From Actinomycetota bacterium (GTDB lineage: Bacteria; Actinomycetota; UBA4738; HRBIN12): 63,306 bases of DNA. Under the pieces are notes generated by a model, which ran no database searches, was not told where the DNA came from, and was given only the letters and a program-made list of their open reading frames with translations. The position numbers and the translations under genes are program-made. Shown here piece by piece: positions 1-63,306 of the stretch (the stretch's first letter is position 1; every line of letters starts with the position of its first letter). Where the stretch lies: the NCBI GenBank assembly GCA_046731295.1, contig JBKPKU010000015.1:1-63306 (forward strand), in the 5' to 3' direction.

Positions 1-3
1 GAG

Positions 4-537
4 ATGTCGCAAGCCAGACTGAGGTTAGTGCGGGATCGAGAGGAGAGAGCGCCCGGGCTCGACGAGCCCCTCCCATTCGACGCATTCTTCGCAGCCGAGA
101 GTCAGACCCTGTTCCGGCGCATGTGGCTCGTAACCCGCGATCGCCATGAGGCCGAGGAGATCGTCCAGGACGCCTTCCTAAGCCTGTACGAACGATGGGA
201 ACGTGCGCCGAGCTGGGACGATCCGACCGCCTACCTCTACCGAACCGCCTTCAACATGTGGAAGAAGCGGACGAGACGAGCGGCGCGCGCCGTGAGGAAG
301 GTCTTCTCGTCCGATCCACGGGACGAGTTCGAGGCAGTCGAGGCCCGGACCGTTGTCAGTGCCGCCCTGGCTCACCTCTCACCGCGTCAGCGAGCGGCCG
401 TCGTCTTGACGGAGCTCCTCGGGTTCTCCTCCGAGGAGGCTGCCCGGGCGCTCGGCGTCCGCGCCGTGACCGCGAGGGTGCTCGCCTCGCAGGGCCGGGC
501 GGCCATGCGGGAACTGTTGGGAGCCGCGGATGAGTGA
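4..537 (+). CDS. ECF RNA polymerase sigma factor (sigma-70 regions 2 and 4)
   Basis: EAEEIVQDAFL (region 2) and LSPRQRAAVVL..GFSSEEAARALGV (region 4 HTH); overlaps the downstream membrane protein gene. Confidence 0.92.
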   Translation: MSQARLRLVRDREERAPGLDEPLPFDAFFAAESQTLFRRMWLVTRDRHEAEEIVQDAFLSLYERWERAPSWDDPTAYLYRTAFNMWKKRTRRAARAVRKVFSSDPRDEFEAVEARTVVSAALAHLSPRQRAAVVLTELLGFSSEEAARALGVRAVTARVLASQGRAAMRELLGAADE

Positions 538-1546
538 TCTGCGATCTGTGTTGGAACGCGAGGGCAAGCGCGTCGCGCTGCCGCCCGATGCCGCCGATCG
601 GATGTTCGAGCGAGGCCGGCGGCGGCAACGCAACCGGAAGGTGGGGGCGCTCGGCATGGGCATCCTGCTGCTCCTCGCGGTGCTCGCCATCGTGCGCTCG
701 AGTCTGCCGGAGGGTCATCGGCCCGAGCCGGCAAGGCCACGACCCATCACCGCTCGATCGATCGCGGGCACCTACACGGTGCGACTTCCGGCGTCGGGCG
801 AACAGGTCGTCCGACTGGGCCTGGAAGGGCGTTACTCGATGCAGTTGAAGCCCGACGGGTCACTCGTCCTCGTCGGCCCGCACAAGGTCGACTTCCCGTG
901 GAATCCCGCCACGTTCGACGTCTCGGAAGGCGTACTGACGACCGACGCTTTCGTCGGGACTGCAGACCCCGATCAAGGGTGCCGCACTCGGGCGACCTAC
1001 CGGGTCGAGCGAGGTGTGGGGTCCCTGATGTTCACGCCGATAGAGGAACCGTGCCGGTTCCGCGTCACGATCTTGGCCACTAGCCTGTGGACCGCCGTGT
1101 CGAGCCAGCCCTCCGGCCGGTTTCAGGGTGATTGGACCACTACGTTCTCGTGCGAGCGGATGTTACGCGCCGTTCAGCGAGCGCCGATCGCGCCGCGGGA
1201 CGAGCAGTTCTGGCTTCGCCACAGCGCAGAGCTCGGCCCGGACCCGAACGATCCGTGCAGCGGCGCGCCGGATCCCATCACGTTCACTCTCCGATTCGAT
1301 CGCGGCCGCCTGTTGATCTACGGCCCCGACGGGAGCATGGGGTTCGACGGCGGCTACGAGGTGCGTGGGGACATCATGACGATCGGTGACGCCCGGAGGG
1401 ATAACAGGGGCAACATCAACGGCAGCTACGACCTGAGGTTCCGACTCCACAAGGATCGCGTGTCGTTCCAGTTGCTTGGGCGGGGCGCGACCGATCCCTT
1501 CTTCGTGGCGACGTGGCAATCGGCTCCCTTCGTGAAGAACGCCTAA
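530..1546 (+). CDS. Putative anti-sigma factor, single TM with extracytoplasmic beta-rich domains
   Basis: Overlaps the sigma stop; basic RRRQRNRK then a TM helix, then two Cys-containing beta-rich modules. Confidence 0.7.
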   Translation: MSDLRSVLEREGKRVALPPDAADRMFERGRRRQRNRKVGALGMGILLLLAVLAIVRSSLPEGHRPEPARPRPITARSIAGTYTVRLPASGEQVVRLGLEGRYSMQLKPDGSLVLVGPHKVDFPWNPATFDVSEGVLTTDAFVGTADPDQGCRTRATYRVERGVGSLMFTPIEEPCRFRVTILATSLWTAVSSQPSGRFQGDWTTTFSCERMLRAVQRAPIAPRDEQFWLRHSAELGPDPNDPCSGAPDPITFTLRFDRGRLLIYGPDGSMGFDGGYEVRGDIMTIGDARRDNRGNINGSYDLRFRLHKDRVSFQLLGRGATDPFFVATWQSAPFVKNA

Positions 1547-1660
1547 ACACTTCCCTCGGTCGGCGGCTCCTTCACTTCAGAGCTTCAGGAGAGGAGCCGC
1601 CATGTCACTCCAGGTCAACGTTGGGAGAAAGGATGTGCTCGATCACGCGAGGGGGAGGCG

Positions 1661-2467
1661 ATGAGGCTGGCCTCGGGTTTGCTCGCCGTCGCGCTTGTCC
1701 TACTGGTGGGGTGCTCGCGCTCGACCGGCGACTCGGCGTCATCGCCCCCGGTGAAAACGACCGCCGCACTCGAGCCCCTGACGTTCGTCGCCTTGGGGGA
1801 TTCGTGGCCCGAGGGCGCACATTGCGGCTATTGCAAGACGTTCGCCGGCCGCTACGCGGATGGACTCAAGACGCTCACCGGACGGCCCGTCGACTTCGTC
1901 GATCTCACGGGTGACGGGCAGCCGTTCTTCCAGACGGATGGCGGCGGGACCGCAAGCCTCCTGCGCGCGCTCCGCGAGGACTCATCGTTCGCCGATCAGG
2001 TGAGATCCGGCAATGTAATCATGATCGCGACCGGTCCGAACGAGGGCGACCGAGCGTTCGGTCCGTACGCCGAGGGCCACTGCGGGCAAGGGTTCGCATG
2101 CGTGAAGCGCCTCGAGCGCTTCTGGCTCAGGAACTTCGACGCAATCCTCGATGACATCGAAGACCTTCGCGGCGACAAACCGACGGCCATCAGGCTCGTC
2201 AGCGCGGCGAACTTCTTCGTCTCGGATCCAAGCGCCACGAAAGGGCTGCCGTCCGACGCGATGGCCTTCGGCGCGGCCTACTTCGAGGCGCTGAACACCG
2301 CAGAATGCGACGCCGCCCGGACCCACGACGCAATCTGTGTCGACGTTCGACCGATCCTCAACGGGCCCACGCTCGATCAGCCCGTCGACGAGAATTCACC
2401 CGCGTCGATGCAGGCCGTTGCCGACGCGCTCCTCGCGACCGGCCTGCCGGAGCTCCGAGGAGACTGA
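1661..2467 (+). CDS. SGNH/GDSL hydrolase-fold lipoprotein
   Basis: Lipobox LLVGC, block I ALGDSW, block III TGPNE; SD ggagg; block V His not visible. Confidence 0.8.
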   Translation: MRLASGLLAVALVLLVGCSRSTGDSASSPPVKTTAALEPLTFVALGDSWPEGAHCGYCKTFAGRYADGLKTLTGRPVDFVDLTGDGQPFFQTDGGGTASLLRALREDSSFADQVRSGNVIMIATGPNEGDRAFGPYAEGHCGQGFACVKRLERFWLRNFDAILDDIEDLRGDKPTAIRLVSAANFFVSDPSATKGLPSDAMAFGAAYFEALNTAECDAARTHDAICVDVRPILNGPTLDQPVDENSPASMQAVADALLATGLPELRGD

Positions 2468-2781
2468 ATAGAGGAACTTCAGACCGATCAAGAAGAGTCC
2501 CGGCTCCAATCCGACGATCCCTCGTTGGTGGATCGGCTCTTCGGAGCCGAGAACGGGGAGGTCGACGAAGGAGAACCCGGGCCGGAATCCTGTGCGCCAG
2601 ACCACGTTGGCGGCATCCACACCCTCTGAGGGAGTTGTCGCTGAGGAAAACGTCATACTGCAACGTGCCGGAATCCTTGCTGCGAATATTCTCCATGACC
2701 TCGGCGACGAGACGCTTCCAAATCCTCGAGCTTGCCATCGTGGATCTTGAACCTCGCTATGCTCTGAATCTCATCCGCCAC
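2464..2781 (-). pseudogene. Chimeric remnant: frameshifted ABM/putative quinol monooxygenase N-terminus joined to a flavin monooxygenase C-terminal fragment
   Basis: SD aaggagga + GTG; ADEIQSIARFKIHDGKLED shifts frame to KRLVAEVMENIRSKDSGTLQYDVF, then a third frame gives ANVVWRTGFRPGFSFVDLPV..EPGLFLIGLKFLYSVSS. Confidence 0.6.
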
Positions 2782-2815
2782 ATCCTCCTTTCGATACGTC
2801 ACTTGGTGCTGTCGA

Positions 2816-4150
2816 TCAGAAGAACCGGAAGAGACCAACGGGATCGTAGGTGGCCTTGACTCGGCTCAACTGTCCGGCGTTGGTGCCGTAGGCTGCCGCG
2901 GTCCATTCCTCCAGGTCGGGATCCACGAAGTTGGGGAAGACGCCCCCTGATCCGTGCGGGTGCACGCACGCCCACGACCTGACCACCCACGCCTTCGCCG
3001 CTTCCTTCTGGCCGGCGGCCGCCGCGGGGTCGACGACGACGGCGTGTTTGAGCAGGAATCGTTCCGACCGGTGCACGAACGCCGTGGCATCGGGACGAAC
3101 GCGGTTGTACGTGCCGCCCCAAGGCATGAAGTCCAGCTCCCGAGACTGACCGCGCGTCCAGCTCCCCGAGAACGTGCGGAGGAGCGCAGCGACCACCTCG
3201 GAGGGGAATGGACGGCGGAAGAACTCGGATTTCGCTACGAGATAAGGGTGCCCCACGCTCGCCTCGGGTCCTTCACTCCCCTCCTCCGCGCCGAGGTCGG
3301 CCCAGAACGCCCTGGTCTCCGCGAAGGACATCGCTCGGGAGGACGAGGACGTGGGATCCGAGTCCGTCCGGACGACCAGCTGGTCGAGCAGGTTGGCCGC
3401 CTCGGACTCGGTCCCCTGGAACGCCGCGTAGACGTCGACGACAGGTGCCGGGTCGTCGCCGCCGGGTTCCGTGAGCTTGAGACTGGCGGCCAGCTCGTCG
3501 GGCGCGTCGGGCGCCCACGCCTGCCACGCCTCGATCACCTCGGCAGCGTGCGAGAACGGCCACGACAGGTGCACGTTGGTCATGTTCGGGGCAGGGACGG
3601 TGCCGAGGACCAGCGACGTGACGACGCCGAAGTTGCCGGCGCCGGCGCCCCGGAGCGCCCAGAACAGGTCCTCGTGATGACCGTTGTCGACGTCCAGGAT
3701 CTGGCCGTCGGCCACCACGATCTGCGCCGCGAGCAGGCGGTCCGAGGTGACGCCGTGCGTGCGGCCGAGGATCCCGAGCCCGCCCCCCAGCGTGACGCCG
3801 GCCACCCCGACACTCGGACAGGTGCCCGCAGGGATCGCCAGGCCGTGCTCCTGGAGTGCCTCGTAGATCTCGCCCGACGTGGCGCCAGACCCGACGGTCA
3901 CGACGTCGCTGGAGACGGACACCGACCGCATCGGCGACACGTCGATGACCACGCCTCGCGTCGAGGACCGCCCCGCGAAGCAGTGGCCACCGGCGCGCGT
4001 CGCCGAGGCGAGGCCGTGGCGGCGGACGAAGGCGATCGTCTCGCGGACGTCTTCGGGGGTGGCGCATCGTACGACGGCCATGGGAACCACGTCGTGGTAC
4101 CGCGCGTTGAAGGTGCGGGGAAGCTCGTCGTACGAGTCAGAGCCGGGCAT
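2816..4150 (-). CDS. FAD-binding oxidoreductase, berberine-bridge-enzyme family
   Basis: RAGGH covalent-FAD motif, DLFWALRGAGAGNFGVVT, C-terminal KATYDP..F; the frame looks coding to ~4200, so the start is uncertain. Confidence 0.9.
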   Translation of the reverse strand: MPGSDSYDELPRTFNARYHDVVPMAVVRCATPEDVRETIAFVRRHGLASATRAGGHCFAGRSSTRGVVIDVSPMRSVSVSSDVVTVGSGATSGEIYEALQEHGLAIPAGTCPSVGVAGVTLGGGLGILGRTHGVTSDRLLAAQIVVADGQILDVDNGHHEDLFWALRGAGAGNFGVVTSLVLGTVPAPNMTNVHLSWPFSHAAEVIEAWQAWAPDAPDELAASLKLTEPGGDDPAPVVDVYAAFQGTESEAANLLDQLVVRTDSDPTSSSSRAMSFAETRAFWADLGAEEGSEGPEASVGHPYLVAKSEFFRRPFPSEVVAALLRTFSGSWTRGQSRELDFMPWGGTYNRVRPDATAFVHRSERFLLKHAVVVDPAAAAGQKEAAKAWVVRSWACVHPHGSGGVFPNFVDPDLEEWTAAAYGTNAGQLSRVKATYDPVGLFRFF

Positions 4151-4345
4151 GACGACGTTGCCGGCGATCGACGCCTCGAGCGCCGTCCAATCGGGGGTTG
4201 TATCGCCTACCGTCTCGGACTCTCCGTCATGAGAAGCGCCAACGGGTCGAGCTGGACCGCACCAAGCGCGAGCTGTCTACGCTGCAGCTCGCACTCACCC
4301 ATGATCGATCAACCCGCACCGACTGCGGCACCGACGTCACGCGCT

Positions 4346-4957
4346 TCAGTCGGCCGTGGCGGTTGCATACCGCGGGCGCCCGGTGGGCCGGTAGACCTGA
4401 ATCGTCACCCCGCTGGGAGTGGCCTGCGATCCGACCAGTTCGAGCGCCCTGTCCGGGCCGGTGTCGGGGAACAACCGCCTGCCCTGGCCGACGACCACGG
4501 GGAAGGTGAACAGGTTGATCTCATCGACGAGGTCGTTGTGGAGCAGCCACCGGAACAGGGCGCCGCTGCCGTGCACCTGCAGCTCGCCGCCCGGCTTGGC
4601 TCGCAGCTCGCCGACCGCGGCGGTGAGATCACCGGAGAGGACGGTCGTGTTCGCCCACCGAGGGTCGTTGATCGTCGTCGATGCCACGTACTTCGGCTTC
4701 GTATGCAACGCCGTCCAGATCGGGCTGTCGCCCGGGTCGTCCCACGTCCCCCAGGAGCCGGCGAAGATCTCGTAGGTCCGCCTGCCGAACAGGAACGCGT
4801 CGGCGCGCTGGTAGATCTCGTCCATGACGGTCCCGGCTTCTTTGTCGAAGTGGGCCCATCCGCCGCGCTCGAATACGCCGCGCTCGTCCTCCTCCGGCCC
4901 GCCGGGCCCCTGCATCACCCCGTCGACCGAGACCTGCACGGTGGTCGTCAGCTTCAT
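4346..4957 (-). CDS. Dihydrofolate reductase family (RibD C-terminal-like) protein, copy 1
   Basis: VSVDGVMQ, FLFGRRTYE, KYVAS, QVHGSG, VDE..FPVVVGQG. Confidence 0.9.
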   Translation of the reverse strand: MKLTTTVQVSVDGVMQGPGGPEEDERGVFERGGWAHFDKEAGTVMDEIYQRADAFLFGRRTYEIFAGSWGTWDDPGDSPIWTALHTKPKYVASTTINDPRWANTTVLSGDLTAAVGELRAKPGGELQVHGSGALFRWLLHNDLVDEINLFTFPVVVGQGRRLFPDTGPDRALELVGSQATPSGVTIQVYRPTGRPRYATATAD

Positions 4958-4992
4958 GGTCGCGGTTCCCTTCTCGCTGAGTTTGTCGTTCG

Positions 4993-5023
4993 ATTCCACC
5001 GGACCGCGACGCCGATCTCATCC
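4993..5023 (-). promoter_or_regulatory. Candidate ECF (SigG/ECF56-like) promoter GGATGA-N18-GTGGAAT
   Basis: Same position and spacing as the site upstream of paralog 2. Confidence 0.4.
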
Positions 5024-5129
5024 GTCGCAGAGTCCGTCCGGCCGACTGATTCCGCACCCTCCCCGAACGCTGAAGCCCGCACCCACCCATGATCGACTCT
5101 CATTGGCTGCGGCACCTGTGTCACGTGAT

Positions 5130-5744
5130 TCAGTCGGCCGTGGCGGTTGCATACTGTGGGCGCCCGGCGGGCCGATAGACCTGGATGATCACCCCGCTAG
5201 GAGTGGACCGCGAGTCGACCAGGTCAAGCGCCAAGTCGGGACCGGTGTCGGCGAATAGCCGCGTGCCCTGGCCGATGACCAGTGGATAGGTGAGCAGGGT
5301 GATCTCGTCGACAAGCTCGTTGTCGAGCAGCCACCGGACCAGGACACCGCTGCCGTGCACCTGCAGCTCGCCTCCAGCCTTGGCCTTCAGCTCGCGAATG
5401 GCAGCCGCGAAGTCACCGGAGAGGAAGGTCGTGTTCGCCCACTCGGGGTCGAAGGGTGTGGTCGACGCGACGTATTTGGGCCGCGTGTTCAACGCCACTG
5501 CGATGGGGTTGACCGAATCTGTCATCCGTCCCCAGGAGCCGGCGAAGGTCTCGTAGGTCCACCGGCCGAGCAGGAACGCGTCGGCGCGCTGGAAGACCTG
5601 GTTGAGGAACGTGGCGGCCTCGTCGTCGAACAGAGGCCCGGCCCATCCGCCGCGCTCGAATCCGCCCCTGCGGTCCTCATCCGCCCCGCCGAGGCCCTGC
5701 ATCACCCCGTCGAGGGAGACGTGCGTGATGGTCGTCAGTTTCAT
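5130..5744 (-). CDS. Dihydrofolate reductase family (RibD C-terminal-like) protein, copy 2
   Basis: Close paralog of 4346-4957 (MKLTT...YATATAD). Confidence 0.9.
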   Translation of the reverse strand: MKLTTITHVSLDGVMQGLGGADEDRRGGFERGGWAGPLFDDEAATFLNQVFQRADAFLLGRWTYETFAGSWGRMTDSVNPIAVALNTRPKYVASTTPFDPEWANTTFLSGDFAAAIRELKAKAGGELQVHGSGVLVRWLLDNELVDEITLLTYPLVIGQGTRLFADTGPDLALDLVDSRSTPSGVIIQVYRPAGRPQYATATAD

Positions 5745-5783
5745 GATCGCAGCTCCCGCCTCGCTGGGTCTTGTCGTCGTTCG

Positions 5784-5814
5784 ATTCGACCGTACCGAGG
5801 CGCGGGGCTCATCG
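5784..5814 (-). promoter_or_regulatory. Candidate ECF (SigG/ECF56-like) promoter CGATGA-N18-GTCGAAT
   Basis: Matches the CGATGA-N18-GTC pattern reported for mycobacterial SigG. Confidence 0.45.
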
Positions 5815-5841
5815 GGTCGCAGCAGAGTCCGCCCGGCCGAT

Positions 5842-6870
5842 TCATCCCGCACCCTCCCGAATCTCGCGAGGTCCCTCCCACGCTAGGAAGGCGCGGGCCG
5901 GCCGGTCTTGAACGAAACGGACACGTCGGGGGTTCGCGGCGCCGGCCCGGCGAAGGGCCCGCCGGATGTGCATGAGCGACGGTCCATGATCGTGCGCCCC
6001 CAGGCACCGTGCCGCGCGTTCCGCCATGAAGGTCCGTGGCGTCAGCCCGCTGAGCCGGGTGCATTCGCGGGTCAGGTGCGCCTGGTCGGCGTACCCGGCG
6101 GTCACGGCTGCGGCGGCCAGGTCGGCGTCGCCATCGGCCCCTTCGGTGAGGACGAGGAACGCCTGGAACCGAAGGATACGGTGAACGACCTTAGGTCCGT
6201 GTCCGATCGCCTCCAGGCACCGGCGCCGAAGGTGGCGCGGGGACAGGAACAGATCAGACACCTGGTCGGTCACGCGCCGGGCGCGCCAGGGCTGCAGCCG
6301 CCTGACGAGCTCGCCGACGACGGGATCTGGCTCGGCCGCCGTTGCTGCGCGCGCGAGGAGCGCCTGCTCGAGCAGCGTGGCTGCTTGCCTTTCAGACGTT
6401 GCGTCGGCAAGGCGGCTCACGAGCTCGTTGGACGATCGGCCCCATACGAGATCGAGCGGTACGTGGCGGTCGGTGAGCTCGGATGCGGGGATCCCGCGGA
6501 CGGCCTCCGCCGCCCCGGGGCGGAGCCGGACGCCCACCACCGAGGATCCCGGCTCGAGCGTGGACGCGTCTGGACCGTGGTGTGTCCCCGTCACCATGGG
6601 GGTGGCCGAGCCCAGCCGGTAGGACACCTCGATCGAGGCGTTCGGCACGCTTCGATGAATGTACGGTGGCGCGTCCTCGGACACCTGCTGGACGAACCCG
6701 AAGGAGATCACGCTCCGAAGGCCGTGATGCGGAAACCGCTCTACGTACCGTTGATCGGAGATCCGGTCGGGCACGCCAATCACGTCGACCCCATCCACCC
6801 CACCGTCGCAATCCCCTACAGAGGCCGGTGCCGTCGTCCGCCAACGAACCGTTACCCGTGTCGATGGCAT
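5842..6870 (-). CDS. AraC family transcriptional regulator (DUF6597-type N-terminus)
   Basis: VGVRLRPG, LSPRHLRRRC, AGYADQAHLTRE; start uncertain. Confidence 0.85.
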   Translation of the reverse strand: MPSTRVTVRWRTTAPASVGDCDGGVDGVDVIGVPDRISDQRYVERFPHHGLRSVISFGFVQQVSEDAPPYIHRSVPNASIEVSYRLGSATPMVTGTHHGPDASTLEPGSSVVGVRLRPGAAEAVRGIPASELTDRHVPLDLVWGRSSNELVSRLADATSERQAATLLEQALLARAATAAEPDPVVGELVRRLQPWRARRVTDQVSDLFLSPRHLRRRCLEAIGHGPKVVHRILRFQAFLVLTEGADGDADLAAAAVTAGYADQAHLTRECTRLSGLTPRTFMAERAARCLGAHDHGPSLMHIRRALRRAGAANPRRVRFVQDRPARAFLAWEGPREIREGAG

Positions 6871-7198
6871 CCGAAAAACCGACCCGCTGGCCGGCTGGCT
6901 AGGGTAGTTCTTCGCGTTTGGGTGAGCACTCCGGTCTCACCGGACGATGAGCGTGTCGACCGACCTACCCGCTCAGGTCTCGCCCGTCGACCGGCTTCCG
7001 GGCGTTGAAGCCCAGCCGCGCTCACGCCCGAGGTCTACGTGGCCTCAACGCCTGATCTCCGGCAGCATGCGACGAACGCTGCCCCGGAGCCTCCGGTCCT
7101 CGTCGCAGTCGATCGGCAGCTCGGCGAAGTCGCGGCTCCGGATGACCCCAGAACTCGCCCGAAGAGTGTAGGTACGGCTGGCGATGGCCAGCTTGTGT

Positions 7199-7678
7199 CT
7201 AGATCAGCGTCACCTCGACGTGAACGGTGCCGGTGTCGGTATCGATCGTCGAGGTCGCCACGCCCTGGGCTCCCTCGAAGTCGGCCGTACCGCCCACGAT
7301 TGCGATCGTTCCTTGATTCTCCGTCCGCCCACTCAGATTGAGCTTTCCCGAAAAGATCAGCGTTCCCCTTTGTTTGAGCGTGATGGTCCCCTCGGCGTGC
7401 GATTCGCTACCGGCCGTTGAGAACCTGGACACCTGGGCGATGATCGCCCCGACCTGATTTCCGGCGTCGTCTGTGAGAAGAGCCTTGATGAACGCGACGT
7501 CGCCGATGCTCGGTCCCGGCTTCCCCCCATCGATGACGGCATCAGGCTGGCTCCGCCGCAGGTTCAGCGACAACGTGGTCAGGACCTGGGAAGAGGCTGT
7601 ACCGAACGTGAGCACAGCTATGAGCAGAGACAAGAAAGTGACCACGGGGATCACAACGAACATGGACCGTCTGGCCAT
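7199..7678 (-). CDS. Secreted dirigent/allene-oxide-cyclase-like beta-barrel protein
   Basis: Signal peptide; PGPSIGD and AIVGGTADFEGAQG; SD gggag. Confidence 0.75.
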   Translation of the reverse strand: MARRSMFVVIPVVTFLSLLIAVLTFGTASSQVLTTLSLNLRRSQPDAVIDGGKPGPSIGDVAFIKALLTDDAGNQVGAIIAQVSRFSTAGSESHAEGTITLKQRGTLIFSGKLNLSGRTENQGTIAIVGGTADFEGAQGVATSTIDTDTGTVHVEVTLI

Positions 7679-7853
7679 AACGCCCTCCCTGCTCCAGGAC
7701 CCCAAGGATCGTTGCTGAGGACGTCGCGAGAGGCAAGGGGGAGCGACTCAACGTCGACCCTCGTCCACAAGCTCGGCGAGCGCCAGGCGCTCACGCATCA
7801 GCGAGCCTCCCCCAGGCACCTTGACGGTTCTCACACAGCGCGCCCCGGCGACG

Positions 7854-9218
7854 TTATGTCCGGTGAGGTGCTCTTTGCGCGAGATAGGCACAAACCGCTA
7901 CCCCGATCAGCGTCCCGCCGAGGGCCATGATTGTCACGGCGAACGCGTGGGCCGAACCGTGCGATCCGGCGCTGAAGTAGACGCCGCCGAAGCCGGCGAC
8001 GCCGATGACCTGACCGATCAAGCTCGCCGTCAAGACCAGCCCGCTGAGATCCGCCGCCTGCTCGCTCCGAACGACGTCGGTGAGGCGAGCCGTAAGCGGG
8101 CTGAACGCACACGCATGGGCGGCGCCCGCGAGGAACAGCAGCGGGATCGCCGGTACCACCGGCCAGGCGTCCCCGGACGCGACCCGACCAACGACCAACA
8201 AAGTCGCGGCCAACACGAGCGCTCCGGCGATGGGGAGACGGTCGCGGGCGGCCCTGGGGCATCGGGTCCAGGTCAGGCTCGCCGTCCCGAAGCCGCTCGC
8301 ATAGGTGGCGAAGACGAGCCCCGCCGCCAGCGGGGAGTATCCGAGGCCTCCCTGCAAGTGAAGCGTGAGGCTGAAGAGGAAGCCCGCATAGCAGGCCATG
8401 ACCAGCGCCACCGCGACGATCCCCGGCGCGACCCCGGGTACGGTCAGGACGTGGAGATCGAGCAGAGGATGCCTGCCCCGGGCAGCGATGTGTCGTTCGA
8501 GGCGCACGAACACAACCAGGGCCGTCGCGCAGAGGGCGAAGAAAGGCCAGACCCAGATCGGCCAGCCGGCATCCCGGCCGAGCGTGAGCGGCACGATCAG
8601 AGCCAGCAGCGCCACCGACAGCGTTGTAGCGGCGGCCGGGTCGAGCTGCGCCTGTGCTTGTCCCGCGACTCGTGGCAGGTGAGACCGAGCCGCGAGCAAC
8701 ACGATGGCGCCGAGGGGGACGTTCAGGAGGAGCGCCGGGCGCCACGCTGCGCCGAGCAGATCGGCCGTGATGAGCAGGCCGCCGAGGACCAGGCCTGCAG
8801 CCACCCCGGCGGCGAGGACCATCGAATAGGCCCCGATGGCGCGTTCGCGGGCGTCACCTTGAAAGTGGAGCTGAATGATCGAGAGCACCTGTGGGCTGAT
8901 CACCGCCGCGGCGGCACCCTGAAGCGCGACCGCGCCGATCAGGATGGTCGCGCTCGGCGCAAGTCCACCGGTAAGCGATGCCAGTGTGAACGCCGCGACG
9001 CCCAATATGTAGGCGCGGCGGTATCCGAGCACGTCGCCGAGACGCGCCCCCAACACCACGAGCGCCCCGAAGGCGAGCGCGTACACCGCCACGATCAGCT
9101 GAAGCTGCGCCGCGGAGGCATGCAGGTCCGCCCGGAGACTCGGCGCGGCGATCACCAGGATCTCGCCGTCCATGCTCGCCATCGCCTGGCCCGCAAGGAG
9201 TGTCACGAGCATATCCAT
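7854..9218 (-). CDS. MFS transporter, DHA2 (14-TM) drug:H+ antiporter-like
   Basis: ARLGDVLGYRR motif A, WRPALLLNVPLG, many TM helices. Confidence 0.9.
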   Translation of the reverse strand: MDMLVTLLAGQAMASMDGEILVIAAPSLRADLHASAAQLQLIVAVYALAFGALVVLGARLGDVLGYRRAYILGVAAFTLASLTGGLAPSATILIGAVALQGAAAAVISPQVLSIIQLHFQGDARERAIGAYSMVLAAGVAAGLVLGGLLITADLLGAAWRPALLLNVPLGAIVLLAARSHLPRVAGQAQAQLDPAAATTLSVALLALIVPLTLGRDAGWPIWVWPFFALCATALVVFVRLERHIAARGRHPLLDLHVLTVPGVAPGIVAVALVMACYAGFLFSLTLHLQGGLGYSPLAAGLVFATYASGFGTASLTWTRCPRAARDRLPIAGALVLAATLLVVGRVASGDAWPVVPAIPLLFLAGAAHACAFSPLTARLTDVVRSEQAADLSGLVLTASLIGQVIGVAGFGGVYFSAGSHGSAHAFAVTIMALGGTLIGVAVCAYLAQRAPHRT

Positions 9219-9286
9219 CCGGCCAAGCGTCCCCGGAACCGGGGCCCCGGTCTTGGATGTTCGTGCTCGAACGCTGGAGAGCGACG

Positions 9287-10318
9287 ATGTTGATCAGGCG
9301 TCGGGTCTTCCAAACAGGCGGGGTCGCGATCGAGGACGTCGCCTGCCGCACCCCGGGTGGGAAAGACGAGGAGACCGGGGTCGGCTCCCAACACGCTCTC
9401 GTCTTGGTGCGACGCGGCTGCTTCGAACGCAGCGTCGAAGGAGTCGTGGCGCTGCTAGATCCGACGGTCGCCTACTTCATGGAGCCGGGCGAGGAGGAAC
9501 GCTTCCGTCACCCGCAGCGGAGCGGAGACGACTGCACCGCGATCGTTCTGGATCCTGCGCTCGCGGCATCGATCGGGGGCGGCGAGCCGACACTCCCTAG
9601 GGACCCCCTGCCGATCCCGCCGCCACTCGACCTGGCCCATCGGCTGCTACTCGCCGGAGCGGACAGAGGCGTCGATCCTGAGACGCTCACGGAACGGGCG
9701 ATCTCAGTCGCTGCAGCAGCGCTCGAACAGATCGATCCAGAACGCGTCGTCGCCGGCCGACCCGCGACGGCCCGGGCCCGCCGGGCAATCGTCGCCGACG
9801 CTCGCGAGCTGCTCGCCGCGGATCCAGGCTGCTCGCTGCCGCAGCTCGCGCGCTCGCTTGCGGTCTCCCCCCATCATCTCAGCCGCATCTTTCGGGCCGT
9901 GACCGGTCACACGATCTCCCGTCATCGCATGCGCCTCCGCGCGCGTGCCGCGGTCGAGCGGCTTGCGGGCGGCGAGGACGACCTGGCCAGGCTCGCTGCA
10001 GACGTCGGCTTTGCCGATCAGAGTCACCTCTGCCGTGTCGTCCGCGCGGAGACCGGGCAGGTTCCCTCTGAGCTCCGCACGTCGATCGGCCGTCGTGTGA
10101 CCCCCGAGGGCAGGGACAATTTCCCGCTCCGCCGTGATTTCCAGGGCGGTCCTGTCGTTCCCCGACGCGACACACTCTGGCCATCGAAAGGCCAACTCGT
10201 TGTGGAAGCCTCTTGGTTGGACGCTCTTTCCCGCACTGGAGGGAGGCCGAGTTGGGGAGCTTCGCAAGGTGTCCCGTGTGCGACCAGGAGTTCCCGATAT
10301 GGGGACCCGATTGCGTGA
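9287..10318 (+). CDS. AraC family transcriptional regulator (divergent from MFS)
   Basis: VSPHHLSRIFR, GFADQSHLCR; the last ~75 aa look like a non-conserved extension. Confidence 0.85.
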   Translation: MLIRRRVFQTGGVAIEDVACRTPGGKDEETGVGSQHALVLVRRGCFERSVEGVVALLDPTVAYFMEPGEEERFRHPQRSGDDCTAIVLDPALAASIGGGEPTLPRDPLPIPPPLDLAHRLLLAGADRGVDPETLTERAISVAAAALEQIDPERVVAGRPATARARRAIVADARELLAADPGCSLPQLARSLAVSPHHLSRIFRAVTGHTISRHRMRLRARAAVERLAGGEDDLARLAADVGFADQSHLCRVVRAETGQVPSELRTSIGRRVTPEGRDNFPLRRDFQGGPVVPRRDTLWPSKGQLVVEASWLDALSRTGGRPSWGASQGVPCATRSSRYGDPIA

Positions 10319-10410
10319 TGGTTCACTTGCTCGCGGTTCATGCCGACACACCTGAGGCTCGCTGGATCATGCAGCAGCTAGGGGCACCCGTGATGCAGCC
10401 TTCAGGCTGA
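10213..10410 (+). CDS. Small putative C2H2-like zinc-binding protein
   Basis: CPVC-x14-HLLAVH followed by an amphipathic helix; overlaps the AraC tail. Confidence 0.4.
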   Translation: MVGRSFPHWREAELGSFARCPVCDQEFPIWGPDCVMVHLLAVHADTPEARWIMQQLGAPVMQPSG

Positions 10411-10542
10411 GACCTGGGCCTGTAGGACGCCGTCCTGCACGCGTCGCCATGCCGGCGTCGCCGCTCGGCGGGGCGAGATCGTGTACGCGACATACGCCGC
10501 ATGCACTACCACGAGGATCGGTCGGCGGCGTAGGCTTCGCCG

Positions 10543-11277
10543 ATGGCCCACACCCCGCGACTGATCGCCAACGTGGACCGGCGGGTGCTGCGCACCTCGA
10601 TCGTCGCGGCCGCGCTGTGCCTCGTCACGTTCCTCATCCTGCGGCTCTCGCTCCTTCTCCTCGACGGACCATCGCCCTTCGACGTCTGGCTCTGGGACCA
10701 CATTCGGCAACCACATCCGTCGCAAGGGATGAAGATCGTCGAGCACATGGCCGCTCTCCCTGGCTCTCGCAAAGGTGCGGCGGCACTGATCCTGGGCGTC
10801 GGTGCGTGGGCGTGGTTCCGCCGAGGAGACGTTCGGCCCGGTGTGTTGCTGATCGCGGCAGTCCTGGTGACGACTGCAACGGTCGAGGTCTTGAAGAGGC
10901 TGCTCGTGCACGTGACGCCCATCACCCCGATCGGCGAACGGTGGAATCGCGCCTTCTTGTCCTCACATGTGGCCGTCGCGGCGGCTGTGTTCGCGATGCT
11001 CGTTGTCATCATCTGGCTCTTTGGACATCGAGACCTGCTCCCTCTGGCGGTGGCGGTCGCCATCGTGCTGGTTAGTGCCGTCGCGCTATCGGTGATGGCG
11101 ACCGACAAGCACTACTTCGTCGACGTCGTGTCCGGGGCGGCGGTCGCCGGCTTCTGGGTCTCCGTCCTCGCTCCCGTAGGTGACCTCATGTGGAGACGCC
11201 CCCCCGCACCGACATCTCCGGCACCATCGCCAGAGCGGGCAGAGCGGGCCGAGGTGGGAGGCGGCCAGGACCCCTGA
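10543..11277 (+). CDS. PAP2 superfamily membrane phosphatase
   Basis: LKRL, AFLSSH (FPSGH-like), HYFVDVVSG; several TM helices. Confidence 0.8.
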   Translation: MAHTPRLIANVDRRVLRTSIVAAALCLVTFLILRLSLLLLDGPSPFDVWLWDHIRQPHPSQGMKIVEHMAALPGSRKGAAALILGVGAWAWFRRGDVRPGVLLIAAVLVTTATVEVLKRLLVHVTPITPIGERWNRAFLSSHVAVAAAVFAMLVVIIWLFGHRDLLPLAVAVAIVLVSAVALSVMATDKHYFVDVVSGAAVAGFWVSVLAPVGDLMWRRPPAPTSPAPSPERAERAEVGGGQDP

Positions 11278-11501
11278 GTCTGGGGGCGAGGAACTAATCC
11301 GGAACGTGTTCGTGATGCTGACGCTCGTCGCAGGGAACCATCGCTCCGTCTCTGCGGTCCTCAGCAGCTCTCCTCCGAAGAGAGAACGTGCCCGGTCCGG
11401 GGAGGGTTGCTCGGGTTCGCCCAACGGCCCGCACGCCTGAGCCCTGCGCCCCGGTTCCAACGCTCCGCTCGATGTGCCCGCCGCTGACTACAGTGCCAAC
11501 C

Positions 11502-13607
11502 ATGGTTGCGCCGACGCGGGTCACGCTGGTTCCGCACACGCACTGGGACCGCGAGTGGTACGAGCCGTTCTCGGTCTTCTCCGAGCGGCTCGTCGGGATG
11601 ATGGACACGCTCCTCGACCTCACCGCCCAGGGGTTCCCTCACTTCCATCTCGACGGACAGACCGCGATGATCGATGACTACCTCGAGCGCCGCCCGGAGC
11701 GCTCGCGGGACATCGCCGGCGCGGTCTCGGCGGGGCGCCTGTCCGCCGGTCCGTGGGTCACCCAGATGGACGAGTTCCTGACCTCGGGCGAGTCACTCAT
11801 CCGCAACCTCGAGATGGGGATCGAACGGGCACGCTCGCTCGGCCGGACGCTCGAGGTCGGTTACATGCCGGATCAGTTCGGACACATCGGGCAGATGCCG
11901 CAGATCCTCCGGCTCGCCGGGATCGAGCGGGCGATGGTGTGGCGTGGCGTCCCGAGCGCGATCGGCACCTCCACGTTCCGCTGGCGCTCGCCCGACGGGA
12001 GCGAGGTCCTGACCGAATCGCTCCCGCTCGGCTACTCGAGCGGCTCGTCGCTGCTGCGGACCGAGGACCCCGAGTCGCTCGCGACCGCGCTCGGCACGGA
12101 GGTCGCGCGCCTGCTCCCCTACACGCAGGACGGTCGCATCGTCGTGATGGTCGGCTACGACCACGCCGGACCGGATGCGACGCTGCCGTCCCGGCTCGAG
12201 CGTGCACCGTTGCCAGAGGACCTCGACGTGCGGGTAGGCAGCGTTGCGTCGCACGTGCAGGCGCTCGAGGCGAGCGACGACCTGCCGGTCTGGATCGGCG
12301 AGCTCCGTTCGGGCGCTCGTGCACACCTCCTGCCGAACGTGTACTCCGCGCGCGTGCACCAGAAGCGCGAACGGGGACGCGTCGAGGCGCTCCTCGAGCG
12401 ATATGCCGAGCCGCTTGCGGCGCTCGTGCCGGGGTTCCGCGCGCCCGAGGAGGACCTGCGACGAGCGTGGACCCTGCTCCTGTGGAACGGCGCGCACGAC
12501 TCGGCCTGCGGCTGCTCGCACGACCAGGTCGCGATCGACGTCGACGCCCGGTTCGCGGACGCAAGGCGACTCGCGTCCTCGATCGCAGAACGAGCGCTGA
12601 CGGCGCTCGGCGAGCAGGTCGGCGCCCGAGGGACGCTCCGGTTCAACCCCTCGCCGTTCGAACGCGACGGCGTCCCGGCCCTCGGCTACGCGGTCGTGGA
12701 CGAGATCCCCGAGCCGGCGCTCGCGCACGTCCAGCTGGATAGGATCGCCGGGGGCGCCTCCGCCGACGGCGTACGGATCCGGCTCCTGGACGAGCCGGAC
12801 GTCGGGGACCTCTACACCTTCTGCCCCGAGGACGTGTCGCAGATCGCCGCCCCGCCGGAGCGCGTCGAGCTCTCGGCCGACGGTTTCACGGTGAGATGGG
12901 ACGGGCTCGTGGTCGAGATCCGGGTGACACGACGACCCGGTGAGCCATTCCTGCGGCTCGAGGGCGTCGTCCGGAACGACAGGCCCGACCACCGTCTTCG
13001 GCTGCACGTCGGCCTTCCGTCCCGTGTAACGCGAGCGATCGCCGGCGCGCCGTTCGAGCTCGTCGAGCGATCCCTCGTCGGCGAGGGCGGCAATGAGGAG
13101 TCCCCGTCCCCGACGTGGCCGGCACGACACGTCGTGCTCGCGGGCGGCAGGGCCGTGTTCCACGAGGGCGTGTTCGAGTACGAAATAGCCGACGGGCGCG
13201 AGATCGCCGTCACGCTCCTGCGCTGCGTCGGCACGATCAGCCGCGAGCGGCTCGCGACGAGGCCGTGGCCGGCGGGTCCCGCGACCCCTACGCCCGGCGC
13301 TCAGATGTTCGGCGAGACGCGATTCTCGCTCGGGATCCAGGCGGCCGCCACGCGCGATGCTCTGCTCCGCCCCTGGGAGCGGTTCGCGCTCCCGCTGCTC
13401 GAAGCGCCCGTCGCAGGCGGCGGCGCCTTCCCGCCGCTCGGGACCCTGCTCGAGGTCGCCGACTTCGACGTCGAGCTCTCGACGATCCGGCGCCGCGACG
13501 GCGTCGAGGTTCGGGTCTGGAACCCCCACGCGGATCGCAGGGCCGGCGGGACGATCGCTGCCCGCCGGGTGACGGTCGAGCCCGCGGGCATCGTGACACT
13601 CGTCTGA
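11502..13607 (+). CDS. Glycoside hydrolase family 38 (alpha-mannosidase/mannosylglycerate hydrolase-like)
   Basis: HTHWDREW, FHLDGQ, YMPDQFGH, HDSACGCS. Confidence 0.92.
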   Translation: MVAPTRVTLVPHTHWDREWYEPFSVFSERLVGMMDTLLDLTAQGFPHFHLDGQTAMIDDYLERRPERSRDIAGAVSAGRLSAGPWVTQMDEFLTSGESLIRNLEMGIERARSLGRTLEVGYMPDQFGHIGQMPQILRLAGIERAMVWRGVPSAIGTSTFRWRSPDGSEVLTESLPLGYSSGSSLLRTEDPESLATALGTEVARLLPYTQDGRIVVMVGYDHAGPDATLPSRLERAPLPEDLDVRVGSVASHVQALEASDDLPVWIGELRSGARAHLLPNVYSARVHQKRERGRVEALLERYAEPLAALVPGFRAPEEDLRRAWTLLLWNGAHDSACGCSHDQVAIDVDARFADARRLASSIAERALTALGEQVGARGTLRFNPSPFERDGVPALGYAVVDEIPEPALAHVQLDRIAGGASADGVRIRLLDEPDVGDLYTFCPEDVSQIAAPPERVELSADGFTVRWDGLVVEIRVTRRPGEPFLRLEGVVRNDRPDHRLRLHVGLPSRVTRAIAGAPFELVERSLVGEGGNEESPSPTWPARHVVLAGGRAVFHEGVFEYEIADGREIAVTLLRCVGTISRERLATRPWPAGPATPTPGAQMFGETRFSLGIQAAATRDALLRPWERFALPLLEAPVAGGGAFPPLGTLLEVADFDVELSTIRRRDGVEVRVWNPHADRRAGGTIAARRVTVEPAGIVTLV

Positions 13608-13615
13608 TCGGCGCG

Positions 13616-13969
13616 TCAGCAGGTCACATGCAGGATCGCGTTGGTGCCTGCCGGTGCTCGTTCGAGCTCCTGAATCGCCTCGGACGTCGGAAGGACGATC
13701 AGCTCCACACCCCGACGGCTCGCTTCCTGGGCGACGTCGTCGACGACGGGGAGGCCGCCGGCGGCACCGCTCCCGATCACGAGCCGCCGGCAGTCCCAGG
13801 GGATGTCCTCGTCCAACGACAGTGGCGTGTGCCCGAACCGCGACCGGAGAGGCTTGGACGGCCCCTTCTTCCGCTTCCGAACCCGACCCCGATCGATCAC
13901 GAGGTCGTGGTCGTAGGTCGTCCCGTCCACCTGGATCGATCCGAAGGCGAATCGTTCGACTCGCATCAT
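13616..13969 (-). CDS. Mth938/DUF498-like protein
   Basis: FGSIQVDGTTYDHD...LVIGSG...AILHVTC. Confidence 0.85.
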   Translation of the reverse strand: MMRVERFAFGSIQVDGTTYDHDLVIDRGRVRKRKKGPSKPLRSRFGHTPLSLDEDIPWDCRRLVIGSGAAGGLPVVDDVAQEASRRGVELIVLPTSEAIQELERAPAGTNAILHVTC

Positions 13970-14068
13970 CGCCAGTGTAGGTACCCCGATCGGCGGGGCC
14001 ATATTCGGCCCTCCGCCAACCCCTCGGATCGCATTGCTATCGTCGATACGCAGGAACGAGGCGATCGA

Positions 14069-14986
14069 ATGAATCGGACGGGCAGGCCCCACGAGATCGA
14101 GCCGACGACACTCGACATCTCGGTCGTCCTTCGCGCGCGCGCCGAGATCGGGGAATCGCCGGTTTGGAGCCAACGCACGCAAGAGCTCTATTTCGTCGAC
14201 ATCGCCGGGCAGGCGATCCACGCCTACCGTCCGTCCGACCGTCGCCATCGCGTCTTCGGGCTGCCGGATCTGGTGACCTCCGTATCGCTCCGTGAACGGG
14301 GTGGCCTCGTCCTGTCGCTTCGCAAGACATTGGCGTTCTACGAGCCGGAGACCGATCACCTCGAGCTCCTCGCCGATCCCGAGCCCGACCGGCCGGGGAA
14401 TCGGTTCAACGACGCCCGGTGCGATCCGCAGGGACGTCTCTGGGCGGGCACTATGAGCGCCGATGATTGGTTGGCGCCCACGGGGGCCGTCTACCGACTC
14501 GATCCCGATCAGCGGGTCACGCGCATGATCGACGAGGTCGCTTGTTCGAACGGGACGGGCTGGAGCCCCGACGGCCGCACGATCTACCACACGCAGAGCT
14601 TCCGCTACGCGATCCACGCCTACGACTTCGACGCCGAGACCGGAACGATCGCGAACCGGCGAACCTTCGTGACGCTTCCGCCCGATGGCGGAGGCTTCCC
14701 CGACGGCCTGACGGTGGACGAGCACGGGTTCGTGTGGAGCGCCCAGCCCGTCTACGGACGTGTTGTCCGGTATGACCCGGATGGCGGCGTCGACCGGATC
14801 ATCTCGTTACCCGTCTCCCGGGGAACCAGCTGCACCTTCGGTGGTCCCGACCACCGCACCCTCTTCATCACCTCCGCCACCGAGACGCTGACGGAAGCCC
14901 AGATCGCGGAGGAGCCGCTGGCGGGGAGCGTGTTCGCGTGCAGCCCGGGGGTCCGGGGCATCCCCGCGTCCCTCTTCGCTGGTTGA
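14069..14986 (+). CDS. SMP-30/gluconolactonase/LRE family protein
   Basis: GESPVW, NRFNDARCDPQGRLWAGTM, SNGTGWSPDG, PDGLTVD, CTFGG. Confidence 0.93.
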   Translation: MNRTGRPHEIEPTTLDISVVLRARAEIGESPVWSQRTQELYFVDIAGQAIHAYRPSDRRHRVFGLPDLVTSVSLRERGGLVLSLRKTLAFYEPETDHLELLADPEPDRPGNRFNDARCDPQGRLWAGTMSADDWLAPTGAVYRLDPDQRVTRMIDEVACSNGTGWSPDGRTIYHTQSFRYAIHAYDFDAETGTIANRRTFVTLPPDGGGFPDGLTVDEHGFVWSAQPVYGRVVRYDPDGGVDRIISLPVSRGTSCTFGGPDHRTLFITSATETLTEAQIAEEPLAGSVFACSPGVRGIPASLFAG

Positions 14987-15024
14987 GCGTGTTCGCGGCA
15001 TGTCCCTCGACTGCGTCTTTCGGT

Positions 15025-15783
15025 TCATCCCCCAGTGCGGAACGACGGGAGCGCGGTGATCGTCTGGTTACCGCTCACGTCCCGCGCTAGAACCTCTCCA
15101 CCGGTCTTGGTTCCGGGCTCGAGGAACTCACCGGGAATCGTGACGCTGGTCACATCGGGTGGCACGTACATGCTCAATTCCCGATCGCCCTGGTCCACGA
15201 TGACTTGATAAGTGACGATGTGGACGCCCGCCGGTTTGGTCACGGGCTCCCATGAGACGGTGAATCCGGTGGGGTCGACGAGGTCACCTTCCGTCGGAGA
15301 CGTCACCTTCGGCGCTCCCGGGATCAGATGCGTCAGCTCGTCCTTCCCGACCAGCCTGCGCCCATCGTCGGTGACGCCCCTGAAGCGGTACGTCCCTTCG
15401 GGGAAGCGCCTCTTGAACGTGGCGAACGGAACCTCCGTGAACGACGGCTCGCTCGCCTCCAGGAACAACTCGCTCAGACCGAAGGGGCGACGCAGCCGAC
15501 CCCGCGAACCGATGTGGATGAGCACCCTGCCCTCGGTGTCGTAGAGCGCGAATCGCTTCCAGCTCTCGGCATCGGCGCCGAGTTGCAGACCGGCGTCCCC
15601 GTCGGTCGCGTTGTACTCGATGTACAGATCGTGCTGCTCGAATCGGATCGGCTTGGCCGTCCCCGAACGTGCGGCCTCGTTCCCGGGGCGGGCAGAGCCG
15701 GCGGTCGCCAGTCCACTCCACAGGACTGCCGTTCCTGCCGCTATGGCGATCGCGGCGGTTGCCGAGGCAACCTTCCTGAGCAT
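15025..15783 (-). CDS. Secreted protein with C-terminal FN3-like beta-sandwich
   Basis: Signal peptide, IEYNATDGDAGLQ, VSWEPV..YQV; SD ggaggga. Confidence 0.7.
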   Translation of the reverse strand: MLRKVASATAAIAIAAGTAVLWSGLATAGSARPGNEAARSGTAKPIRFEQHDLYIEYNATDGDAGLQLGADAESWKRFALYDTEGRVLIHIGSRGRLRRPFGLSELFLEASEPSFTEVPFATFKRRFPEGTYRFRGVTDDGRRLVGKDELTHLIPGAPKVTSPTEGDLVDPTGFTVSWEPVTKPAGVHIVTYQVIVDQGDRELSMYVPPDVTSVTIPGEFLEPGTKTGGEVLARDVSGNQTITALPSFRTGG

Positions 15784-16041
15784 CGGTCCCTCCTTCCGCG
15801 AGGACACGGTTGAGATGTTGCGACCGCGGTCATGAGGGGGTGATGAGAGGACCCCTCGCCTAGGCATGTACCGAGGCAGAACGCCACCCGGTGCGACCTG
15901 GACGGGCGGGGGTGCGCATAGTCCGAACGGGTGATGGCCGCATAGGCCGCGTCGTGACAGACCCGTAGAGCCATCGTGCGACATGACGAGTGGCAAGCGG
16001 GATGGTACTCAACGGTCTTCGCCTACCGGGAGCCCGCAGCC

Positions 16042-17277
16042 ATGTCCATCCTCGAACGCCCCCCCTTGCCACCGCCACCGGCGTTCGGGTCGACGCCTCG
16101 CAGCGACCGCCTCCGAGTGGTCACGGGGGGCCACGTCGGCCACCTCGAGGCTCGGCTCGGCACGAGCGGGTTCGACGTGGTCGCGGTCGCCGAAACGGAG
16201 CACGCGTTGATCGATGCGGTCTCGGCGGACGAGCCAGATGCGATCGTCGTCGACGCCGACCTCTGCGAGTCGCTCGAGCACGTTCGAGATCTCGCACCCG
16301 ATGCCGTGCTCATCGTCGTCGGCGATCACACGCCCGCCGGCGCGCTCGGTCGCATCGAGCCCGGTGTCTCGGGCACCGTGATGGCCGGACTCCTGCATGC
16401 CCTGATCGCCGAGGGCGTCGGGGCGGCGTCCGTGTGGGGGCTCGTGCCCGCGTTCCAGTCGGGGGCCACGCTCCAGGTCCCGCAGCCCGTGGTCGGTCCC
16501 CTGCTATACGCGAAACTGGATCTCCTGCGGGAGTACCTCGTGAACGCGCTGAACGTGTTTCGCGACCACGCGGAGCTCGTTGCGGGGGCGAGCACCGTCG
16601 CGGTCACCGTTTCCGCGGGCGTTCTGCTGACGCTGGGCGGGCCGCGCACCGACGAAGGTCCGGCGCGCGTCCCCGTTCCCGCGCACGCCATGGAACGTAC
16701 GCCACAGGAGCGCGCGCCGGAGCCTTTCGTCTTCGCTGTGTCACTGACGAAGTCCCCCCTTGGTCCCTTCCGGATCGATCGCGAGACCGGCGCTCGGCGG
16801 GAGCCGAACCGCGGTTCCTTCAGGGATCATGGTCGTCACCATGGTCCGGTCGTGAACGAAGGCAACGACGGTCAGGTCGTGAACGAAGGCAACGACGGCC
16901 AGGTCGTGAGCGAAGGCAACGACGGCCAGGTCGTGAACGAAGGCAACGACGGCCAGGTCGTGAGCCAAGGCAACCACGATCACGGCACGAGCGAGGATCC
17001 TCACGGCCAGAACGGGGACGTTCAAGGCCAGCACGACGACCCCCATGGAAAGGGTGAGGACGATCAGGGCGTCAACCAGGACGAGGATGATCAGAGCCAG
17101 GGCGAGGCCAGCGAGGTGGGCGACGGCGACGACCAGGGCAACGAAGGTGCGGCCAGCGAAGGACAGGATGACCAGGGCGAGAACGGATCAGCTGGCGACC
17201 AGGGCGGGGACAACGACGACCAAGGCGAAGACAACGACGGTGGGACGACGACCAGTGACCCAACCGCTCCGCTTTGA
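16042..17277 (+). CDS. Pseudo-receiver domain + hydrophobic segment + acidic G/N/D/Q repeat tail protein, paralog 1
   Basis: GFDVVAVAET..EPDAIVVD receiver-like; TM-like TVAVTVSAGVLLTL; VVNEGNDGQ repeats. Confidence 0.7.
   Translation: MSILERPPLPPPPAFGSTPRSDRLRVVTGGHVGHLEARLGTSGFDVVAVAETEHALIDAVSADEPDAIVVDADLCESLEHVRDLAPDAVLIVVGDHTPAGALGRIEPGVSGTVMAGLLHALIAEGVGAASVWGLVPAFQSGATLQVPQPVVGPLLYAKLDLLREYLVNALNVFRDHAELVAGASTVAVTVSAGVLLTLGGPRTDEGPARVPVPAHAMERTPQERAPEPFVFAVSLTKSPLGPFRIDRETGARREPNRGSFRDHGRHHGPVVNEGNDGQVVNEGNDGQVVSEGNDGQVVNEGNDGQVVSQGNHDHGTSEDPHGQNGDVQGQHDDPHGKGEDDQGVNQDEDDQSQGEASEVGDGDDQGNEGAASEGQDDQGENGSAGDQGGDNDDQGEDNDGGTTTSDPTAPL
16849..16975 (+). repeat. Coding 27-bp tandem repeat (~4.7 copies, VV(N/S)EGNDGQ)
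   Basis: gtcgtgaacgaaggcaacgacgg(t/c)cag repeated without spacers. Confidence 0.95.
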
Positions 17278-17378
17278 GCGGCCACTGGAATCGGAGCGAC
17301 GGCGCAGATCATGCTGCACGCCACGCGCGGACTCCCCTGGCAGTAGGTCCACCGTTCAGCCGTGCCCAAGTTGGGCGA

Positions 17379-17591
17379 TTGACCCGCGACGATCGGCTTC
17401 GTAGCCTTTCGGATACGACCCGCCACATCCCTCACCCGTCACTGTGCCCGCGATGCGCTCAGCACCTGGCGCGTCTGTATCTCAGCGCATTCGTCGGCGG
17501 GCAGGCGATCGTACGTCCCGACGAACTCTGTGCGATCTGTCAGATCCGGCTCCAGGAGTTCGCCCGGTGTCATCGTCGAGAGGTCGCCTGA
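17379..17591 (+). CDS. Small putative zinc-binding protein (CxxC...CxxC)
   Basis: CPRC and CAIC pairs; start uncertain. Confidence 0.4.
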   Translation: MTRDDRLRSLSDTTRHIPHPSLCPRCAQHLARLYLSAFVGGQAIVRPDELCAICQIRLQEFARCHRREVA

Positions 17592-17863
17592 GCGCTGAGG
17601 CCCTGCCCCACATCGCGCCGTGGGCCGCGCGGGATTTGGACCCATCGGGAGGCCGTACCGCGAAAGCGCATGGGAGAGAGACCTGCTGACGATGCGAACG
17701 CCGCACGGACCAAGGGCGTGCATCGATAGTCCGAATGGTGACGGCCGCGTCGTATCGGCTAGTAGGACCATCATGCGACGTGACCGCCGGCGCACGCGAT
17801 GGTACTCATGTGGGTGGTTTCCGTAGGAAGTGGTGTACGACCGCCCACCGGGAGCCAGCGACC

Positions 17864-19075
17864 ATGTCGATCCTCAAACGTTCCCCATCGCCGCAGGCTG
17901 CCGCGAGGCCACCCAGCGGCCGGCTCAGCGTGATCACCGCGGGAAGCCTCGGCAACGTGGAGGCTCGGCTCGGATCGAGTGGTTTTGACATCGTCGCCGT
18001 CGCCGAGACGGAGGACGCGCTGGTCGATGCCGTCTCGGCGGAGGAGCCGGACGCGATCGTCGTCGAGGCCGATCTCTGCGCCTCGCTCGAGCACGTTCGA
18101 GATCTCGCACCCGACGCCGTGCTGATCGCCGTCGGCGATCACACGCCCGCCGGCGCGCTCGGTCGCATCGAGCGCGGTGTCTCGGGCACGGTGATGGCCG
18201 GACTCCTGCACGCCCTGATCGCCGAAGGCGTCGGCGGGGCCGTCGCGTGGGGGCTCGTGCCCGCGCTCCGATCGGGTGCCACGCTGAACGCTTTCCAGGG
18301 CTTGGGCGGATCGCTGCTGTCCGCGAAAGCGGACCTCATCCGAGAGCATCTCGTGAACGCGTTTCGCAACCACACCGAACTCGTTGCCGTGGCGACGACG
18401 GTCGCGGTGACCGCTTCCGCGAGCCTTGTGCTGACGGTGAGCGCGCCGAGCGCGGACGAACCTCCGGCGCGCGTCCCCCTCACCACGCCGACCGCTGAAC
18501 CGCCGCCGCAGGAACGCGCCCCACAGCATCCGGTTCCAACGGTGTTTTCATCGCTCCCCGCCGCTGCCCCCTCCGGGATCGAGGGCGACCCCGGCGACCG
18601 ACGGGGGCCGAACGGTGGTGAGTCGAAGGATCATGGTCGTCACGACGATCGGGGCGAGAACGGGAACGACCAAAGCCAGAACGGGAACCACCAAGGCGAG
18701 ACCCGGAACGACCAAGGCGAGAACGGAGACAACCAAGGCGAGACCGGCAACGACCAAGGCGAAGACGGGAACGACCAAGGCCAGCAAGGGAACGACCAAG
18801 GCCAGCAAGGGAACGACCAAGGCGAAGACGGGAACGACCAAGGCCAGCAAGGGAACGACCAAGGCTGGGACGGGGTCAACCAAGGCCGAGAACGGGTACG
18901 ACCAGGGCGGGCACAACGACGATCAAGCGTGAGCCAGGACGACCACCATCAGGAGGAGAGCCTGGTCGTCCCCGCGTCCGCTCGCCGAGATCGAGCCGGA
19001 TGGCTCTCGGTCCGGCGAGCACGCCGGTCTAGCGCGCTCGCCGAACCTCGGAGCGCTGCTCGCGGTAGTGGATGA
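17864..19075 (+). CDS. Pseudo-receiver + hydrophobic segment + GNDQG repeat tail protein, paralog 2 (probable frameshift near 18886)
   Basis: Highly similar to 16042-17277; the repeat-like tail ENGYDQGGHNDDQA* continues in another frame to 18932. Confidence 0.7.
   Translation: MSILKRSPSPQAAARPPSGRLSVITAGSLGNVEARLGSSGFDIVAVAETEDALVDAVSAEEPDAIVVEADLCASLEHVRDLAPDAVLIAVGDHTPAGALGRIERGVSGTVMAGLLHALIAEGVGGAVAWGLVPALRSGATLNAFQGLGGSLLSAKADLIREHLVNAFRNHTELVAVATTVAVTASASLVLTVSAPSADEPPARVPLTTPTAEPPPQERAPQHPVPTVFSSLPAAAPSGIEGDPGDRRGPNGGESKDHGRHDDRGENGNDQSQNGNHQGETRNDQGENGDNQGETGNDQGEDGNDQGQQGNDQGQQGNDQGEDGNDQGQQGNDQGWDGVNQGRERVRPGRAQRRSSVSQDDHHQEESLVVPASARRDRAGWLSVRRARRSSALAEPRSAARGSG
18653..18866 (+). 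repeat. Coding 21-bp tandem repeat (~10 copies, GNDQGxx)
   Basis: gggaacgaccaaggc core every 21 bp. Confidence 0.93.
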
Positions 19076-20204
19076 CATCCCAGGCGATGAGCGCGCAGCA
19101 GACCGCCGTCACGAACGCGAGGGAAGCGAGCGCCGGCACGACGAGCGTGGCGGGGATCAGCGCCAGCATGGCGAGGCCCGCCACGAGCCGCCCGGGGCCG
19201 ATCCAGCCGGGGCGCTCGTCCGATGAGTGGCGGATGAAGTGGACCAGGCGTATCCGCTGGACCACGTGCGTGAGGAAATATATGGCAAGGCCGCCGCAGA
19301 GCGCCGCGGCGGGCACCGCGCCCAGCGGCTCGCCGACGTGCGCGATCGTCGTCTTGAGACCGAGGGCGAACAGGACGATCCCCGCGATCATCGGCATGTG
19401 CAGGTAGCTGTAGATGTCGCGCGCCAGTCGCGCCCGGACGGCGCCGCTCGTTCTCGAGAGCTCACGCTGCGCGAGGATGGCGATGACGTCGAAGTAGGCC
19501 CACCAAAGCGTGGCGATCACGATCACGGCCAGGACCGCGGCCGTGATGATGCCCGGGGTCAGGGACAGGCCGAACGCTCCGACGCCGATCGCGACGATCG
19601 ACTCGCCGAGCGCAATGATGACGATCAGCCCGTGTCGCTCCGCGAAGTGCGCGGGTGAGATGTGCCAGCCTCGCCCACGCCCGACGAGGGCTCCCCCGTA
19701 AAGGAACGCGAGCGCGACGACCCACAACACCGTCTGCGCGACTCCGTGGAAGAACCCGGCCGCCAGGATGACCACCGCCCCGATCGTGGCCGTGGGCACG
19801 AACCCCCGCAGCGCCAGGAACAGGTCGGGGTCGCGTGTTCCGGCCATCGCGTCGAGCACGAGGTTCAGCGCGCGCACGATCACGTAGGCGACGCCGAACA
19901 GCGCCGCATCGGCGCCGAACGTGCCCGGGACGGCGAGCGCGGCGACGAGCATCGCCGCCATCGCCGCGAACATCCCCGCGCGGACCGGCCCCTCCTCGGG
20001 TTCGAGCGCGTTCGTGAGCCAGGCGTAGCCGGTCCATGCCCACCAGATCGCGGCGAGCACGAGCAGTCCATGCCCGATCCCACGCCAGGTGAGGTCTCGG
20101 GACATGAGCTGAGTCACCTGCGTGAACGCGAACACGACCACGAGGTCGAAGAAGAGCTCGAGAGGGGTGACGCGCTGATCGCGTTCGGTCGGTGGAGCGT
20201 CCAT
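19029..20204 (-). CDS. ltrA: Low temperature requirement protein A family membrane protein
   Basis: LELFFDLVVVFA, HFAERHGLIVIIALGES, YSYLH. Confidence 0.92.
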   Translation of the reverse strand: MDAPPTERDQRVTPLELFFDLVVVFAFTQVTQLMSRDLTWRGIGHGLLVLAAIWWAWTGYAWLTNALEPEEGPVRAGMFAAMAAMLVAALAVPGTFGADAALFGVAYVIVRALNLVLDAMAGTRDPDLFLALRGFVPTATIGAVVILAAGFFHGVAQTVLWVVALAFLYGGALVGRGRGWHISPAHFAERHGLIVIIALGESIVAIGVGAFGLSLTPGIITAAVLAVIVIATLWWAYFDVIAILAQRELSRTSGAVRARLARDIYSYLHMPMIAGIVLFALGLKTTIAHVGEPLGAVPAAALCGGLAIYFLTHVVQRIRLVHFIRHSSDERPGWIGPGRLVAGLAMLALIPATLVVPALASLAFVTAVCCALIAWDVIHYREQRSEVRRAR

Positions 20205-20206
20205 GC

Positions 20207-20593
20207 CTACGCGCTCGTCGAACGCGGCTCGAGCCTGATCGTCGTGGCGTGAGCCTCCGGACCCACGACGGTTCCCACGATCTCGGGCCCGTGCCGGTCG
20301 TACTTCGCGTGGTAGGCGGCGTCGATGTCGGCTTCCCGGCCGGGAGTCGCGTCCTCGACCCCGACGTCGCGCTCCAGGCCTCCGGCGCGAACGCGACCGG
20401 CACCGCTGGCCTTCGCCCGGACGTACCACGGGTTCGAGGAGCCGTGGGCGGAGCGGACGTAGAGCTCGTCCCCCACGCGCACGACCCAGATCGTCACGAA
20501 CGGCCGGAGCGTGCCGTCCGGGCGTTCGGAGGCGAGCTGCAGTTCCTCCGCCCCGCCGATGCGCCCCAGCTCCTCCTCGGTCCATGCGGTCAT
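20207..20593 (-). CDS. DUF2255 family protein
   Basis: TIWVVRVGDELYVRS, IDAAYHAKY. Confidence 0.88.
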   Translation of the reverse strand: MTAWTEEELGRIGGAEELQLASERPDGTLRPFVTIWVVRVGDELYVRSAHGSSNPWYVRAKASGAGRVRAGGLERDVGVEDATPGREADIDAAYHAKYDRHGPEIVGTVVGPEAHATTIRLEPRSTSA

Positions 20594-20665
20594 CGGCCCT
20601 CCTCTCCATGCGTCCGGCAGATCCGGCACAACCGTATCCCCGGGCGTTTCGCTAGACGGGCTCGG

Positions 20666-21331
20666 CTAGGCCTCCTCGGCCGCGTAGGCCTCGAGACGGT
20701 CGACCAACTCTTTCGGATGGCTCAGCGCTGGCGTGTGTCCCCCGTCCATCTCGTCGGGCACGATGCCGAGGCGCTCCCGCGCGACGCGCCGAACGAAGGC
20801 CGGGGGGAAGAGCCGGTCGTCACGACACAGCAGCACGCGCGTCGGAACGTCGGGCCACGACCTGAGCGGTGACGGCTCGCCCATCCGGGTCGTTGACTGC
20901 GTTCGGCCCCGTCGAATCGCCTCGGACGCGAGCTGAGACGGGACGTCCTGATAGAAGAGCGCGACCTCGTCCCCGTACCGCTCGGTGACCTCCTCGCCGT
21001 ATCCGGTGTTCGACCAGTAGTCGTCCGGCGCCTCCCCAGGCGCGGGAATCATCGGGGCGACGAGCACCAACAGCTCGACCGGCACGCGATCGCACACGAG
21101 CGGCGCCGTGAAGCCTCCGAGCGACTGCGCGACCACGACCAGCGGCGATCGGTCGCCGATCGCCTGGACGACGGCGTCCGCGTACTCGGCGAGCCCCGCG
21201 GCATCGTCGTCGCACGGCAGGTCGGGAGCGACCGCGTCATGGCTGCGTTCGAGCAGCTCGGCCCCGACCAGGTGCCAGTACCAGCCGACGTCGCCCGCGC
21301 CGTGGATCAACGCGAACGTGGAACGGGTCAC
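20666..21331 (-). CDS. Alpha/beta fold hydrolase
   Basis: LIHGAG, AQSLGG nucleophile elbow, DDRLF, GGHTP. Confidence 0.9.
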   Translation of the reverse strand: MTRSTFALIHGAGDVGWYWHLVGAELLERSHDAVAPDLPCDDDAAGLAEYADAVVQAIGDRSPLVVVAQSLGGFTAPLVCDRVPVELLVLVAPMIPAPGEAPDDYWSNTGYGEEVTERYGDEVALFYQDVPSQLASEAIRRGRTQSTTRMGEPSPLRSWPDVPTRVLLCRDDRLFPPAFVRRVARERLGIVPDEMDGGHTPALSHPKELVDRLEAYAAEEA

Positions 21332-22992
21332 GGCTGCCCGGCCCCGGCGTCGATGTCCTCCCCCTGCTGCAGGCGCTTCTGAGCGGTGACGGCCGCCGCC
21401 TTGCGGACGACGGGATGACCCGTGACCTCCTCGAGGAAGCCCTCGCGTTCGAGCGAGAGCAGGGTCACAGGCGTCTTCGCCACCACGGTCGCCGTGCGCG
21501 GGATGTGGCGCAGGAGCGCGATCTCCCCGAAGTAGTCGCCGGGCGCGAGCGTGGCCACCGGTCGGCCCTCGTGGACGACCTCGAGCTGCCCGTCCTCGAT
21601 CAGGTAGAGGTGATGGCCGATCTCCCCCTCGCGAACGACGGCCGTACCCGGCGCAGCCTGGGCCTCCGTCAGACGGGCGGCGAGCCCCTCCAGCTCGGGG
21701 GCGGGGAGTGAGGCGAACAGGTCCACCGAGCGCAGGACCCTGAGCTCGCGCTCGGGGATGGAGGGAGTCCTGCGGTCCAGAGCCCGGATGCGGCCCCGCA
21801 GGATCAGGATCACCGTGGGGAGCAGGAGCCCGGCGGCCAGGGCCCCTCCCCGGATCCCGAAGAGGGCGATCAGGAGCGGCGCCACCGCGGACCCTGCGGC
21901 CACACCCACCTGATGCAGCCCCTCGAGCACGCCGAACACCCGAGCGAGGATGGGGTCGGGCACCACGCGCTGGAGGATGGTCCGTCCGGCCATGTCGGCG
22001 AGTGAATGGCCCGACCCGGCGCCGACGAGGATCGCGGCAGCCATCGCGGCCGCCACGGCGATCGAGACGGCCGATATCGCAAACCCGTAGACGAGCAGGC
22101 CCAACGCGAGCGCGGCGGCGAGGCGAGGCCTGCCGACCAGCCGCAACCCCCATAGCGCTCCGAGCAATCCTCCCGCGCCGAGCGCCGACGCGAGGAACCC
22201 GACGGCCGAGGGCGGCAGCTCGAAGAGCTCCAGCGCGAGGACGACCACCAGCACGTCCACCGCCCCGCGGACGAACGACTGGCCGACCAGGAGGCCGACG
22301 ACGAGACGCTGGTCGGGCTCGCGGGCGACCGAGCGGAACCCTGCGGCGGCCTCGTGGAGGGGATGACCACCGATCTTCGCAGATGGTGGATGCGGCTCGA
22401 GCCGGACGACGAGCAGGGCCGAGATCAGGAGCAGTCCGCTGAACCCGGCCGTGGCGAGCCCCGCTCCGCCGATGGCGAGCAGGACACCAGATGTCACCGG
22501 GCCGACGAACGCCATCGCGGCAGAGATCGACCCGGCGACCACGTTCGCGGCGACGAGCTGGTCAGGCGAATGCGCGAGCTGCGGGAACAACGCCGACTGC
22601 ACCGGACGCGTCAGCGTCATGCAGCCCGTCGCGACCGCGGCCAGGCCGTAGACGATGACAACGGGTGCGTCCGCGTAGATCGCTCCGGCGGTTCCGGCCA
22701 GGGCCGCCGACTGCACCGCATACCCGGCGAGGAGCGCCCGATCGCGGCGGATCTCGTCGCCGATCACGGCCGCCAACGGGGCGACGACCGCGGCGGGGAC
22801 CTCCATGGTCACCGCCACGAGGCTGGTCTCCTCCACCCCGCCGCGCTCGAAGGCGAAGACGAGGATGGCCACCCGCATCCCCCACCTGGCGATGTAGAAC
22901 AACAGGTAGGCGAGCTCCACCCGCCGAAGCTCGAAGTTCGCGAAGACCGCCCTGACGGCGCCGAGAGACCGGGATGAGCGACGTCGACCCAC
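21328..22992 (-). CDS. MFS transporter fused to a C-terminal cyclic nucleotide-binding domain
   Basis: ~12 TM helices, then VVREGE..YLIEDG..GDYFGEIALL..PRTATV. Confidence 0.9.
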   Translation of the reverse strand: MGRRRSSRSLGAVRAVFANFELRRVELAYLLFYIARWGMRVAILVFAFERGGVEETSLVAVTMEVPAAVVAPLAAVIGDEIRRDRALLAGYAVQSAALAGTAGAIYADAPVVIVYGLAAVATGCMTLTRPVQSALFPQLAHSPDQLVAANVVAGSISAAMAFVGPVTSGVLLAIGGAGLATAGFSGLLLISALLVVRLEPHPPSAKIGGHPLHEAAAGFRSVAREPDQRLVVGLLVGQSFVRGAVDVLVVVLALELFELPPSAVGFLASALGAGGLLGALWGLRLVGRPRLAAALALGLLVYGFAISAVSIAVAAAMAAAILVGAGSGHSLADMAGRTILQRVVPDPILARVFGVLEGLHQVGVAAGSAVAPLLIALFGIRGGALAAGLLLPTVILILRGRIRALDRRTPSIPERELRVLRSVDLFASLPAPELEGLAARLTEAQAAPGTAVVREGEIGHHLYLIEDGQLEVVHEGRPVATLAPGDYFGEIALLRHIPRTATVVAKTPVTLLSLEREGFLEEVTGHPVVRKAAAVTAQKRLQQGEDIDAGAGQP

Positions 22993-23118
22993 GCGTGCAG
23001 GATTGCACGAGCGGTTCCGGTCGTCGACGTCGCCGGTGAGCGAGCCGGCGGCATCTCCGTGAGGGCTGACCAGATAGGCGGTGCTCGTCGCATAGTACGA
23101 GGAGCCGAGGAGTAGGAG

Positions 23119-23592
23119 GTGGGGGCGTTGCCGCTGGCGGGCAAGGATCTAGAGACGTTCTTGGGAGAAGCACACCTCGCGCACTTCGCGACCACCGGGC
23201 CCGACGGCGATCCGCGGGTCAGGCCGATCTGGTTCTGCTACGCCGAGGGAGCGTTCTGGTTCACGACGCGGCTAAAGGTGCGTCGAACCGGAGCCGACGT
23301 CGCCAACGGCTCTGTGGTCACGGTGTCGATCGCGAACGAGACTCGTCCGTACCGCGCGGTGATCGCCTCCGGGCGACCGGAGGTGTGGAAGAAGGACGCC
23401 CGGCGGTGGCTCGAGCGCATCGCCACCCGCTACGGCGAGGCGGAAGGGAAGCGCTGGCTCGCCGGTGCGCTGAAGGAACCGGATCGAGTCGTGCTGCGAC
23501 TGGTTCCCGACAAGGCCGTCGCGTGGGACTACGGGAAGGGCGACTACGGACGGATGCAGAAGAAGGAGTCGCTCAGCGTGGCGCTACCGTAG
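23119..23592 (+). CDS. Pyridoxamine 5'-phosphate oxidase-like (PPOX, probably F420-dependent) protein
   Basis: FATTGPDGDPRVRPIWF, VAWDY; SD aggagg. Confidence 0.85.
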   Translation: MGALPLAGKDLETFLGEAHLAHFATTGPDGDPRVRPIWFCYAEGAFWFTTRLKVRRTGADVANGSVVTVSIANETRPYRAVIASGRPEVWKKDARRWLERIATRYGEAEGKRWLAGALKEPDRVVLRLVPDKAVAWDYGKGDYGRMQKKESLSVALP

Positions 23593-23620
23593 CCGTCCGA
23601 GGACTCGACGATCGGCACCT

Positions 23621-24400
23621 TCAGTCGTGCCCCTCCTCGTCAGGCACCTGATACCAACGCTTGCGTTCTCCGATCCGCGCCCTCAACTTCCAGCGCAGCG
23701 TCTTGGGCGCTGCGTCGGCGGCGCTCCGGATGCCGGTGAGAGCGTTCGGGACGTCGTGGCGCGCCCCGGTCGGAACGAGGTCGCCGTTGCGCGAGCCCAC
23801 GAGCTCGCGCACGTGATCCACGGTCCCGGTGAGCGTGCGCCACCATCCCCAGTCGTCGGCGACGATCGCCCGAATGCGATCGAGCCCGATCGTGCCCGGC
23901 TCGTCGCCCTCGGCCACGGGATAGGCGGCGAGCAGATAGACGACGTCCTGGACGTCCTTCTGGTTGATCTGCACGATCTGCAGCTTCGACAGCAGCAGAT
24001 CGGTCAAGTCGAGCGTGATGGGCATCCGCTCGATCCGATCCCGGAAGTCGAGCAGATGACACATCTCCAGGGTGTCCACGAGCACGTCGACGGCTCGATC
24101 TCGAGGTGACGCGAAGTACAGCTGCTTGTGGCCATACAGGGCGTTGAACCGGCGGTCCGGCTCGTAGCCGAGACCGACGAGGAGATCGGTCAGATGCGGC
24201 CGAGCGGACGACGTCGAGGCAAGGTCGAGGTCCTGGTTTTCACGGACCCGTGGGGGAAAGTCCGGGCAGAGCACACGGACCGCGAGCCCGCCGACCAGCC
24301 GGAGCGGGATCCCGGCATCCGTCGCCTCGCGGATGAGGTTCAGGGCCTCGTCGAGCGGATCCGCGCCGGACGCGACGGATGCGTCTTCGACGCCGGCCAA
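23621..24400 (-). CDS. Nucleotidyltransferase-fold protein
   Basis: LVGGLAV..QDLDL, VDV, DLLLSKLQIV..KDVQD. Confidence 0.78.
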   Translation of the reverse strand: MAGVEDASVASGADPLDEALNLIREATDAGIPLRLVGGLAVRVLCPDFPPRVRENQDLDLASTSSARPHLTDLLVGLGYEPDRRFNALYGHKQLYFASPRDRAVDVLVDTLEMCHLLDFRDRIERMPITLDLTDLLLSKLQIVQINQKDVQDVVYLLAAYPVAEGDEPGTIGLDRIRAIVADDWGWWRTLTGTVDHVRELVGSRNGDLVPTGARHDVPNALTGIRSAADAAPKTLRWKLRARIGERKRWYQVPDEEGHD

Positions 24401-24403
24401 CCT

Positions 24404-25366
24404 CTATCCCTCCACCCGAAAGTACCGTTCGATCCCGTCCGGCCCGATATCGACAACGTACCCCCGTAAGATCCCGAAGGCTGCCTCGCTTCCCGGGTTC
24501 AGGCACAGGGTCCGGCCGACCTTGGCCTCGCCGCCGGACTCGTGGATGTGTCCGTGCAGGCCGAGCAGCGGGCGGAACGTCTCGATCGCCTGCCGGACAC
24601 CCGTGGAGCCGACCGGTCCGCGGAGCAGATCCCCCGCCGACACGATCGGTCGCATGTTCTCATCCAGCAACGGCGCGACGTCCAGTCCTGAGCCGTGGGG
24701 CGGGCAATGGGTGAGGAGGATCGTTCGGCTTGGGTCCCGCGCCTCCTCGGCCAGGCGCGTCAGCTCCTCGTTGAACCGGTCGTCCGTAACCTCACGCGGG
24801 GTCCTCCAGGGGGTGTGGTTCGATTGTCCGGAACCGATCACCTGGAGATCACCCGCCATGTCGACGACGCGATGGTCGACGTTCACGCAGTACCCGCTTC
24901 CCTCCAGGATGTCGTCGATGTCGTATGGGTCGTCGTTCCCCGGGATGAGGTAGATCGGGACGTCCGACCCCTCCATCCGATCCCCCGCAAGGGTCAACCA
25001 GTCAGCGACGCGATGCCGGATATGGGAGACGAACAGGTCGTGGAGGGCGGCGGGATCGCCGTGAAGGCGATCGATCTCATCGACGGTGGTGTGAAGGACG
25101 TAGTACCCAAGGTTGGCGATGTCCTGTTCCAACTGCGCGAGCTCCCGGTCCGAGCGCGCGACACGCTGCTGACCCCCCAGCTCGGCCTCGTACCCCTCGT
25201 CGGTCTGTGTGACCGGCACCATCGCCTTGCCGGTGAGATCGCCGGCGTACAGCACCGCATCCGCCTTGTACAGACGCATCCTGGCCGCGTTCAGCATCTT
25301 CCGCCACGCCTTCTCCGATGCGTGGATGTCGGAGACGACGTACAGTCGGATCGCGCGCTTGCCCAA
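24404..25366 (-). CDS. Calcineurin-like metallophosphoesterase (Icc-related)
   Basis: SDIH, AGDLTGK, PGNDD, THCPP, HGHIHE. Confidence 0.9.
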   Translation of the reverse strand: MGKRAIRLYVVSDIHASEKAWRKMLNAARMRLYKADAVLYAGDLTGKAMVPVTQTDEGYEAELGGQQRVARSDRELAQLEQDIANLGYYVLHTTVDEIDRLHGDPAALHDLFVSHIRHRVADWLTLAGDRMEGSDVPIYLIPGNDDPYDIDDILEGSGYCVNVDHRVVDMAGDLQVIGSGQSNHTPWRTPREVTDDRFNEELTRLAEEARDPSRTILLTHCPPHGSGLDVAPLLDENMRPIVSAGDLLRGPVGSTGVRQAIETFRPLLGLHGHIHESGGEAKVGRTLCLNPGSEAAFGILRGYVVDIGPDGIERYFRVEG

Positions 25367-25375
25367 CCGGCGGCC

Positions 25376-27091
25376 TTACTCGGGCGGGATCTCCCGGTAC
25401 ATCATGCCCAGGTCGACCCCTGCGGCCCGGTTCCGGACCGCCTGCACGATGTAGATGAGGATCGCGACCACGAACGCGCCGATCGTGAACGTGAGACCGG
25501 TTCGGTTGTAGTACTGGAGCCCGCTCTCGCCGGGTCCGCGACCCACGAAGTCCGCGACGGGCTTGATGGCTGCGTACCAATACGTGATCCCCGCGAACAC
25601 GAGCCAGATCACGCCGAACAACGGTAACCACGACCGCCACGGAGCGTTGGCCACGAGGTCGCGCCGGGTAAACGGTGCGACGATCCCGTTCACCGCGGGC
25701 ATGATCCAGGTCAACGCCGCCATGAAGATGCTGAACCAGAGCGTCGCCACCAGATTCAGTCTGCCTTCCGGCGGGGCGAGGCTGTCGGGCAGGAGCGGGA
25801 AGTTCATCAGGATCATCAGGACGCCGACGATGCCGATGCAGACGAGGATCGCGTTGAGCGGCGCCCGCAGTCGTTCGTTCACCTTTCCGAACCACTCCGG
25901 CACCTGTCGGTCGAGGCTCCAGGCGAGTGATACTCGACTGATGAATGCGATGTAGGCCGGACAGAGCACGAACGGTGAGATCACTCCCCCGAGGCTGATC
26001 AGCAGCCAGATCGGCCACAGACCCGGTTTGGCGATCGATGCCACCAACGGAAGGGTGTTCGGCTGCCCCAACGGCGTCGAGGGGAGACCGCTCCAGAACT
26101 GGACGCCCCATCCGAGCTGGCCGGGCACGCCTACCCGCCTGGACACCGCATCGACGAAGATCGAGTTCGTGATGACGGCGACGGCGAGCGCGCCCAGCAC
26201 CGCGATCAGCACCCCGCGTCTGATGTTCCCTCGCACCTCTCCGGCGATGTAGGCGCTGTACTGGAAGCCGATGTAGTTGAGCAAGACGACGCCCATCACG
26301 AACGGGAACAGGGAGTTGAAGATCTGCACGCCGTGGCCGAGCACGCCGTTGTCCTCGGCGGCCGTCACGAGTTGTTGGTACGTGACTCCGCCCGTGTACT
26401 TCGGCAGGTTCGCGGCGAAGTCGTCCTGGTTCAGGAACACGATCCCGAACAGGAACATCAGGACGGCCGAACCGATCGCGATGACGGCAAGCGTGGTCAC
26501 GATCTTGTGGAGCCGCCGCGTCGGCTGGATCACGGCCCAAAAGATGAACGCGAGGACCACCATCGAGGCGATGAACCCCGGCCAGCTGGTGATCACGCCG
26601 CTCTCGGCGTACCAGTCGTTCGCGTTCAGGAAGAAGTCGTTCCCCGTGCCGATCCCGATGACCAGGCCACTGATCTGGACCATGCGCAGGACGACAGGGA
26701 TCTCGAAGGCCACGATGGCCAGCGAGGCCAGCACGAGCGTGAAGGACTCGACCCAGCCGAGGAAGGGGCCGGCCCTGGGGATGAAGCGGCTCGTGAAGAC
26801 GTAGTCGCCGCCCGATCTCGGCATCACGCTCGTCAGCGAGGCGAAGATGAGGCCGAGGAAGAGGGCGGCGCCGGCGACGATGATCGCCGCCCAGCCGTAG
26901 GTCGTGAAGCCGGCAACGCCGATCGGGACGAACGCCAAGGTATAGAACGTCGCGTACCATCCGACACCGGTCCCCATGAACGCCGCGGCGTTGAAGAAGA
27001 GCGCATTGGCCACGCTCACTTCGCGGACCAGACCGGAGGACTGTCGGACGAAGAGCTTCTTCCCCGCAGGCGGAACGATGGTCTCGCTCAT
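25376..27091 (-). CDS. APC family amino acid/polyamine permease
   Basis: FVRQSSGLVRE, MPRSGGDY, YIAGEV, 12+ TM helices. Confidence 0.9.
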   Translation of the reverse strand: MSETIVPPAGKKLFVRQSSGLVREVSVANALFFNAAAFMGTGVGWYATFYTLAFVPIGVAGFTTYGWAAIIVAGAALFLGLIFASLTSVMPRSGGDYVFTSRFIPRAGPFLGWVESFTLVLASLAIVAFEIPVVLRMVQISGLVIGIGTGNDFFLNANDWYAESGVITSWPGFIASMVVLAFIFWAVIQPTRRLHKIVTTLAVIAIGSAVLMFLFGIVFLNQDDFAANLPKYTGGVTYQQLVTAAEDNGVLGHGVQIFNSLFPFVMGVVLLNYIGFQYSAYIAGEVRGNIRRGVLIAVLGALAVAVITNSIFVDAVSRRVGVPGQLGWGVQFWSGLPSTPLGQPNTLPLVASIAKPGLWPIWLLISLGGVISPFVLCPAYIAFISRVSLAWSLDRQVPEWFGKVNERLRAPLNAILVCIGIVGVLMILMNFPLLPDSLAPPEGRLNLVATLWFSIFMAALTWIMPAVNGIVAPFTRRDLVANAPWRSWLPLFGVIWLVFAGITYWYAAIKPVADFVGRGPGESGLQYYNRTGLTFTIGAFVVAILIYIVQAVRNRAAGVDLGMMYREIPPE

Positions 27092-27237
27092 CGCTGCTCC
27101 CCTCGCGAAAAGGGCACCCTTGCGATTATGTGCACGGACGACGCGCTCGCGCACCAGTCGGCGTCGGATCGTGCCTTGACACGGTTGATCGGCGATCCGT
27201 ACCGTGGACCAAGCCCGGCGAGGAGGCACCGGAGGCG

Positions 27238-28080
27238 ATGCCAGGCGGCCGTGAGGTCCGAGTAGCGGCGGTCCAGATCGGGGTCGTGCTCGAGGACCAA
27301 GAGGCCACGACCGAGAAGGTCTGCTCGTGGTTCGACGACGCGGTCCGTGAAGGAGCCGACGTCGTCCTCTTTCCCGAGCTCATTCTCGCCGCCGGATATT
27401 CGCTCGGAGAGACCTTCCGAAAGGTCGCCGAGACGGCCGACGGACCGAACATGCGCCGGTTCCGTGATCGCGCTCGGCTTCACGGCGTCAACGGCATCGT
27501 GGGGTTCGCCGAGCCGGGCTCGGGCGGACGCACCCACAACAGCGCTGCGTTCATCGACCGTCGTGGCGAGGTGGTGAGCGTGTACCGCAAGAGCCACCTC
27601 TTCGTCGCGACCGAATCGTTCTTCGCGCCCGGACCAGAGCTGCGCGTGTTCGACACGGATGTCGGCCGCGTCGCGCTCCCGATCTGCTACGACCTGGAGT
27701 TCCCCGAGCCTGCTCGGGTGTTGGCGTTGCAGGGAGCGGAGCTGCTGTTCACCATGACCGCCCATTGGTCCGGAAGCGGCACGGTCGGGACACCCGAGAA
27801 CTTCGTTCGGACGATCTACAGCGCCCGGGCCCTGGAGAACCGCCTGCCGATCGTGATGTGCAACCGCGTCGGGTACGACCCGGGGTTGGACGACGAGTTC
27901 TGCGGGCTCTCGCGGATCGTGGATTCGGAGGGGATGGTGGTGGCCGAGATGGACGAGCGATCGGAGGGGATGATCACGGCGACCATCGACCTCGATCGGG
28001 AAGCCGCCCGGCGAGGGGCGTACGACTACCTGGCCAACCGTCACCCCGAGCTGTACACGAGCCTCGGCACGGCGCCTTGA
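27238..28080 (+). CDS. Carbon-nitrogen hydrolase (nitrilase superfamily amidase)
   Basis: E-K-C triad in LFPE, YRKSHL, ICYDLEFPE. Confidence 0.92.
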   Translation: MPGGREVRVAAVQIGVVLEDQEATTEKVCSWFDDAVREGADVVLFPELILAAGYSLGETFRKVAETADGPNMRRFRDRARLHGVNGIVGFAEPGSGGRTHNSAAFIDRRGEVVSVYRKSHLFVATESFFAPGPELRVFDTDVGRVALPICYDLEFPEPARVLALQGAELLFTMTAHWSGSGTVGTPENFVRTIYSARALENRLPIVMCNRVGYDPGLDDEFCGLSRIVDSEGMVVAEMDERSEGMITATIDLDREAARRGAYDYLANRHPELYTSLGTAP

Positions 28081-28152
28081 CGCCGCCCGGCGGAGGCGCC
28101 GCCTCGAGCGTGTCCGGGCTCGGCCGACTCGCCGAGAACCGCTGAGGTTCCG

Positions 28153-29247
28153 TTGCGCGTCGTCTACTCGCCCAGACACCAGCTCCACAACCCCGACACG
28201 GAGATCCAGCAGGGTGTTCCGCTGCCCATGTACGAGGTTCCGCAACGGGCCGAGCAGATCCGCAAGAACCTCGAGGCCGATGCCGGATTCGAGATCGACC
28301 CGCCCGCCGACCATGGGGTCGCTCCCATCGAGGCCGTGCACGAGCCCGCCATGGTGCGGTACCTCGAGACCGCATGGCGGGACTGGCGAACGATGAGCGT
28401 CAACCCGCAGGCCGTGCCCGACACCGTGCTTCATCCGTCGCTTCGCGAAGGCATGGGCCCGGTGCGACAGCCGGTGTCGCCCCTCGGTCGTCTCGGCTAC
28501 TGGTGTTTCGAGACGATGACCCCGATCGTCCCCGGGTCGTACGAGGCGGCGCGGGCCGCGGTCGACGTCGCGCTCACGACCTCCGACCTGGTGCTGGCAG
28601 GCGAGCCCGCCGCCTATGGCCTCTGCAGACCGCCCGGACACCACTCGCCGCGCGCCGCGTTCGGCGGCTACTGCTTCTTCAATTGCGCAGCCGTCGTCGC
28701 TGAGGACCTCGTCCGGAAGACCCGGGAGCCGGTGTCCATCCTGGACGTCGACTATCACCACGGAAATGGCACCCAGCAGATCTTCTACGGACGAGCCGAC
28801 GTGCTGTACGTATCGCTCCACGGCGATCCGGATCGCGCGTATCCCTACTTCGCCGGCCACGCCGACGAGACGGGCGCCGGAGCCGGCGAGGGAACGAACC
28901 TGAACCTGCCCCTCCCCGCCGGTTGCGACGATGCCTCGTACCTCGCGGCGCTCGATCGGGCGCTCGAGCGCATCTCGGCGTTCGGGGGAGCCGTCGTCGT
29001 CGTGTCGCTCGGGCTCGATACCTACGGGCAGGACCCCATCGCCGACTTCGCGCTGACGAGCCCCACGTACTGGGAGGTCGGCCGTCGCGTCGCCTCGCTC
29101 GGACGGCGCCTCGTCATCGTCCAGGAGGGCGGATACTTCGTCCCCCACCTCGGGGAGAACGTTCGCGGATGGCTCATGGGCGTCGAGGGCCGACCGGCCG
29201 ATCTCGCCGGCGGCGAGCCGACGAACCGCTGGCCCGCCCAGCGATAA
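28153..29247 (+). CDS. Acetylpolyamine amidohydrolase / histone deacetylase family
   Basis: CRPPGHH, GGYCFFN, DVDYHHGNGTQ, SLGLD, QEGGY. Confidence 0.92.
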   Translation: MRVVYSPRHQLHNPDTEIQQGVPLPMYEVPQRAEQIRKNLEADAGFEIDPPADHGVAPIEAVHEPAMVRYLETAWRDWRTMSVNPQAVPDTVLHPSLREGMGPVRQPVSPLGRLGYWCFETMTPIVPGSYEAARAAVDVALTTSDLVLAGEPAAYGLCRPPGHHSPRAAFGGYCFFNCAAVVAEDLVRKTREPVSILDVDYHHGNGTQQIFYGRADVLYVSLHGDPDRAYPYFAGHADETGAGAGEGTNLNLPLPAGCDDASYLAALDRALERISAFGGAVVVVSLGLDTYGQDPIADFALTSPTYWEVGRRVASLGRRLVIVQEGGYFVPHLGENVRGWLMGVEGRPADLAGGEPTNRWPAQR

Positions 29248-29325
29248 AGCGATCGGTGCCTCCAAGAAACGGCCTCGCGGCTCTCCAGGACCCAACCACG
29301 TGTTCGGGAGGTATCAGCCGCAGGG

Positions 29326-29709
29326 TCAGAAGTTCTCCCACAGGCCGACCACGTTGCCCTCGCTGTCCTTGAAGTAGGCGAAGGCCCCCGCGGGGATCTC
29401 GGTTCTGGGCTGCACGACGCTGCCGCCACCGGCCTCGATCTTCTTCAGCGTGTCGTCGATCGCGTCCACGCCGATCGTGATGACGGGGGCCGGCGTGTCC
29501 TTGGAGCGCTGCATCATGCCGCCGTTGATGGCCCCGGGCTCCGTCGGGATCCGGGTCTTCTCGTCCACGGGGACGGTCATCAGCGTGGTGTAGATGTTGC
29601 CGCCGCCCATGTCCGCGTCGACCAGCTGCCAATCGAAGACCGAGGCGTAGAACTCCTTGGCCCGCCCGGTGTCGTCGACCGGGATCTCGAAATGCACGAC
29701 CTTGTCCAT
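29326..29709 (-). CDS. VOC/glyoxalase family protein
   Basis: VVHFEIP, GAINGG, FKDSEGNVVGLWE. Confidence 0.9.
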   Translation of the reverse strand: MDKVVHFEIPVDDTGRAKEFYASVFDWQLVDADMGGGNIYTTLMTVPVDEKTRIPTEPGAINGGMMQRSKDTPAPVITIGVDAIDDTLKKIEAGGGSVVQPRTEIPAGAFAYFKDSEGNVVGLWENF

Positions 29710-29890
29710 CGTCGGCCTCCTTCCAGCCACCGATCGATCCCGCGATCCACCCTACTCCCGACCCGGTTTATCGGGCTTGCGGGAAGCCGGCCACCGAGCC
29801 CTACGATGGGATCCCGCGCGGGTCACAGCTCGGGGCCGCCACCCGTCAGACGAGTAACGGTGTTCGAGCCGACGGAGAAAGGAGCAGACC

Positions 29891-30280
29891 ATGCCTGTGC
29901 AGGTGACCGCGATCATGCTCGGGGTCGAGAGCCTCGACCGATCCAAGACGTTCTACGCGCAGGGTCTTGGCTGCGCGATCGAGCAGGACTACCCGAACTT
30001 CGTCCGACTCGACCTCGGCGAGGGCTCTTCCTCGCTCGCCCTGTACGAGCGCGAGGCCGCCGCGGCCGACGCGGGCGTCTCGCCCGAGGGATCGGGGTTC
30101 CGGGGCGTGTCGTTCCACTACATCGTGGACTCGAGCGAGACCGTGGACGAGGTCATCAAGACAGCCGTCGCGGCCGGCGGCGAGGTCGTGAAGGAGCCTG
30201 CGGGCACGCAGTGGGGGTACTTCGGCTACTTCAGCGATCCCGACGGCTACCTGTGGAAGGTGGCGTCCTCCGGCCAGTAG
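29891..30280 (+). CDS. VOC/glyoxalase family protein
   Basis: LGVESLDRSKTFY, GYFSDPDGYLWKV. Confidence 0.9.
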   Translation: MPVQVTAIMLGVESLDRSKTFYAQGLGCAIEQDYPNFVRLDLGEGSSSLALYEREAAAADAGVSPEGSGFRGVSFHYIVDSSETVDEVIKTAVAAGGEVVKEPAGTQWGYFGYFSDPDGYLWKVASSGQ

Positions 30281-30289
30281 GGTCGAGGG

Positions 30290-30841
30290 ATGGCGAAGCT
30301 CACCTACCTGATGTTCGCCTCGCTGGACGGCTACGTCGCCGACGCGCAGGGCGGCTTCGACTGGGCCGAACCCAACGAGGAGGTCCACAGGTTCGTCAAC
30401 GGCGTCGAGCGGTCGGTCGGCACGCATCTGTACGGGCGCCGGATGTACGAGGTGCTGGTCGCGTGGGAGACGCTCCCCCTCGACGACCAGCCCGCGTACA
30501 TCCGAGAGTTCGCCGAGATCTGGCGTTCGGCGGACAAGGTCGTGTACTCCTCCGCGCTGGAGACGGTGTCGAGCGCGCGGACCCGCATCGAGCGGACGTT
30601 CGATCCCGAGGCGGTCCGGCAGATGAAGGCCACCGGCGAGTTGAGTATCGGCGGTCCGAACATCGCCGCCGGAGCCTTCCGGGCGGGGCTGATCGACGAG
30701 ACGCACCTCTTCCTCTCGCCCGTCGTCGTCGGCGGGGGCACGCCGGCCTTTCCCGGCCACGTACGCATGGACCTCGAGTTGCTGGACGAGCGACGATTCG
30801 CCGGCGGCTTCGTCTACCTGCACCACCGCGTTCGGAGCTGA
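30290..30841 (+). CDS. Dihydrofolate reductase family (RibD C-terminal-like) protein
   Basis: SLDGYV, LYGRRMYE, IGGP, LIDE..PVVVGGG. Confidence 0.9.
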   Translation: MAKLTYLMFASLDGYVADAQGGFDWAEPNEEVHRFVNGVERSVGTHLYGRRMYEVLVAWETLPLDDQPAYIREFAEIWRSADKVVYSSALETVSSARTRIERTFDPEAVRQMKATGELSIGGPNIAAGAFRAGLIDETHLFLSPVVVGGGTPAFPGHVRMDLELLDERRFAGGFVYLHHRVRS

Positions 30842-30842
30842 C

Positions 30843-31274
30843 TCAGCCCCGCGAGACCCAGGGACCCACGCCGCCGATGCGCTCGGGCGTGATCCGGGTG
30901 ACGAACCCCGGCGGCGGGTCCGGCATGTTCGGGAACACGACATCGGGCCCGAGGTACGTGTGCGCGAGGTGTTGCAGCATCTCGGCGGCGCCGCCCTCGG
31001 TCACGCGGGCGGTCCCGTAGACGACGAGGTATTCGCGCAGACCCCAGGCGTTCACGTTCGACGACTCGACGGAGAGCGCGACGCGCGGGTCTCGGCGGAG
31101 GTTCCACAGCTTGCGCTGGTCGGGAAGGGTCGCAAGCACGATCTCGTCGCCGTCCAGGCCGACCCACGCGGCGGTCACCTGCGGCGAACCGTCCTCGTTG
31201 AGTGTGACCACGTGGGCGACGGCGTCTCCCTCGAGCAGCTCGTGAGCCGAGGGCGGGAGCGACATCCCGGTCAT
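30843..31274 (-). CDS. PPOX class F420-dependent oxidoreductase
   Basis: TLNEDGSPQVT, KLWNLRRDPRVALS. Confidence 0.9.
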   Translation of the reverse strand: MTGMSLPPSAHELLEGDAVAHVVTLNEDGSPQVTAAWVGLDGDEIVLATLPDQRKLWNLRRDPRVALSVESSNVNAWGLREYLVVYGTARVTEGGAAEMLQHLAHTYLGPDVVFPNMPDPPPGFVTRITPERIGGVGPWVSRG

Positions 31275-31299
31275 GACGGCATCGTAGCGAGCCGACGCA

Positions 31300-32334
31300 T
31301 CAGGCCTCGCCCCTCGCCCACGCGCGGACGAACTCGACCGTTCGGTAGTTCAGGATCCGCTCGCGCGCGATGCCGGCCAGCGCCGCGGTGGCCATCCCGA
31401 ACGGCAGGAACTCGAGCTCCTCGGCCGTGTGCGCGTCGCTGCCGATCGAGAACCACGCCACGCCCTCCTCGCGGGCGATCGTGGCGAGCTCGACGTTCAG
31501 GTCCTGGCGCCAAACGGTCGCATCGAGCTCGACCGCCTTGCCCCGCGCCGCCGCCTCGGCGAACACCCGACGCCAGTCGGCGTTCAGCCCCGGTCGCCGC
31601 CCGTACATGCGCGCCTTCGGGTGCGCGAGCACGTGGAGCCGTGGCTGCCGGAGCGCGGCCACGTAGCGCTCGGTCTGGTCCTCCTTGGCCCGCAGCGTCG
31701 AGTGGAACGCGCCCAGCACCAGGTCGAGGCTAGATAGCGACGCGTCGTCCATGTCGATCGAGCCGTCGGCGAACAGGTCGACCTCCTGCGACCGTAGGAC
31801 GCGGAAGGGATCGCCCCCATCCTCGAACGCGCGATTCAACGCATCGATGACCCGGCCCTGCTCGGCGAGCTTGTCGGCCGACATGCCGTGGGCGATCTCC
31901 AGCGCCTTCGAGTGGTCGGTGATCGCGATGAAGGGCCTGCCGAGGGCACGCGCCGCGTCGACCATCTCCTCGAGCGGGAGTCTCCCGTCGCTCCACGTCG
32001 TGTGCATCTGGAGGTCGGCACAGGGAGCGGCCTCCCAGGCGGGGTCGGCGTCGAGCGTTCGGCGCACCTCGGCGTACGTGAGGAAGCCGCGGCGCGCCTC
32101 CTCGGGTTCGGGGACGGCGGGCGGATCGTCGAGGAAGGACTGGATCCGTTCGGCGACCCAGGGTCCGACCGCGTCGAGCTCGGTGAGCGAGCGGCCGCCG
32201 TCCACCAGCTCGAACGCCTCCACCGGCCAGAACCGCGCGGCCCGGGATGCGCGTTCGAGGGCGCGACGCCGGTGGTCCTTCTCCTGCCGACCGGCGTTCC
32301 ACAGCAGCTCGCCCAGGTCGGCGTTGGTCAGCAC
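31300..32334 (-). CDS. PHP domain protein with PolX-like N-terminal helical (HhH) domain
   Basis: DLQMHTTWSDG, ITDHS, EVD, LAHP, GSDAH; N-terminus resembles the PolX 8-kDa domain. Confidence 0.85.
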   Translation of the reverse strand: MLTNADLGELLWNAGRQEKDHRRRALERASRAARFWPVEAFELVDGGRSLTELDAVGPWVAERIQSFLDDPPAVPEPEEARRGFLTYAEVRRTLDADPAWEAAPCADLQMHTTWSDGRLPLEEMVDAARALGRPFIAITDHSKALEIAHGMSADKLAEQGRVIDALNRAFEDGGDPFRVLRSQEVDLFADGSIDMDDASLSSLDLVLGAFHSTLRAKEDQTERYVAALRQPRLHVLAHPKARMYGRRPGLNADWRRVFAEAAARGKAVELDATVWRQDLNVELATIAREEGVAWFSIGSDAHTAEELEFLPFGMATAALAGIARERILNYRTVEFVRAWARGEA

Positions 32335-32369
32335 GCCGTCACCATCCCGCGTCGCGGCTGCCCGGCGAC

Positions 32370-32849
32370 CTATGGCGCGACCGCGATCTCGTCCTCGGAC
32401 GGGGCCGGGAAGGGCTGCCTGAACGTGAAGGCCTCGGGCCCGGGGCCGCGTTCGATCAGCAGGTCGAGGCGGTGCTTGCCCTCTTCGATCGTCGGGGTCG
32501 TGCCCGCCGGGATCCACCACAGGGCGATGTACGCGCGCTCCATGTACTGGGTCCACTCGCGCCGGCGCCGGAACACCTCGAAGTGCGGGGAGCGGTACAC
32601 GAACGCGTTCAGCTCCTCGACCGACTCCCACACGGACATGTTCACCAGGATGAGGTCGTCGTCGAACGCGTGGATCGACGTCGCGTTGCCCTCGTCGGTC
32701 TGCAGCCGCCACACGAAGCCGGGGGCGACATCGGCGAGCGCGTTGATCGGGTCGAGCATCTCAACGAAGCCGGCGAGCAGCGGGGAGTCGATCGGCGCCT
32801 TGAACTTGGCGATGTTGATCTGTGCGAGCTGCCAACCGGGCGCGGCCAC
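32370..32849 (-). CDS. DUF3291 family protein
   Basis: LAQINIA, PGFVWRL, NMSVWES, AFTF. Confidence 0.9.
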   Translation of the reverse strand: MAAPGWQLAQINIAKFKAPIDSPLLAGFVEMLDPINALADVAPGFVWRLQTDEGNATSIHAFDDDLILVNMSVWESVEELNAFVYRSPHFEVFRRRREWTQYMERAYIALWWIPAGTTPTIEEGKHRLDLLIERGPGPEAFTFRQPFPAPSEDEIAVAP

Positions 32850-32929
32850 CGGGGGGAGTCTATCCCGCTCGGCATACGGGCCGGCCCGGCGGCCCTCCTG
32901 ACCGCCGGGGCCGGGCCGTTCGGGATCGA

Positions 32930-33607
32930 TCAGCGGAACATCGAGGGGAACTGCGCGACGATCCCGGCCGAGAGCATGTCCGCCATGTGCAGGATCTCGG
33001 TCTCGACCTGGTCGTACGTGGCGACGCCGGCCTCGTAGTCGCCGCCGAGCTGCTGCGAGGCCTCCCGTAGCGTCAGGTCGAGGTGGTCCTTCATCATCAT
33101 CCGCATGTCCGAGAGCGACCAGTTGTGCGGGTTCGCCCGGTGCAGGAAGGCGGCGATGTCTCGCGCGTTCGCGTACCAGTCCGCCTTGGCCTGGTCGAAC
33201 CCAGCCGTGTCGTTGTCCCTGGCCGCCTGGAGCACCTGCGCGGCCGTCAGGATGTGATCCGTCAGCAGGTCCGTGAGCTGCTGACCTGCCGCCGTGCCGT
33301 AGAACGGCTTGATCGCGTCGCCGATGTCCGCCTGGTTCTGGAGCAACCGATCCGTCGTCGGCTGCAGGTCCGGCAGGCCGGCGACGAAGCTCACGATGAA
33401 CAGCCGCGTCCACGTCACGTGGTCGACCCACAGCCGCCGCATGCCGTCGTGGAACGCGCGCTTGCTCACCTCGGGCGCGTCGTGGGCGACGGCCGCGTGC
33501 GGCGAGGCCGTGGCGAGCGACGACGTGCCGAAGCCGAGCAGGCCCACGGTCGCGACCGCCAGCGCGGCGGCGAGCACCCGTCGGCCGGCCCTCGTCTGGA
33601 GACCCAT
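32930..33607 (-). CDS. Secreted all-helical His-containing protein of unknown function
   Basis: Signal peptide; LWVDHVTWTR, LLTDHI, MKDHL, HMAD; SD aaaggagga. Confidence 0.75.
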   Translation of the reverse strand: MGLQTRAGRRVLAAALAVATVGLLGFGTSSLATASPHAAVAHDAPEVSKRAFHDGMRRLWVDHVTWTRLFIVSFVAGLPDLQPTTDRLLQNQADIGDAIKPFYGTAAGQQLTDLLTDHILTAAQVLQAARDNDTAGFDQAKADWYANARDIAAFLHRANPHNWSLSDMRMMMKDHLDLTLREASQQLGGDYEAGVATYDQVETEILHMADMLSAGIVAQFPSMFR

Positions 33608-33623
33608 GGCTCCTCCTTTCCCC

Positions 33624-33647
33624 TAACACCAGTCCTTGCTGGTGTTA
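33624..33647. promoter_or_regulatory. Palindromic operator TAACACCAG-N6-CTGGTGTTA
   Basis: Perfect 9-bp inverted repeat beside the SD of 33607; related copy at 33743-33766. Confidence 0.65.
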
Positions 33648-33742
33648 CAGGCCGGAACCTATCACCGTCCCAAACGGCGCGCGTCAATACCGTATGACGA
33701 GGTCCCATAGGTCTTACGTGGTCCGCGCGGTGCAGGATCTCG

Positions 33743-33766
33743 TAACTCCAAGCCGCCTTGGTGTAA
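33743..33766. promoter_or_regulatory. Second operator copy overlapping the regulator -10 (TAATAT, probable leaderless start)
   Basis: taactccaag..cttggtgtaa aligns with 33624-33647; TAATAT lies 6 nt before ATG 33776. Confidence 0.55.
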
Positions 33767-33775
33767 TATCTGGCC

Positions 33776-34486
33776 ATGCTGAACGGGCTGCGACGAGACG
33801 CGGAGGCGCTCGGGGCGCTCGAGGACGAGCTGCGCCGGAGCCTGTACCTGTTCGTGCGGTCGCAGGGCCGGCCGGTCAACCGGGACGAGGCCGCGGGCGC
33901 GGCCGGCATCTCGAGGAAGCTGGCGGCGTTCCACCTCGACAAGCTCGTGGACCGGGGGCTGCTCATCTCCTCCTACGCGCGCCCGCCCGGGCGCGGAGGC
34001 CGCGGCGCCGGCCGGACCGCCAAGTACTACGAGCCCTCGGATCGCAGGATCGACGTGTCGATCCCCGAACGCCGGTACGACGTGCTGAGCCAGGTCCTGC
34101 TGCGCGCGCTGCGTTCCCGCGGCCACGCCGAGACCGGCGAGGACGCCGCCCGCCGCGTGGCACAGGAGACCGGCCTGGAGATCGGTCGCGCCGAACGCGA
34201 GCGCCTGGGCATCCCTCCCCCGGGCGCCGAACGCGCCCTCGCCGCCGCCGAACACATCCTCGAGGCCCGCGGCTACGAGCCCTACCGGGACGACACGGGG
34301 TGCGTGCACCTTCGCAGCTGCCCCTTCCACGAGCTCGCCGAGCGGGACCGGGACTTCGTCTGCACGCTGAACCAGCGGCTGCTCGAGGGGATCGTCCGGG
34401 GACTCGGCAACGAGACGCTCGACGTCGTGCTCGAAACCGCGACCGAGGAGTGCTGCGTCGTGCTCGAGCCTCCCGCCGCCCGCTGA
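33776..34486 (+). CDS. ArsR-like HTH transcriptional regulator with Cys-rich C-terminus (COG2345-type)
   Basis: AAFHLDKLVDRGLL, GAGRTAKYY, CPFH..VC..CCV. Confidence 0.88.
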   Translation: MLNGLRRDAEALGALEDELRRSLYLFVRSQGRPVNRDEAAGAAGISRKLAAFHLDKLVDRGLLISSYARPPGRGGRGAGRTAKYYEPSDRRIDVSIPERRYDVLSQVLLRALRSRGHAETGEDAARRVAQETGLEIGRAERERLGIPPPGAERALAAAEHILEARGYEPYRDDTGCVHLRSCPFHELAERDRDFVCTLNQRLLEGIVRGLGNETLDVVLETATEECCVVLEPPAAR

Positions 34487-34501
34487 CCTCCGCTTCAAGC
34501 C

Positions 34502-34536
34502 GAACGGGCCGGGTCCGTTCGGGACCCGGCCCGTTC
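34502..34536. terminator. Intrinsic terminator-like hairpin, probably bidirectional
   Basis: Perfect 15-bp stem gaacgggccgggtcc/ggacccggcccgttc with a 5-nt loop. Confidence 0.8.
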
Positions 34537-34689
34537 ATCACCCTGCGATCTGCCTCACCGGTGCTTCGGCCTCCGACGGAGGCTTCGTCCGGTAGACCAG
34601 CCGGAACCGATGAGGTTGGTGAGCTGGTTTGGATTCTGCCGGTCGCCCGGCGGACGGGCGGGGCGGTGGCCCCGGCCCGCGAGGGACGG

Positions 34690-34731
34690 CTAGCAGCCAG
34701 TCACCTCGGGGGTCTCCTGCTGTTTATGCAA
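34690..34731 (-). CDS. 13-aa micro-ORF MHKQQETPEVTGC inside the candidate RNA
   Basis: TTG start 8 nt after AAGGAGGT; TAG stop. Confidence 0.45.
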   Translation of the reverse strand: MHKQQETPEVTGC

Positions 34732-34761
34732 GTAGGACCACCTCCTTTCTCCCGTGCCGCC

Positions 34762-34790
34762 ATGGTGCGACAGATTCCCGGGTGTGGCAA
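34762..34790 (-). promoter_or_regulatory. Housekeeping-type promoter TTGCCA-N17-CACCAT
   Basis: Near-consensus -35/-10 with 17-nt spacing; predicted start ~34755. Confidence 0.55.
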
Positions 34791-34812
34791 ATACGCCGGT
34801 GAAGGAACTCCT

Positions 34813-35328
34813 CTACCGGGCCGGCTCGTCGTCGAACAGGTCGAGGCGCCAGTCGTTGCACCGGACGAACCCGCCGCCGCGGGCCGGGAAGTCGATCCCC
34901 TCGACGAACTCGAATCCGAGCTTGCGACAGATCGCGTTCGACGGCGCGTTGACGGTCATCGGGTACGCGTGGACGAACCGGTGCAGCCGCTCGGCGCGGG
35001 CTAGCTCGAGGAGGTGCGCCATGGCCGTGCCGGCGGCCCCCCGTCCTTGGAAGTCCGGGATCACGGCCCATCCCGTCTCCCAGACCTCCTGCTCGCGCCA
35101 GGTGCGTTCCCAGTACCCCACCCACCCGATGTGCTCGCCGCCGGGCTCGACGATCGCGTACTGGCGCGACCCGGGCGTCTCGTACCCGATCTGGCGCTCG
35201 GCGACCTTGTCGAGGGTCTCCGGCCCACCGACGTGCTTGGTCATGTCGGGCTCGTTGAGACGCTCCAGGAGCGGGAGGTCGTCCTTGCCCCACGGCTCCA
35301 GACGGACCTCCAGGCGGTTGGCGTTCAC
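34813..35328 (-). CDS. GNAT family N-acetyltransferase (RimJ/RimL-like)
   Basis: ETGWAVIPDFQGRG, NAPSNAICRKLGF. Confidence 0.9.
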   Translation of the reverse strand: MNANRLEVRLEPWGKDDLPLLERLNEPDMTKHVGGPETLDKVAERQIGYETPGSRQYAIVEPGGEHIGWVGYWERTWREQEVWETGWAVIPDFQGRGAAGTAMAHLLELARAERLHRFVHAYPMTVNAPSNAICRKLGFEFVEGIDFPARGGGFVRCNDWRLDLFDDEPAR

Positions 35329-35536
35329 GCGACCGACCACGCGACGAGCGGCGGCCGAACGCCCGCGCATCGCGGCCAGCCCTGCTCGTCGGTCAGCCCG
35401 AGCGACACAACCAGGCGTCCGCCGCGGATCTCGAGGATCATCGAGCCATCGTCCCACCGTCCGTCGGGCCGGAGTCCTCACGTACGCTCTGGCCTCCAGC
35501 GGTGGCTCACGCCGATCCCACCGGAACGGAGGACGC

Positions 35537-35818
35537 ATGATCGTGCACCTGGCCATCCACACGCCCAAGCCCGAGGGCGTCGAACCGCTGATCGGGTCGA
35601 TGCAGCTGTTCGCCGCCGCCGGCCGCAAACAGCCCGGCCTCCAGGAGGTGCACACGATGCGAGATGCGGAGTCGGGCAAGCTCCTGGGGCTCGCGATCTG
35701 GGAGTCGAAGGAGGCGTTCGAGCGCGGCGTGCTGGCGATGCGCGCCGCCGTCGAGGACGACCCGTTCCTGGACTGGGAGGAGGGACCTCCCGAGGTGTAC
35801 GTGTTCGAGGACGTGTAG
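35537..35818 (+). CDS. Antibiotic biosynthesis monooxygenase family protein
   Basis: QPGLQE, LAIWESKEAF; SD ggagg. Confidence 0.8.
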   Translation: MIVHLAIHTPKPEGVEPLIGSMQLFAAAGRKQPGLQEVHTMRDAESGKLLGLAIWESKEAFERGVLAMRAAVEDDPFLDWEEGPPEVYVFEDV

Positions 35819-35856
35819 CCGCCACGAACTCGCCGACCGACGATCTGGTGCGAGGG

Positions 35857-36255
35857 TCAGGCGGGATCGGGCGGAGGGGTGTGACGGGCCCGGAGTTCCC
35901 CCAGCACCTCGGGCCAGCGCCGCCAGTCGAAGATCAACGTGCTCGAGCGGATGCGGTCGTCCTGGATCGTCAGGAGTTCGCCGGTGAGCAGCGCCCCGGC
36001 GGGCGAATCGGTGACGAAGTCGTATAGGACGAATGCGCGATCGCCGTCAACGAGCAGCTCACGGATGTCGTTGCGATCGATGATCGGAGCCAGGTTCCGG
36101 AAGCCCTGCACGAACGCCTCCGCCCCCTTCGACTCCGTCTTCACCGTGCCGTCCATGGTCGCGTCGGGGTGCACGAGCTCCTGTAGTCGATCGAAGCGCT
36201 TGTCCCCCGCGGCCGAGACATACTCCGTGACGAGGTTCCTCACATTCGCGCCCAT
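35857..36255 (-). CDS. SnoaL/NTF2-like protein
   Basis: LVHPDAT, LVDGDRAFVLYD, IFD. Confidence 0.82.
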   Translation of the reverse strand: MGANVRNLVTEYVSAAGDKRFDRLQELVHPDATMDGTVKTESKGAEAFVQGFRNLAPIIDRNDIRELLVDGDRAFVLYDFVTDSPAGALLTGELLTIQDDRIRSSTLIFDWRRWPEVLGELRARHTPPPDPA

Positions 36256-36286
36256 TCCCCACCTCCTGGTGCCGGGTCAGCGTCAG

Positions 36287-36325
36287 ACTTGAGAGAGTAA
36301 AGTGACGGGCTTGATTCTGTCAACT
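36287..36325. promoter_or_regulatory. Two imperfect palindromes (CTTGA-N5-TCAA-like), probable HxlR operators
   Basis: acttgagagagtaaagt and gcttgattctgtcaact between divergent genes. Confidence 0.4.
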
Positions 36326-36339
36326 ACCATGTTGTCGCC

Positions 36340-36978
36340 ATGCGGTCCTACGGTCAGTACTGCGGACTCGCCAGGGCGTTGGACGTCCTCGGCGACCGCT
36401 GGACGCTGCTCGTGGTTCGAGAGCTCTTGGACGGACCTCGCCGATACAACGAGCTCCTGGACGGCCTCCCTGGGATCGCCACCAACCTCCTGGTCGAGCG
36501 CCTGCGTAGCCTGGAGGCGGACGGCGTCGTTCGCCGGCTCGAGGACGGGCGCTACACGCTCACCCCGTGGGGCGAGGACCTGCACGAGGTCGTGTACGCC
36601 CTCGGCCGGTGGGCCGGCCCGCTCATGGCCCGGCCCCGGGGCGAGGACGAGTTCAGACCCAACTGGATCCGGCACATGGTCATCGCGCGCTTCGAGGGAC
36701 ACGATCCCGCGCGCCGTGACCTGAGCGTCGAGCTGCGCTACGACGACGAGCCGGTGACGCTCATCTCGGCGAGCGGGCGCGTCCATCTGGTGCCCGGCGG
36801 TTCGGCCCACGCGGACATCACGATCGGCGGCCCCCTCGAGGGCGTCGTGGGCTTGCTCCTCGGACGTATCGACCCCGCCGAGGCGGCCGAACGCGGCGTG
36901 ACGTACACGGGCGACGTCCGCCGGCTGAGGGGCCTTCGGCCGCGGGGCGAGCGCCCGCAGGCGCTCTCGATGCGATAG
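36340..36978 (+). CDS. HxlR family winged-helix regulator with SCP2-like C-terminus
   Basis: YGQYCGLARALDVLGDRWTLLVVRELL, YTLTPWG. Confidence 0.92.
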   Translation: MRSYGQYCGLARALDVLGDRWTLLVVRELLDGPRRYNELLDGLPGIATNLLVERLRSLEADGVVRRLEDGRYTLTPWGEDLHEVVYALGRWAGPLMARPRGEDEFRPNWIRHMVIARFEGHDPARRDLSVELRYDDEPVTLISASGRVHLVPGGSAHADITIGGPLEGVVGLLLGRIDPAEAAERGVTYTGDVRRLRGLRPRGERPQALSMR

Positions 36979-37025
36979 CACCCGCTTGGCGGCGACGACC
37001 GCGACCGTTCAGACTCTGGCCCGCG

Positions 37026-38243
37026 ATGGACCTCAACGACGCCGAGACCGGGGCCGCGGGCGACAGGCACCGCACCGAGCTCGAGCGCGCCGAGGATCGC
37101 GAGGCCGCGCTGCACGACGTGATCCAGACGATCGCGCGATCGACGTTCGACCTCGACGCGGTCCTGCAGACCGTCATCGACCGGGCCGTCAAGCTCTGCA
37201 ACGCCGACAGCGGCAACATCGCCCGCCGCTCGGGCGACGCGTACCGGGTCGTGGCGTTCACGAGCTTCGGCGCCGAGTACGAGCAGCTCGTGCGCGAGCG
37301 CGTGTACCTGCCCGAGCGCGGCTCGGTGATCGGGCGCGCGCTGCTCGAGCGGCAGGTCGTCCGCATCGACGACGTGCTGGAGGATCCGGAGTACGCGCTC
37401 ACGGGCCTGCAGAAGGCCGGCGGGTACCGCAGCGTCCTCGGCGTCCCGATCCTGCGACAGGGCGAGCCGATCGGCTGCATCGGGGTCGGTCGCAACGAGG
37501 TCCGTCCGTTCGACGACGCCGAGGTCCGCCTGGTGCAGACCTTCGCCGACCAGGTCGCCGTGGCGATGGAGAACGTCCGCCTGTTCCAAACCGTCGAGCG
37601 GCAGCGGACCGAGCTCGCGCGTTTCGCACCACAGGTCGCGAGCCTGCTCTCGAGCGACGACGGCGAGCGGCTACTGGCCGGCCATCGCCGCGAGATCACG
37701 GCGCTGTTCTGCGACCTTCGCGGGTTCACCCCGTTCGCCGAGACCGCCGAACCCGAGGAGGTCCTGGGGGTCCTTCGCGAGTACCACCTGGCGGTCGGCG
37801 AGGCGGTGATCGCGCACAACGGGACCGTCGAGCACTTCGCGGGCGACGGGCTCATGGCCTTCTTCAACGACCCGATGCCCTCCGAACGGCACGAGCTCGA
37901 CGCGGTGAGCATGGCGATCGAGACCCGGGCCCGGTTCGGCGAGCTCGCGACCCTGTGGCGCAAGCGCGGGCACGAGCTCGGGCTCGGCATCGGGATCGCG
38001 ACGGGCTACGCGACGCTCGGACGGATCGGGTTCGAGGGGCGGTACGACTACGCCGCGATCGGGGTCGTGGCCAACCTCGCGTCTCGGCTGAGCGACGCGG
38101 CCCGCCCGGGCGAGATCCTGATCAGCCAGCGCGTGCTGGCCGGGGTCGAGGACCACGCGGTGGCCGAGCCGGTGGACGAGCTCCGGCTGAAGGGGTTCAG
38201 CCGGCCGGTCCCGGCGTTCCGCGTGCTGGAGCTGCGCAGCTAG
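37026..38243 (+). CDS. GAF domain + class III adenylate/guanylate cyclase
   Basis: GAF (LGVPIL..FADQVAVAMEN); FCDLRGFT, FAGDGLM, NLASRL. Confidence 0.93.
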   Translation: MDLNDAETGAAGDRHRTELERAEDREAALHDVIQTIARSTFDLDAVLQTVIDRAVKLCNADSGNIARRSGDAYRVVAFTSFGAEYEQLVRERVYLPERGSVIGRALLERQVVRIDDVLEDPEYALTGLQKAGGYRSVLGVPILRQGEPIGCIGVGRNEVRPFDDAEVRLVQTFADQVAVAMENVRLFQTVERQRTELARFAPQVASLLSSDDGERLLAGHRREITALFCDLRGFTPFAETAEPEEVLGVLREYHLAVGEAVIAHNGTVEHFAGDGLMAFFNDPMPSERHELDAVSMAIETRARFGELATLWRKRGHELGLGIGIATGYATLGRIGFEGRYDYAAIGVVANLASRLSDAARPGEILISQRVLAGVEDHAVAEPVDELRLKGFSRPVPAFRVLELRS

Positions 38244-39028
38244 CACTCGGGCCGGCGGGCCTCGATCGCGCGGTCGCGCCCGTCCTCGTCGCGGTGCACG
38301 CGGACGCGGACGAGTCCCAAGGTCGTCAGCGCTCGCTCCATCTCGGTCGCCTGGTCGCCACCGAGTTCGAGGAGGACGCTCCCGCCGCGCCGGAGCAGTC
38401 GCGCGGCCGCATCGCCGCCGCGCAGGAGGACCGTCGTGCCGCGCGGTCCGCCGTCGATGGCTCGGCGCGGTTCGTGGTCGAGCACGTCGCGCGGGAGCAA
38501 GTGGAGCTCCTCCGTGGGGACGTAGGGGACGACCGCGGTCACGACGTCGACGCGCCCTCGCAGCGTGTACACGGGCTCGTCGAGATCGCCGAGGAGCGCG
38601 TCGACACCGTTGCGGCGCGCGCACGCGACGGCCGCCTCGTCCACGTCGGTGGCGAGCACGGTCGCGTTCGGGCGGGCCGACCGCAGCACGGCGGCTACGG
38701 CCCCGCTGCCGGTGCACAGGTCCACGGCGACGCCGCGATCGGGAAGCAGCTCGACGGCTCGCCGCGCGAGCGACTCGGTGTGTGGCCTCGGCACGAAGAC
38801 CCCGGGATCCACGCGAACCCGGACGCCACAGAACCGGACCCGGCCGCTGATCCAGGCGAGCGGCTCTCCGTTCAGCCGACGGGCGATCAGGTCGTCGATC
38901 CCACCGGCGCCCGCGCCCGACGCCTCGAGCAGGGCGGCGGCCTCGCCCTCGGGATCGACGCAGCCGCCGGCGGCGAGCGCCAGGACGATGCGCTCGAGCG
39001 TCGGACCGGACGCGATCCCGTACGTCAC
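38240..39028 (-). CDS. HemK/PrmC-related methyltransferase
   Basis: GEPLAWI, VFVPRPHTE, VDLCTGSG, VVPYVP, DGG. Confidence 0.85.
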   Translation of the reverse strand: MTYGIASGPTLERIVLALAAGGCVDPEGEAAALLEASGAGAGGIDDLIARRLNGEPLAWISGRVRFCGVRVRVDPGVFVPRPHTESLARRAVELLPDRGVAVDLCTGSGAVAAVLRSARPNATVLATDVDEAAVACARRNGVDALLGDLDEPVYTLRGRVDVVTAVVPYVPTEELHLLPRDVLDHEPRRAIDGGPRGTTVLLRGGDAAARLLRRGGSVLLELGGDQATEMERALTTLGLVRVRVHRDEDGRDRAIEARRPEC

Positions 39029-39117
39029 GCGCCCGAGCGTATCCGCCGGTCGAATGGACGTGTGACGATGCCACGGACGGGGAAACCGTTCACTTGACAT
39101 CGGGAAGAGGTGATCGC

Positions 39118-39546
39118 ATGCCGAGCGAGATCAGCACCCAGGCCTCGGTCACGATCGAGGCGCCGACCGACGAGGTGTGGGAGGCCCTGACGACGCCCGC
39201 ACTCATCAAGCGCTGGTTCTTCGGCGTCGACACCGAGACCGACTGGAAGGTCGGCAGCCCGATCGTCCACCGCGGCGAATACCAGGGCAAGCCGTACGAG
39301 GACGTCGGGACGATCGAGCGCCTGGAGCCGGGCCGCCTGCTCGTGCACACGCACTGGAGCCCGACCTCGGGCCTGCCCGACCGTCCGGAGAACCACCAGG
39401 AGGTCACCTGGGCGCTCTCCGGCAGCGACGGCATGACCGAGCTCACGGTGACCGAGCGCAACCTGCCGTCGGAGGACGCGAAGAACGTATCCGACCAGGC
39501 CTGGTCGGCGGCGCTCGCCGGGCTGAAGCAGCTCCTCGAGTCCTAG
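39118..39546 (+). CDS. SRPBCC/AHSA1 domain protein
   Basis: VWEALT, TDWKVGS, W..ALAGLKQLLE. Confidence 0.9.
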   Translation: MPSEISTQASVTIEAPTDEVWEALTTPALIKRWFFGVDTETDWKVGSPIVHRGEYQGKPYEDVGTIERLEPGRLLVHTHWSPTSGLPDRPENHQEVTWALSGSDGMTELTVTERNLPSEDAKNVSDQAWSAALAGLKQLLES

Positions 39547-39628
39547 GGCGGGGCGTTCCACAAGCCGCTCGGCGGCCCCACGGCGGCGGCGATACGATCG
39601 ACTTTCCCCTTTCTCAGTTCGAGGTGCC

Positions 39629-40360
39629 GTGATCGAGATCCGACGGGACGCGGAGATCCATGCGGAGGACGGCAGCTGGTTCAAGGCCCGCTGGCACTTC
39701 TCGTTCGACCGCTACCGCGACCCGGCGCAGATGGGGCTCGGGCCGCTGCGCGTCTTCAACGACGACCGCCTGGTCCCCGGGGCGGAGTGGCCGATGCACC
39801 CGCACGCGGACGTCGAGGGCCTCACCTACGTCGTCGAGGGGACGTTCGAGCACGCGGACTCGCTCGGCAACGACGGAAGGCTCGGACCCGGCGGCGTCCA
39901 GCGGATGACGCTCGGGTCCGGCGCCCGGCATTCGGAACGCAACGGATCGGCCGACGAGCCGATGCGCTTCCTCCAGTTCTGGATCCTTCCGGACACACCG
40001 TCGCTGCCCCCGGACGTCGAACAGCGCCAGTTCGAACGCGAGGATCGGCTCCACCGCCTGCGCAAGGTGATCGGTCCCGAGGGCGGGGAGGTCGTGAACG
40101 TGCACCAGGACGCGTCCACGTTCGTGGCCGCCCTCGAGCCCGGCGACGAGGTCGAGCACGAATTCGGGGATGGACGCGCCGGCTACCTGTACGTGATCGA
40201 GGGGGCGCTGGCATTGACCGATGCCCACAAGCTCCAGACCGGCGATGCCGTCAAGGCGTGGGGGCCCGAAGTTCTGGGGGTTCAGGCCGAGCGCGACGCC
40301 GAACTGATCCTGATCGAGGTCCCGAGCGCGTACGAGCCCGTCGGCGTCTGGACCCGCTGA
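39629..40360 (+). CDS. Pirin family protein (YhhW-like)
   Basis: LRVFNDD, HPH, HADSLGN, HSERN, FLQFWI. Confidence 0.93.
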   Translation: MIEIRRDAEIHAEDGSWFKARWHFSFDRYRDPAQMGLGPLRVFNDDRLVPGAEWPMHPHADVEGLTYVVEGTFEHADSLGNDGRLGPGGVQRMTLGSGARHSERNGSADEPMRFLQFWILPDTPSLPPDVEQRQFEREDRLHRLRKVIGPEGGEVVNVHQDASTFVAALEPGDEVEHEFGDGRAGYLYVIEGALALTDAHKLQTGDAVKAWGPEVLGVQAERDAELILIEVPSAYEPVGVWTR

Positions 40361-40513
40361 CCCATCCGCCCACCGCCCGGCGGCGAATCACGGGTTCAAG
40401 GACGGCCGATCGGACGCGTCAATCGGATCGATCCGGAAGAACGACCCCGGTTCGCCGGTTGCGGAAGGGGTCGAGGGAGGGGGTCCGGGTCGAGAGTCGA
40501 AAGGAGACTCGAC

Positions 40514-40651
40514 ATGGACAAGTCCCCAGGCATGAACCAGTCATCCAGGCGCAAGTGGCTGTGGATCGGGCTCGGGGCAGTGGTGCTGATCGCCCTGCTC
40601 GTGCTCCTGATCTCGCAGTCCGGCGGAGGCTCGGGCGGCGGCATCTACTAG
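40514..40651 (+). CDS. 45-aa single-TM protein ending GGGSGGGIY
   Basis: SD aaggag, TM helix, terminator follows. Confidence 0.7.
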   Translation: MDKSPGMNQSSRRKWLWIGLGAVVLIALLVLLISQSGGGSGGGIY

Positions 40652-40673
40652 ATCCCGCGGCGCCCGAAGACGT

Positions 40674-40703
40674 GAACCGGGACCCGCCCGTGGGTCCCGG
40701 TTC
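40674..40703. terminator. Terminator hairpin between convergent small genes
   Basis: 12-bp perfect stem. Confidence 0.75.
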
Positions 40704-40722
40704 TCGTTTCGGCAGCGGTGGC

Positions 40723-40872
40723 TCAGGACAGGGCGAGGCCAACCAGCGAGACCGTGAGCACGACCGCCAGGGTCGTCAGGATCAAGGCGATGCTCGCCCG
40801 TGCCTCGCGACCGAGGCTCGAGGGGCCAGGGCCGGTCGAAGGAGCGAGCCGGGGATCGCTGAGGTCTCTCAT
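40723..40872 (-). CDS. 49-aa protein with C-terminal TM helix
   Basis: IALILTTLAVVLTVSLVGLALS; GCTT-N16-GGGTAT promoter just upstream. Confidence 0.55.
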   Translation of the reverse strand: MRDLSDPRLAPSTGPGPSSLGREARASIALILTTLAVVLTVSLVGLALS

Positions 40873-40968
40873 GGACTTGCCATACCCAGCCCTTCGACTC
40901 GCCAAGCCCTGCCCCGGGGACTGCCTACCTGCCCCGGAAAAATGCCCCGAAATTCTGCGGCGCAGCAG

Positions 40969-40993
40969 GTTTGGCAGCTTTGGGGCGGGGTAT
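40969..40993 (+). promoter_or_regulatory. SigB/SigF-type promoter GTTT-N15-GGGTAT
   Basis: Consensus match upstream of 41039. Confidence 0.7.
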
Positions 40994-41038
40994 GGCCGGC
41001 CCGGCGAGTGCCCATCCGATGAGCTCCGAGGAGGATTG

Positions 41039-41299
41039 ATGACCACGATGGCGATCGGTTCCGAGCGGGACCAGCTCCGCCTGGTCGGGAGCCGGCCGGG
41101 CAGCTCGGGGAGGGGCCCGGCCATGCAGCCCGCCGGACGCATCTGCGAAGCCCGCCGTTGCAGGACGGTCCTGTCCCGGTACAACCACGCCACCCTGTGC
41201 TGGCAGCACGAGCCACGCCACCCGTACCTGTCGGCGGTACGCGGACGCCGCCCGGCCGAGGTTCAGGTCGTGGACGACCTGATCACCGTGGCGTCCTAG
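41039..41299 (+). CDS. Small Cys/His protein (C-x4-C...C-x2-H), putative zinc-binding
   Basis: GRICEARRCRTVLSRYNHATLCWQH; SD ggagga. Confidence 0.7.
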   Translation: MTTMAIGSERDQLRLVGSRPGSSGRGPAMQPAGRICEARRCRTVLSRYNHATLCWQHEPRHPYLSAVRGRRPAEVQVVDDLITVAS

Positions 41300-41326
41300 C
41301 CGACACATCGACGGATCCGGGGAAGG

Positions 41327-41362
41327 GCGAAGGCCCGGCTCGCAAGCGAGCCGGGCCTTCGC
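41327..41362. terminator. Bidirectional terminator hairpin
   Basis: 16-17 bp perfect stem between convergent genes. Confidence 0.8.
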
Positions 41363-41379
41363 TCGTGTCCAGACGGCCG

Positions 41380-42030
41380 TCAGGAGCGGGTCGTCGTGGC
41401 GACCCGCTCGTCCCGACGGTCGTGGTCGGCGTCGATGTCATCGTCGACGTCCCGCTCGTCGTCGGTCACGTCCACCGTGCGCTCGGCGGTCACCGGCCCC
41501 AACTGGGCGTTGGCGGGCATCGTGATCGCTCCGCCGATCAGCCCCCCGAGACCCGAGGCGATGAACCCACCCAGGATCGTCCAGAACGAGGCCCACAGTG
41601 CCGTGTCCACGCCCGAGCTCGTCAGGGTGGTCCCCTCGGCGATCGCCGTGACCCGGCCGAGGTTGAAGACGTTGAACACGGCCGGGATCCCGATCGCGAG
41701 CGCCACGATGAGGATCAGGCCCCACATCGTGATGCCGTTGAACAGACCGGAACCGGCGCCGCGCACGCCGCTCAACCACCCGGCGAGCAGGCCGCCGATG
41801 AACAGGGCCACGACGGCGGTGACCCCCACGTACCACTCGAGGTTCACGCGGATCGTGTCGACGTTCGAGTTGAACGCGAGCGCGAACCACAGCGTCGTGA
41901 CGAGGGCCAGCAGGGCCATGGCCAGCACCACACCGGCGAACACCGCACCCCAGCGGATGCGCTGAGGGCTCGGGGAACCGACCGCCGGCATGGTTGCGAG
42001 GTCCATCGTGCGTGTCGTTCGATCGCGCAT
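41380..42030 (-). CDS. Membrane protein, 4 TM
   Basis: RIRWGAVFAG, ALFIGGLLAG, NGITMWG; GGGTAT -10 upstream. Confidence 0.8.
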   Translation of the reverse strand: MRDRTTRTMDLATMPAVGSPSPQRIRWGAVFAGVVLAMALLALVTTLWFALAFNSNVDTIRVNLEWYVGVTAVVALFIGGLLAGWLSGVRGAGSGLFNGITMWGLILIVALAIGIPAVFNVFNLGRVTAIAEGTTLTSSGVDTALWASFWTILGGFIASGLGGLIGGAITMPANAQLGPVTAERTVDVTDDERDVDDDIDADHDRRDERVATTTRS

Positions 42031-42090
42031 GCCAAACCTCCTTTTCGGATCGATTCCTGTCATACCCACGAACAGGCCGGAACATGCGCC

Positions 42091-42116
42091 GTTTGCGCAG
42101 GCACGGTCGCGGGAAA
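42091..42116 (+). promoter_or_regulatory. SigB/SigF-type promoter GTTT-N16-GGGAAA
   Basis: Upstream of the 42153 peptide gene. Confidence 0.6.
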
Positions 42117-42152
42117 TCAGGCAGGGACGGAAGCGCCTGTCGGAGGTGCGCG

Positions 42153-42266
42153 ATGAACATCGGTGAGATCGTTCGCGAGGTCGAGGTCGTGCCGGCCGAC
42201 GAACCGGCGATCCCGGCACCCGAGCCGGTACACGAGGAGCCCGTTCAGGAGCCGCAGCCTGCATGA
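42153..42266 (+). CDS. 37-aa acidic Pro-rich peptide MNIGEIVREVEVVPADEP...
   Basis: SD ggaggt; ATGA overlap with the next gene. Confidence 0.7.
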   Translation: MNIGEIVREVEVVPADEPAIPAPEPVHEEPVQEPQPA

Positions 42267-42805
42267 GCGACGCGGAACTCGTCGTCGGGAGCCTGCGCGG
42301 CTTCCGCTGGTGGAAGTTGGATCGCGACGGATGGCTGCTGTCTCCCTGGCGCGGGCGACAGCGCTGGCTCCCCGGAACCAACCGCGCGGGATGCCTGTTC
42401 CGAAGGCGCATCACGACATGGCGCGCCTCGAAGAAGGCCCACCCGCTCGGTTCACCCGCGCGCGAGTGCGATTGCGGGTTCTACGGCCTGCACCAGGTGC
42501 CACCGACGCGTGACCACCCCGCTCGGTTCGGATGGGAGATCGGCGTCGAATCCTCCGGCGATCGTCGCCACGGGTTAGTGTTCGGCGTCGCGGCGGCAAG
42601 CGGACACGTCCTGGTCGGCACCGACGGTTGGCGCTCGGAGATCGCCCGACCGCTGGCGTTGTTGTGGGGTCACGGAGTCGACCTCGACGATCGCGCCGCG
42701 CTGAACGCGCACCTGTACGCGCTGCCGACCTACCGAGACCTGACCGCGTTCGTCGAGGAGTGGGGGCCCGGCGAGGTCGAGCGCGATCTCGCGGAGGCCG
42801 CCTGA
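42263..42805 (+). CDS. Uncharacterised protein with C..H..CxCGFY putative metal site
   Basis: LRGFRWW, NRAGC, AHP..ECDCGFYG, DGWRSEIARP. Confidence 0.75.
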   Translation: MSDAELVVGSLRGFRWWKLDRDGWLLSPWRGRQRWLPGTNRAGCLFRRRITTWRASKKAHPLGSPARECDCGFYGLHQVPPTRDHPARFGWEIGVESSGDRRHGLVFGVAAASGHVLVGTDGWRSEIARPLALLWGHGVDLDDRAALNAHLYALPTYRDLTAFVEEWGPGEVERDLAEAA

Positions 42806-42837
42806 ATGACGCTGAAGATCCCGCCGCTCGCTCGCTG

Positions 42838-43827
42838 ATGGGTCTCTCGCTCCGCGAGATGCTCCAGCGACTCGACCATTGGCAGCGCTCGCACCCGGTC
42901 GTCGCGACCGCGGTCGCCGTGGTCAAGAAATTCGGTGACGACCGCGCCGGGCGCCACGCGGCCCTGATCTAATACGGTTTCTTCTCCCTGTTCCCGCTCC
43001 TCCTGGTCCTGGTGTCCCTCCTCGGATTCGGCTTGCAGAATGACCCCGAGCTGCAGCAGAGGGTCCTCGACTCTGCACTTGCCCAATTCCCGGTGATCGG
43101 TCAGCAGATCGAGAACAACATCGGCGCGCTCACCGGCTCCTTCGTCACGCTCGCGGTGGGCCTCGCCACGGCGCTGTGGTCCGGCATCGCCGTGATCTCC
43201 GCAACGCAGGACGCGATGGACGAGGTCTGGAACGTTGCCAGGCGCGACCGGCCGTCGTTCGTGCGGTCGAAGCTGCGGGCGCTCCTCGGCCTCGTCGTCA
43301 TCGGGACCTTCCTGGTGACCGCCGCGCTGCTCGCCGGAGTCGGCGCCGACGGCGGATGGCCGGGCATCCCGCTCCGCGTCGCGGCGGTGGTCGGAACGGT
43401 CGCCCTCAACGTCGCCGTGTTCGCCGGCATCTTCCGGATCCTCACCGTGGCCGACGTCGGTTGGCGAGACGTCCTCCCCGGAGCCGTGCTCGCCGGCGCT
43501 GGGTGGCTCGTCCTGCTCGCAGTGGGATCCTGGCTGGTGGACCACCAGGTCCGAAACGCCTCCCACGTGTACGGCCTCTTCGCGATCGTGATCGGCCTGC
43601 TCGGCTGGGTGTACCTGGGCGCGCCGCTGCTGCTGTTCGCCGCGGAGCTGAACGTCGTACTGAAGCGCCGGCTGTGGCCCCGCAACCTCGGGAACACCCG
43701 CGAGGCCACGGGGCCGGACCGCGAGGTGATCGCCGGCGAGGCGAAGGAGGAGGCCGCCGAACCCGACGAGCGGGTCGAGGTTCGCTTCGGTCAGCCGGCG
43801 GCGGAGCGCCTGACCGGCCTGGTGTGA
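42838..43827 (+). pseudogene. YihY/BrkB family membrane protein with in-frame TAA at 42970-42972
   Basis: KKFGDDRAGRHAALI*YGFFSLFPLLL continues in frame to VYGLFA..LLGWVY..AELN. Confidence 0.8.
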
Positions 43828-43896
43828 CAGCCGGCGATCGAGGGTACGCATCGATCGTCCGACACGCGAAGAACGTCCCGAGGGAGGGAACCGAGG

Positions 43897-44025
43897 ATGG
43901 AACCGTGGGTGTGGGTCATCATCGCCGTTGCGGCAGTCCTGCTCCTGCTGCTGCTGTTCCGACGCGGCGGCGGAGGTCGACGGGTCGTCGTTCGACGTCC
44001 CGCGAGGCGACGGCGCTGGATCTAG
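43897..44025 (+). CDS. 42-aa TM protein with Arg-rich tail
   Basis: MEPWVWVIIAVAAVLLLLLLFRRGGGGRRVVVRRPARRRRWI; GTGT-N16-GGGTAC upstream. Confidence 0.6.
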   Translation: MEPWVWVIIAVAAVLLLLLLFRRGGGGRRVVVRRPARRRRWI

Positions 44026-44116
44026 GGAAGGCTGGACCGGCGACGCGTTGGCGACGCCGAGGCCGCTGCGACGTGCGGCGGCCTCGACGCTGCGATCGGC
44101 CGAAGCGGAGCACACG

Positions 44117-44476
44117 GTGAACGAGCGAGAGCCATCGAACGACGACGATACCGATCCGGAGGGCGTCGATCTCCCCGATCGACCGGAGGGTTCGTTCGAG
44201 GATGCGGCCACGGCTGCCGGTCAGCTCGAGGGCGAGTCGATCGACGAGCGCATCCGTCGAGAGCAACCCGATCGCCCCAGACGAGACCGCGACCCGGATG
44301 CCGCGGGCAGGATCGTGGACCAGGACGAGCCCGACGACGAAGCCGAGCTCGTCGGGGACGCCGCCGAGCAGGAGATCGACCTGTCGACCGAGGAGGCCGC
44401 GGTACACGTGAGACCAAACGCCCCCGGCGGCACGGACGACGCATCGGACGGGTACCTCGAAGGAGAGGACCGGTGA
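44117..44476 (+). CDS. DUF5709-like acidic protein
   Basis: GESIDERIRREQPD, AGRIV, STEEAAVH. Confidence 0.75.
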   Translation: MNEREPSNDDDTDPEGVDLPDRPEGSFEDAATAAGQLEGESIDERIRREQPDRPRRDRDPDAAGRIVDQDEPDDEAELVGDAAEQEIDLSTEEAAVHVRPNAPGGTDDASDGYLEGEDR

Positions 44477-44759
44477 TGGAGACCTTGGCGATCTGAGTCT
44501 CGTTCGCCCAGGAGCAGGCAGCCCACGGAGAGGGCGCCCACTTCTCGGACTTCTGGGTCGCGTTCGGACAGTCCACGCTGGAGAACTGGCAGTCGGAGTT
44601 CCTCCAATTCTTCTCCTTCGTCGTGGTGGCGGCGGTACTGATCCATCAAGCGCCGACTCCAAGGACGGGACGGACCGGATCGAGAAGACCTTGAACGAGA
44701 TCAGGGACATGCTCCGGGAGGCCGGGCTCTCCCAGAAGACCTCGAGCGACTCACGATGA
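44476..44759 (+). pseudogene. DUF6766-like membrane protein remnant
   Basis: STLENWQSEFLQ motif; early stop at the 5' end and a frameshift before ADSKDGTDRIE. Confidence 0.7.
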
Positions 44760-44812
44760 CCGCGAGGACCTGATCGGCGACAAGGCGCCCAGCGAACGCG
44801 CAGCATAGGGGC

Positions 44813-46105
44813 GTGACCACCCGGGACGGCCGCAGGCAGCGGCGGGAGGATCGGCACCATGCTGCCCGCGCGCGCCTTCATGGGTTCGGGTACTTCCGCA
44901 AGCTCGGGCCCGGATTCGTCACGGGCGCGGCTGATGACGACCCCGCGGGGATCGGGACGTATTCACAGGTCGGCGCCACGTTCCGCTTCGACCTGCTCTG
45001 GACGGCGCTGATCTCGCTTCCCCTGGCCTCGGCCGTGCAGGAGACCGCAGCCCGGCTCGGTCTCGTCAGCGGCAGGGGGTTGGTCTCCCTGATCAAGGAG
45101 CGCTTCCCCCGGCCCGTGCTGTGGCTCGCAGCCGCACTCGTCGTGGGCGCGAACGTCTTCAACATCGGCGCTGACCTCGGCTCGATGGCCGAGGCTTTCC
45201 GCCTCCTCATCCCCCTGCCGTCCGCCGCGCTCGTCGTCGGCATGGCCGCGCTGATCCTGGTGCTCGAGGTCTTCATCAGCTACGACCGCTACTCGCTGAT
45301 CCTGCGCTGGCTCGCGTTATCGATCCTCGCGTACGTCGCGGAGCTGTTCGTCGTGAACGTCGACTGGTCGCAGGTCGCGGCCGGGTTGATCCCCAGTTTC
45401 CAGCCGACGTTCGCATCCGTCGAGGCGCTGGTGGCGATCTTCGGCACCACGATCTCGCCCTACCTGTTCGTCTGGCAGGCGGGCGAGGAGGTCGAGGAGC
45501 GCGAGGCCAAGCACATCGGGCATGTCGGAGACGCCCAGCTGCGGCTGATGCGCGTCGACGTCGTCTCGGGGATGTCCGCCGGGGTCCTGGTCATGTTCGC
45601 GATCATGGTGAGCGCGGCCTCCACGCTCGGAGCCCACGGGGTGACGCAGGTGCGGTCAGCCGAGCAGGCGGCCAGGGCGCTCGAACCGATCGCGGGCCAG
45701 TTCGCCTCGCTCCTGTTCGCCGCGGGGATCGTCGGGACGGGCCTCCTCGCGATCCCAACGCTCGCCGGGTCGGCGGCGTACGCGCTGGCGGAAACGTTCG
45801 GATGGCGAGAAGGCTTGGAGCGCAAGCCGAAAGAGGCACCCGGCTTCTACGGGATCATCGGGGCCGCGATCGTCGTCGGCCTCGCGATCAACTTCTCCGG
45901 TCTCGATCCGATCCGCGCATTGTACGCGTCTGCGATCCTGAACGGGCTCGCGGCACCACCGCTGATCCTGTTGATGCTGATCCTGGCGAACGCGGGTTCG
46001 GCCAAGCGCAAGAGCGGGTGGTTATCGAACGCGCTGATGGTCGTCGCTTTGGCGATCATGACCGCGTGCGCGGTGGCGTACGCGATCGGCTGGTTCGTCG
46101 GCTGA
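44813..46105 (+). CDS. NRAMP-related divalent metal transporter
   Basis: LGPGFVTGAADDDPAGIGTYSQVG, GTTISPYLF. Confidence 0.92.
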   Translation: MTTRDGRRQRREDRHHAARARLHGFGYFRKLGPGFVTGAADDDPAGIGTYSQVGATFRFDLLWTALISLPLASAVQETAARLGLVSGRGLVSLIKERFPRPVLWLAAALVVGANVFNIGADLGSMAEAFRLLIPLPSAALVVGMAALILVLEVFISYDRYSLILRWLALSILAYVAELFVVNVDWSQVAAGLIPSFQPTFASVEALVAIFGTTISPYLFVWQAGEEVEEREAKHIGHVGDAQLRLMRVDVVSGMSAGVLVMFAIMVSAASTLGAHGVTQVRSAEQAARALEPIAGQFASLLFAAGIVGTGLLAIPTLAGSAAYALAETFGWREGLERKPKEAPGFYGIIGAAIVVGLAINFSGLDPIRALYASAILNGLAAPPLILLMLILANAGSAKRKSGWLSNALMVVALAIMTACAVAYAIGWFVG

Positions 46106-46110
46106 GGTTC

Positions 46111-46908
46111 TCAGCCGTCTGCCGACGGGCTCGTCGGGGCGATCCCAAGACCGTGGGCATCCGCACCGATCGCCGCCGCCTCCCGCCGGGATCCGGTCTG
46201 TTCGAACGCATAGACCGCGTAGGCCTGCCGGATCACCGTCTGCGCCACGTTGCGGACGTTGACCCCTCCGGGCGTGACGCCGTGCTCCGTCCCGCGATGG
46301 GCGTGGCCGTGCACGACCAGGTCGGCGCCCGCCCGGTCGACCGCCTCGGCCAATAGGTAGCTGCCGAGGAACGGGAAGATCTCGGGCGGCTCGCCCTGCA
46401 GGGTCTCGCGGATGGGGGCGTAGTGCATGAGTGCGATCCGCACGTCGGTGTCCAGATCGGTCAGGGCGGCCTCGAGCGCCTCGGACCGCTCCTTGGTGTG
46501 GCGGATGAACGCTTTCATCTCCGGCTCACCGAACTCGGCGCCGCTCGCGCCCGAGAACCCACCGCCGAACCCCTTCACCCCGGCCACACCCACCGAACCT
46601 CCCTCCGTGTCGATCCGAACGCCATCGCCCTCGAGCACGACGACGCCGACCTCTCGGAGTAGCTCGGCGATCTCTTGCGGGCGGTCCGCGTGATGGTCGT
46701 GGTTGCCGAGCACGGCGACGGCTTGGACGCCGATGCCCTGGAGCTCGCCGGCAAGCGCCGCCGCCTCCTCGGCACGGCCCGACTTGGTGAGGTCGCCGGC
46801 GACCAGCAGCAGATCTGCCCGATCGGCGAGGTTGCGGAGCTGATCTCCGACCGCTCGCGCCGAGTCCGGACCCACGTGCAGGTCCCCAGCCGCCGCGACG
46901 CGGATCAT
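46111..46908 (-). CDS. Calcineurin-like metallophosphoesterase
   Basis: GDLH, AGDLT, LGNHD, MHYAP, HGHAH. Confidence 0.92.
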   Translation of the reverse strand: MIRVAAAGDLHVGPDSARAVGDQLRNLADRADLLLVAGDLTKSGRAEEAAALAGELQGIGVQAVAVLGNHDHHADRPQEIAELLREVGVVVLEGDGVRIDTEGGSVGVAGVKGFGGGFSGASGAEFGEPEMKAFIRHTKERSEALEAALTDLDTDVRIALMHYAPIRETLQGEPPEIFPFLGSYLLAEAVDRAGADLVVHGHAHRGTEHGVTPGGVNVRNVAQTVIRQAYAVYAFEQTGSRREAAAIGADAHGLGIAPTSPSADG

Positions 46909-47159
46909 TGGACCGTCTCCACCCCGTCGGCCTCTGGGAACCGCGCCACCGTGGTTCGGTTCTCGACCTCGAGATGCGGGCAGCACTCGCGCACGACCTG
47001 GGTGACGGCCTCGCGCCGTTGCTCGGACGGCACCTGGCCGCTGACGACGACGCGGCCCTTGACCACGGTGACGCCGAGCTCGGGCTCGTTCACACGCTGG
47101 TCGCGGGCCAGCGCCTCCTGCACGTGGGCGGCGACGTACTGCGCCTCGTCGGCACTCAT
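46905..47159 (-). CDS. BON domain protein
   Basis: VQEALARD, VVVSGQV, VENR; overlaps both neighbours by 4 nt. Confidence 0.82.
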   Translation of the reverse strand: MSADEAQYVAAHVQEALARDQRVNEPELGVTVVKGRVVVSGQVPSEQRREAVTQVVRECCPHLEVENRTTVARFPEADGVETVQ

Positions 47160-47794
47160 GACGGACTCCCCCCGATCGCCTCGTACAGGGTCTCGATCGG
47201 ACCAGACGGGACGACGATGTCGATCGACGTCGCGAACAGCAGCAGGCTGAGCAGCCGCCTGGCTCCGTGCTGTCGCGCGCGGGCCACCAGGTAGTCCCAG
47301 TCGAGCTCGGTGGCGGCGATGATCGCCGCGGCGTCGTACCAGTACCGCGACGTGTCCTCGGACATCGCGCTCGCCTTCATCACGACGAGGTCCTCGGGCG
47401 GCGCGACCGGGACCATCCGTCCGCGGAACGGGACCGTGCGCGAGCGCTCGAGCATCTCCTGCCCCAGCAGGATGTCGCGGCTCGAACGGAAGATCACGTC
47501 GACCAGGACGCCATCCTTGGTCGCCTTCGACAGCCAGTGCTTGTAGACCTCCCGGGTCTCGAACCCCCGCGACCCGAGCACGTCCAGTACCTTGCGCGAC
47601 GTCTCGGGTCGCACGAACACGTCGATGTCGCGCGTGCCCTGGTCGCGCCCGTACACGGCCGAGCCGATGCCGCCGATGAACAGGAACGGGATGTGCGCGC
47701 CGTTCAGCGCGTCCACCGCCTCGTCCAGGACGCGCAGGAACAGGTCGACGTCGTCGGCCTCGGTGATCTCGGTTGCGGCTTCGGAGAGGCGCAC
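47156..47794 (-). CDS. Nucleotidyltransferase family protein
   Basis: IGGIGS..TRDIDVF, VDVIF, PEDLVVMK, LDWDYL. Confidence 0.85.
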   Translation of the reverse strand: MRLSEAATEITEADDVDLFLRVLDEAVDALNGAHIPFLFIGGIGSAVYGRDQGTRDIDVFVRPETSRKVLDVLGSRGFETREVYKHWLSKATKDGVLVDVIFRSSRDILLGQEMLERSRTVPFRGRMVPVAPPEDLVVMKASAMSEDTSRYWYDAAAIIAATELDWDYLVARARQHGARRLLSLLLFATSIDIVVPSGPIETLYEAIGGSPS

Positions 47795-47853
47795 CCGGGT
47801 CCTCCTCTGGTCAGGGTGACTGCGGCGGTTTGCCCTCGAACCGGCCGTTTGTT

Positions 47854-47879
47854 GTTCCCGATCCTCGGCGGCGGCAAAC
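47854..47879 (-). promoter_or_regulatory. SigB/SigF-type promoter GTTT-N16-GGGAAC
   Basis: Upstream of the NTase-BON-phosphoesterase operon. Confidence 0.6.
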
Positions 47880-47881
47880 GG

Positions 47882-48922
47882 CTACGCCGCCGCGCGTTCG
47901 GAGCGCCCGTCCTCCAGCAGCTCGAGCACCGCGGCCTCCACCGCGTCCCGGAACGACGGATCGAGCGCCTGACCATGCACGTTCGACCCGACCAGGGACG
48001 GGCGGATCGTGACACCCTCCTCGTAGCGGTCCAGCAGCCTCGGGTCGACGTACGAGGCCCTCGCGACGGCCGGCGTGTTGCCCAGCTCGGCGGCGACCTC
48101 CTTGATCGCCGCGGAGATCCGCCGGCGGCGGGCCGACTGCGCCGCCGGGACCTCGCCCCCCGCGGCGAGCGCGACGGCCGCATACACGGTGCCGTGCCAG
48201 GTTCGGAAGTCCTTGGCGGAGAACGCGTCGCCGGCCACCTCCTTCAGGTACGCGTTCACGTCCTCCGAACGCACGTCGCGCCAGCCGTCCCCGTTGCGGT
48301 AGGCCAGGAGTTCGCGGTTGTCGTCCCTGCGTCGCTTGAGCGTCCGGACGATGGGGGCGACCTCGGCGTCGACGATCTCCTGGATCCGGCGCTGCCCGCT
48401 CTTGGCCCGGTAGTCGAAGCGCACGATGCCCCCCGAGGTTCGGACGTGGTCGCGCCGGATCGTCGCGAGTCCGAAGGAGCCGTTCGCGCGCATGTAGGAC
48501 TCCGAACCCACGCGGAACAAACCGAGATCCAGCAGGCGCGCGGCCACCGCCAGGGCCTTCTCGCGCGGGAGGCCCTGGCGTTGGAGGTCGACCCCCACGC
48601 GCCGGCGAACCTCCGGGAGCCGGTGCGCGAAGGCGAGCATCCGGTCGAACTTCTCGGCGTCGCGACGGGCGCGCCATCGCTCGTGGTACAGGTACTGCCG
48701 CCGGCCCGCAGCGTCGGTACCGGCCGCCTGCAGGTGGCCCATGGGGTCCGGGCAGATCCACACGTCGCCCCACGCGGGCGGGATCGCGAGGCCATGGATG
48801 CGGGCGAGGGCCTCCTCGTCGGTCACCGGGGCGCCGTTCGGCGCGGCGTAGGAGAAGCCCCCGCCGCGCCGCTGGCGTGTGAACCCGGGGCGGTCGCTCG
48901 ACACCCGTCGAAGTCGTTCCAT
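47882..48922 (-). CDS. DNA topoisomerase IB (bacterial, poxvirus-like)
   Basis: IPPAW, GRRQYLYH, FRVG, AKSG, KDFRTW, LGNTPAVARASYVDP. Confidence 0.95.
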   Translation of the reverse strand: MERLRRVSSDRPGFTRQRRGGGFSYAAPNGAPVTDEEALARIHGLAIPPAWGDVWICPDPMGHLQAAGTDAAGRRQYLYHERWRARRDAEKFDRMLAFAHRLPEVRRRVGVDLQRQGLPREKALAVAARLLDLGLFRVGSESYMRANGSFGLATIRRDHVRTSGGIVRFDYRAKSGQRRIQEIVDAEVAPIVRTLKRRRDDNRELLAYRNGDGWRDVRSEDVNAYLKEVAGDAFSAKDFRTWHGTVYAAVALAAGGEVPAAQSARRRRISAAIKEVAAELGNTPAVARASYVDPRLLDRYEEGVTIRPSLVGSNVHGQALDPSFRDAVEAAVLELLEDGRSERAAA

Positions 48923-49020
48923 CGTGGCGCAGGTATTGCCGCCACGCCGCCCGGCCAAACCATGCGTGGGTCGGGCGCGTCGCGGGTACCTCTCGATGTG
49001 CCCCGAGGAGAGGAGAACGC

Positions 49021-49464
49021 ATGGACGCGCTCGGCCTGCTCAAGAAGGACCACGACGCGATCAAGAAGATGCTGAAGGACCTCGAGAACACGACCGACCG
49101 GGCCGTCAAGACCCGAGAGGAGGGGTTCGGCCGGCTGAAGCGCTCGCTCACCGTCCACGAGCAGATGGAGGAGGCGATCCTCTACCCGGCGCTGAAGCAG
49201 CACGCCGAGGCCAAGGACATCGTGCTCGAGGCCTACGAGGAGCACGACGTCGTCGACAAGGTCCTGGGCGACCTGGAAGCCACGCCGTTCGACGACGAGA
49301 GCTGGCACGCCAAGCTCAAGGTCATGTCGGAGAACCTCCACCACCACATCGAGGAGGAGGAGGGGGAGATGTTCGAGCAGGCCCGGCAGGTGTTCGACCG
49401 GGACCTGCTCGAACAGCTCGGCGAGCAGATGCAGGAGATCAAGACGCAGGCGCGCGCCGCCTGA
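49021..49464 (+). CDS. Hemerythrin-like domain protein
   Basis: DH, HEQMEE, EEH, HHIEEEE. Confidence 0.92.
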   Translation: MDALGLLKKDHDAIKKMLKDLENTTDRAVKTREEGFGRLKRSLTVHEQMEEAILYPALKQHAEAKDIVLEAYEEHDVVDKVLGDLEATPFDDESWHAKLKVMSENLHHHIEEEEGEMFEQARQVFDRDLLEQLGEQMQEIKTQARAA

Positions 49465-49478
49465 CATCGGCGCACGAG

Positions 49479-49515
49479 CGAGGGCCCCGGCGACGCGTCG
49501 TCGCCGGGGCCCTCG
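49479..49515. terminator. Bidirectional terminator hairpin
   Basis: 17-bp perfect stem between convergent genes. Confidence 0.8.
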
Positions 49516-49535
49516 TCATTCCGCCTTCGATCGCG

Positions 49536-49742
49536 TTACTTCAACGCGTCCTTCGCGGCCTCCTTGGCCTTGTCCGCCGCGTCCTTGGTCTTGCCGAGCG
49601 CCTGCTTGGCGTTGCCCCTCGCGCGGTCCTTCTCCCCCTCGCGCTCGAGCTCCTCGTCGCCCGTCAAATCCCCTGCCTTCTCCTTGACGCTGCCCTTGGC
49701 CTCGTCGAAGCGGCCTTCCCTGCGATCGTCGGAACCGTCCAT
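49536..49742 (-). CDS. csbD: CsbD family general stress protein
   Basis: EAKGSVKEKAGDLTGDEELEREG; GTTT-N15-GGGAAC at 49811-49835. Confidence 0.9.
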   Translation of the reverse strand: MDGSDDRREGRFDEAKGSVKEKAGDLTGDEELEREGEKDRARGNAKQALGKTKDAADKAKEAAKDALK

Positions 49743-49845
49743 GGGGTCTCCTTTCGCCGAATGACGTGGCGCCCGTCGCGCCGCCGGTGGGATGCCCCGG
49801 CCCCCACGATGTTCCCCGTCGACCCGCGGACAAACGCCGCGGTGG

Positions 49846-50349
49846 TCAGCCGCCGTCGCGAACGCGACGGGAAAGCGGGATCGCGAACCAGGCCCAAACG
49901 AGGAAGACAAGGACGGCCGCGCCGAGCGCGATCGCGATGCCGAGGCCGAACAGCAGGTCGGAGATCAGGACGAACGCGAGCGTGATCGCGATCGCGAGGA
50001 ACCCGATCCCCACGATCATGAACCGATTCGACGTGCGAAGGATGCGCTCCTTGTCGCCTTGGCGGAACCGGATCCGGTGATAGGCGGTCGGCGTCATGAA
50101 CAGGCCGGTCGCGATCGTGGTGCACACGAACGTCGCGAAGTAGATCGCCTGCTGCCGATCGGTCAGCGCGTGGTACCGGCTGCTGAACGGGACCGTGAGC
50201 AGGAAGGCGAACAGCACCTGGACGCCGGGCAGCATGACCCGGAGCTCGTTCAGCAGCTCGATCAGCTCCCGGTTCAGCCGCGCGTCTGGGTCTTCTTCGG
50301 AGGAGGCCGGCGTGGAGGGGTCGCCGCCGCCCGTCGGGGTGCTGGTCAC
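49846..50349 (-). CDS. DUF6328 family membrane protein
   Basis: ELLNELRVMLPGVQVLFAFLL, PTAYHR. Confidence 0.88.
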   Translation of the reverse strand: MTSTPTGGGDPSTPASSEEDPDARLNRELIELLNELRVMLPGVQVLFAFLLTVPFSSRYHALTDRQQAIYFATFVCTTIATGLFMTPTAYHRIRFRQGDKERILRTSNRFMIVGIGFLAIAITLAFVLISDLLFGLGIAIALGAAVLVFLVWAWFAIPLSRRVRDGG

Positions 50350-50358
50350 GGCCGAGAG

Positions 50359-50419
50359 GTACCGCCCGCCCATCCACGGCAAACGTGGGTCTCGTTTCCG
50401 CAGGTCAGGGACCGGGTAA
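50359..50419. promoter_or_regulatory. Back-to-back SigB/SigF-type promoters
   Basis: Minus strand GTTT-N16-CGGTAC (50359-50384); plus strand GTTT-N16-GGGTAA (50394-50419). Confidence 0.65.
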
Positions 50420-50459
50420 CCGACACCACGACTCTGGAGGCGAGCGAGAGGAGCGCGCC

Positions 50460-50948
50460 ATGACCCTGCTGGTTCGACACGCCATGACGCAGGAGCCCAA
50501 GGCCCTGTCCCCCGACCGGAGCGCCGGAGACGCCGCCGGGCTCATGGCACAGTTCGACGTCGGTTCGATACCGGTCGTCGACGGGGACCACCTGGTCGGG
50601 ATCGTCACCGATCGAGACCTGGTCGTGCGGGTGATCGCGAAGCGCCACGATCCGAACGAGGTGCGTCTGGACGAGATCCTGACGAGGGCGGTCGAGACCG
50701 TCTCGCCCGACGCCGAGCTCTCGGACGCGCGATCGCAGATGGAGCGCGCCAAGGTTCGCCGGCTCCCGGTCGTCAAGGAGGACCGGCTGGTCGGCGTGAT
50801 CTCGCTCGGCGACGTCGCCGTCGCGCTGTCGTCCAAGCGCGAGGTCGGGATCGCCCTCGAACACATCTCCGAATCACAGAGCACCGCGAGCCTCAACGAC
50901 GGGCCGACGATCGGCACACCGCGACACGCGAGCGGTTTGTCGCGGTGA
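50460..50948 (+). CDS. CBS domain protein
   Basis: GIVTDRDL, VRRLPVV..GVISLGD. Confidence 0.93.
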   Translation: MTLLVRHAMTQEPKALSPDRSAGDAAGLMAQFDVGSIPVVDGDHLVGIVTDRDLVVRVIAKRHDPNEVRLDEILTRAVETVSPDAELSDARSQMERAKVRRLPVVKEDRLVGVISLGDVAVALSSKREVGIALEHISESQSTASLNDGPTIGTPRHASGLSR

Positions 50949-51004
50949 CCTGCGGGTACACGAGTTTCGAGGCCGCAGGGCGCGGCCCCGGGAGGTGGAA
51001 GACC

Positions 51005-51157
51005 ATGACCTACCCGAGCCACGAGTATCACGAGCACGACCCGGAGCCGAGCTCGGGTTGGACCGGCTACGCGGCGATCAAGTACACGGCGATCGTCATC
51101 ATCGTGCTTGCGATCCTCGCGTTCCTGGCTTGGTACATCGTCCCCGCGTTCAACTGA
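51005..51157 (+). CDS. 50-aa single-TM protein
   Basis: SD ggaggtg; GTTT-N15-GGGTAC at 50935-50959. Confidence 0.7.
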   Translation: MTYPSHEYHEHDPEPSSGWTGYAAIKYTAIVIIVLAILAFLAWYIVPAFN

Positions 51158-51205
51158 CGGCGGGGAACGACGATCCGAGCCGAACGCGAAACCTGAGGAG
51201 GAACC

Positions 51206-51379
51206 ATGATCGGCATGCTTGCGGCAACGGAGGGCGCCGCGACGATCCTGTGGATCATCGCCGCGATACTGGTGATCGCCGGCATCGTGACGCTCCTGCG
51301 CGGCGGCATCATCGCGGGGATCGTGCTCATCATCGTCGGGCTGCTCGTCGGCCCGGGCGGCGTGAGCATCTTCACCTGA
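51206..51379 (+). CDS. GPGG-motif small membrane protein
   Basis: ILWIIAAILVIAGIV...GLLVGPGGVSIFT; SD gaggagg. Confidence 0.85.
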   Translation: MIGMLAATEGAATILWIIAAILVIAGIVTLLRGGIIAGIVLIIVGLLVGPGGVSIFT

Positions 51380-51392
51380 CGCGTCGCTCGCG

Positions 51393-52196
51393 CTAGGGTT
51401 CGTCCTGATCCGCTCCGCGCTCGTCGCGGAGCGGATCCGTCTGTTCCGCCCCCACCGCCTGCCGGAGCGACGCGAGCGTCTGGGACAGGATCCGGCTCAC
51501 GTGCATCTGGGACACGCCGACCTCGCTTGCGATCTCGGACTGCGTGAGCCCGCGGAAGAAGCGGAGGTAAAGGACGCGGCGTTCGCGTTCGGGAAGCTGC
51601 TTGACGGCGGGCGCGACGGAGGCCCACCCCTCCAGGATCTCGAGCGAGGGGTCGTCGCCGCCCAGCACCTCGATCGGCGCCGCGCCTTCCTCGCCCACCG
51701 GCGAGTCGAGCGAGGTGGTCGAGTACGCCTGCACGGCCTCCATCGCATCGAGGATCTCCTCCGGGCTGGCCTCGCACCGGGCGGCGATCTCGTCGACCGT
51801 CGGCGAGCGGCCAAGCTCCTGCGACAGCTCGGGCAGGATCGCGTTCACGCGCAGGCCGACCTCCTGGAGCCGTCGCGGCACGCGGATCGCCCAACCCTTG
51901 TCGCGGAAGTGGCGCTTGAGCTCTCCGATGATCGTCACGGCCGCATAGGTCGAGAACTGCACGTCGCGCTCGGTGTCGAACCGGTCGATCGCGTTGAGCA
52001 GCCCCACGCTCGCCACCTGGATCAGGTCGTCGAGGGGTTCACCTCGGCGGTCGAAGCGCCGGGCGAGGTACTCGGCGAGCGGGAGGAACATCTCGACGAG
52101 CTCCTCCCGAGCCGACTCGTCGCCCGGGAGGCGGCCGAACAGTTCGAGCTCGGTCTCACGATCGGCGGACCCGATCGGGTGCTCGGCGCGGCTCAT
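51393..52196 (-). CDS. SigB/SigF/SigG family RNA polymerase sigma factor
   Basis: DDLIQVA, FSTYA..IIGELKRHFRD, SQMHVSR. Confidence 0.95.
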   Translation of the reverse strand: MSRAEHPIGSADRETELELFGRLPGDESAREELVEMFLPLAEYLARRFDRRGEPLDDLIQVASVGLLNAIDRFDTERDVQFSTYAAVTIIGELKRHFRDKGWAIRVPRRLQEVGLRVNAILPELSQELGRSPTVDEIAARCEASPEEILDAMEAVQAYSTTSLDSPVGEEGAAPIEVLGGDDPSLEILEGWASVAPAVKQLPERERRVLYLRFFRGLTQSEIASEVGVSQMHVSRILSQTLASLRQAVGAEQTDPLRDERGADQDEP

Positions 52197-52597
52197 GGCG
52201 CGGCGGTGGGCTCGAGCGTCCGCTTGGCGAGCGAGATCGAAGGCTCCCAGGGGTCGCTCCCGAGCGCCAGCGTGTCGACCAGGGCATTGAGGATCAGCCA
52301 CGGAAGGCCCTGCTCGGCGTCGGGCGGCGGCCACGTCCCGCCGCCCGCGTCCACGGCGACCACCGCCTCGAGACGATCGTCGAGCGGCAGGAGACGCAGG
52401 ATCAGCGACGACGCGCCGGGGTTCGTGCCCAGGAGCCAGGCGCTGGCCTCGTCGACCGCCAGGCGCAGATCCTCGATCGCGTCGAAGGACATCCGCATGC
52501 GGGACGCGGCGGCCGCCGTCACGGCCCGAAGGACGTGCACGCGCGCGCCGTCGGCCGGAACGGCGACGGTGATGTGCTCGAGATTCGGGACGTCCAT
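52193..52597 (-). CDS. RsbW-like anti-sigma factor (degenerate GHKL)
   Basis: IEDLRLAVDEA, ILNALVD; coupled to the sigma gene. Confidence 0.85.
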   Translation of the reverse strand: MDVPNLEHITVAVPADGARVHVLRAVTAAAASRMRMSFDAIEDLRLAVDEASAWLLGTNPGASSLILRLLPLDDRLEAVVAVDAGGGTWPPPDAEQGLPWLILNALVDTLALGSDPWEPSISLAKRTLEPTAAP

Positions 52598-52703
52598 CCG
52601 ACCCATACTAGGGATGCCGACCGGATTTCCTCCGCGATTCCTATACTGAGCCGACCTGTGTGCCTGCATGGCACCGGCAGGATCGGCGACGAGAGAGGCC
52701 ACC

Positions 52704-53039
52704 ATGGATGTGATCGTGCAGACACGCACGAAGGGGCCGTGGACCGTCGTGGAGGTCGCGGGCGAGCTCGACCTGCACACGTCCCCGCCGCTTCGCGAAC
52801 ACGTGCTCCAGCTCATCGACGAGGGCACCGACCGGCTCGCCCTCGACATGACCAAGGTCGAGTTCCTGGACTCGAGCAGCCTCGGCTCCCTGGTGATGTG
52901 CCTCAAGCGGATGCGCGAGCGCGAGGGCCGGCTGATCCTGGCCGGCGTGGCCGGGACGCCGATGAAGGTGATCAACCTCACCGGCCTGGATCGCGTGTTC
53001 GAACTCGCCCCCTCGATCGCCGAGCTGCCGCCGGACTGA
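52704..53039 (+). CDS. STAS domain anti-anti-sigma factor (RsbV-like)
   Basis: GELDL, VEFLDSSSLG, LTGLDRVF. Confidence 0.93.
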   Translation: MDVIVQTRTKGPWTVVEVAGELDLHTSPPLREHVLQLIDEGTDRLALDMTKVEFLDSSSLGSLVMCLKRMREREGRLILAGVAGTPMKVINLTGLDRVFELAPSIAELPPD

Positions 53040-53045
53040 CTCGAG

Positions 53046-53438
53046 ATGAGCGCGCGTTCGGAGCGGCTGTCGATCCGCATCCCGCCCGACGCAGCGCACG
53101 TCGCGGCCGTGCGGGCGTTCGTCGGCGCCGTCGGCCGGCAGGTCGGGTGCTCCGAGGAGTCCATCGACGACCTTCGGCTGGTCGCCACGGAGGCGTGCGC
53201 GGAGGCGATCGAAGACGGCGCAGCCCATGACGGGATCGAGGTGCGCACGGTGCTGGAGCACCGGCGCCTGGTGCTGGAGATCGAGCCCACCGGCGCGTTC
53301 GAGCGATCCCCCCAGGGGCTGGACGGCGCCACCGGCGTGTCGACGCGCCGGGCGCTCATCGAGGGGCTGTTCCCCGAGGCCGAGTTCGAGCCGGGCCGTG
53401 GCGTCCTGCGGGTCGGCGCCTCCACGCGGGACGACTGA
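53046..53438 (+). CDS. RsbW-like HATPase_c_2 protein (degenerate)
   Basis: VRAFV, IDDLRLVATEACAEA; N-box Asn absent. Confidence 0.75.
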   Translation: MSARSERLSIRIPPDAAHVAAVRAFVGAVGRQVGCSEESIDDLRLVATEACAEAIEDGAAHDGIEVRTVLEHRRLVLEIEPTGAFERSPQGLDGATGVSTRRALIEGLFPEAEFEPGRGVLRVGASTRDD

Positions 53439-53693
53439 CCGCTCCCGGGCGCGTGGGCGGGACAAACACACGATCGATCGCGCATACCTCCCTGCCCGGA
53501 TGGGAATGGTGGGTAGGAACGCGTGCAGGTGCTTCCGAGGCTCTCGGGGCCGGCGAAGGGATGCGATGACCGGGCACGGGACCGGCAGACCCGACGAGAG
53601 GCGGAAACCGGGATGGACGAGATGGGATCGATGTTCGGAGGCGGGGGCGGGATGTCGCTCGCCCCACACAACGGCAACGGGAGACGGTTCGGC

Positions 53694-54074
53694 ATGACCG
53701 ACCTCGCCCTGTCGCTCGCGCCGGTCCCGGACTCCGTCCCCACGGCGCGCCACTGCGTCGACACCCTCGCCGAACGCCTCGACGAGCGCCAGCTCGAGGA
53801 GCTCCGGCTCCTCGTGAGTGAGGTCGTGAGCAACAGCGTCCGGCACGGCGACGGCGCCGGGCCGATCGATCTTCGTATCACGATCGGGGGCTCTTCGGTC
53901 CGTGTCGAGGTCGAGGATCCCGGGCCCGGGTTCCGGCCCGGCCCCGAGACGGGGCCGGTCGATGGCACCCAGGGATGGGGACTCCTGCTGGTCGAGCGGA
54001 TGGCGGACCGGTGGGGCGTGGTGGCCTCCGGGACCACCTTGGTGTGGTTCGAGCTCGACTGCTCGCCCGAGTAG
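53694..54074 (+). CDS. HATPase_c_2 anti-sigma kinase-like protein
   Basis: SEVVSNSVRHG, DPGPG, GWGLLLV, TLVWFEL; start may lie upstream. Confidence 0.88.
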   Translation: MTDLALSLAPVPDSVPTARHCVDTLAERLDERQLEELRLLVSEVVSNSVRHGDGAGPIDLRITIGGSSVRVEVEDPGPGFRPGPETGPVDGTQGWGLLLVERMADRWGVVASGTTLVWFELDCSPE

Positions 54075-54084
54075 CCGCGACGCG

Positions 54085-54110
54085 GTTTGGGCCGGATCGG
54101 GCGAGGGTAC
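54085..54110 (+). promoter_or_regulatory. SigB/SigF-type promoter GTTT-N16-GGGTAC
   Basis: Consensus match upstream of 54232. Confidence 0.65.
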
Positions 54111-54231
54111 TCCTCAGCCGAACGGGTTCACGGTCTCCCCTCGGGGGAGGCCGGACGATGGCGGTGCGGTCCGGCGCGCCCCCCTCCCCCCTGCACGCCG
54201 GACCGCACGTCAACTCCGACCGAGTGAGGTG

Positions 54232-54495
54232 ATGGATATGCCCGACGCGCTCGAACCCATCCCGGTGAAGTGGCTCTACTGCTTCGCGTGCGACGAGCCG
54301 TTCGAGCTCCTGCCTCCGGTGGCCGAGTGCTCGTGCGGGCGCTCGTCCGCCCGGCTGGACGGCGGCGTGCTGGAGGTCCGGGGTCCCGCGAAGGCCCTCG
54401 CCCCCGTGGAAAAGGTCATCCGCGTGGACGGCGGCGAATGGGCTCCGGTCCCCGAGGACGTGTTCATCCACCGCGTCCTTCCCGCGGCGGCCTGA
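54232..54495 (+). CDS. Small zinc-ribbon-like protein (CxxC...CxCG)
   Basis: CFAC-x12-CSCG; SD gaggtg. Confidence 0.7.
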   Translation: MDMPDALEPIPVKWLYCFACDEPFELLPPVAECSCGRSSARLDGGVLEVRGPAKALAPVEKVIRVDGGEWAPVPEDVFIHRVLPAAA

Positions 54496-54516
54496 GGCCG
54501 GCAAGCCGGAGCCGGG

Positions 54517-55251
54517 TCAGGCTGCGAGCCGGACCCGTCGATCGGCCAGCAGCTTCATGAACGTTCGCGCGTCATGGGGCGCCGCGCCGCCGGTGTCGTT
54601 GTTGAAGTAGGCGAACACCTCGCGCGGTCGCAGGTCGACGAGCGCGTCCGCGTAGTCCGCGAGCTTGGATCGCCGGTACCCCGGAGCGTCCCGCCGTCCC
54701 TGGTGGAACCGCAGGTAGGACCACCCACCGACCGCGGGCACCTCCACGCGGGTGCCGGGCCGGTCGCCATGTACGAGCGCGGCCCCGCGCTCGTGCAGCA
54801 GGTCCACGACTTGACCCCCGAACCACGAGGGGTGGCGGAACTCGAACGCGGCCCGCATCTCCCGGGGCAGCGAGGCGAGGAACGATCCGAGCAGCTCGGC
54901 GTCGGCCTCGAAGGTGGGCGGGAGCTGGAACAGCACCGGACCCAGGTGCGGGTCGGCGCCGGCGAACACCGCTCGCATCCGCTCCATCGGCTCCCGGCAG
55001 TCGCGTAGGCGGCGGATGTGCGTCACGTAGCGGCTCGCCTTCAGCGTGAGGACGAAGCCCCTCGGGACCGTCGAGGCCCACCGCTCGACGGTCTCGCGCC
55101 GCGGGAGCCGGTAGAACGTCGCGTTGACCTCGACCGTGGGGAACGTTCGGGCGTAGTGCTCCAGCCAGCGGGCCGTCGCCAACCCCTCCGGATAGAACCG
55201 GCCGCGCCAGTCCGCGTACTGCCAGCCGCTCGTGCCGACGAAGACCTTCAT
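54517..55251 (-). CDS. DUF72 family protein
   Basis: VGTSGWQY, VEVNATFY, LFQLPP, EFRHPSW, YLRFH, YFNND. Confidence 0.95.
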   Translation of the reverse strand: MKVFVGTSGWQYADWRGRFYPEGLATARWLEHYARTFPTVEVNATFYRLPRRETVERWASTVPRGFVLTLKASRYVTHIRRLRDCREPMERMRAVFAGADPHLGPVLFQLPPTFEADAELLGSFLASLPREMRAAFEFRHPSWFGGQVVDLLHERGAALVHGDRPGTRVEVPAVGGWSYLRFHQGRRDAPGYRRSKLADYADALVDLRPREVFAYFNNDTGGAAPHDARTFMKLLADRRVRLAA

Positions 55252-55295
55252 GCCCGGGTGTCTACCCGGACCGGTCGGAACCACTCGGCCGGAAC

Positions 55296-56246
55296 TCAGC
55301 CCTCCGCGGGCGGCGGGGCGGGAGGGGGAGGCGGGGCCGGAGGCGGCGTGGCCGACGGCCCCGGAGGCGGCGTGGTCGGCGGGGCCGGAGGCGGGGCGGC
55401 CGGCGGCGTGCCCGAAGGAATCGCGGGGGGAGGCACCGCCTGCGGGGCCGTGACCGCCGCCTGATCCCCGAAGCCCGACTCGGGACCCGCGACCTTGCCC
55501 TTGTTGCGGCCGCGCAGGACCAGGAACAGCACAACGAGCAAGATCAGCACCACCGCGCCGACGATGATGAAGGGGAGCAGGTTCAACCCGCCGTCGTCAC
55601 CCGTGACGTCCTGCGCCTGGCCGTTGCCGATCGCGCTGCCCGTCGCGTCGATCTCCAGACGCTCGCCGAACGTCGGCACGTAGGTCACGGTGTTGCCGTC
55701 GATCGTGCCCCCGGGAGCCCGGATCACCTCGCCGGGGAACGTGAACGCCAGCTTGATGTCCGCGTTCTGGAACAGGTCCGCCCCCCCAGAGCCACCGAAG
55801 GGGCCGGTGGCGCCCGACAGCGCGCTCGACAGGTCGAGGACGCCCGTGACGACGAATGTGTCGCCCCGGCGCTGGATGTTGAGCGCGTCGCTCGAGCCGG
55901 TCACGCCGGACACCCCCGTGGCGCCGGCGAAGCCACCCGAGTTGAACTCCTCCAGCGGCACGGCCTCGAAGGTGAGCTCCTGGCCGGCGAACTCGCCGTC
56001 GTCGAAAGGCTTGACCGTGACCCCCGGCGCGTTACTCGGGAGCGGCGAGTCGCCGCCCAGCAGGTCCTCGGCGTTCTGTCCCGACAGCTCCAGGAGCTGC
56101 TTGTCCACGCCGAACTGGATCGTCCCGCTGACGGTGTTGTCGTCGTTGATCCCCAGGTTGAGGTTCAGCTTGATGCAGCCGGTCAGGAGCAGCGCGAGCC
56201 CGGCGATCGCGCCGACCCGCGTGACCGTTCGGATCCGTCGAGACAT
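55296..56246 (-). CDS. LppM-like lipoprotein with C-terminal TM and Pro-rich tail
   Basis: Lipobox LTGC, DNTVSG, TFPGEV. Confidence 0.8.
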   Translation of the reverse strand: MSRRIRTVTRVGAIAGLALLLTGCIKLNLNLGINDDNTVSGTIQFGVDKQLLELSGQNAEDLLGGDSPLPSNAPGVTVKPFDDGEFAGQELTFEAVPLEEFNSGGFAGATGVSGVTGSSDALNIQRRGDTFVVTGVLDLSSALSGATGPFGGSGGADLFQNADIKLAFTFPGEVIRAPGGTIDGNTVTYVPTFGERLEIDATGSAIGNGQAQDVTGDDGGLNLLPFIIVGAVVLILLVVLFLVLRGRNKGKVAGPESGFGDQAAVTAPQAVPPPAIPSGTPPAAPPPAPPTTPPPGPSATPPPAPPPPPAPPPAEG

Positions 56247-56332
56247 GTCGTGACAAACCCCCCCGGGTCGCGATGTTCCGGGGAGCCTACCCCGGCGGCC
56301 CGGCCGTCGCCCGCAGCGGCGGCCCGAACGGC

Positions 56333-56803
56333 TCAGGCGGAGAGCGCCTCGACGACGTTCTCCTCCAGGTAGGAGAGGTAGCGGTACAGCTCGAAGGCCG
56401 TCTCGGTCTCGTCGTCTCCGGCGAAGTCCACCGAGGTGCTCTCCTCCGTGACGGCCAGGCGGACCCCCAACACCAGGCGGACGTCGTTCAGCGCGGCCAG
56501 CCAGTCGACCAGCTCGTCCTCGGTCACGTGGTCGGCGCGGACGGTGCGTTCGAACGTCGCGATCGCGGCGAGTCGCCGTTCGAGCAGGTCGTCATGGACC
56601 ACCTCGTCGAACTCCCGGGACGCCTTCTCGTCGTCCAGGTACGCGCTCGGGAACAGCCTCCTGGCTACCGGGTCCCCCGCGTCGCCGGAGGATAGGACCG
56701 CGCGGAGCGTCTCGGGCAGGGTCGCGAGCACGTCGCGTTCGCGTCCCGAGATCCGGATGTCGAACCCGCCGCCGCGGCGAGACCGCCGAACGGGGCCGGC
56801 CAC
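56333..56803 (-). CDS. DUF2017 family protein
   Basis: RRLFPSAY, WLAALNDVRLVLG; directly follows clpS. Confidence 0.88.
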   Translation of the reverse strand: MAGPVRRSRRGGGFDIRISGRERDVLATLPETLRAVLSSGDAGDPVARRLFPSAYLDDEKASREFDEVVHDDLLERRLAAIATFERTVRADHVTEDELVDWLAALNDVRLVLGVRLAVTEESTSVDFAGDDETETAFELYRYLSYLEENVVEALSA

Positions 56804-56805
56804 GG

Positions 56806-57099
56806 CTAGCGGTCCTTCTGCATCGTGGCCCACAGCCCGTGGGCGTGCAGGCGCGCGACGTCGAACTCGCACTTCTCGCGCGGCCCCTCCGAGACGACCG
56901 CCTTGCCCTTGTGATGGACGTCGAGCATCAGCGTGGTGGCCTTCTCGCGTGGGTAGCCGAACAGTTTCTGAAACACGTACACGACGTAGGACATCAGGTT
57001 GATGGGGTCGTTCCACACGATCACGATCCACGGAAGATCGGGGACGACCTCCTCGTCGCCGGTGGGACGCTCGGTCTCCACGGGGGCGGTCTGGGCCAT
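56806..57099 (-). CDS. clpS: ATP-dependent Clp protease adaptor ClpS
   Basis: [29 protein letters not shown]. Confidence 0.96.
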
Positions 57100-57232
57100 G
57101 ACACCAGGGTAGCGCCGCGCGCGGGGCGGGGTCTCCAGGGGCCGAGGCCCGGCGGGGTGTTGCGCCCGGGCCGTACGCCCCGTCGAAACGGCTCAAGCGC
57201 CACGGTGTTGCCGAGACGTGCATCATGCGAGC

Positions 57233-58051
57233 GTGGCCGAGACATACCGCTCGCCGCTCGCGCCCGACGCGAACGCGGGGCTCGTCGCGCTCATCACCGG
57301 CGGCGGGACCGGCCTGGGCCGGGCCGTCGCGCGCGAGTACGGACGCACCGGGGCGAGCGTGGCGATCGCCGGCCGCCGCCCCCACCCGCTCGAGGCGGTG
57401 GCCGCCGAGCTCACCGAGGCCGGCGTCGACGTCTTCGCCGTCCCCGAGACCGACGTGCGCGAACACGAGCAGGTGGCATCGCTCGTCGACGTGGTGCTGA
57501 ACCGGTTCGGCCGCGTCGACGTACTGGTGAACAACGCGGGCGGACAGTTCGCCGCGACGCCCGAGAACATCTCGCCGAAAGGCTGGCGCGCGGTGCACCG
57601 GCTCAACGTCGACGCCGTCTGGGACCTCACCCGCACCGTGGCCGAGCGCTCGATGATCCCGAACGCCGGCGGGCTCGTCGTGTTCATCGGTTTCAGCCCG
57701 CGCCGGGGGATGCCGCTGATGGTGCACTCCTCGGCGGCGCGGGCTGCGCTCGAGAACCTGGCGGGCGGGCTCGCGATCGAATGGAGCCGCTACCGGATCC
57801 GCGCCGTGTGCGTCTCGACCGGCGCGATCGACACCGAGGCGCTCCGCGCCTACGGCGACGCGTTCGTGGACGAGGCCGTCCGTACGACGCCGCTCGGCCG
57901 CCTCGCGACGCCCGAGGAGGTGGCGAGCACGATCGCCTACCTGTCGACGTCTGGCGGCGCCTACATCACGGGGACCACCATAGTGGTCGACGGCGGCAAC
58001 GACGCCTGGGGCCTCGGCTTCCCGCCGCCCCGGCCGCCCGATCAGCCGTAG
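57233..58051 (+). CDS. SDR oxidoreductase (2,4-dienoyl-CoA reductase-like)
   Basis: TGGGTGLG, NNAGGQF, HSSAAR, VVDGG. Confidence 0.92.
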   Translation: MAETYRSPLAPDANAGLVALITGGGTGLGRAVAREYGRTGASVAIAGRRPHPLEAVAAELTEAGVDVFAVPETDVREHEQVASLVDVVLNRFGRVDVLVNNAGGQFAATPENISPKGWRAVHRLNVDAVWDLTRTVAERSMIPNAGGLVVFIGFSPRRGMPLMVHSSAARAALENLAGGLAIEWSRYRIRAVCVSTGAIDTEALRAYGDAFVDEAVRTTPLGRLATPEEVASTIAYLSTSGGAYITGTTIVVDGGNDAWGLGFPPPRPPDQP

Positions 58052-59106
58052 ACGATCACCGAGCGGGTCTCCTCCCCCGCCTCGAACCGCCCCAGCGCGT
58101 CGTGGATCCCCTCGAGCGCGATCGTGCGTGCGATCAGCGGCTCGAGCCGCAGCTCGCCGAACCTCAGCAGGTGCGCCAGCAGCGGGAAGTCCCGCGGCGG
58201 CACGACGCTCCCGTACCAGGAGCCGGCGATCGTGATCTCATGCGTGGTCGTCCGGAGCGCGTCCAGGGGGGCCCGCGCCTCTGGCCGTGCCATGCCGACC
58301 AGGACGACCGTCCCGCCCGGCGCGACCGAGCGCATCGCCTGCTCGATCGTCTCGACCCGTCCCAGGCACTCGAAGGCGTGGTCGAATCCCGACGGCTTCT
58401 CGTCTCGCCCCGAGAGCACCGTGTCGGTCGCGCCGAGCTCCTTGGCCAGCTGAAGCTTGGACTCGATCACGTCCACGGCCACGATCGGCGCTGCGCCGGC
58501 TATCCGCGCGCCCTGGATCGCCGAGAGTCCCACCCCGCCGCACCCGATAACGAGGACGGAGTCGCCCGGCCGAACGGCGGCCGTGTTCAGCACGGCCCCC
58601 ACGCCGGTCATCACCGCGCAGCCGAGCAGCGCCACCTGCTCGAGCGGGAGCGCCGGGTCGACCGGGAAGATCGTGTTCGCCGGGACGACCGAGCGCTCGG
58701 CGAACGAGGACGGCACGTTGTGGTGGATGCGGGTACCGCCGGTCGAGAACCGCGCGGTCCCGTCGGCCAGGAACCCCGCGTCGAACAGGTCCAGGCGTTC
58801 GCACACGGCGGGGCGCCCGGACGTGCATCGGCGGCAGGAGCCGCAGTACGGGAGCCACGAGCAGACGACGTGGTCGCCCGGCCGCAGGTCGGCCACGCCC
58901 TCGCCGACCTCCTCGACCACGGCCGACCCCTCGTGGCCGAGCACGATCGGCATCGCGTGGAGGTGGACGCCGTGCACCGCGTGGTAGTCGGAGCGACACA
59001 CGCCCGAGGCGGCCATGCGGATCGCGACCTCCCCGGCCTTGGGCGGATCGACCTCGAGCTCCTCGATCCGCAGGTCGTCGACGTCCCAGAGCACGGCCGC
59101 CCGCAT
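58042..59106 (-). CDS. Zn-dependent alcohol dehydrogenase (class III-like)
   Basis: GVCRSD, GHEG, CGSCRRC..C, GCGGVG. Confidence 0.93.
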   Translation of the reverse strand: MRAAVLWDVDDLRIEELEVDPPKAGEVAIRMAASGVCRSDYHAVHGVHLHAMPIVLGHEGSAVVEEVGEGVADLRPGDHVVCSWLPYCGSCRRCTSGRPAVCERLDLFDAGFLADGTARFSTGGTRIHHNVPSSFAERSVVPANTIFPVDPALPLEQVALLGCAVMTGVGAVLNTAAVRPGDSVLVIGCGGVGLSAIQGARIAGAAPIVAVDVIESKLQLAKELGATDTVLSGRDEKPSGFDHAFECLGRVETIEQAMRSVAPGGTVVLVGMARPEARAPLDALRTTTHEITIAGSWYGSVVPPRDFPLLAHLLRFGELRLEPLIARTIALEGIHDALGRFEAGEETRSVIVYG

Positions 59107-59258
59107 GCGCGAAGTATCGCGCACCGGACGCGACCGCCCGGATCAGGCGGCCGTTTCTGTCAGCATCCACTTACGTAAGCGTCAACTGATCAAACAGGCG
59201 TCGCCCGCCCCCCCGATGGGTATGCATCTTGCGACCCATCGACACGGAGGAGGACGTC

Positions 59259-59825
59259 ATGGACGCATGGGTTTGGATCGTGATCGCCGTCGTCGCGATC
59301 ATCCTCATCGCGGTCGCCGCGTATGCGATCGCGATGCAGCGACGACGCAAGCAGTTGCAGCAGACGTTCGGTCCCGAATACGACCGTACCGTCGCGGAGC
59401 GCGGGGACGTCAGGGGGGCCGAATCGGATCTGATGGCCCGCCGGGACCGACGCAGCAAGCTGGACATCCGGCCGCTACGGCCCGAGTCGCGCGACGCCTA
59501 CCGTAGGAACTGGGAGCAACTGCAGGCGCGGTTCGTCGACGACCCGGCCGGGGTGGTCGGCCAGGCCGACGGCCTGATCATCGCCGTGATGGGCGAGCGC
59601 GGATACCCGATGGACGACTTCGACCAGCGCTCGGACGACATCTCGGTCGACCATCCGGACGTCGTCGAGCACTATCGCGAGGCCCACGCCATCTCGGGGA
59701 GGGTCACGCGCGACCAGGACGTGTCCACCGAGGACCTGCGACAGGGGCTCGTGCACTACCGGTACCTGTTCCAGGAGCTGCTCGAGACCGAGCCTTCGGA
59801 TCAGGATCGACAGGCCACCGGTTAG
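59259..59825 (+). CDS. Conserved N-terminally anchored membrane protein
   Basis: TM, FGPEYDR, FVDDP, TEDLRQ..HYR; GCGT-N16-GGGTAT upstream. Confidence 0.85.
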   Translation: MDAWVWIVIAVVAIILIAVAAYAIAMQRRRKQLQQTFGPEYDRTVAERGDVRGAESDLMARRDRRSKLDIRPLRPESRDAYRRNWEQLQARFVDDPAGVVGQADGLIIAVMGERGYPMDDFDQRSDDISVDHPDVVEHYREAHAISGRVTRDQDVSTEDLRQGLVHYRYLFQELLETEPSDQDRQATG

Positions 59826-59867
59826 TTCGTCCGACGAGCCCTCCTCCCCATCCGGCATGCTTGCGGG

Positions 59868-60899
59868 ATGGGGAGGAGGTTCGTCCTGCACCTGGACCTC
59901 GACGAGTTCATCGCCGCCGTCGAGCGTCTCCGACATCCAGAGCTCGAGGGCAAGCCGATCGTCGTCGGCGGCGAGGGCGACCCGTCCAAGCGCGGCGTGG
60001 TTTCGACGGCGAGCTACGAGGCGCGCGCGTTCGGGATCCGCAGCGCGATGCCGCTCCGCACGGCGTACAAGCGGAACCCCGACGCAGTCTTCCTGCCCGT
60101 CGACGAGCGCGCCTACCTGGAGGCGAGCCGCGGCGTGATGGACACGCTGCGGACGTTCGGCGCGCCCGTCGAGGTCGCCGGGTGGGACGAGGCGTTCATG
60201 GCCGTGGAGGGCGACGACCCCGAACGGCTCGCGCGCGAGATCCAGGCTCGCGTCCTGGAGCGGACGCGGTTGTGGTCGACGATCGGGATCGGCGACAACC
60301 GCCTGCAGGCCAAGCTCGCGAGCGGGTTCGGCAAGCCGCGCGGCGTGTTCGTCCTGACGGGCGAGAACTGGGCCGAGGCGATGGACGGCCAGCCCACCGC
60401 CGAGCTGTGGGGCGTCGGCGCCAAGACGGCGGCCAAGCTCGAGGCGCTCGGGATCCGCACGGTGGCCGACCTCGCCCACGCCGACCCCGAGGTCCTCGCC
60501 GGCCGGTTCGGGCCGAGTACCGGGCCGTGGCTCGTGCGGCTGGCCCGCGGCGAGGGTTCGGCCGAGGTCCATCCCGAGGGGTGGGTCGCACGGGGCCGCG
60601 GCCGGGAGCACACGTTCCAGCAGAACCTGACCGACCCGGACGAGATCGCCTCGGAGGTCGGGCGGCTCGCGCGCGAGATCGCCCGCGACCTCGCGCGCGA
60701 TCGACGCCGCGCCGTCCGCGTCGTCGTGAAGGTGCGGTTCGCCCCCTTCTTCACCAACACCCACGGCGTCCCGATCCCCGAGCCCACGGCCGACCCCGTC
60801 GCGCTCGCCGATGCGGCCGCCCGCGCCCTGGCGAGGTTCGAGCTGCACCGGCCGGTACGCCTCCTGGGCGTCCGCGCCGAGCTCGATGACCCGCCCTAG
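59868..60899 (+). CDS. dinB: DNA polymerase IV (Y family, DinB2-like)
   Basis: HLDLDEFIAAVE, ASYEAR, WDEAF, AKLAS, VRLLGV. Confidence 0.93.
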   Translation: MGRRFVLHLDLDEFIAAVERLRHPELEGKPIVVGGEGDPSKRGVVSTASYEARAFGIRSAMPLRTAYKRNPDAVFLPVDERAYLEASRGVMDTLRTFGAPVEVAGWDEAFMAVEGDDPERLAREIQARVLERTRLWSTIGIGDNRLQAKLASGFGKPRGVFVLTGENWAEAMDGQPTAELWGVGAKTAAKLEALGIRTVADLAHADPEVLAGRFGPSTGPWLVRLARGEGSAEVHPEGWVARGRGREHTFQQNLTDPDEIASEVGRLAREIARDLARDRRRAVRVVVKVRFAPFFTNTHGVPIPEPTADPVALADAAARALARFELHRPVRLLGVRAELDDPP

Positions 60900-60940
60900 C
60901 CTCGGGCGACGTCGCCGGGCACCGTGGTACACATCGCCGG

Positions 60941-61735
60941 GTGAGCCTGCAGTACCACCTCAAGCTCTTGCCCGGCGACGTCGCCCCGTACGTGCTGCTG
61001 CCCGGCGACCCGGGCCGGGTCCCGCTCGTCGCGAGCCTGTGGGACGAGTCGCACGAGGTCGCGAGCAACCGCGAGTACGTGACGTTCACCGGCACGTACA
61101 AGGGCGTACCGATCTCGTGCACCTCGACGGGGATCGGCTGCCCGTCCACAGCAATCGCGATGGAGGAGCTCGCGCGCGTCGGCGCGACGACGTTCGTGCG
61201 GATCGGGACGTGCGGCACGTTCCAGGACCGCGTCCGGACCGGCGACATCGCGATCTTCGACTCGGCAGCGCGCTATGAGGGGACCTCGGCGCTGTACGCG
61301 CCGGTCGAGTTCCCCGCGGTGGCCGACCACGACGTCGTCGAGGCCGCGATCGCCGCCGGGCGCGAGCTCGGCTTCCCCTTCCACGTCGGCACGACGCGGA
61401 CCTCCGACGCGTTCTACGCGAGGCATCCGCGGCCGGGGTCCTCGTTCAACGGCTACTGGCAGTCCTCCTGGCGCGAGCACTTCGAGGACCTGAGGCGGAT
61501 GAACGTGGTGGCGGCCGAGATGGAGGCCAGCGTGATCCTGGTCCTGGCACGGATCTGGGGCCTGCGCGCCGGCGGCATCGCGGTCGTGCTCGACAACGTG
61601 CTGGAGGTCTCGGGCGAGTCCGGGCGCTTCGATCCGCAGGAGCAATTCGAGCACGGCGGCGACGAGATCGAGCGGCTGGCGCGGATGGGCTCGGAGGTCG
61701 TGCGCATCCTGGCCGAGCGGGACGCGGCGGCGTGA
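60941..61735 (+). CDS. Nucleoside phosphorylase (uridine phosphorylase-like), copy 1
   Basis: LPGDPGR, NREY, STGIG.PS, RIGTCG, EME. Confidence 0.9.
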   Translation: MSLQYHLKLLPGDVAPYVLLPGDPGRVPLVASLWDESHEVASNREYVTFTGTYKGVPISCTSTGIGCPSTAIAMEELARVGATTFVRIGTCGTFQDRVRTGDIAIFDSAARYEGTSALYAPVEFPAVADHDVVEAAIAAGRELGFPFHVGTTRTSDAFYARHPRPGSSFNGYWQSSWREHFEDLRRMNVVAAEMEASVILVLARIWGLRAGGIAVVLDNVLEVSGESGRFDPQEQFEHGGDEIERLARMGSEVVRILAERDAAA

Positions 61736-62532
61736 GCCTGCAGTACCACGTCCGGCTCGCCCCCGGCGACGTCGCACCCGCGGTCCTGCTGCCGGGCGAT
61801 CCCGGGCGGGTCGAGGTCGTCGCGTCGCTGTGGGACGAGGCCCGGCACGTCGCGAGCAACCGCGAGTACGTGACGTTCACCGGCACGTACCGCGACGTTC
61901 CGATCTCGTGCACCTCGACCGGCATCGGGTCGCCCTCGACGGCGATCGCGCTGGAGGAGCTCGCCCGGGCGGGCGCGACCACGTTCGTGCGGATCGGGAC
62001 CTGCGGCTCGCTGCAGGAGCGGGTGCGCGTGGGCGACGTCGCGATCCTGGACTCGGCGATCCGCGCCGACGGGACCTCGACCCTGTACGCGCCGCTCGAG
62101 TTCCCGGCCGTCGCCCATCACGAGGTTGTGGACGCCGCGATCGAGGCCGCGTCCGGGCTCGGCGTGCCCCACCACGTCGGGACGACCTTCTCGACCGACC
62201 TGTTCTACGTGCCCGAGGCCGGGTCGGCGTTCGGCGGCTACGAGCAATCGGCCTGGCGCGAGCGCTACGCGGACGTGGCCAGGACGAACGCGTTCGCGGC
62301 CGAGATGGAGGCCGGCGTACTCATGGTCCTGTCCAGGATCTGGGGGCTGCGAGGTGGAGCGATCGCCCTGGTGACGGACGTGGCCGAGGAGAGGGACGAG
62401 TCCGGCGCGTTCGACCCGCAGGCCACGTTCGACGTGAGCGACGAACCGATCGAGTGGCTGGCGCGCGTCGGCTGCGAGACGATCCGTGTCCTGGCCGAGC
62501 ATGACCGACGCGCCGCCGAAGCTTCGTACTAG
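61732..62532 (+). CDS. Nucleoside phosphorylase (uridine phosphorylase-like), copy 2
   Basis: Same motifs; GTGA overlap with copy 1. Confidence 0.9.
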   Translation: MSLQYHVRLAPGDVAPAVLLPGDPGRVEVVASLWDEARHVASNREYVTFTGTYRDVPISCTSTGIGSPSTAIALEELARAGATTFVRIGTCGSLQERVRVGDVAILDSAIRADGTSTLYAPLEFPAVAHHEVVDAAIEAASGLGVPHHVGTTFSTDLFYVPEAGSAFGGYEQSAWRERYADVARTNAFAAEMEAGVLMVLSRIWGLRGGAIALVTDVAEERDESGAFDPQATFDVSDEPIEWLARVGCETIRVLAEHDRRAAEASY

Positions 62533-62541
62533 GCTGCAGCG

Positions 62542-62955
62542 GTGGCCCGTGCACCCGAGCAGCGGAATCTCACCCTCATCCTTGCCAGGAGCTTCGCCTC
62601 CCAGCTTGCCACCGCCGTGTTCCTCCTCGATGCAGAGGGCACGATCATCTACTACAACGAGGCCGCGGAGCGCCTGACCGGCCGGCCCTTCATCGAGGGT
62701 GCGGGGAACACGGCCGAGGCATGGATGGGGCGAGGCCACCCGCTCGACGAAGAAGGCCGGGAGATCCCGTTCGAGTCGCTGCCGCTCGGAGTGACGATCC
62801 TCAAGCGCGAGCCAGCGCACGGCGTGACCATGTTCCGCACGGCCGAGGGCGACTATCACCGGATCGAGAACGTCACCTTCCCGCTGTTCGCGCACACGGA
62901 GGACTTCGTCGGCGTGATGGCGATCGCGTGGCTGCTGGAAGACGATCGCCGGTGA
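62542..62955 (+). CDS. Standalone PAS domain protein
   Basis: VFLLDAEGTIIYYNEAAERLTG, FPL..VGVMAI. Confidence 0.85.
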   Translation: MARAPEQRNLTLILARSFASQLATAVFLLDAEGTIIYYNEAAERLTGRPFIEGAGNTAEAWMGRGHPLDEEGREIPFESLPLGVTILKREPAHGVTMFRTAEGDYHRIENVTFPLFAHTEDFVGVMAIAWLLEDDRR

Positions 62956-63306
62956 AGGGACGGATCTGGGGGAGCCGCGGCTCCATCGCCTCACCCGGCA
63001 GGGACACGAGGCGGTACGGCGGCAACACCTCCTGCATCGAGCTCCGCCCACCGGGCAGCGATGTCGTGATCCTGGACGCGGGGACCGGCATCCGCGAGCT
63101 CGGCGTGCGGCTCATCGAGGAGGGCACGGAGCGGATGTTCCTCCTGTTGACCCATCTGCACGTCGACCACCTCGAGGGGCTCGGGATGTTCGAGCCCATC
63201 TGGCGGCCTCAGACCGAGCTCCACATCTGGGGTCCCGCCTCGCCGCTCGCCTCCCTCGAGGAGCGCATCGCCACGTACTTCTCGCCCCCGCTGTTCCCGG
63301 TGCACC
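62952..63306 (+). CDS. MBL-fold metallo-hydrolase (ElaC/phosphodiesterase-like), truncated by window end
   Basis: WGSRGSI..RYGGNTSC, LDAGTG, THLHVDH; GTGA overlap with the PAS gene. Confidence 0.9.
   Translation, partial: MKGRIWGSRGSIASPGRDTRRYGGNTSCIELRPPGSDVVILDAGTGIRELGVRLIEEGTERMFLLLTHLHVDHLEGLGMFEPIWRPQTELHIWGPASPLASLEERIATYFSPPLFPVH

What the first reader, a model, noticed from the sequence alone, without database searches (positions are those of the whole stretch)
34502..34790. Standalone ~255-nt RNA with a 16-nt 5' segment complementary to the 16S rRNA 3' end and a 13-codon ORF
Seen (minus strand): promoter TTGCCA-N17-CACCAT, then within ~5 nt of the predicted start AGAAAGGAGGUGGUCC (34750-34735). 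A TTG-initiated ORF MHKQQETPEVTGC* follows, then a highly paired body and a 15-bp terminator hairpin. No long ORF lies downstream, so this is not a leader or attenuator. Established: actinobacterial 16S rRNA ends ...GGAUCACCUCCUUUCU, so the segment pairs at all 16 positions (one G-U), far beyond a normal Shine-Dalgarno. The 3' half of the ORF and its stop are predicted to be sequestered in stems: GGUGACUGG with CCAGCUCACC, and CUGCUAGCCGUCC with GGGCGACCGGCAG. Inference: a dedicated ribosome-engaging RNA (30S trap, hibernation or stalling RNA, or structured mini-mRNA) in which the RNA rather than the peptide may be the functional product. I recall similar intergenic elements in other actinobacteria but cannot verify or name a family.
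Basis: partly seen in the sequence, partly recalled or inferred. Interest (0 to 1): 0.9.

Follow-up and report, generated by a model that had tools for sequence, protein, structure and literature searches.

The report
Ribosome-docking mini-mRNA of Ms_IGR-5 family
This is a small, separately transcribed RNA carrying an unusually long ribosome-binding sequence and a tiny 13-codon reading frame; it is a divergent copy of a catalogued but functionally unexplained bacterial RNA family that seems built to engage the small ribosomal subunit.

Summary
On the minus strand, 34502-34790 carries TTGCCA-N17-CACCAT, a 16-nt segment (34750-34735) that pairs at 16 of 16 positions (one G-U) with the 16S 3' tail read in five relatives, a TTG-started 13-codon ORF and a 15-bp terminal hairpin.

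It is not new as a kind. It is a divergent member of Rfam RF02471 (Ms_IGR-5): 21.7 bits against a cut-off of 45, linked through relatives and shared architecture. The closest studied analogue is rreB/rreR of alpha-proteobacteria, a 30S-binding small mRNA of unknown function.

I found long matches in 48 of 60 relatives and a strict pattern in 188 of 401 genomes of the phylum. Labelled records from other phyla also carry it.

- **Structure:** covariation supports it (95.5% of cells paired, 23 of 49 pairs compensatory). The ribosome-binding sequence sits in an internal loop between two helices.
- **ORF:** start, frame and stop are conserved. The stop lies exactly five codons after GAG-GUG in 190 of 196 sequences, using TAG, TGA or TAA. 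An in-frame start is present in 189 of 190, mostly TTG, CTG or GTG. The peptide itself varies (146 distinct).
- **Expression:** soil metatranscriptome contigs from four studies cover only 34543-34755.

Most likely it is a ribosome-docking mini-mRNA whose translation remodels the RNA. What it regulates is unknown.

The parts
34785..34790 (-). -35 hexamer TTGCCA
   Evidence: Read; TTGCC conserved at this spacing in the relatives' alignment. Not flagged by the consensus scan.
34762..34767 (-). -10 hexamer CACCAT (pattern nAnnAT in relatives)
   Evidence: 17-nt spacer to the -35.
34755..34755 (-). Likely transcription start (A), 7 nt after the -10
   Evidence: A 171-nt metatranscriptome contig with 0 differences ends here (run X15). 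Weak evidence: contigs cannot prove an RNA end.
34751..34754 (-). P1a 5' strand (CGGG)
   Evidence: Pairs with 34707-34710. Family-wide: 95.8% of cells paired, 3 of 4 pairs with double changes in 72, 56 and 27 of 150 sequences, 0 of 500 shuffles reach the score.
34735..34750 (-). Extended Shine-Dalgarno segment AGAAAGGAGGUGGUCC, complementary to the 16S 3' tail; 34740-34750 form an internal loop between P1a and P1b
   Evidence: Unbroken complementarity of 16 nt or more in 42 of 42 and 29 of 30 homologues. Left unpaired in the consensus fold.
34736..34739 (-). P1b 5' strand (GGUC), inside the extended SD
   Evidence: Pairs with 34711-34714; invariant in the order. In the wider family, GUCC/GGAC in 105 sequences and GGUC/GACC in 57 of 195.
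34690..34731 (-). Mini-ORF: TTG start (34731-34729), 13 sense codons MHKQQETPEVTGC, stop TAG (34692-34690)
   Evidence: Frame, start and stop conserved.
34707..34710 (-). P1a 3' strand (CCCG), inside the ORF
34711..34714 (-). P1b 3' strand (GACC), inside the ORF
34702..34707 (-). Internal SD-like GAGGUG; the stop begins exactly 9 nt after it
   Evidence: Invariant in 42 and in 150 aligned sequences. Fixed distance to the stop in 190 of 196.
34697..34705 (-). P2 5' strand (GGUGACUGG), inside the ORF
   Evidence: Pairs with 34618-34627; 99.7% paired, 3 compensatory pairs.
34656..34678 (-). P3 hairpin
   Evidence: helices 4 and 5: 4 of 7 pairs with double changes.
34638..34651 (-). P4 hairpin GCCGG-GCGA-CCGGC; its 3' strand can alternatively pair with CUGCU next to the stop codon
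   Evidence: 98.1% paired, 1 compensatory pair; alternative pairing.
34628..34637 (-). Conserved unpaired AGAAUCCAAA (family motif GAAUCC) just before the P2 3' strand
   Evidence: Nearly invariant columns; present before the P2 partner in most family members.
34618..34627 (-). P2 3' strand (CCAGCUCACC)
34553..34615 (-). 3' domain: three-way junction of P5 (34607-34615 with 34553-34561), P6 hairpin (34588-34605, loop CUGGUCUA) and P7 hairpin (34569-34583)
   Evidence: P5 has 7 of 9 pairs with double changes, P7 has 6 of 6, P6 has 2 of 5.
34502..34536 (-). 15-bp GC-rich hairpin without a U-run, between convergent genes; probable terminator
   Evidence: Arms covary in relatives (alignment). Not flagged. 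RNA contigs stop before it at 34543.
34543..34755 (-). Span covered by RNA-library contigs of four studies
   Evidence: tables 2 and 8.

Best explanation
A separately transcribed RNA of about 215-255 nt that is a divergent member of the Ms_IGR-5 family (Rfam RF02471) and works like the rre-type small mRNAs of alpha-proteobacteria.

Shown by sequence and comparison:
- The 5' end is clamped by helix P1a.
- The purine-rich core of a 16-nt anti-16S segment is displayed as an internal loop.
- The rest of that segment is held in helix P1b.
- A 12-14-codon ORF with a weak start codon (TTG here) begins 9 nt further on. It runs through the 3' strands of P1b and P1a and the 5' strand of the long-range helix P2.
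- The ORF ends at a stop fixed 9 nt after an internal SD-like GAGGUG.

Inferred:
- A free 30S subunit docks on the exposed loop.
- Completing the long duplex with the 16S tail melts P1b and frees the start codon.
- Initiation is strong in binding but slow in firing because of the long SD duplex and the weak start.
- Each passage of a ribosome unzips P1 and P2 and so refolds the body.
- The RNA therefore reads ribosome availability or initiation status, and its own conformation or lifetime is the output.
- The peptide is most likely a by-product.
- The downstream target is unknown.
For: Family and homology:
- RF02471 aligns over the whole model (1-184) at 21.7 bits, E 0.042. It is the best hit in the genome.
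- A same-family relative reaches 41.7 bits.
- A profile of the window's order hits Mycobacterium, Micromonospora and Kineococcus loci. Those loci score 176.5, 98.5 and 85 bits with RF02471.

Conservation:
- 48 of 60 relatives match at E<=1e-10 (my count).
- A strict pattern matches 188 of 401 genomes of the phylum, against 1 of 401 for the reversed control, almost always once per genome.

Structure:
- 95.5% of cells paired, 23 of 49 pairs compensatory, 0 of 500 shuffles reach the score, slid controls 38-57%.
- P1a family-wide: 95.8% paired, covariation 0.339 against 0.128 for shuffles.

SD:
- 16 nt or more of unbroken complementarity in 42 of 42 and 29 of 30 homologues.

Translation under selection:
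- The stop lies 5 codons after GAG in 42 of 42, 30 of 30 and 114 of 120 sequences. All three stop codons are used.
- An in-frame start is present in 42, 29 and 112 of those sets. Frame +1 gives 4, 6 and 19; frame +2 gives 0, 0 and 5.
- An in-frame start is kept in 189 of 190 sequences across 13 SD-to-GAGGUG distances covering all three residues mod 3.
- Start codons: TTG 94, ATG 53, CTG 27, GTG 13.

Independence:
- Neighbouring genes differ between lineages.

Expression:
- RNA-library contigs of 4 studies cover 34543-34755 only.
- Homologues are RNA-seq-validated in S. lividans (PMC8079986, passages) and form an sRNA transcription unit in S. avermitilis (PMC8780764, passage).
- Homologues carry ribosome footprints in M. 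abscessus and M. smegmatis (PMC4974804, passage).

Analogue:
- rreB co-sediments with 30S, is weakly translated because of its long SD and GTG start, and is stabilised when the start codon is replaced by a stop codon (PMC5711450; abstract and sections 13, 14, 18, 19 read).
Against: - No binding, toeprint or Ribo-seq data exist for this RNA.
- The Rfam score is below the family cut-off.
- The 3' part of the 16-nt segment is paired in P1b, and its conservation could be due to that helix alone. In one homologue GGUGAUCC pairs with GGAU, so G-to-A covaries with C-to-U (seen by eye).
- Most conserved ORF codons lie in helices, so nucleotide conservation there cannot be credited to coding.
- The single-sequence minimum-energy fold pairs part of the SD differently.
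- 27 sequences have only CTG at the start position, and CTG is common by chance in GC-rich DNA.
- 6 of 196 sequences break the stop rule.
- One same-genus genome (83% complete) gave no long match.
- RNA contigs show neither strand nor true ends.
- The output of the proposed sensing is not identified.
- In rreB, overexpression gave no growth phenotype (PMC5711450, Discussion).
Confidence: 0.55

Rival explanations
1. A micro-protein gene: the 12-18-residue peptide is the functional product, and the RNA fold only tunes its synthesis.
For: Start, frame and stop are conserved. Several families share the opening M-H-K-P with synonymous changes (CAT/CAC, CCG/CCC; seen by eye). One TGC-to-TGT change keeps the terminal Cys. 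rreB and rreR peptides are reported as conserved within their clades (PMC5711450, section 18).
Against: There are 146 distinct peptides among 189 ORFs, and length varies from 12 to 18. Within the window's own genus and family, codons 3-5 change non-synonymously (K/T/E/R, Q/P/R/S). The only family-wide residues (T-x-E-V) are encoded by helix strands and by GAGGUG. The codon before GAG changes between R, P, L, S and T while its base pair is kept. Synthetic RreB and RreR were unstructured (PMC5711450, section 13).
Confidence: 0.15
2. A stoichiometric 30S sponge or hibernation-type RNA that parks small subunits or shields the 16S 3' tail, with the ORF irrelevant.
For: 16 nt or more of complementarity covers the whole free 16S tail. 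rreB sits mainly on 30S (PMC5711450, section 14).
Against: It does not explain the conserved in-frame start and the fixed stop. There is one gene copy per genome. The rreB authors judged ribosomes far more numerous than the RNA and saw no growth effect on overproduction (PMC5711450, Discussion).
Confidence: 0.1
3. An ordinary trans-acting base-pairing sRNA whose conserved loops (GAAUCC, UGGUC-type loop) pair with target mRNAs. On this reading the SD-like 5' segment and the ORF are incidental.
For: It was first catalogued as an sRNA co-purified with heterologous Hfq (Li et al. 2013, cited in PMC10454040; paper not held). Unpaired conserved motifs exist.
Against: The phase-conserved ORF and stop and ribosome footprints on homologues (PMC4974804, passage) are not expected for a purely non-coding sRNA. 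No target search was done here.
Confidence: 0.12
4. A cis element: the 3' UTR of the upstream GNAT gene, or a leader or attenuator of a downstream gene.
For: It follows the GNAT gene on the same strand by 22 nt (stop at 34813; -35 begins at 34790). In some actinomycete loci a co-directional ORF follows the element.
Against: The next gene here is convergent. Neighbours differ across lineages: aminotransferase IV, MsrA/MBL, nitroreductase, YetF, M61 peptidase/MCP. The promoter is conserved. RNA contigs do not extend into the GNAT gene.
Confidence: 0.03

Closest known systems
Rfam RF02471, Ms_IGR-5 (Actinobacteria sRNA; IGR-5 = ncMSMEG15794c of M. smegmatis)
   Same: Full-length alignment to the model. 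Same order of parts: 5' ACAC/ACGG clamp, AAGGAGGUGGUCC, loop with start codon, GGAC-N-CGUG-AGGUGGCUG, stop, variable hairpins, GAAUCC, CAGNCACC, 3' hairpin domain. Single copy, own promoter, expressed as a small RNA.
   Different: Scores 21.7 bits against a cut-off of 45. P1a is CGGG/CCCG rather than CACG/CGUG. P1b is shifted by one base. A different 3' domain (three-way junction plus a separate terminal hairpin). The consensus structure printed with the Rfam model holds neither my P1 nor my P2. The passages I saw of the papers naming the family do not mention the SD complementarity or the ORF.
rreB / rreR small mRNAs of alpha-proteobacteria (Hahn et al., RNA Biol 2016, PMC5711450)
   Same: Standalone small mRNA with its own promoter and terminator. 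A 16-17-nt region complementary to the 16S 3' end, of which only the 5' part is predicted single-stranded and the rest lies in a conserved hairpin. A 14-18-codon ORF with a weak start codon. No conserved synteny outside the family. Function unknown.
   Different: Different phylum. 165 nt against about 215-255 nt. In rreB the complementarity reaches the first base of a GTG start; here a TTG lies 9 nt after GGAGG. Sequence homology could not be tested because no rreB sequence was available to me. The one alpha-proteobacterial extended-SD gene I could fetch (Azospirillum plasmid, L210) precedes a 58-codon ORF and lacks the Ms_IGR-5 core. 30S binding is shown for rreB, not for this RNA.
Leader-peptide attenuators and upstream ORFs
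   Same: A tiny ORF whose translation would remodel downstream helices.
   Different: No regulated gene follows. The fold is not a terminator/antiterminator pair in front of an operon. The peptide has no run of regulatory codons.
prfB frameshift site (recalled, no call): SD-like sequence a few bases before a stop codon
   Same: An internal SD-like GAGGUG at a fixed short distance (9 nt) from a stop.
   Different: No slippery sequence and no downstream frame. The resemblance is a lead only.

Membership tests
Rfam RF02471 Ms_IGR-5 | Covariance-model score at or above the curated gathering score (45 bits) | tested here: not met
   21.7 bits, E 0.042 over 3.5 kb; E 0.0074 genome-wide, best of 3 weak hits; not reported under the stricter filters.
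Rfam RF02471 Ms_IGR-5 | Alignment over the whole model, in order | tested here: met
   Model positions 1-184 of 184 aligned to 34755-34561.
Rfam RF02471 Ms_IGR-5 | Homology chain to members above the cut-off | tested here: met
   The nhmmer profile of the window's order hits L050 (E 1.9e-6), L051 (1.1e-7), L055 (8.6e-6), L167 (1.5e-11) and L074 (6.5e-10). These score 176.5, 98.5, 85, 57.5 and 51.6 bits with RF02471. Relatives G170 (41.7 bits), G048 (29.5) and G130 (25.8) bridge the gap.
Rfam RF02471 Ms_IGR-5 | Shared architecture (SD loop between P1a and P1b, phase-fixed mini-ORF, P2) | tested here: met
Rfam RF02471 Ms_IGR-5 | Expressed as a discrete small RNA | tested here: inconclusive
   RNA-library contigs of 4 studies cover only 34543-34755. 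Contigs give no strand or true ends, and DNA carry-over cannot be excluded formally.
rre-type small mRNA (rreB/rreR) | At least 16 nt complementary to the 16S 3' end upstream of a small ORF | tested here: met
   16 of 16 with one G-U.
rre-type small mRNA (rreB/rreR) | Complementarity region ends in the first base of a GTG start codon | tested here: not met
   The TTG start lies 9 nt after GGAGG and 3 nt after the 16-nt segment.
rre-type small mRNA (rreB/rreR) | Physical association with the 30S subunit | not testable with these tools
   Needs gradients or toeprinting. Ribosome footprints are reported for mycobacterial homologues only (PMC4974804, passage).
rre-type small mRNA (rreB/rreR) | Sequence or structure homology to rreB or rreR | not tested
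   No rreB or rreR sequence could be fetched.
Leader peptide / attenuator | Co-directional regulated gene directly downstream | tested here: not met
   The downstream gene is convergent; neighbours vary.

The most novel reading that the evidence does not exclude
Ms_IGR-5-type RNAs, and possibly the rre small mRNAs, form one ancient class of ribosome-docking mini-mRNAs found in about half of the Actinomycetota sampled and in scattered other phyla (Acidobacteriota, Gemmatimonadota, Zixibacteria, Leptospira and others). On this reading the class has four defining parts:
- an SD displayed in an internal loop;
- a deliberately weak start codon (TTG, CTG, GTG, in one family AUA/AUC);
- a 12-14-codon ORF that overlaps the helix strands;
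- a stop fixed 9 nt after an internal SD-like GAGGUG.

Together these would make a sensor of free 30S or initiation-factor status. The terminating ribosome would be held by the internal SD, and the refolded RNA would be the effector.
Probability: 0.25. Interest if true: 0.85.

Novelty: new member of a known kind. Interest (0 to 1): 0.6.

Why it matters
The family has been catalogued since 2013 and is transcribed in mycobacteria and streptomycetes, yet it has no assigned function. The features found here make one directly testable:
- the ribosome-binding sequence is held open between two covarying helices;
- the mini-ORF keeps its phase across 13 spacer lengths;
- the stop has a fixed position but uses all three stop codons;
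- weak start codons predominate.

These point to regulation at the ribosome, and they tie an actinobacterial 'sRNA' to the only studied extended-SD small mRNA (rreB). If the class does sense 30S or initiation status, that would be a widespread and overlooked layer of translational control. It would also caution against annotating such RNAs as non-coding.

Tried and rejected
- **Promoter and terminator scan:** it flagged nothing on this strand. I did not count this against the element, because actinobacterial -10 boxes and U-less terminators fall outside the scan's rules.
- **Single-sequence fold:** z = -4.76. It pairs part of the SD with distant sequence. I set it aside in favour of the covariation-supported fold.
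- **Synteny by all-against-all BLASTP of flanking ORFs:** it was muddied by spurious GC-rich ORFs. I used it only together with Pfam.
- **Plasmid search with the element:** 12 chance-level hits (E 0.2-0.6) and no homologue.
- **Azospirillum plasmid:** 3 of the 4 exact SD-complement sites I read (5 were found) are 16S genes read backwards. The fourth precedes a 58-codon ORF without the core, so it gave no test of rreB homology.
- **RF02471 in an Acidobacteriota sample:** 3 of 61 genomes. **Strict pattern there:** 8 of 121, with the reversed control hitting 2 genomes. The element is present there but sparse, or the model is insensitive.
- **Start-codon background in the own genome:** noisy (CTG 186 of 615), so I make no enrichment claim for CTG. 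TTG was 32 of 615 there against 94 of 190 in the family.
- **Uncovered parts (34400-34542, 34757-34900):** I do not use these as evidence of absence. They are only the weak hint described.
- **A + strand ORF 33694-35004 crosses the element:** it has no Pfam hit, and relatives carry 1-2-nt indels, so I treat it as spurious.
- **Supplements are closed:** Dataset S2 of PMC4974804, Table S4 of PMC10454040 and Fig. S1 of PMC5711450 may hold coordinates, footprints or sequences that bear on these claims.
- **Literature searches:** 'Ms_IGR-5' (3 papers), 'RF02471' (1), an anti-SD/sponge query (20), 'rreB' (237, mostly unrelated), 'rreB'+'Shine-Dalgarno' (1), the title phrase of the rreB paper (4) and 'heterologous Hfq'+'smegmatis' (18). 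In the passages I saw, nothing linked Ms_IGR-5 to an extended SD or a mini-ORF.
- **Unpublished genomes:** the tallies include G059, G041, G049, G077, G105, G174, G061, G292, G501, G343, G355, G138 and G383. The 30-locus covariance-model (CM) set includes L192 (G077) and L202 (G105). I quote no sequence from them, and they were left out of alignment A2.
Full report
**1. What is there.** On the minus strand the intergenic stretch lies between two genes. Upstream is a GNAT acetyltransferase gene (34813-35679; Pfam Acetyltransf_3/1). Downstream is the stop of a convergent + strand ORF (33776-34486, no Pfam hit).

The stretch holds these features:
- TTGCCA (34790-34785), a 17-nt spacer and CACCAT (34767-34762).
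- AGAAAGGAGGTGGTCC (34750-34735).
- A TTG (34731-34729) opening MHKQQETPEVTGC, with stop TAG at 34692-34690.
- A GC-rich body.
- A 15-bp hairpin (34536-34502).

The single-sequence fold is far more stable than shuffles (-138.2 kcal/mol, z -4.76, 0 of 200 shuffles as good). The simple consensus scan flags no promoter or terminator on this strand.

**2. The 16S complementarity.** The window's assembly is a 2.65-Mb, 215-contig, 86.6%-complete genome with no 16S gene. The 16S genes of 5 of 5 relatives searched end ...GGATCACCTCCTTTCT before the spacer. One relative is of the same genus, one of the same family and three of the same order. The segment therefore pairs at all 16 positions, with one G-U. 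The mature 3' end is assumed.

In the whole assembly only two sites give an unbroken 16-nt run against that tail. The other needs four G-U pairs.

**3. It is conserved, single-copy and independent.**
- BLASTN of 34500-34800 against 60 relatives gave matches at E<=0.01 in 55 of 61 genomes, counting the window's own. By my count of that table, 48 of 60 relatives have long matches at E<=1e-10: 22 of 23 same genus, 9 of 13 same family, 17 of 24 same order. One family of the order gave 0 of 3.
- The -35 TTGCC and a -10 of form nAnnAT keep their spacing in the alignment of these loci.
- Neighbouring genes are unrelated across lineages: aminotransferase IV in Mycobacterium, MsrA and a metallo-beta-lactamase in Micromonospora, a nitroreductase in a Zixibacteria record, YetF in a Gemmatimonadota record, and a divergent M61 peptidase plus a convergent chemoreceptor in Leptospira.
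- A strict pattern (RGGAGGTGRTCC, 14-44 nt, GAGGTG, 9 nt, TRR) matched 188 of 401 genomes sampled from the phylum, almost always once. The reversed-pattern control matched 1 of 401. Some families were 26 of 26 or 27 of 31, others 0 of 28 or 0 of 13.

**4. Which family.**
- A permissive Rfam scan gave one relevant hit: RF02471 Ms_IGR-5, aligned over the whole model, at 21.7 bits against a gathering score of 45 (E 0.042). No better copy exists in the genome.
- The link is nevertheless firm. A profile built from the window's order hits loci of Mycobacterium, Micromonospora and Kineococcus. Those loci score 176.5, 98.5 and 85 bits with RF02471.
- Relatives of the window's own family and order reach 41.7, 29.5 and 25.8 bits.
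- In a 151-genome sample of the phylum, RF02471 matched 43 genomes at E<=0.001 and 19 above the cut-off.
- All members share the same order of parts.

**5. What the literature says about the family.**
- The family is listed as RNA-seq-validated in S. lividans (PMC8079986, passages).
- It is one of two Rfam-matched sRNA transcription units in S. avermitilis (PMC8780764, passage).
- It carries ribosome footprints in M. abscessus and M. smegmatis (PMC4974804, passage).
- It corresponds to ncMSMEG15794c (PMC10454040, passage).
- The founding paper (Li et al. 2013) is not held.
- None of the passages I saw mentions the long SD or the ORF.

**6. Structure.** I aligned the window with 41 relatives. 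Four truncated loci were dropped, and three unpublished genomes were not fetched. RNAalifold gave a consensus fold, which I completed by hand into nine helices.
- On that alignment 95.5% of 1999 cells pair and 23 of 49 pairs show changes on both sides. None of 500 shuffles reaches the observed values, and sliding the partners by 1-3 columns drops pairing to 38-57%.
- P1a (CGGG with CCCG) ties bases 2-5 of the RNA to the four bases just before AGGUG.
- P1b (GGUC with GACC) uses the 3' part of the 16-nt segment.
- The eleven bases AGAAAGGAGGU between them are an internal loop.
- P2 (GGUGACUGG with CCAGCUCACC) closes a domain holding two hairpins and an unpaired, nearly invariant AGAAUCC.
- A three-way junction (P5-P7) follows, with 7 of 9 and 6 of 6 compensatory pairs in P5 and P7.

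On a family-wide alignment of the 5' core (150 distinct sequences; two loci of unpublished genomes and six mis-located loci were left out), P1a pairs in 95.8% of cells. Three of its four pairs change on both sides in 72, 56 and 27 sequences. The covariation score is 0.339 against 0.128 +/- 0.007 for shuffles, with 0 of 500 as high.

CUGCU with GGCAG can always pair but never covaries. The inner part pairs in 42.7% of cells and overlaps hairpin P4. The two may be alternatives.

**7. The mini-ORF is selected as an ORF, not as a peptide.** I took three sets gathered in different ways, none of which required a start or a stop codon:
- 42 loci found by BLAST;
- 30 found by the Rfam model;
- 120 found by a pattern that asked only for the SD and GAGGTGNCTG.

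In the frame GAG-GUG the first stop lies exactly five codons on in 42 of 42, 30 of 30 and 114 of 120 sequences. TAG, TGA and TAA are all used. An in-frame NTG lies 4-16 nt after GGAGG, with no stop between, in 42, 29 and 112 of these. Frame +1 gives 4, 6 and 19, and frame +2 gives 0, 0 and 5.

A second pass over 196 sequences gave the following:
- The stop rule holds in 190.
- An in-frame start is present in 189 of those.
- This holds across 13 different SD-to-GAGGUG distances (35-52 nt) covering all three residues mod 3. The start therefore moves so as to keep the frame.
- ORFs have 12-18 sense codons (12: 93; 13: 73).
- Start codons are TTG 94, ATG 53, CTG 27, GTG 13, ATA 1 and ATT 1.
- The peptides differ: 146 distinct sequences.

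Family-wide identity is confined to residues encoded by helix strands and by GAGGUG. The codon before GAG changes between R, P, L, S and T while its base pairs are kept. Three of the six exceptions are Blastocatellia loci where my script chose a neighbouring CAGGTG. Read by eye, they obey the rule.

**8. The long SD is a family trait.** Measured against the tail of paragraph 2, the unbroken run is 16 nt or more in 42 of 42 order-level and 29 of 30 model-found sequences. Part of it is also P1b, so 30S docking and P1b exclude each other. In one homologue GGUGAUCC pairs with GGAU, so the helix is itself under selection (by eye).

**9. RNA evidence.** The stretch 34400-34900 occurs in soil and rhizosphere runs. 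Six RNA libraries hold 24-33% of its words.

Laid on the stretch, contigs of four RNA libraries from four studies cover 34543-34755 and nothing else, apart from one weak 35-nt piece in the GNAT gene.
- One 171-nt contig with no differences ends at 34755, which is 7 nt after the -10.
- Two contigs of different studies begin at 34543 without loose ends.
- Adapter sequence abuts two contigs at 34742 and 34745.
- DNA runs hold up to all of the stretch's sampled words.

These are contigs. They show presence in RNA libraries and a weak hint of ends, not strand or level.

**10. Beyond the phylum.** Of the 120 pattern loci, 17 bear names of other phyla. Several have AT-rich flanks and TTGACA-type promoters.
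- RF02471 exceeds its cut-off in 4 of the 14 I scanned: Gemmatimonadota 57.5, Zixibacteria 55.9, Blastocatellia 52.3 and Polarisedimenticolia 51.6 bits.
- In a sample of the Blastocatellia record's phylum, the model matched 3 of 61 genomes and the strict pattern 8 of 121.
- Most of these records are metagenome bins, so mis-binning cannot be excluded for each one. The Leptospira record is an isolate genome, but it falls below the Rfam cut-off and has a poor P1a.

**11. Closest studied system.** rreB of Bradyrhizobium is a 165-nt small mRNA with a 17-nt region complementary to the 16S 3' end and a 14-codon GTG-started ORF. The published findings are:
- It sits in the ribosomal pellet and in the 30S gradient fraction.
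- The 5' extension of its SD is needed for that localisation.
- The long SD and the GTG start keep its translation weak.
- Only the first five bases of the region are predicted single-stranded; the rest lie in a conserved hairpin.
- Analogues (rreR and others) were found only in alpha-proteobacteria.
- The function is unknown.

(PMC5711450: abstract and sections 10, 13, 14, 18 and 19 read.)

The present RNA has the same logic but a different geometry. I could not test homology.

**12. How it most likely works.**

Shown:
- a clamped 5' end;
- an exposed SD loop;
- a weak start;
- a phase-fixed ORF that overlaps P1b, P1a and P2;
- a stop at a fixed 9 nt from an internal SD-like motif;
- a covarying body;
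- single-copy, independent transcription.

Inferred:
- A 30S subunit docks on the loop.
- Extending the duplex opens P1b and presents the start codon.
- Initiation is tight in binding but slow.
- A translating ribosome unzips P1 and P2 and refolds the RNA.
- The RNA therefore couples its conformation or decay to ribosome or initiation status.

I put 0.9 on family membership by homology and 0.8 on the ORF being translated under selection. I put 0.55 on the mechanism as stated. The output remains open.

**13. Verdict.** The kind is already catalogued (Rfam RF02471) and has a studied analogue (rreB), so this is a new, divergent member of a known kind. What looks unreported in the library I could search is the family-wide anatomy, that is the SD loop between covarying helices and the phase-fixed mini-ORF, together with its reach beyond Actinomycetota.

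Noticed in passing
L070 (Leptospira jelokensis), L159 (Zixibacteria), L167 (Gemmatimonadota), L096/L079/L114 (Blastocatellia), L061/L132 (Terriglobales), L073, L074, L099, L110, L124, L125, L144: The same SD / mini-ORF / GAGGUG / stop arrangement occurs in records labelled as non-actinobacterial phyla, some with AT-rich flanks and TTGACA promoters. 4 of the 14 scanned exceed the RF02471 cut-off. The family name 'Actinobacteria sRNA' may be too narrow.
   Followed up: partly
G000 contig C13, minus strand, about 867 bases from the contig's end as read on that strand: A second extreme SD in the same genome: GGGGGGGAGGTGATCC runs straight into a GTG start of a 50-codon hydrophobic ORF. This is the rreB-type geometry, where the complementarity reaches the start codon.
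   Followed up: partly
Family f19 of the phylum sample (27 of 31 genomes): A variant with the perfect complement GGUGAUCC and a longer loop. At the homologous in-frame position it has no NTG, only AUA or AUC (read by eye). If used, this would be a near-cognate start.
   Followed up: no
window 34594-34599 (P6 loop) and the matching loops in homologues: The hairpin loop of the 3' domain carries a conserved UGGUC(U/C/G)A or GUCCA motif. It repeats the UGGUCC of the extended SD and could pair with GGAC of P1b or with the 16S tail. Significance unknown.
   Followed up: no
L210 (Azospirillum sp. TSH58 plasmid, about 1282167): GAAAGGAGGTGATCCA directly precedes an ATG-started 58-codon ORF with a signal-peptide-like start. 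This is probably the plasmid-borne 'rre' gene mentioned for Azospirillum in PMC5711450. It has no Ms_IGR-5 core.
   Followed up: partly
Rfam RF02471 consensus line as printed: The curated consensus structure pairs GGUGGU with GCUGCC and lacks the P1a/P1b clamp and the long-range P2 that covariation supports here. The family's structure annotation may need revision.
   Followed up: partly
window 33694-35004, + strand: A 436-codon open frame crosses the element and the antisense of the GNAT gene. It has no Pfam hit, and indels in relatives break it. It is a spurious GC-rich ORF that could mislead gene callers.
   Followed up: partly
G002 (same genus, 83% complete, 9 contigs): The only same-genus genome of 23 without a long match to the element. 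This may be loss or an assembly gap; not resolved.
   Followed up: no
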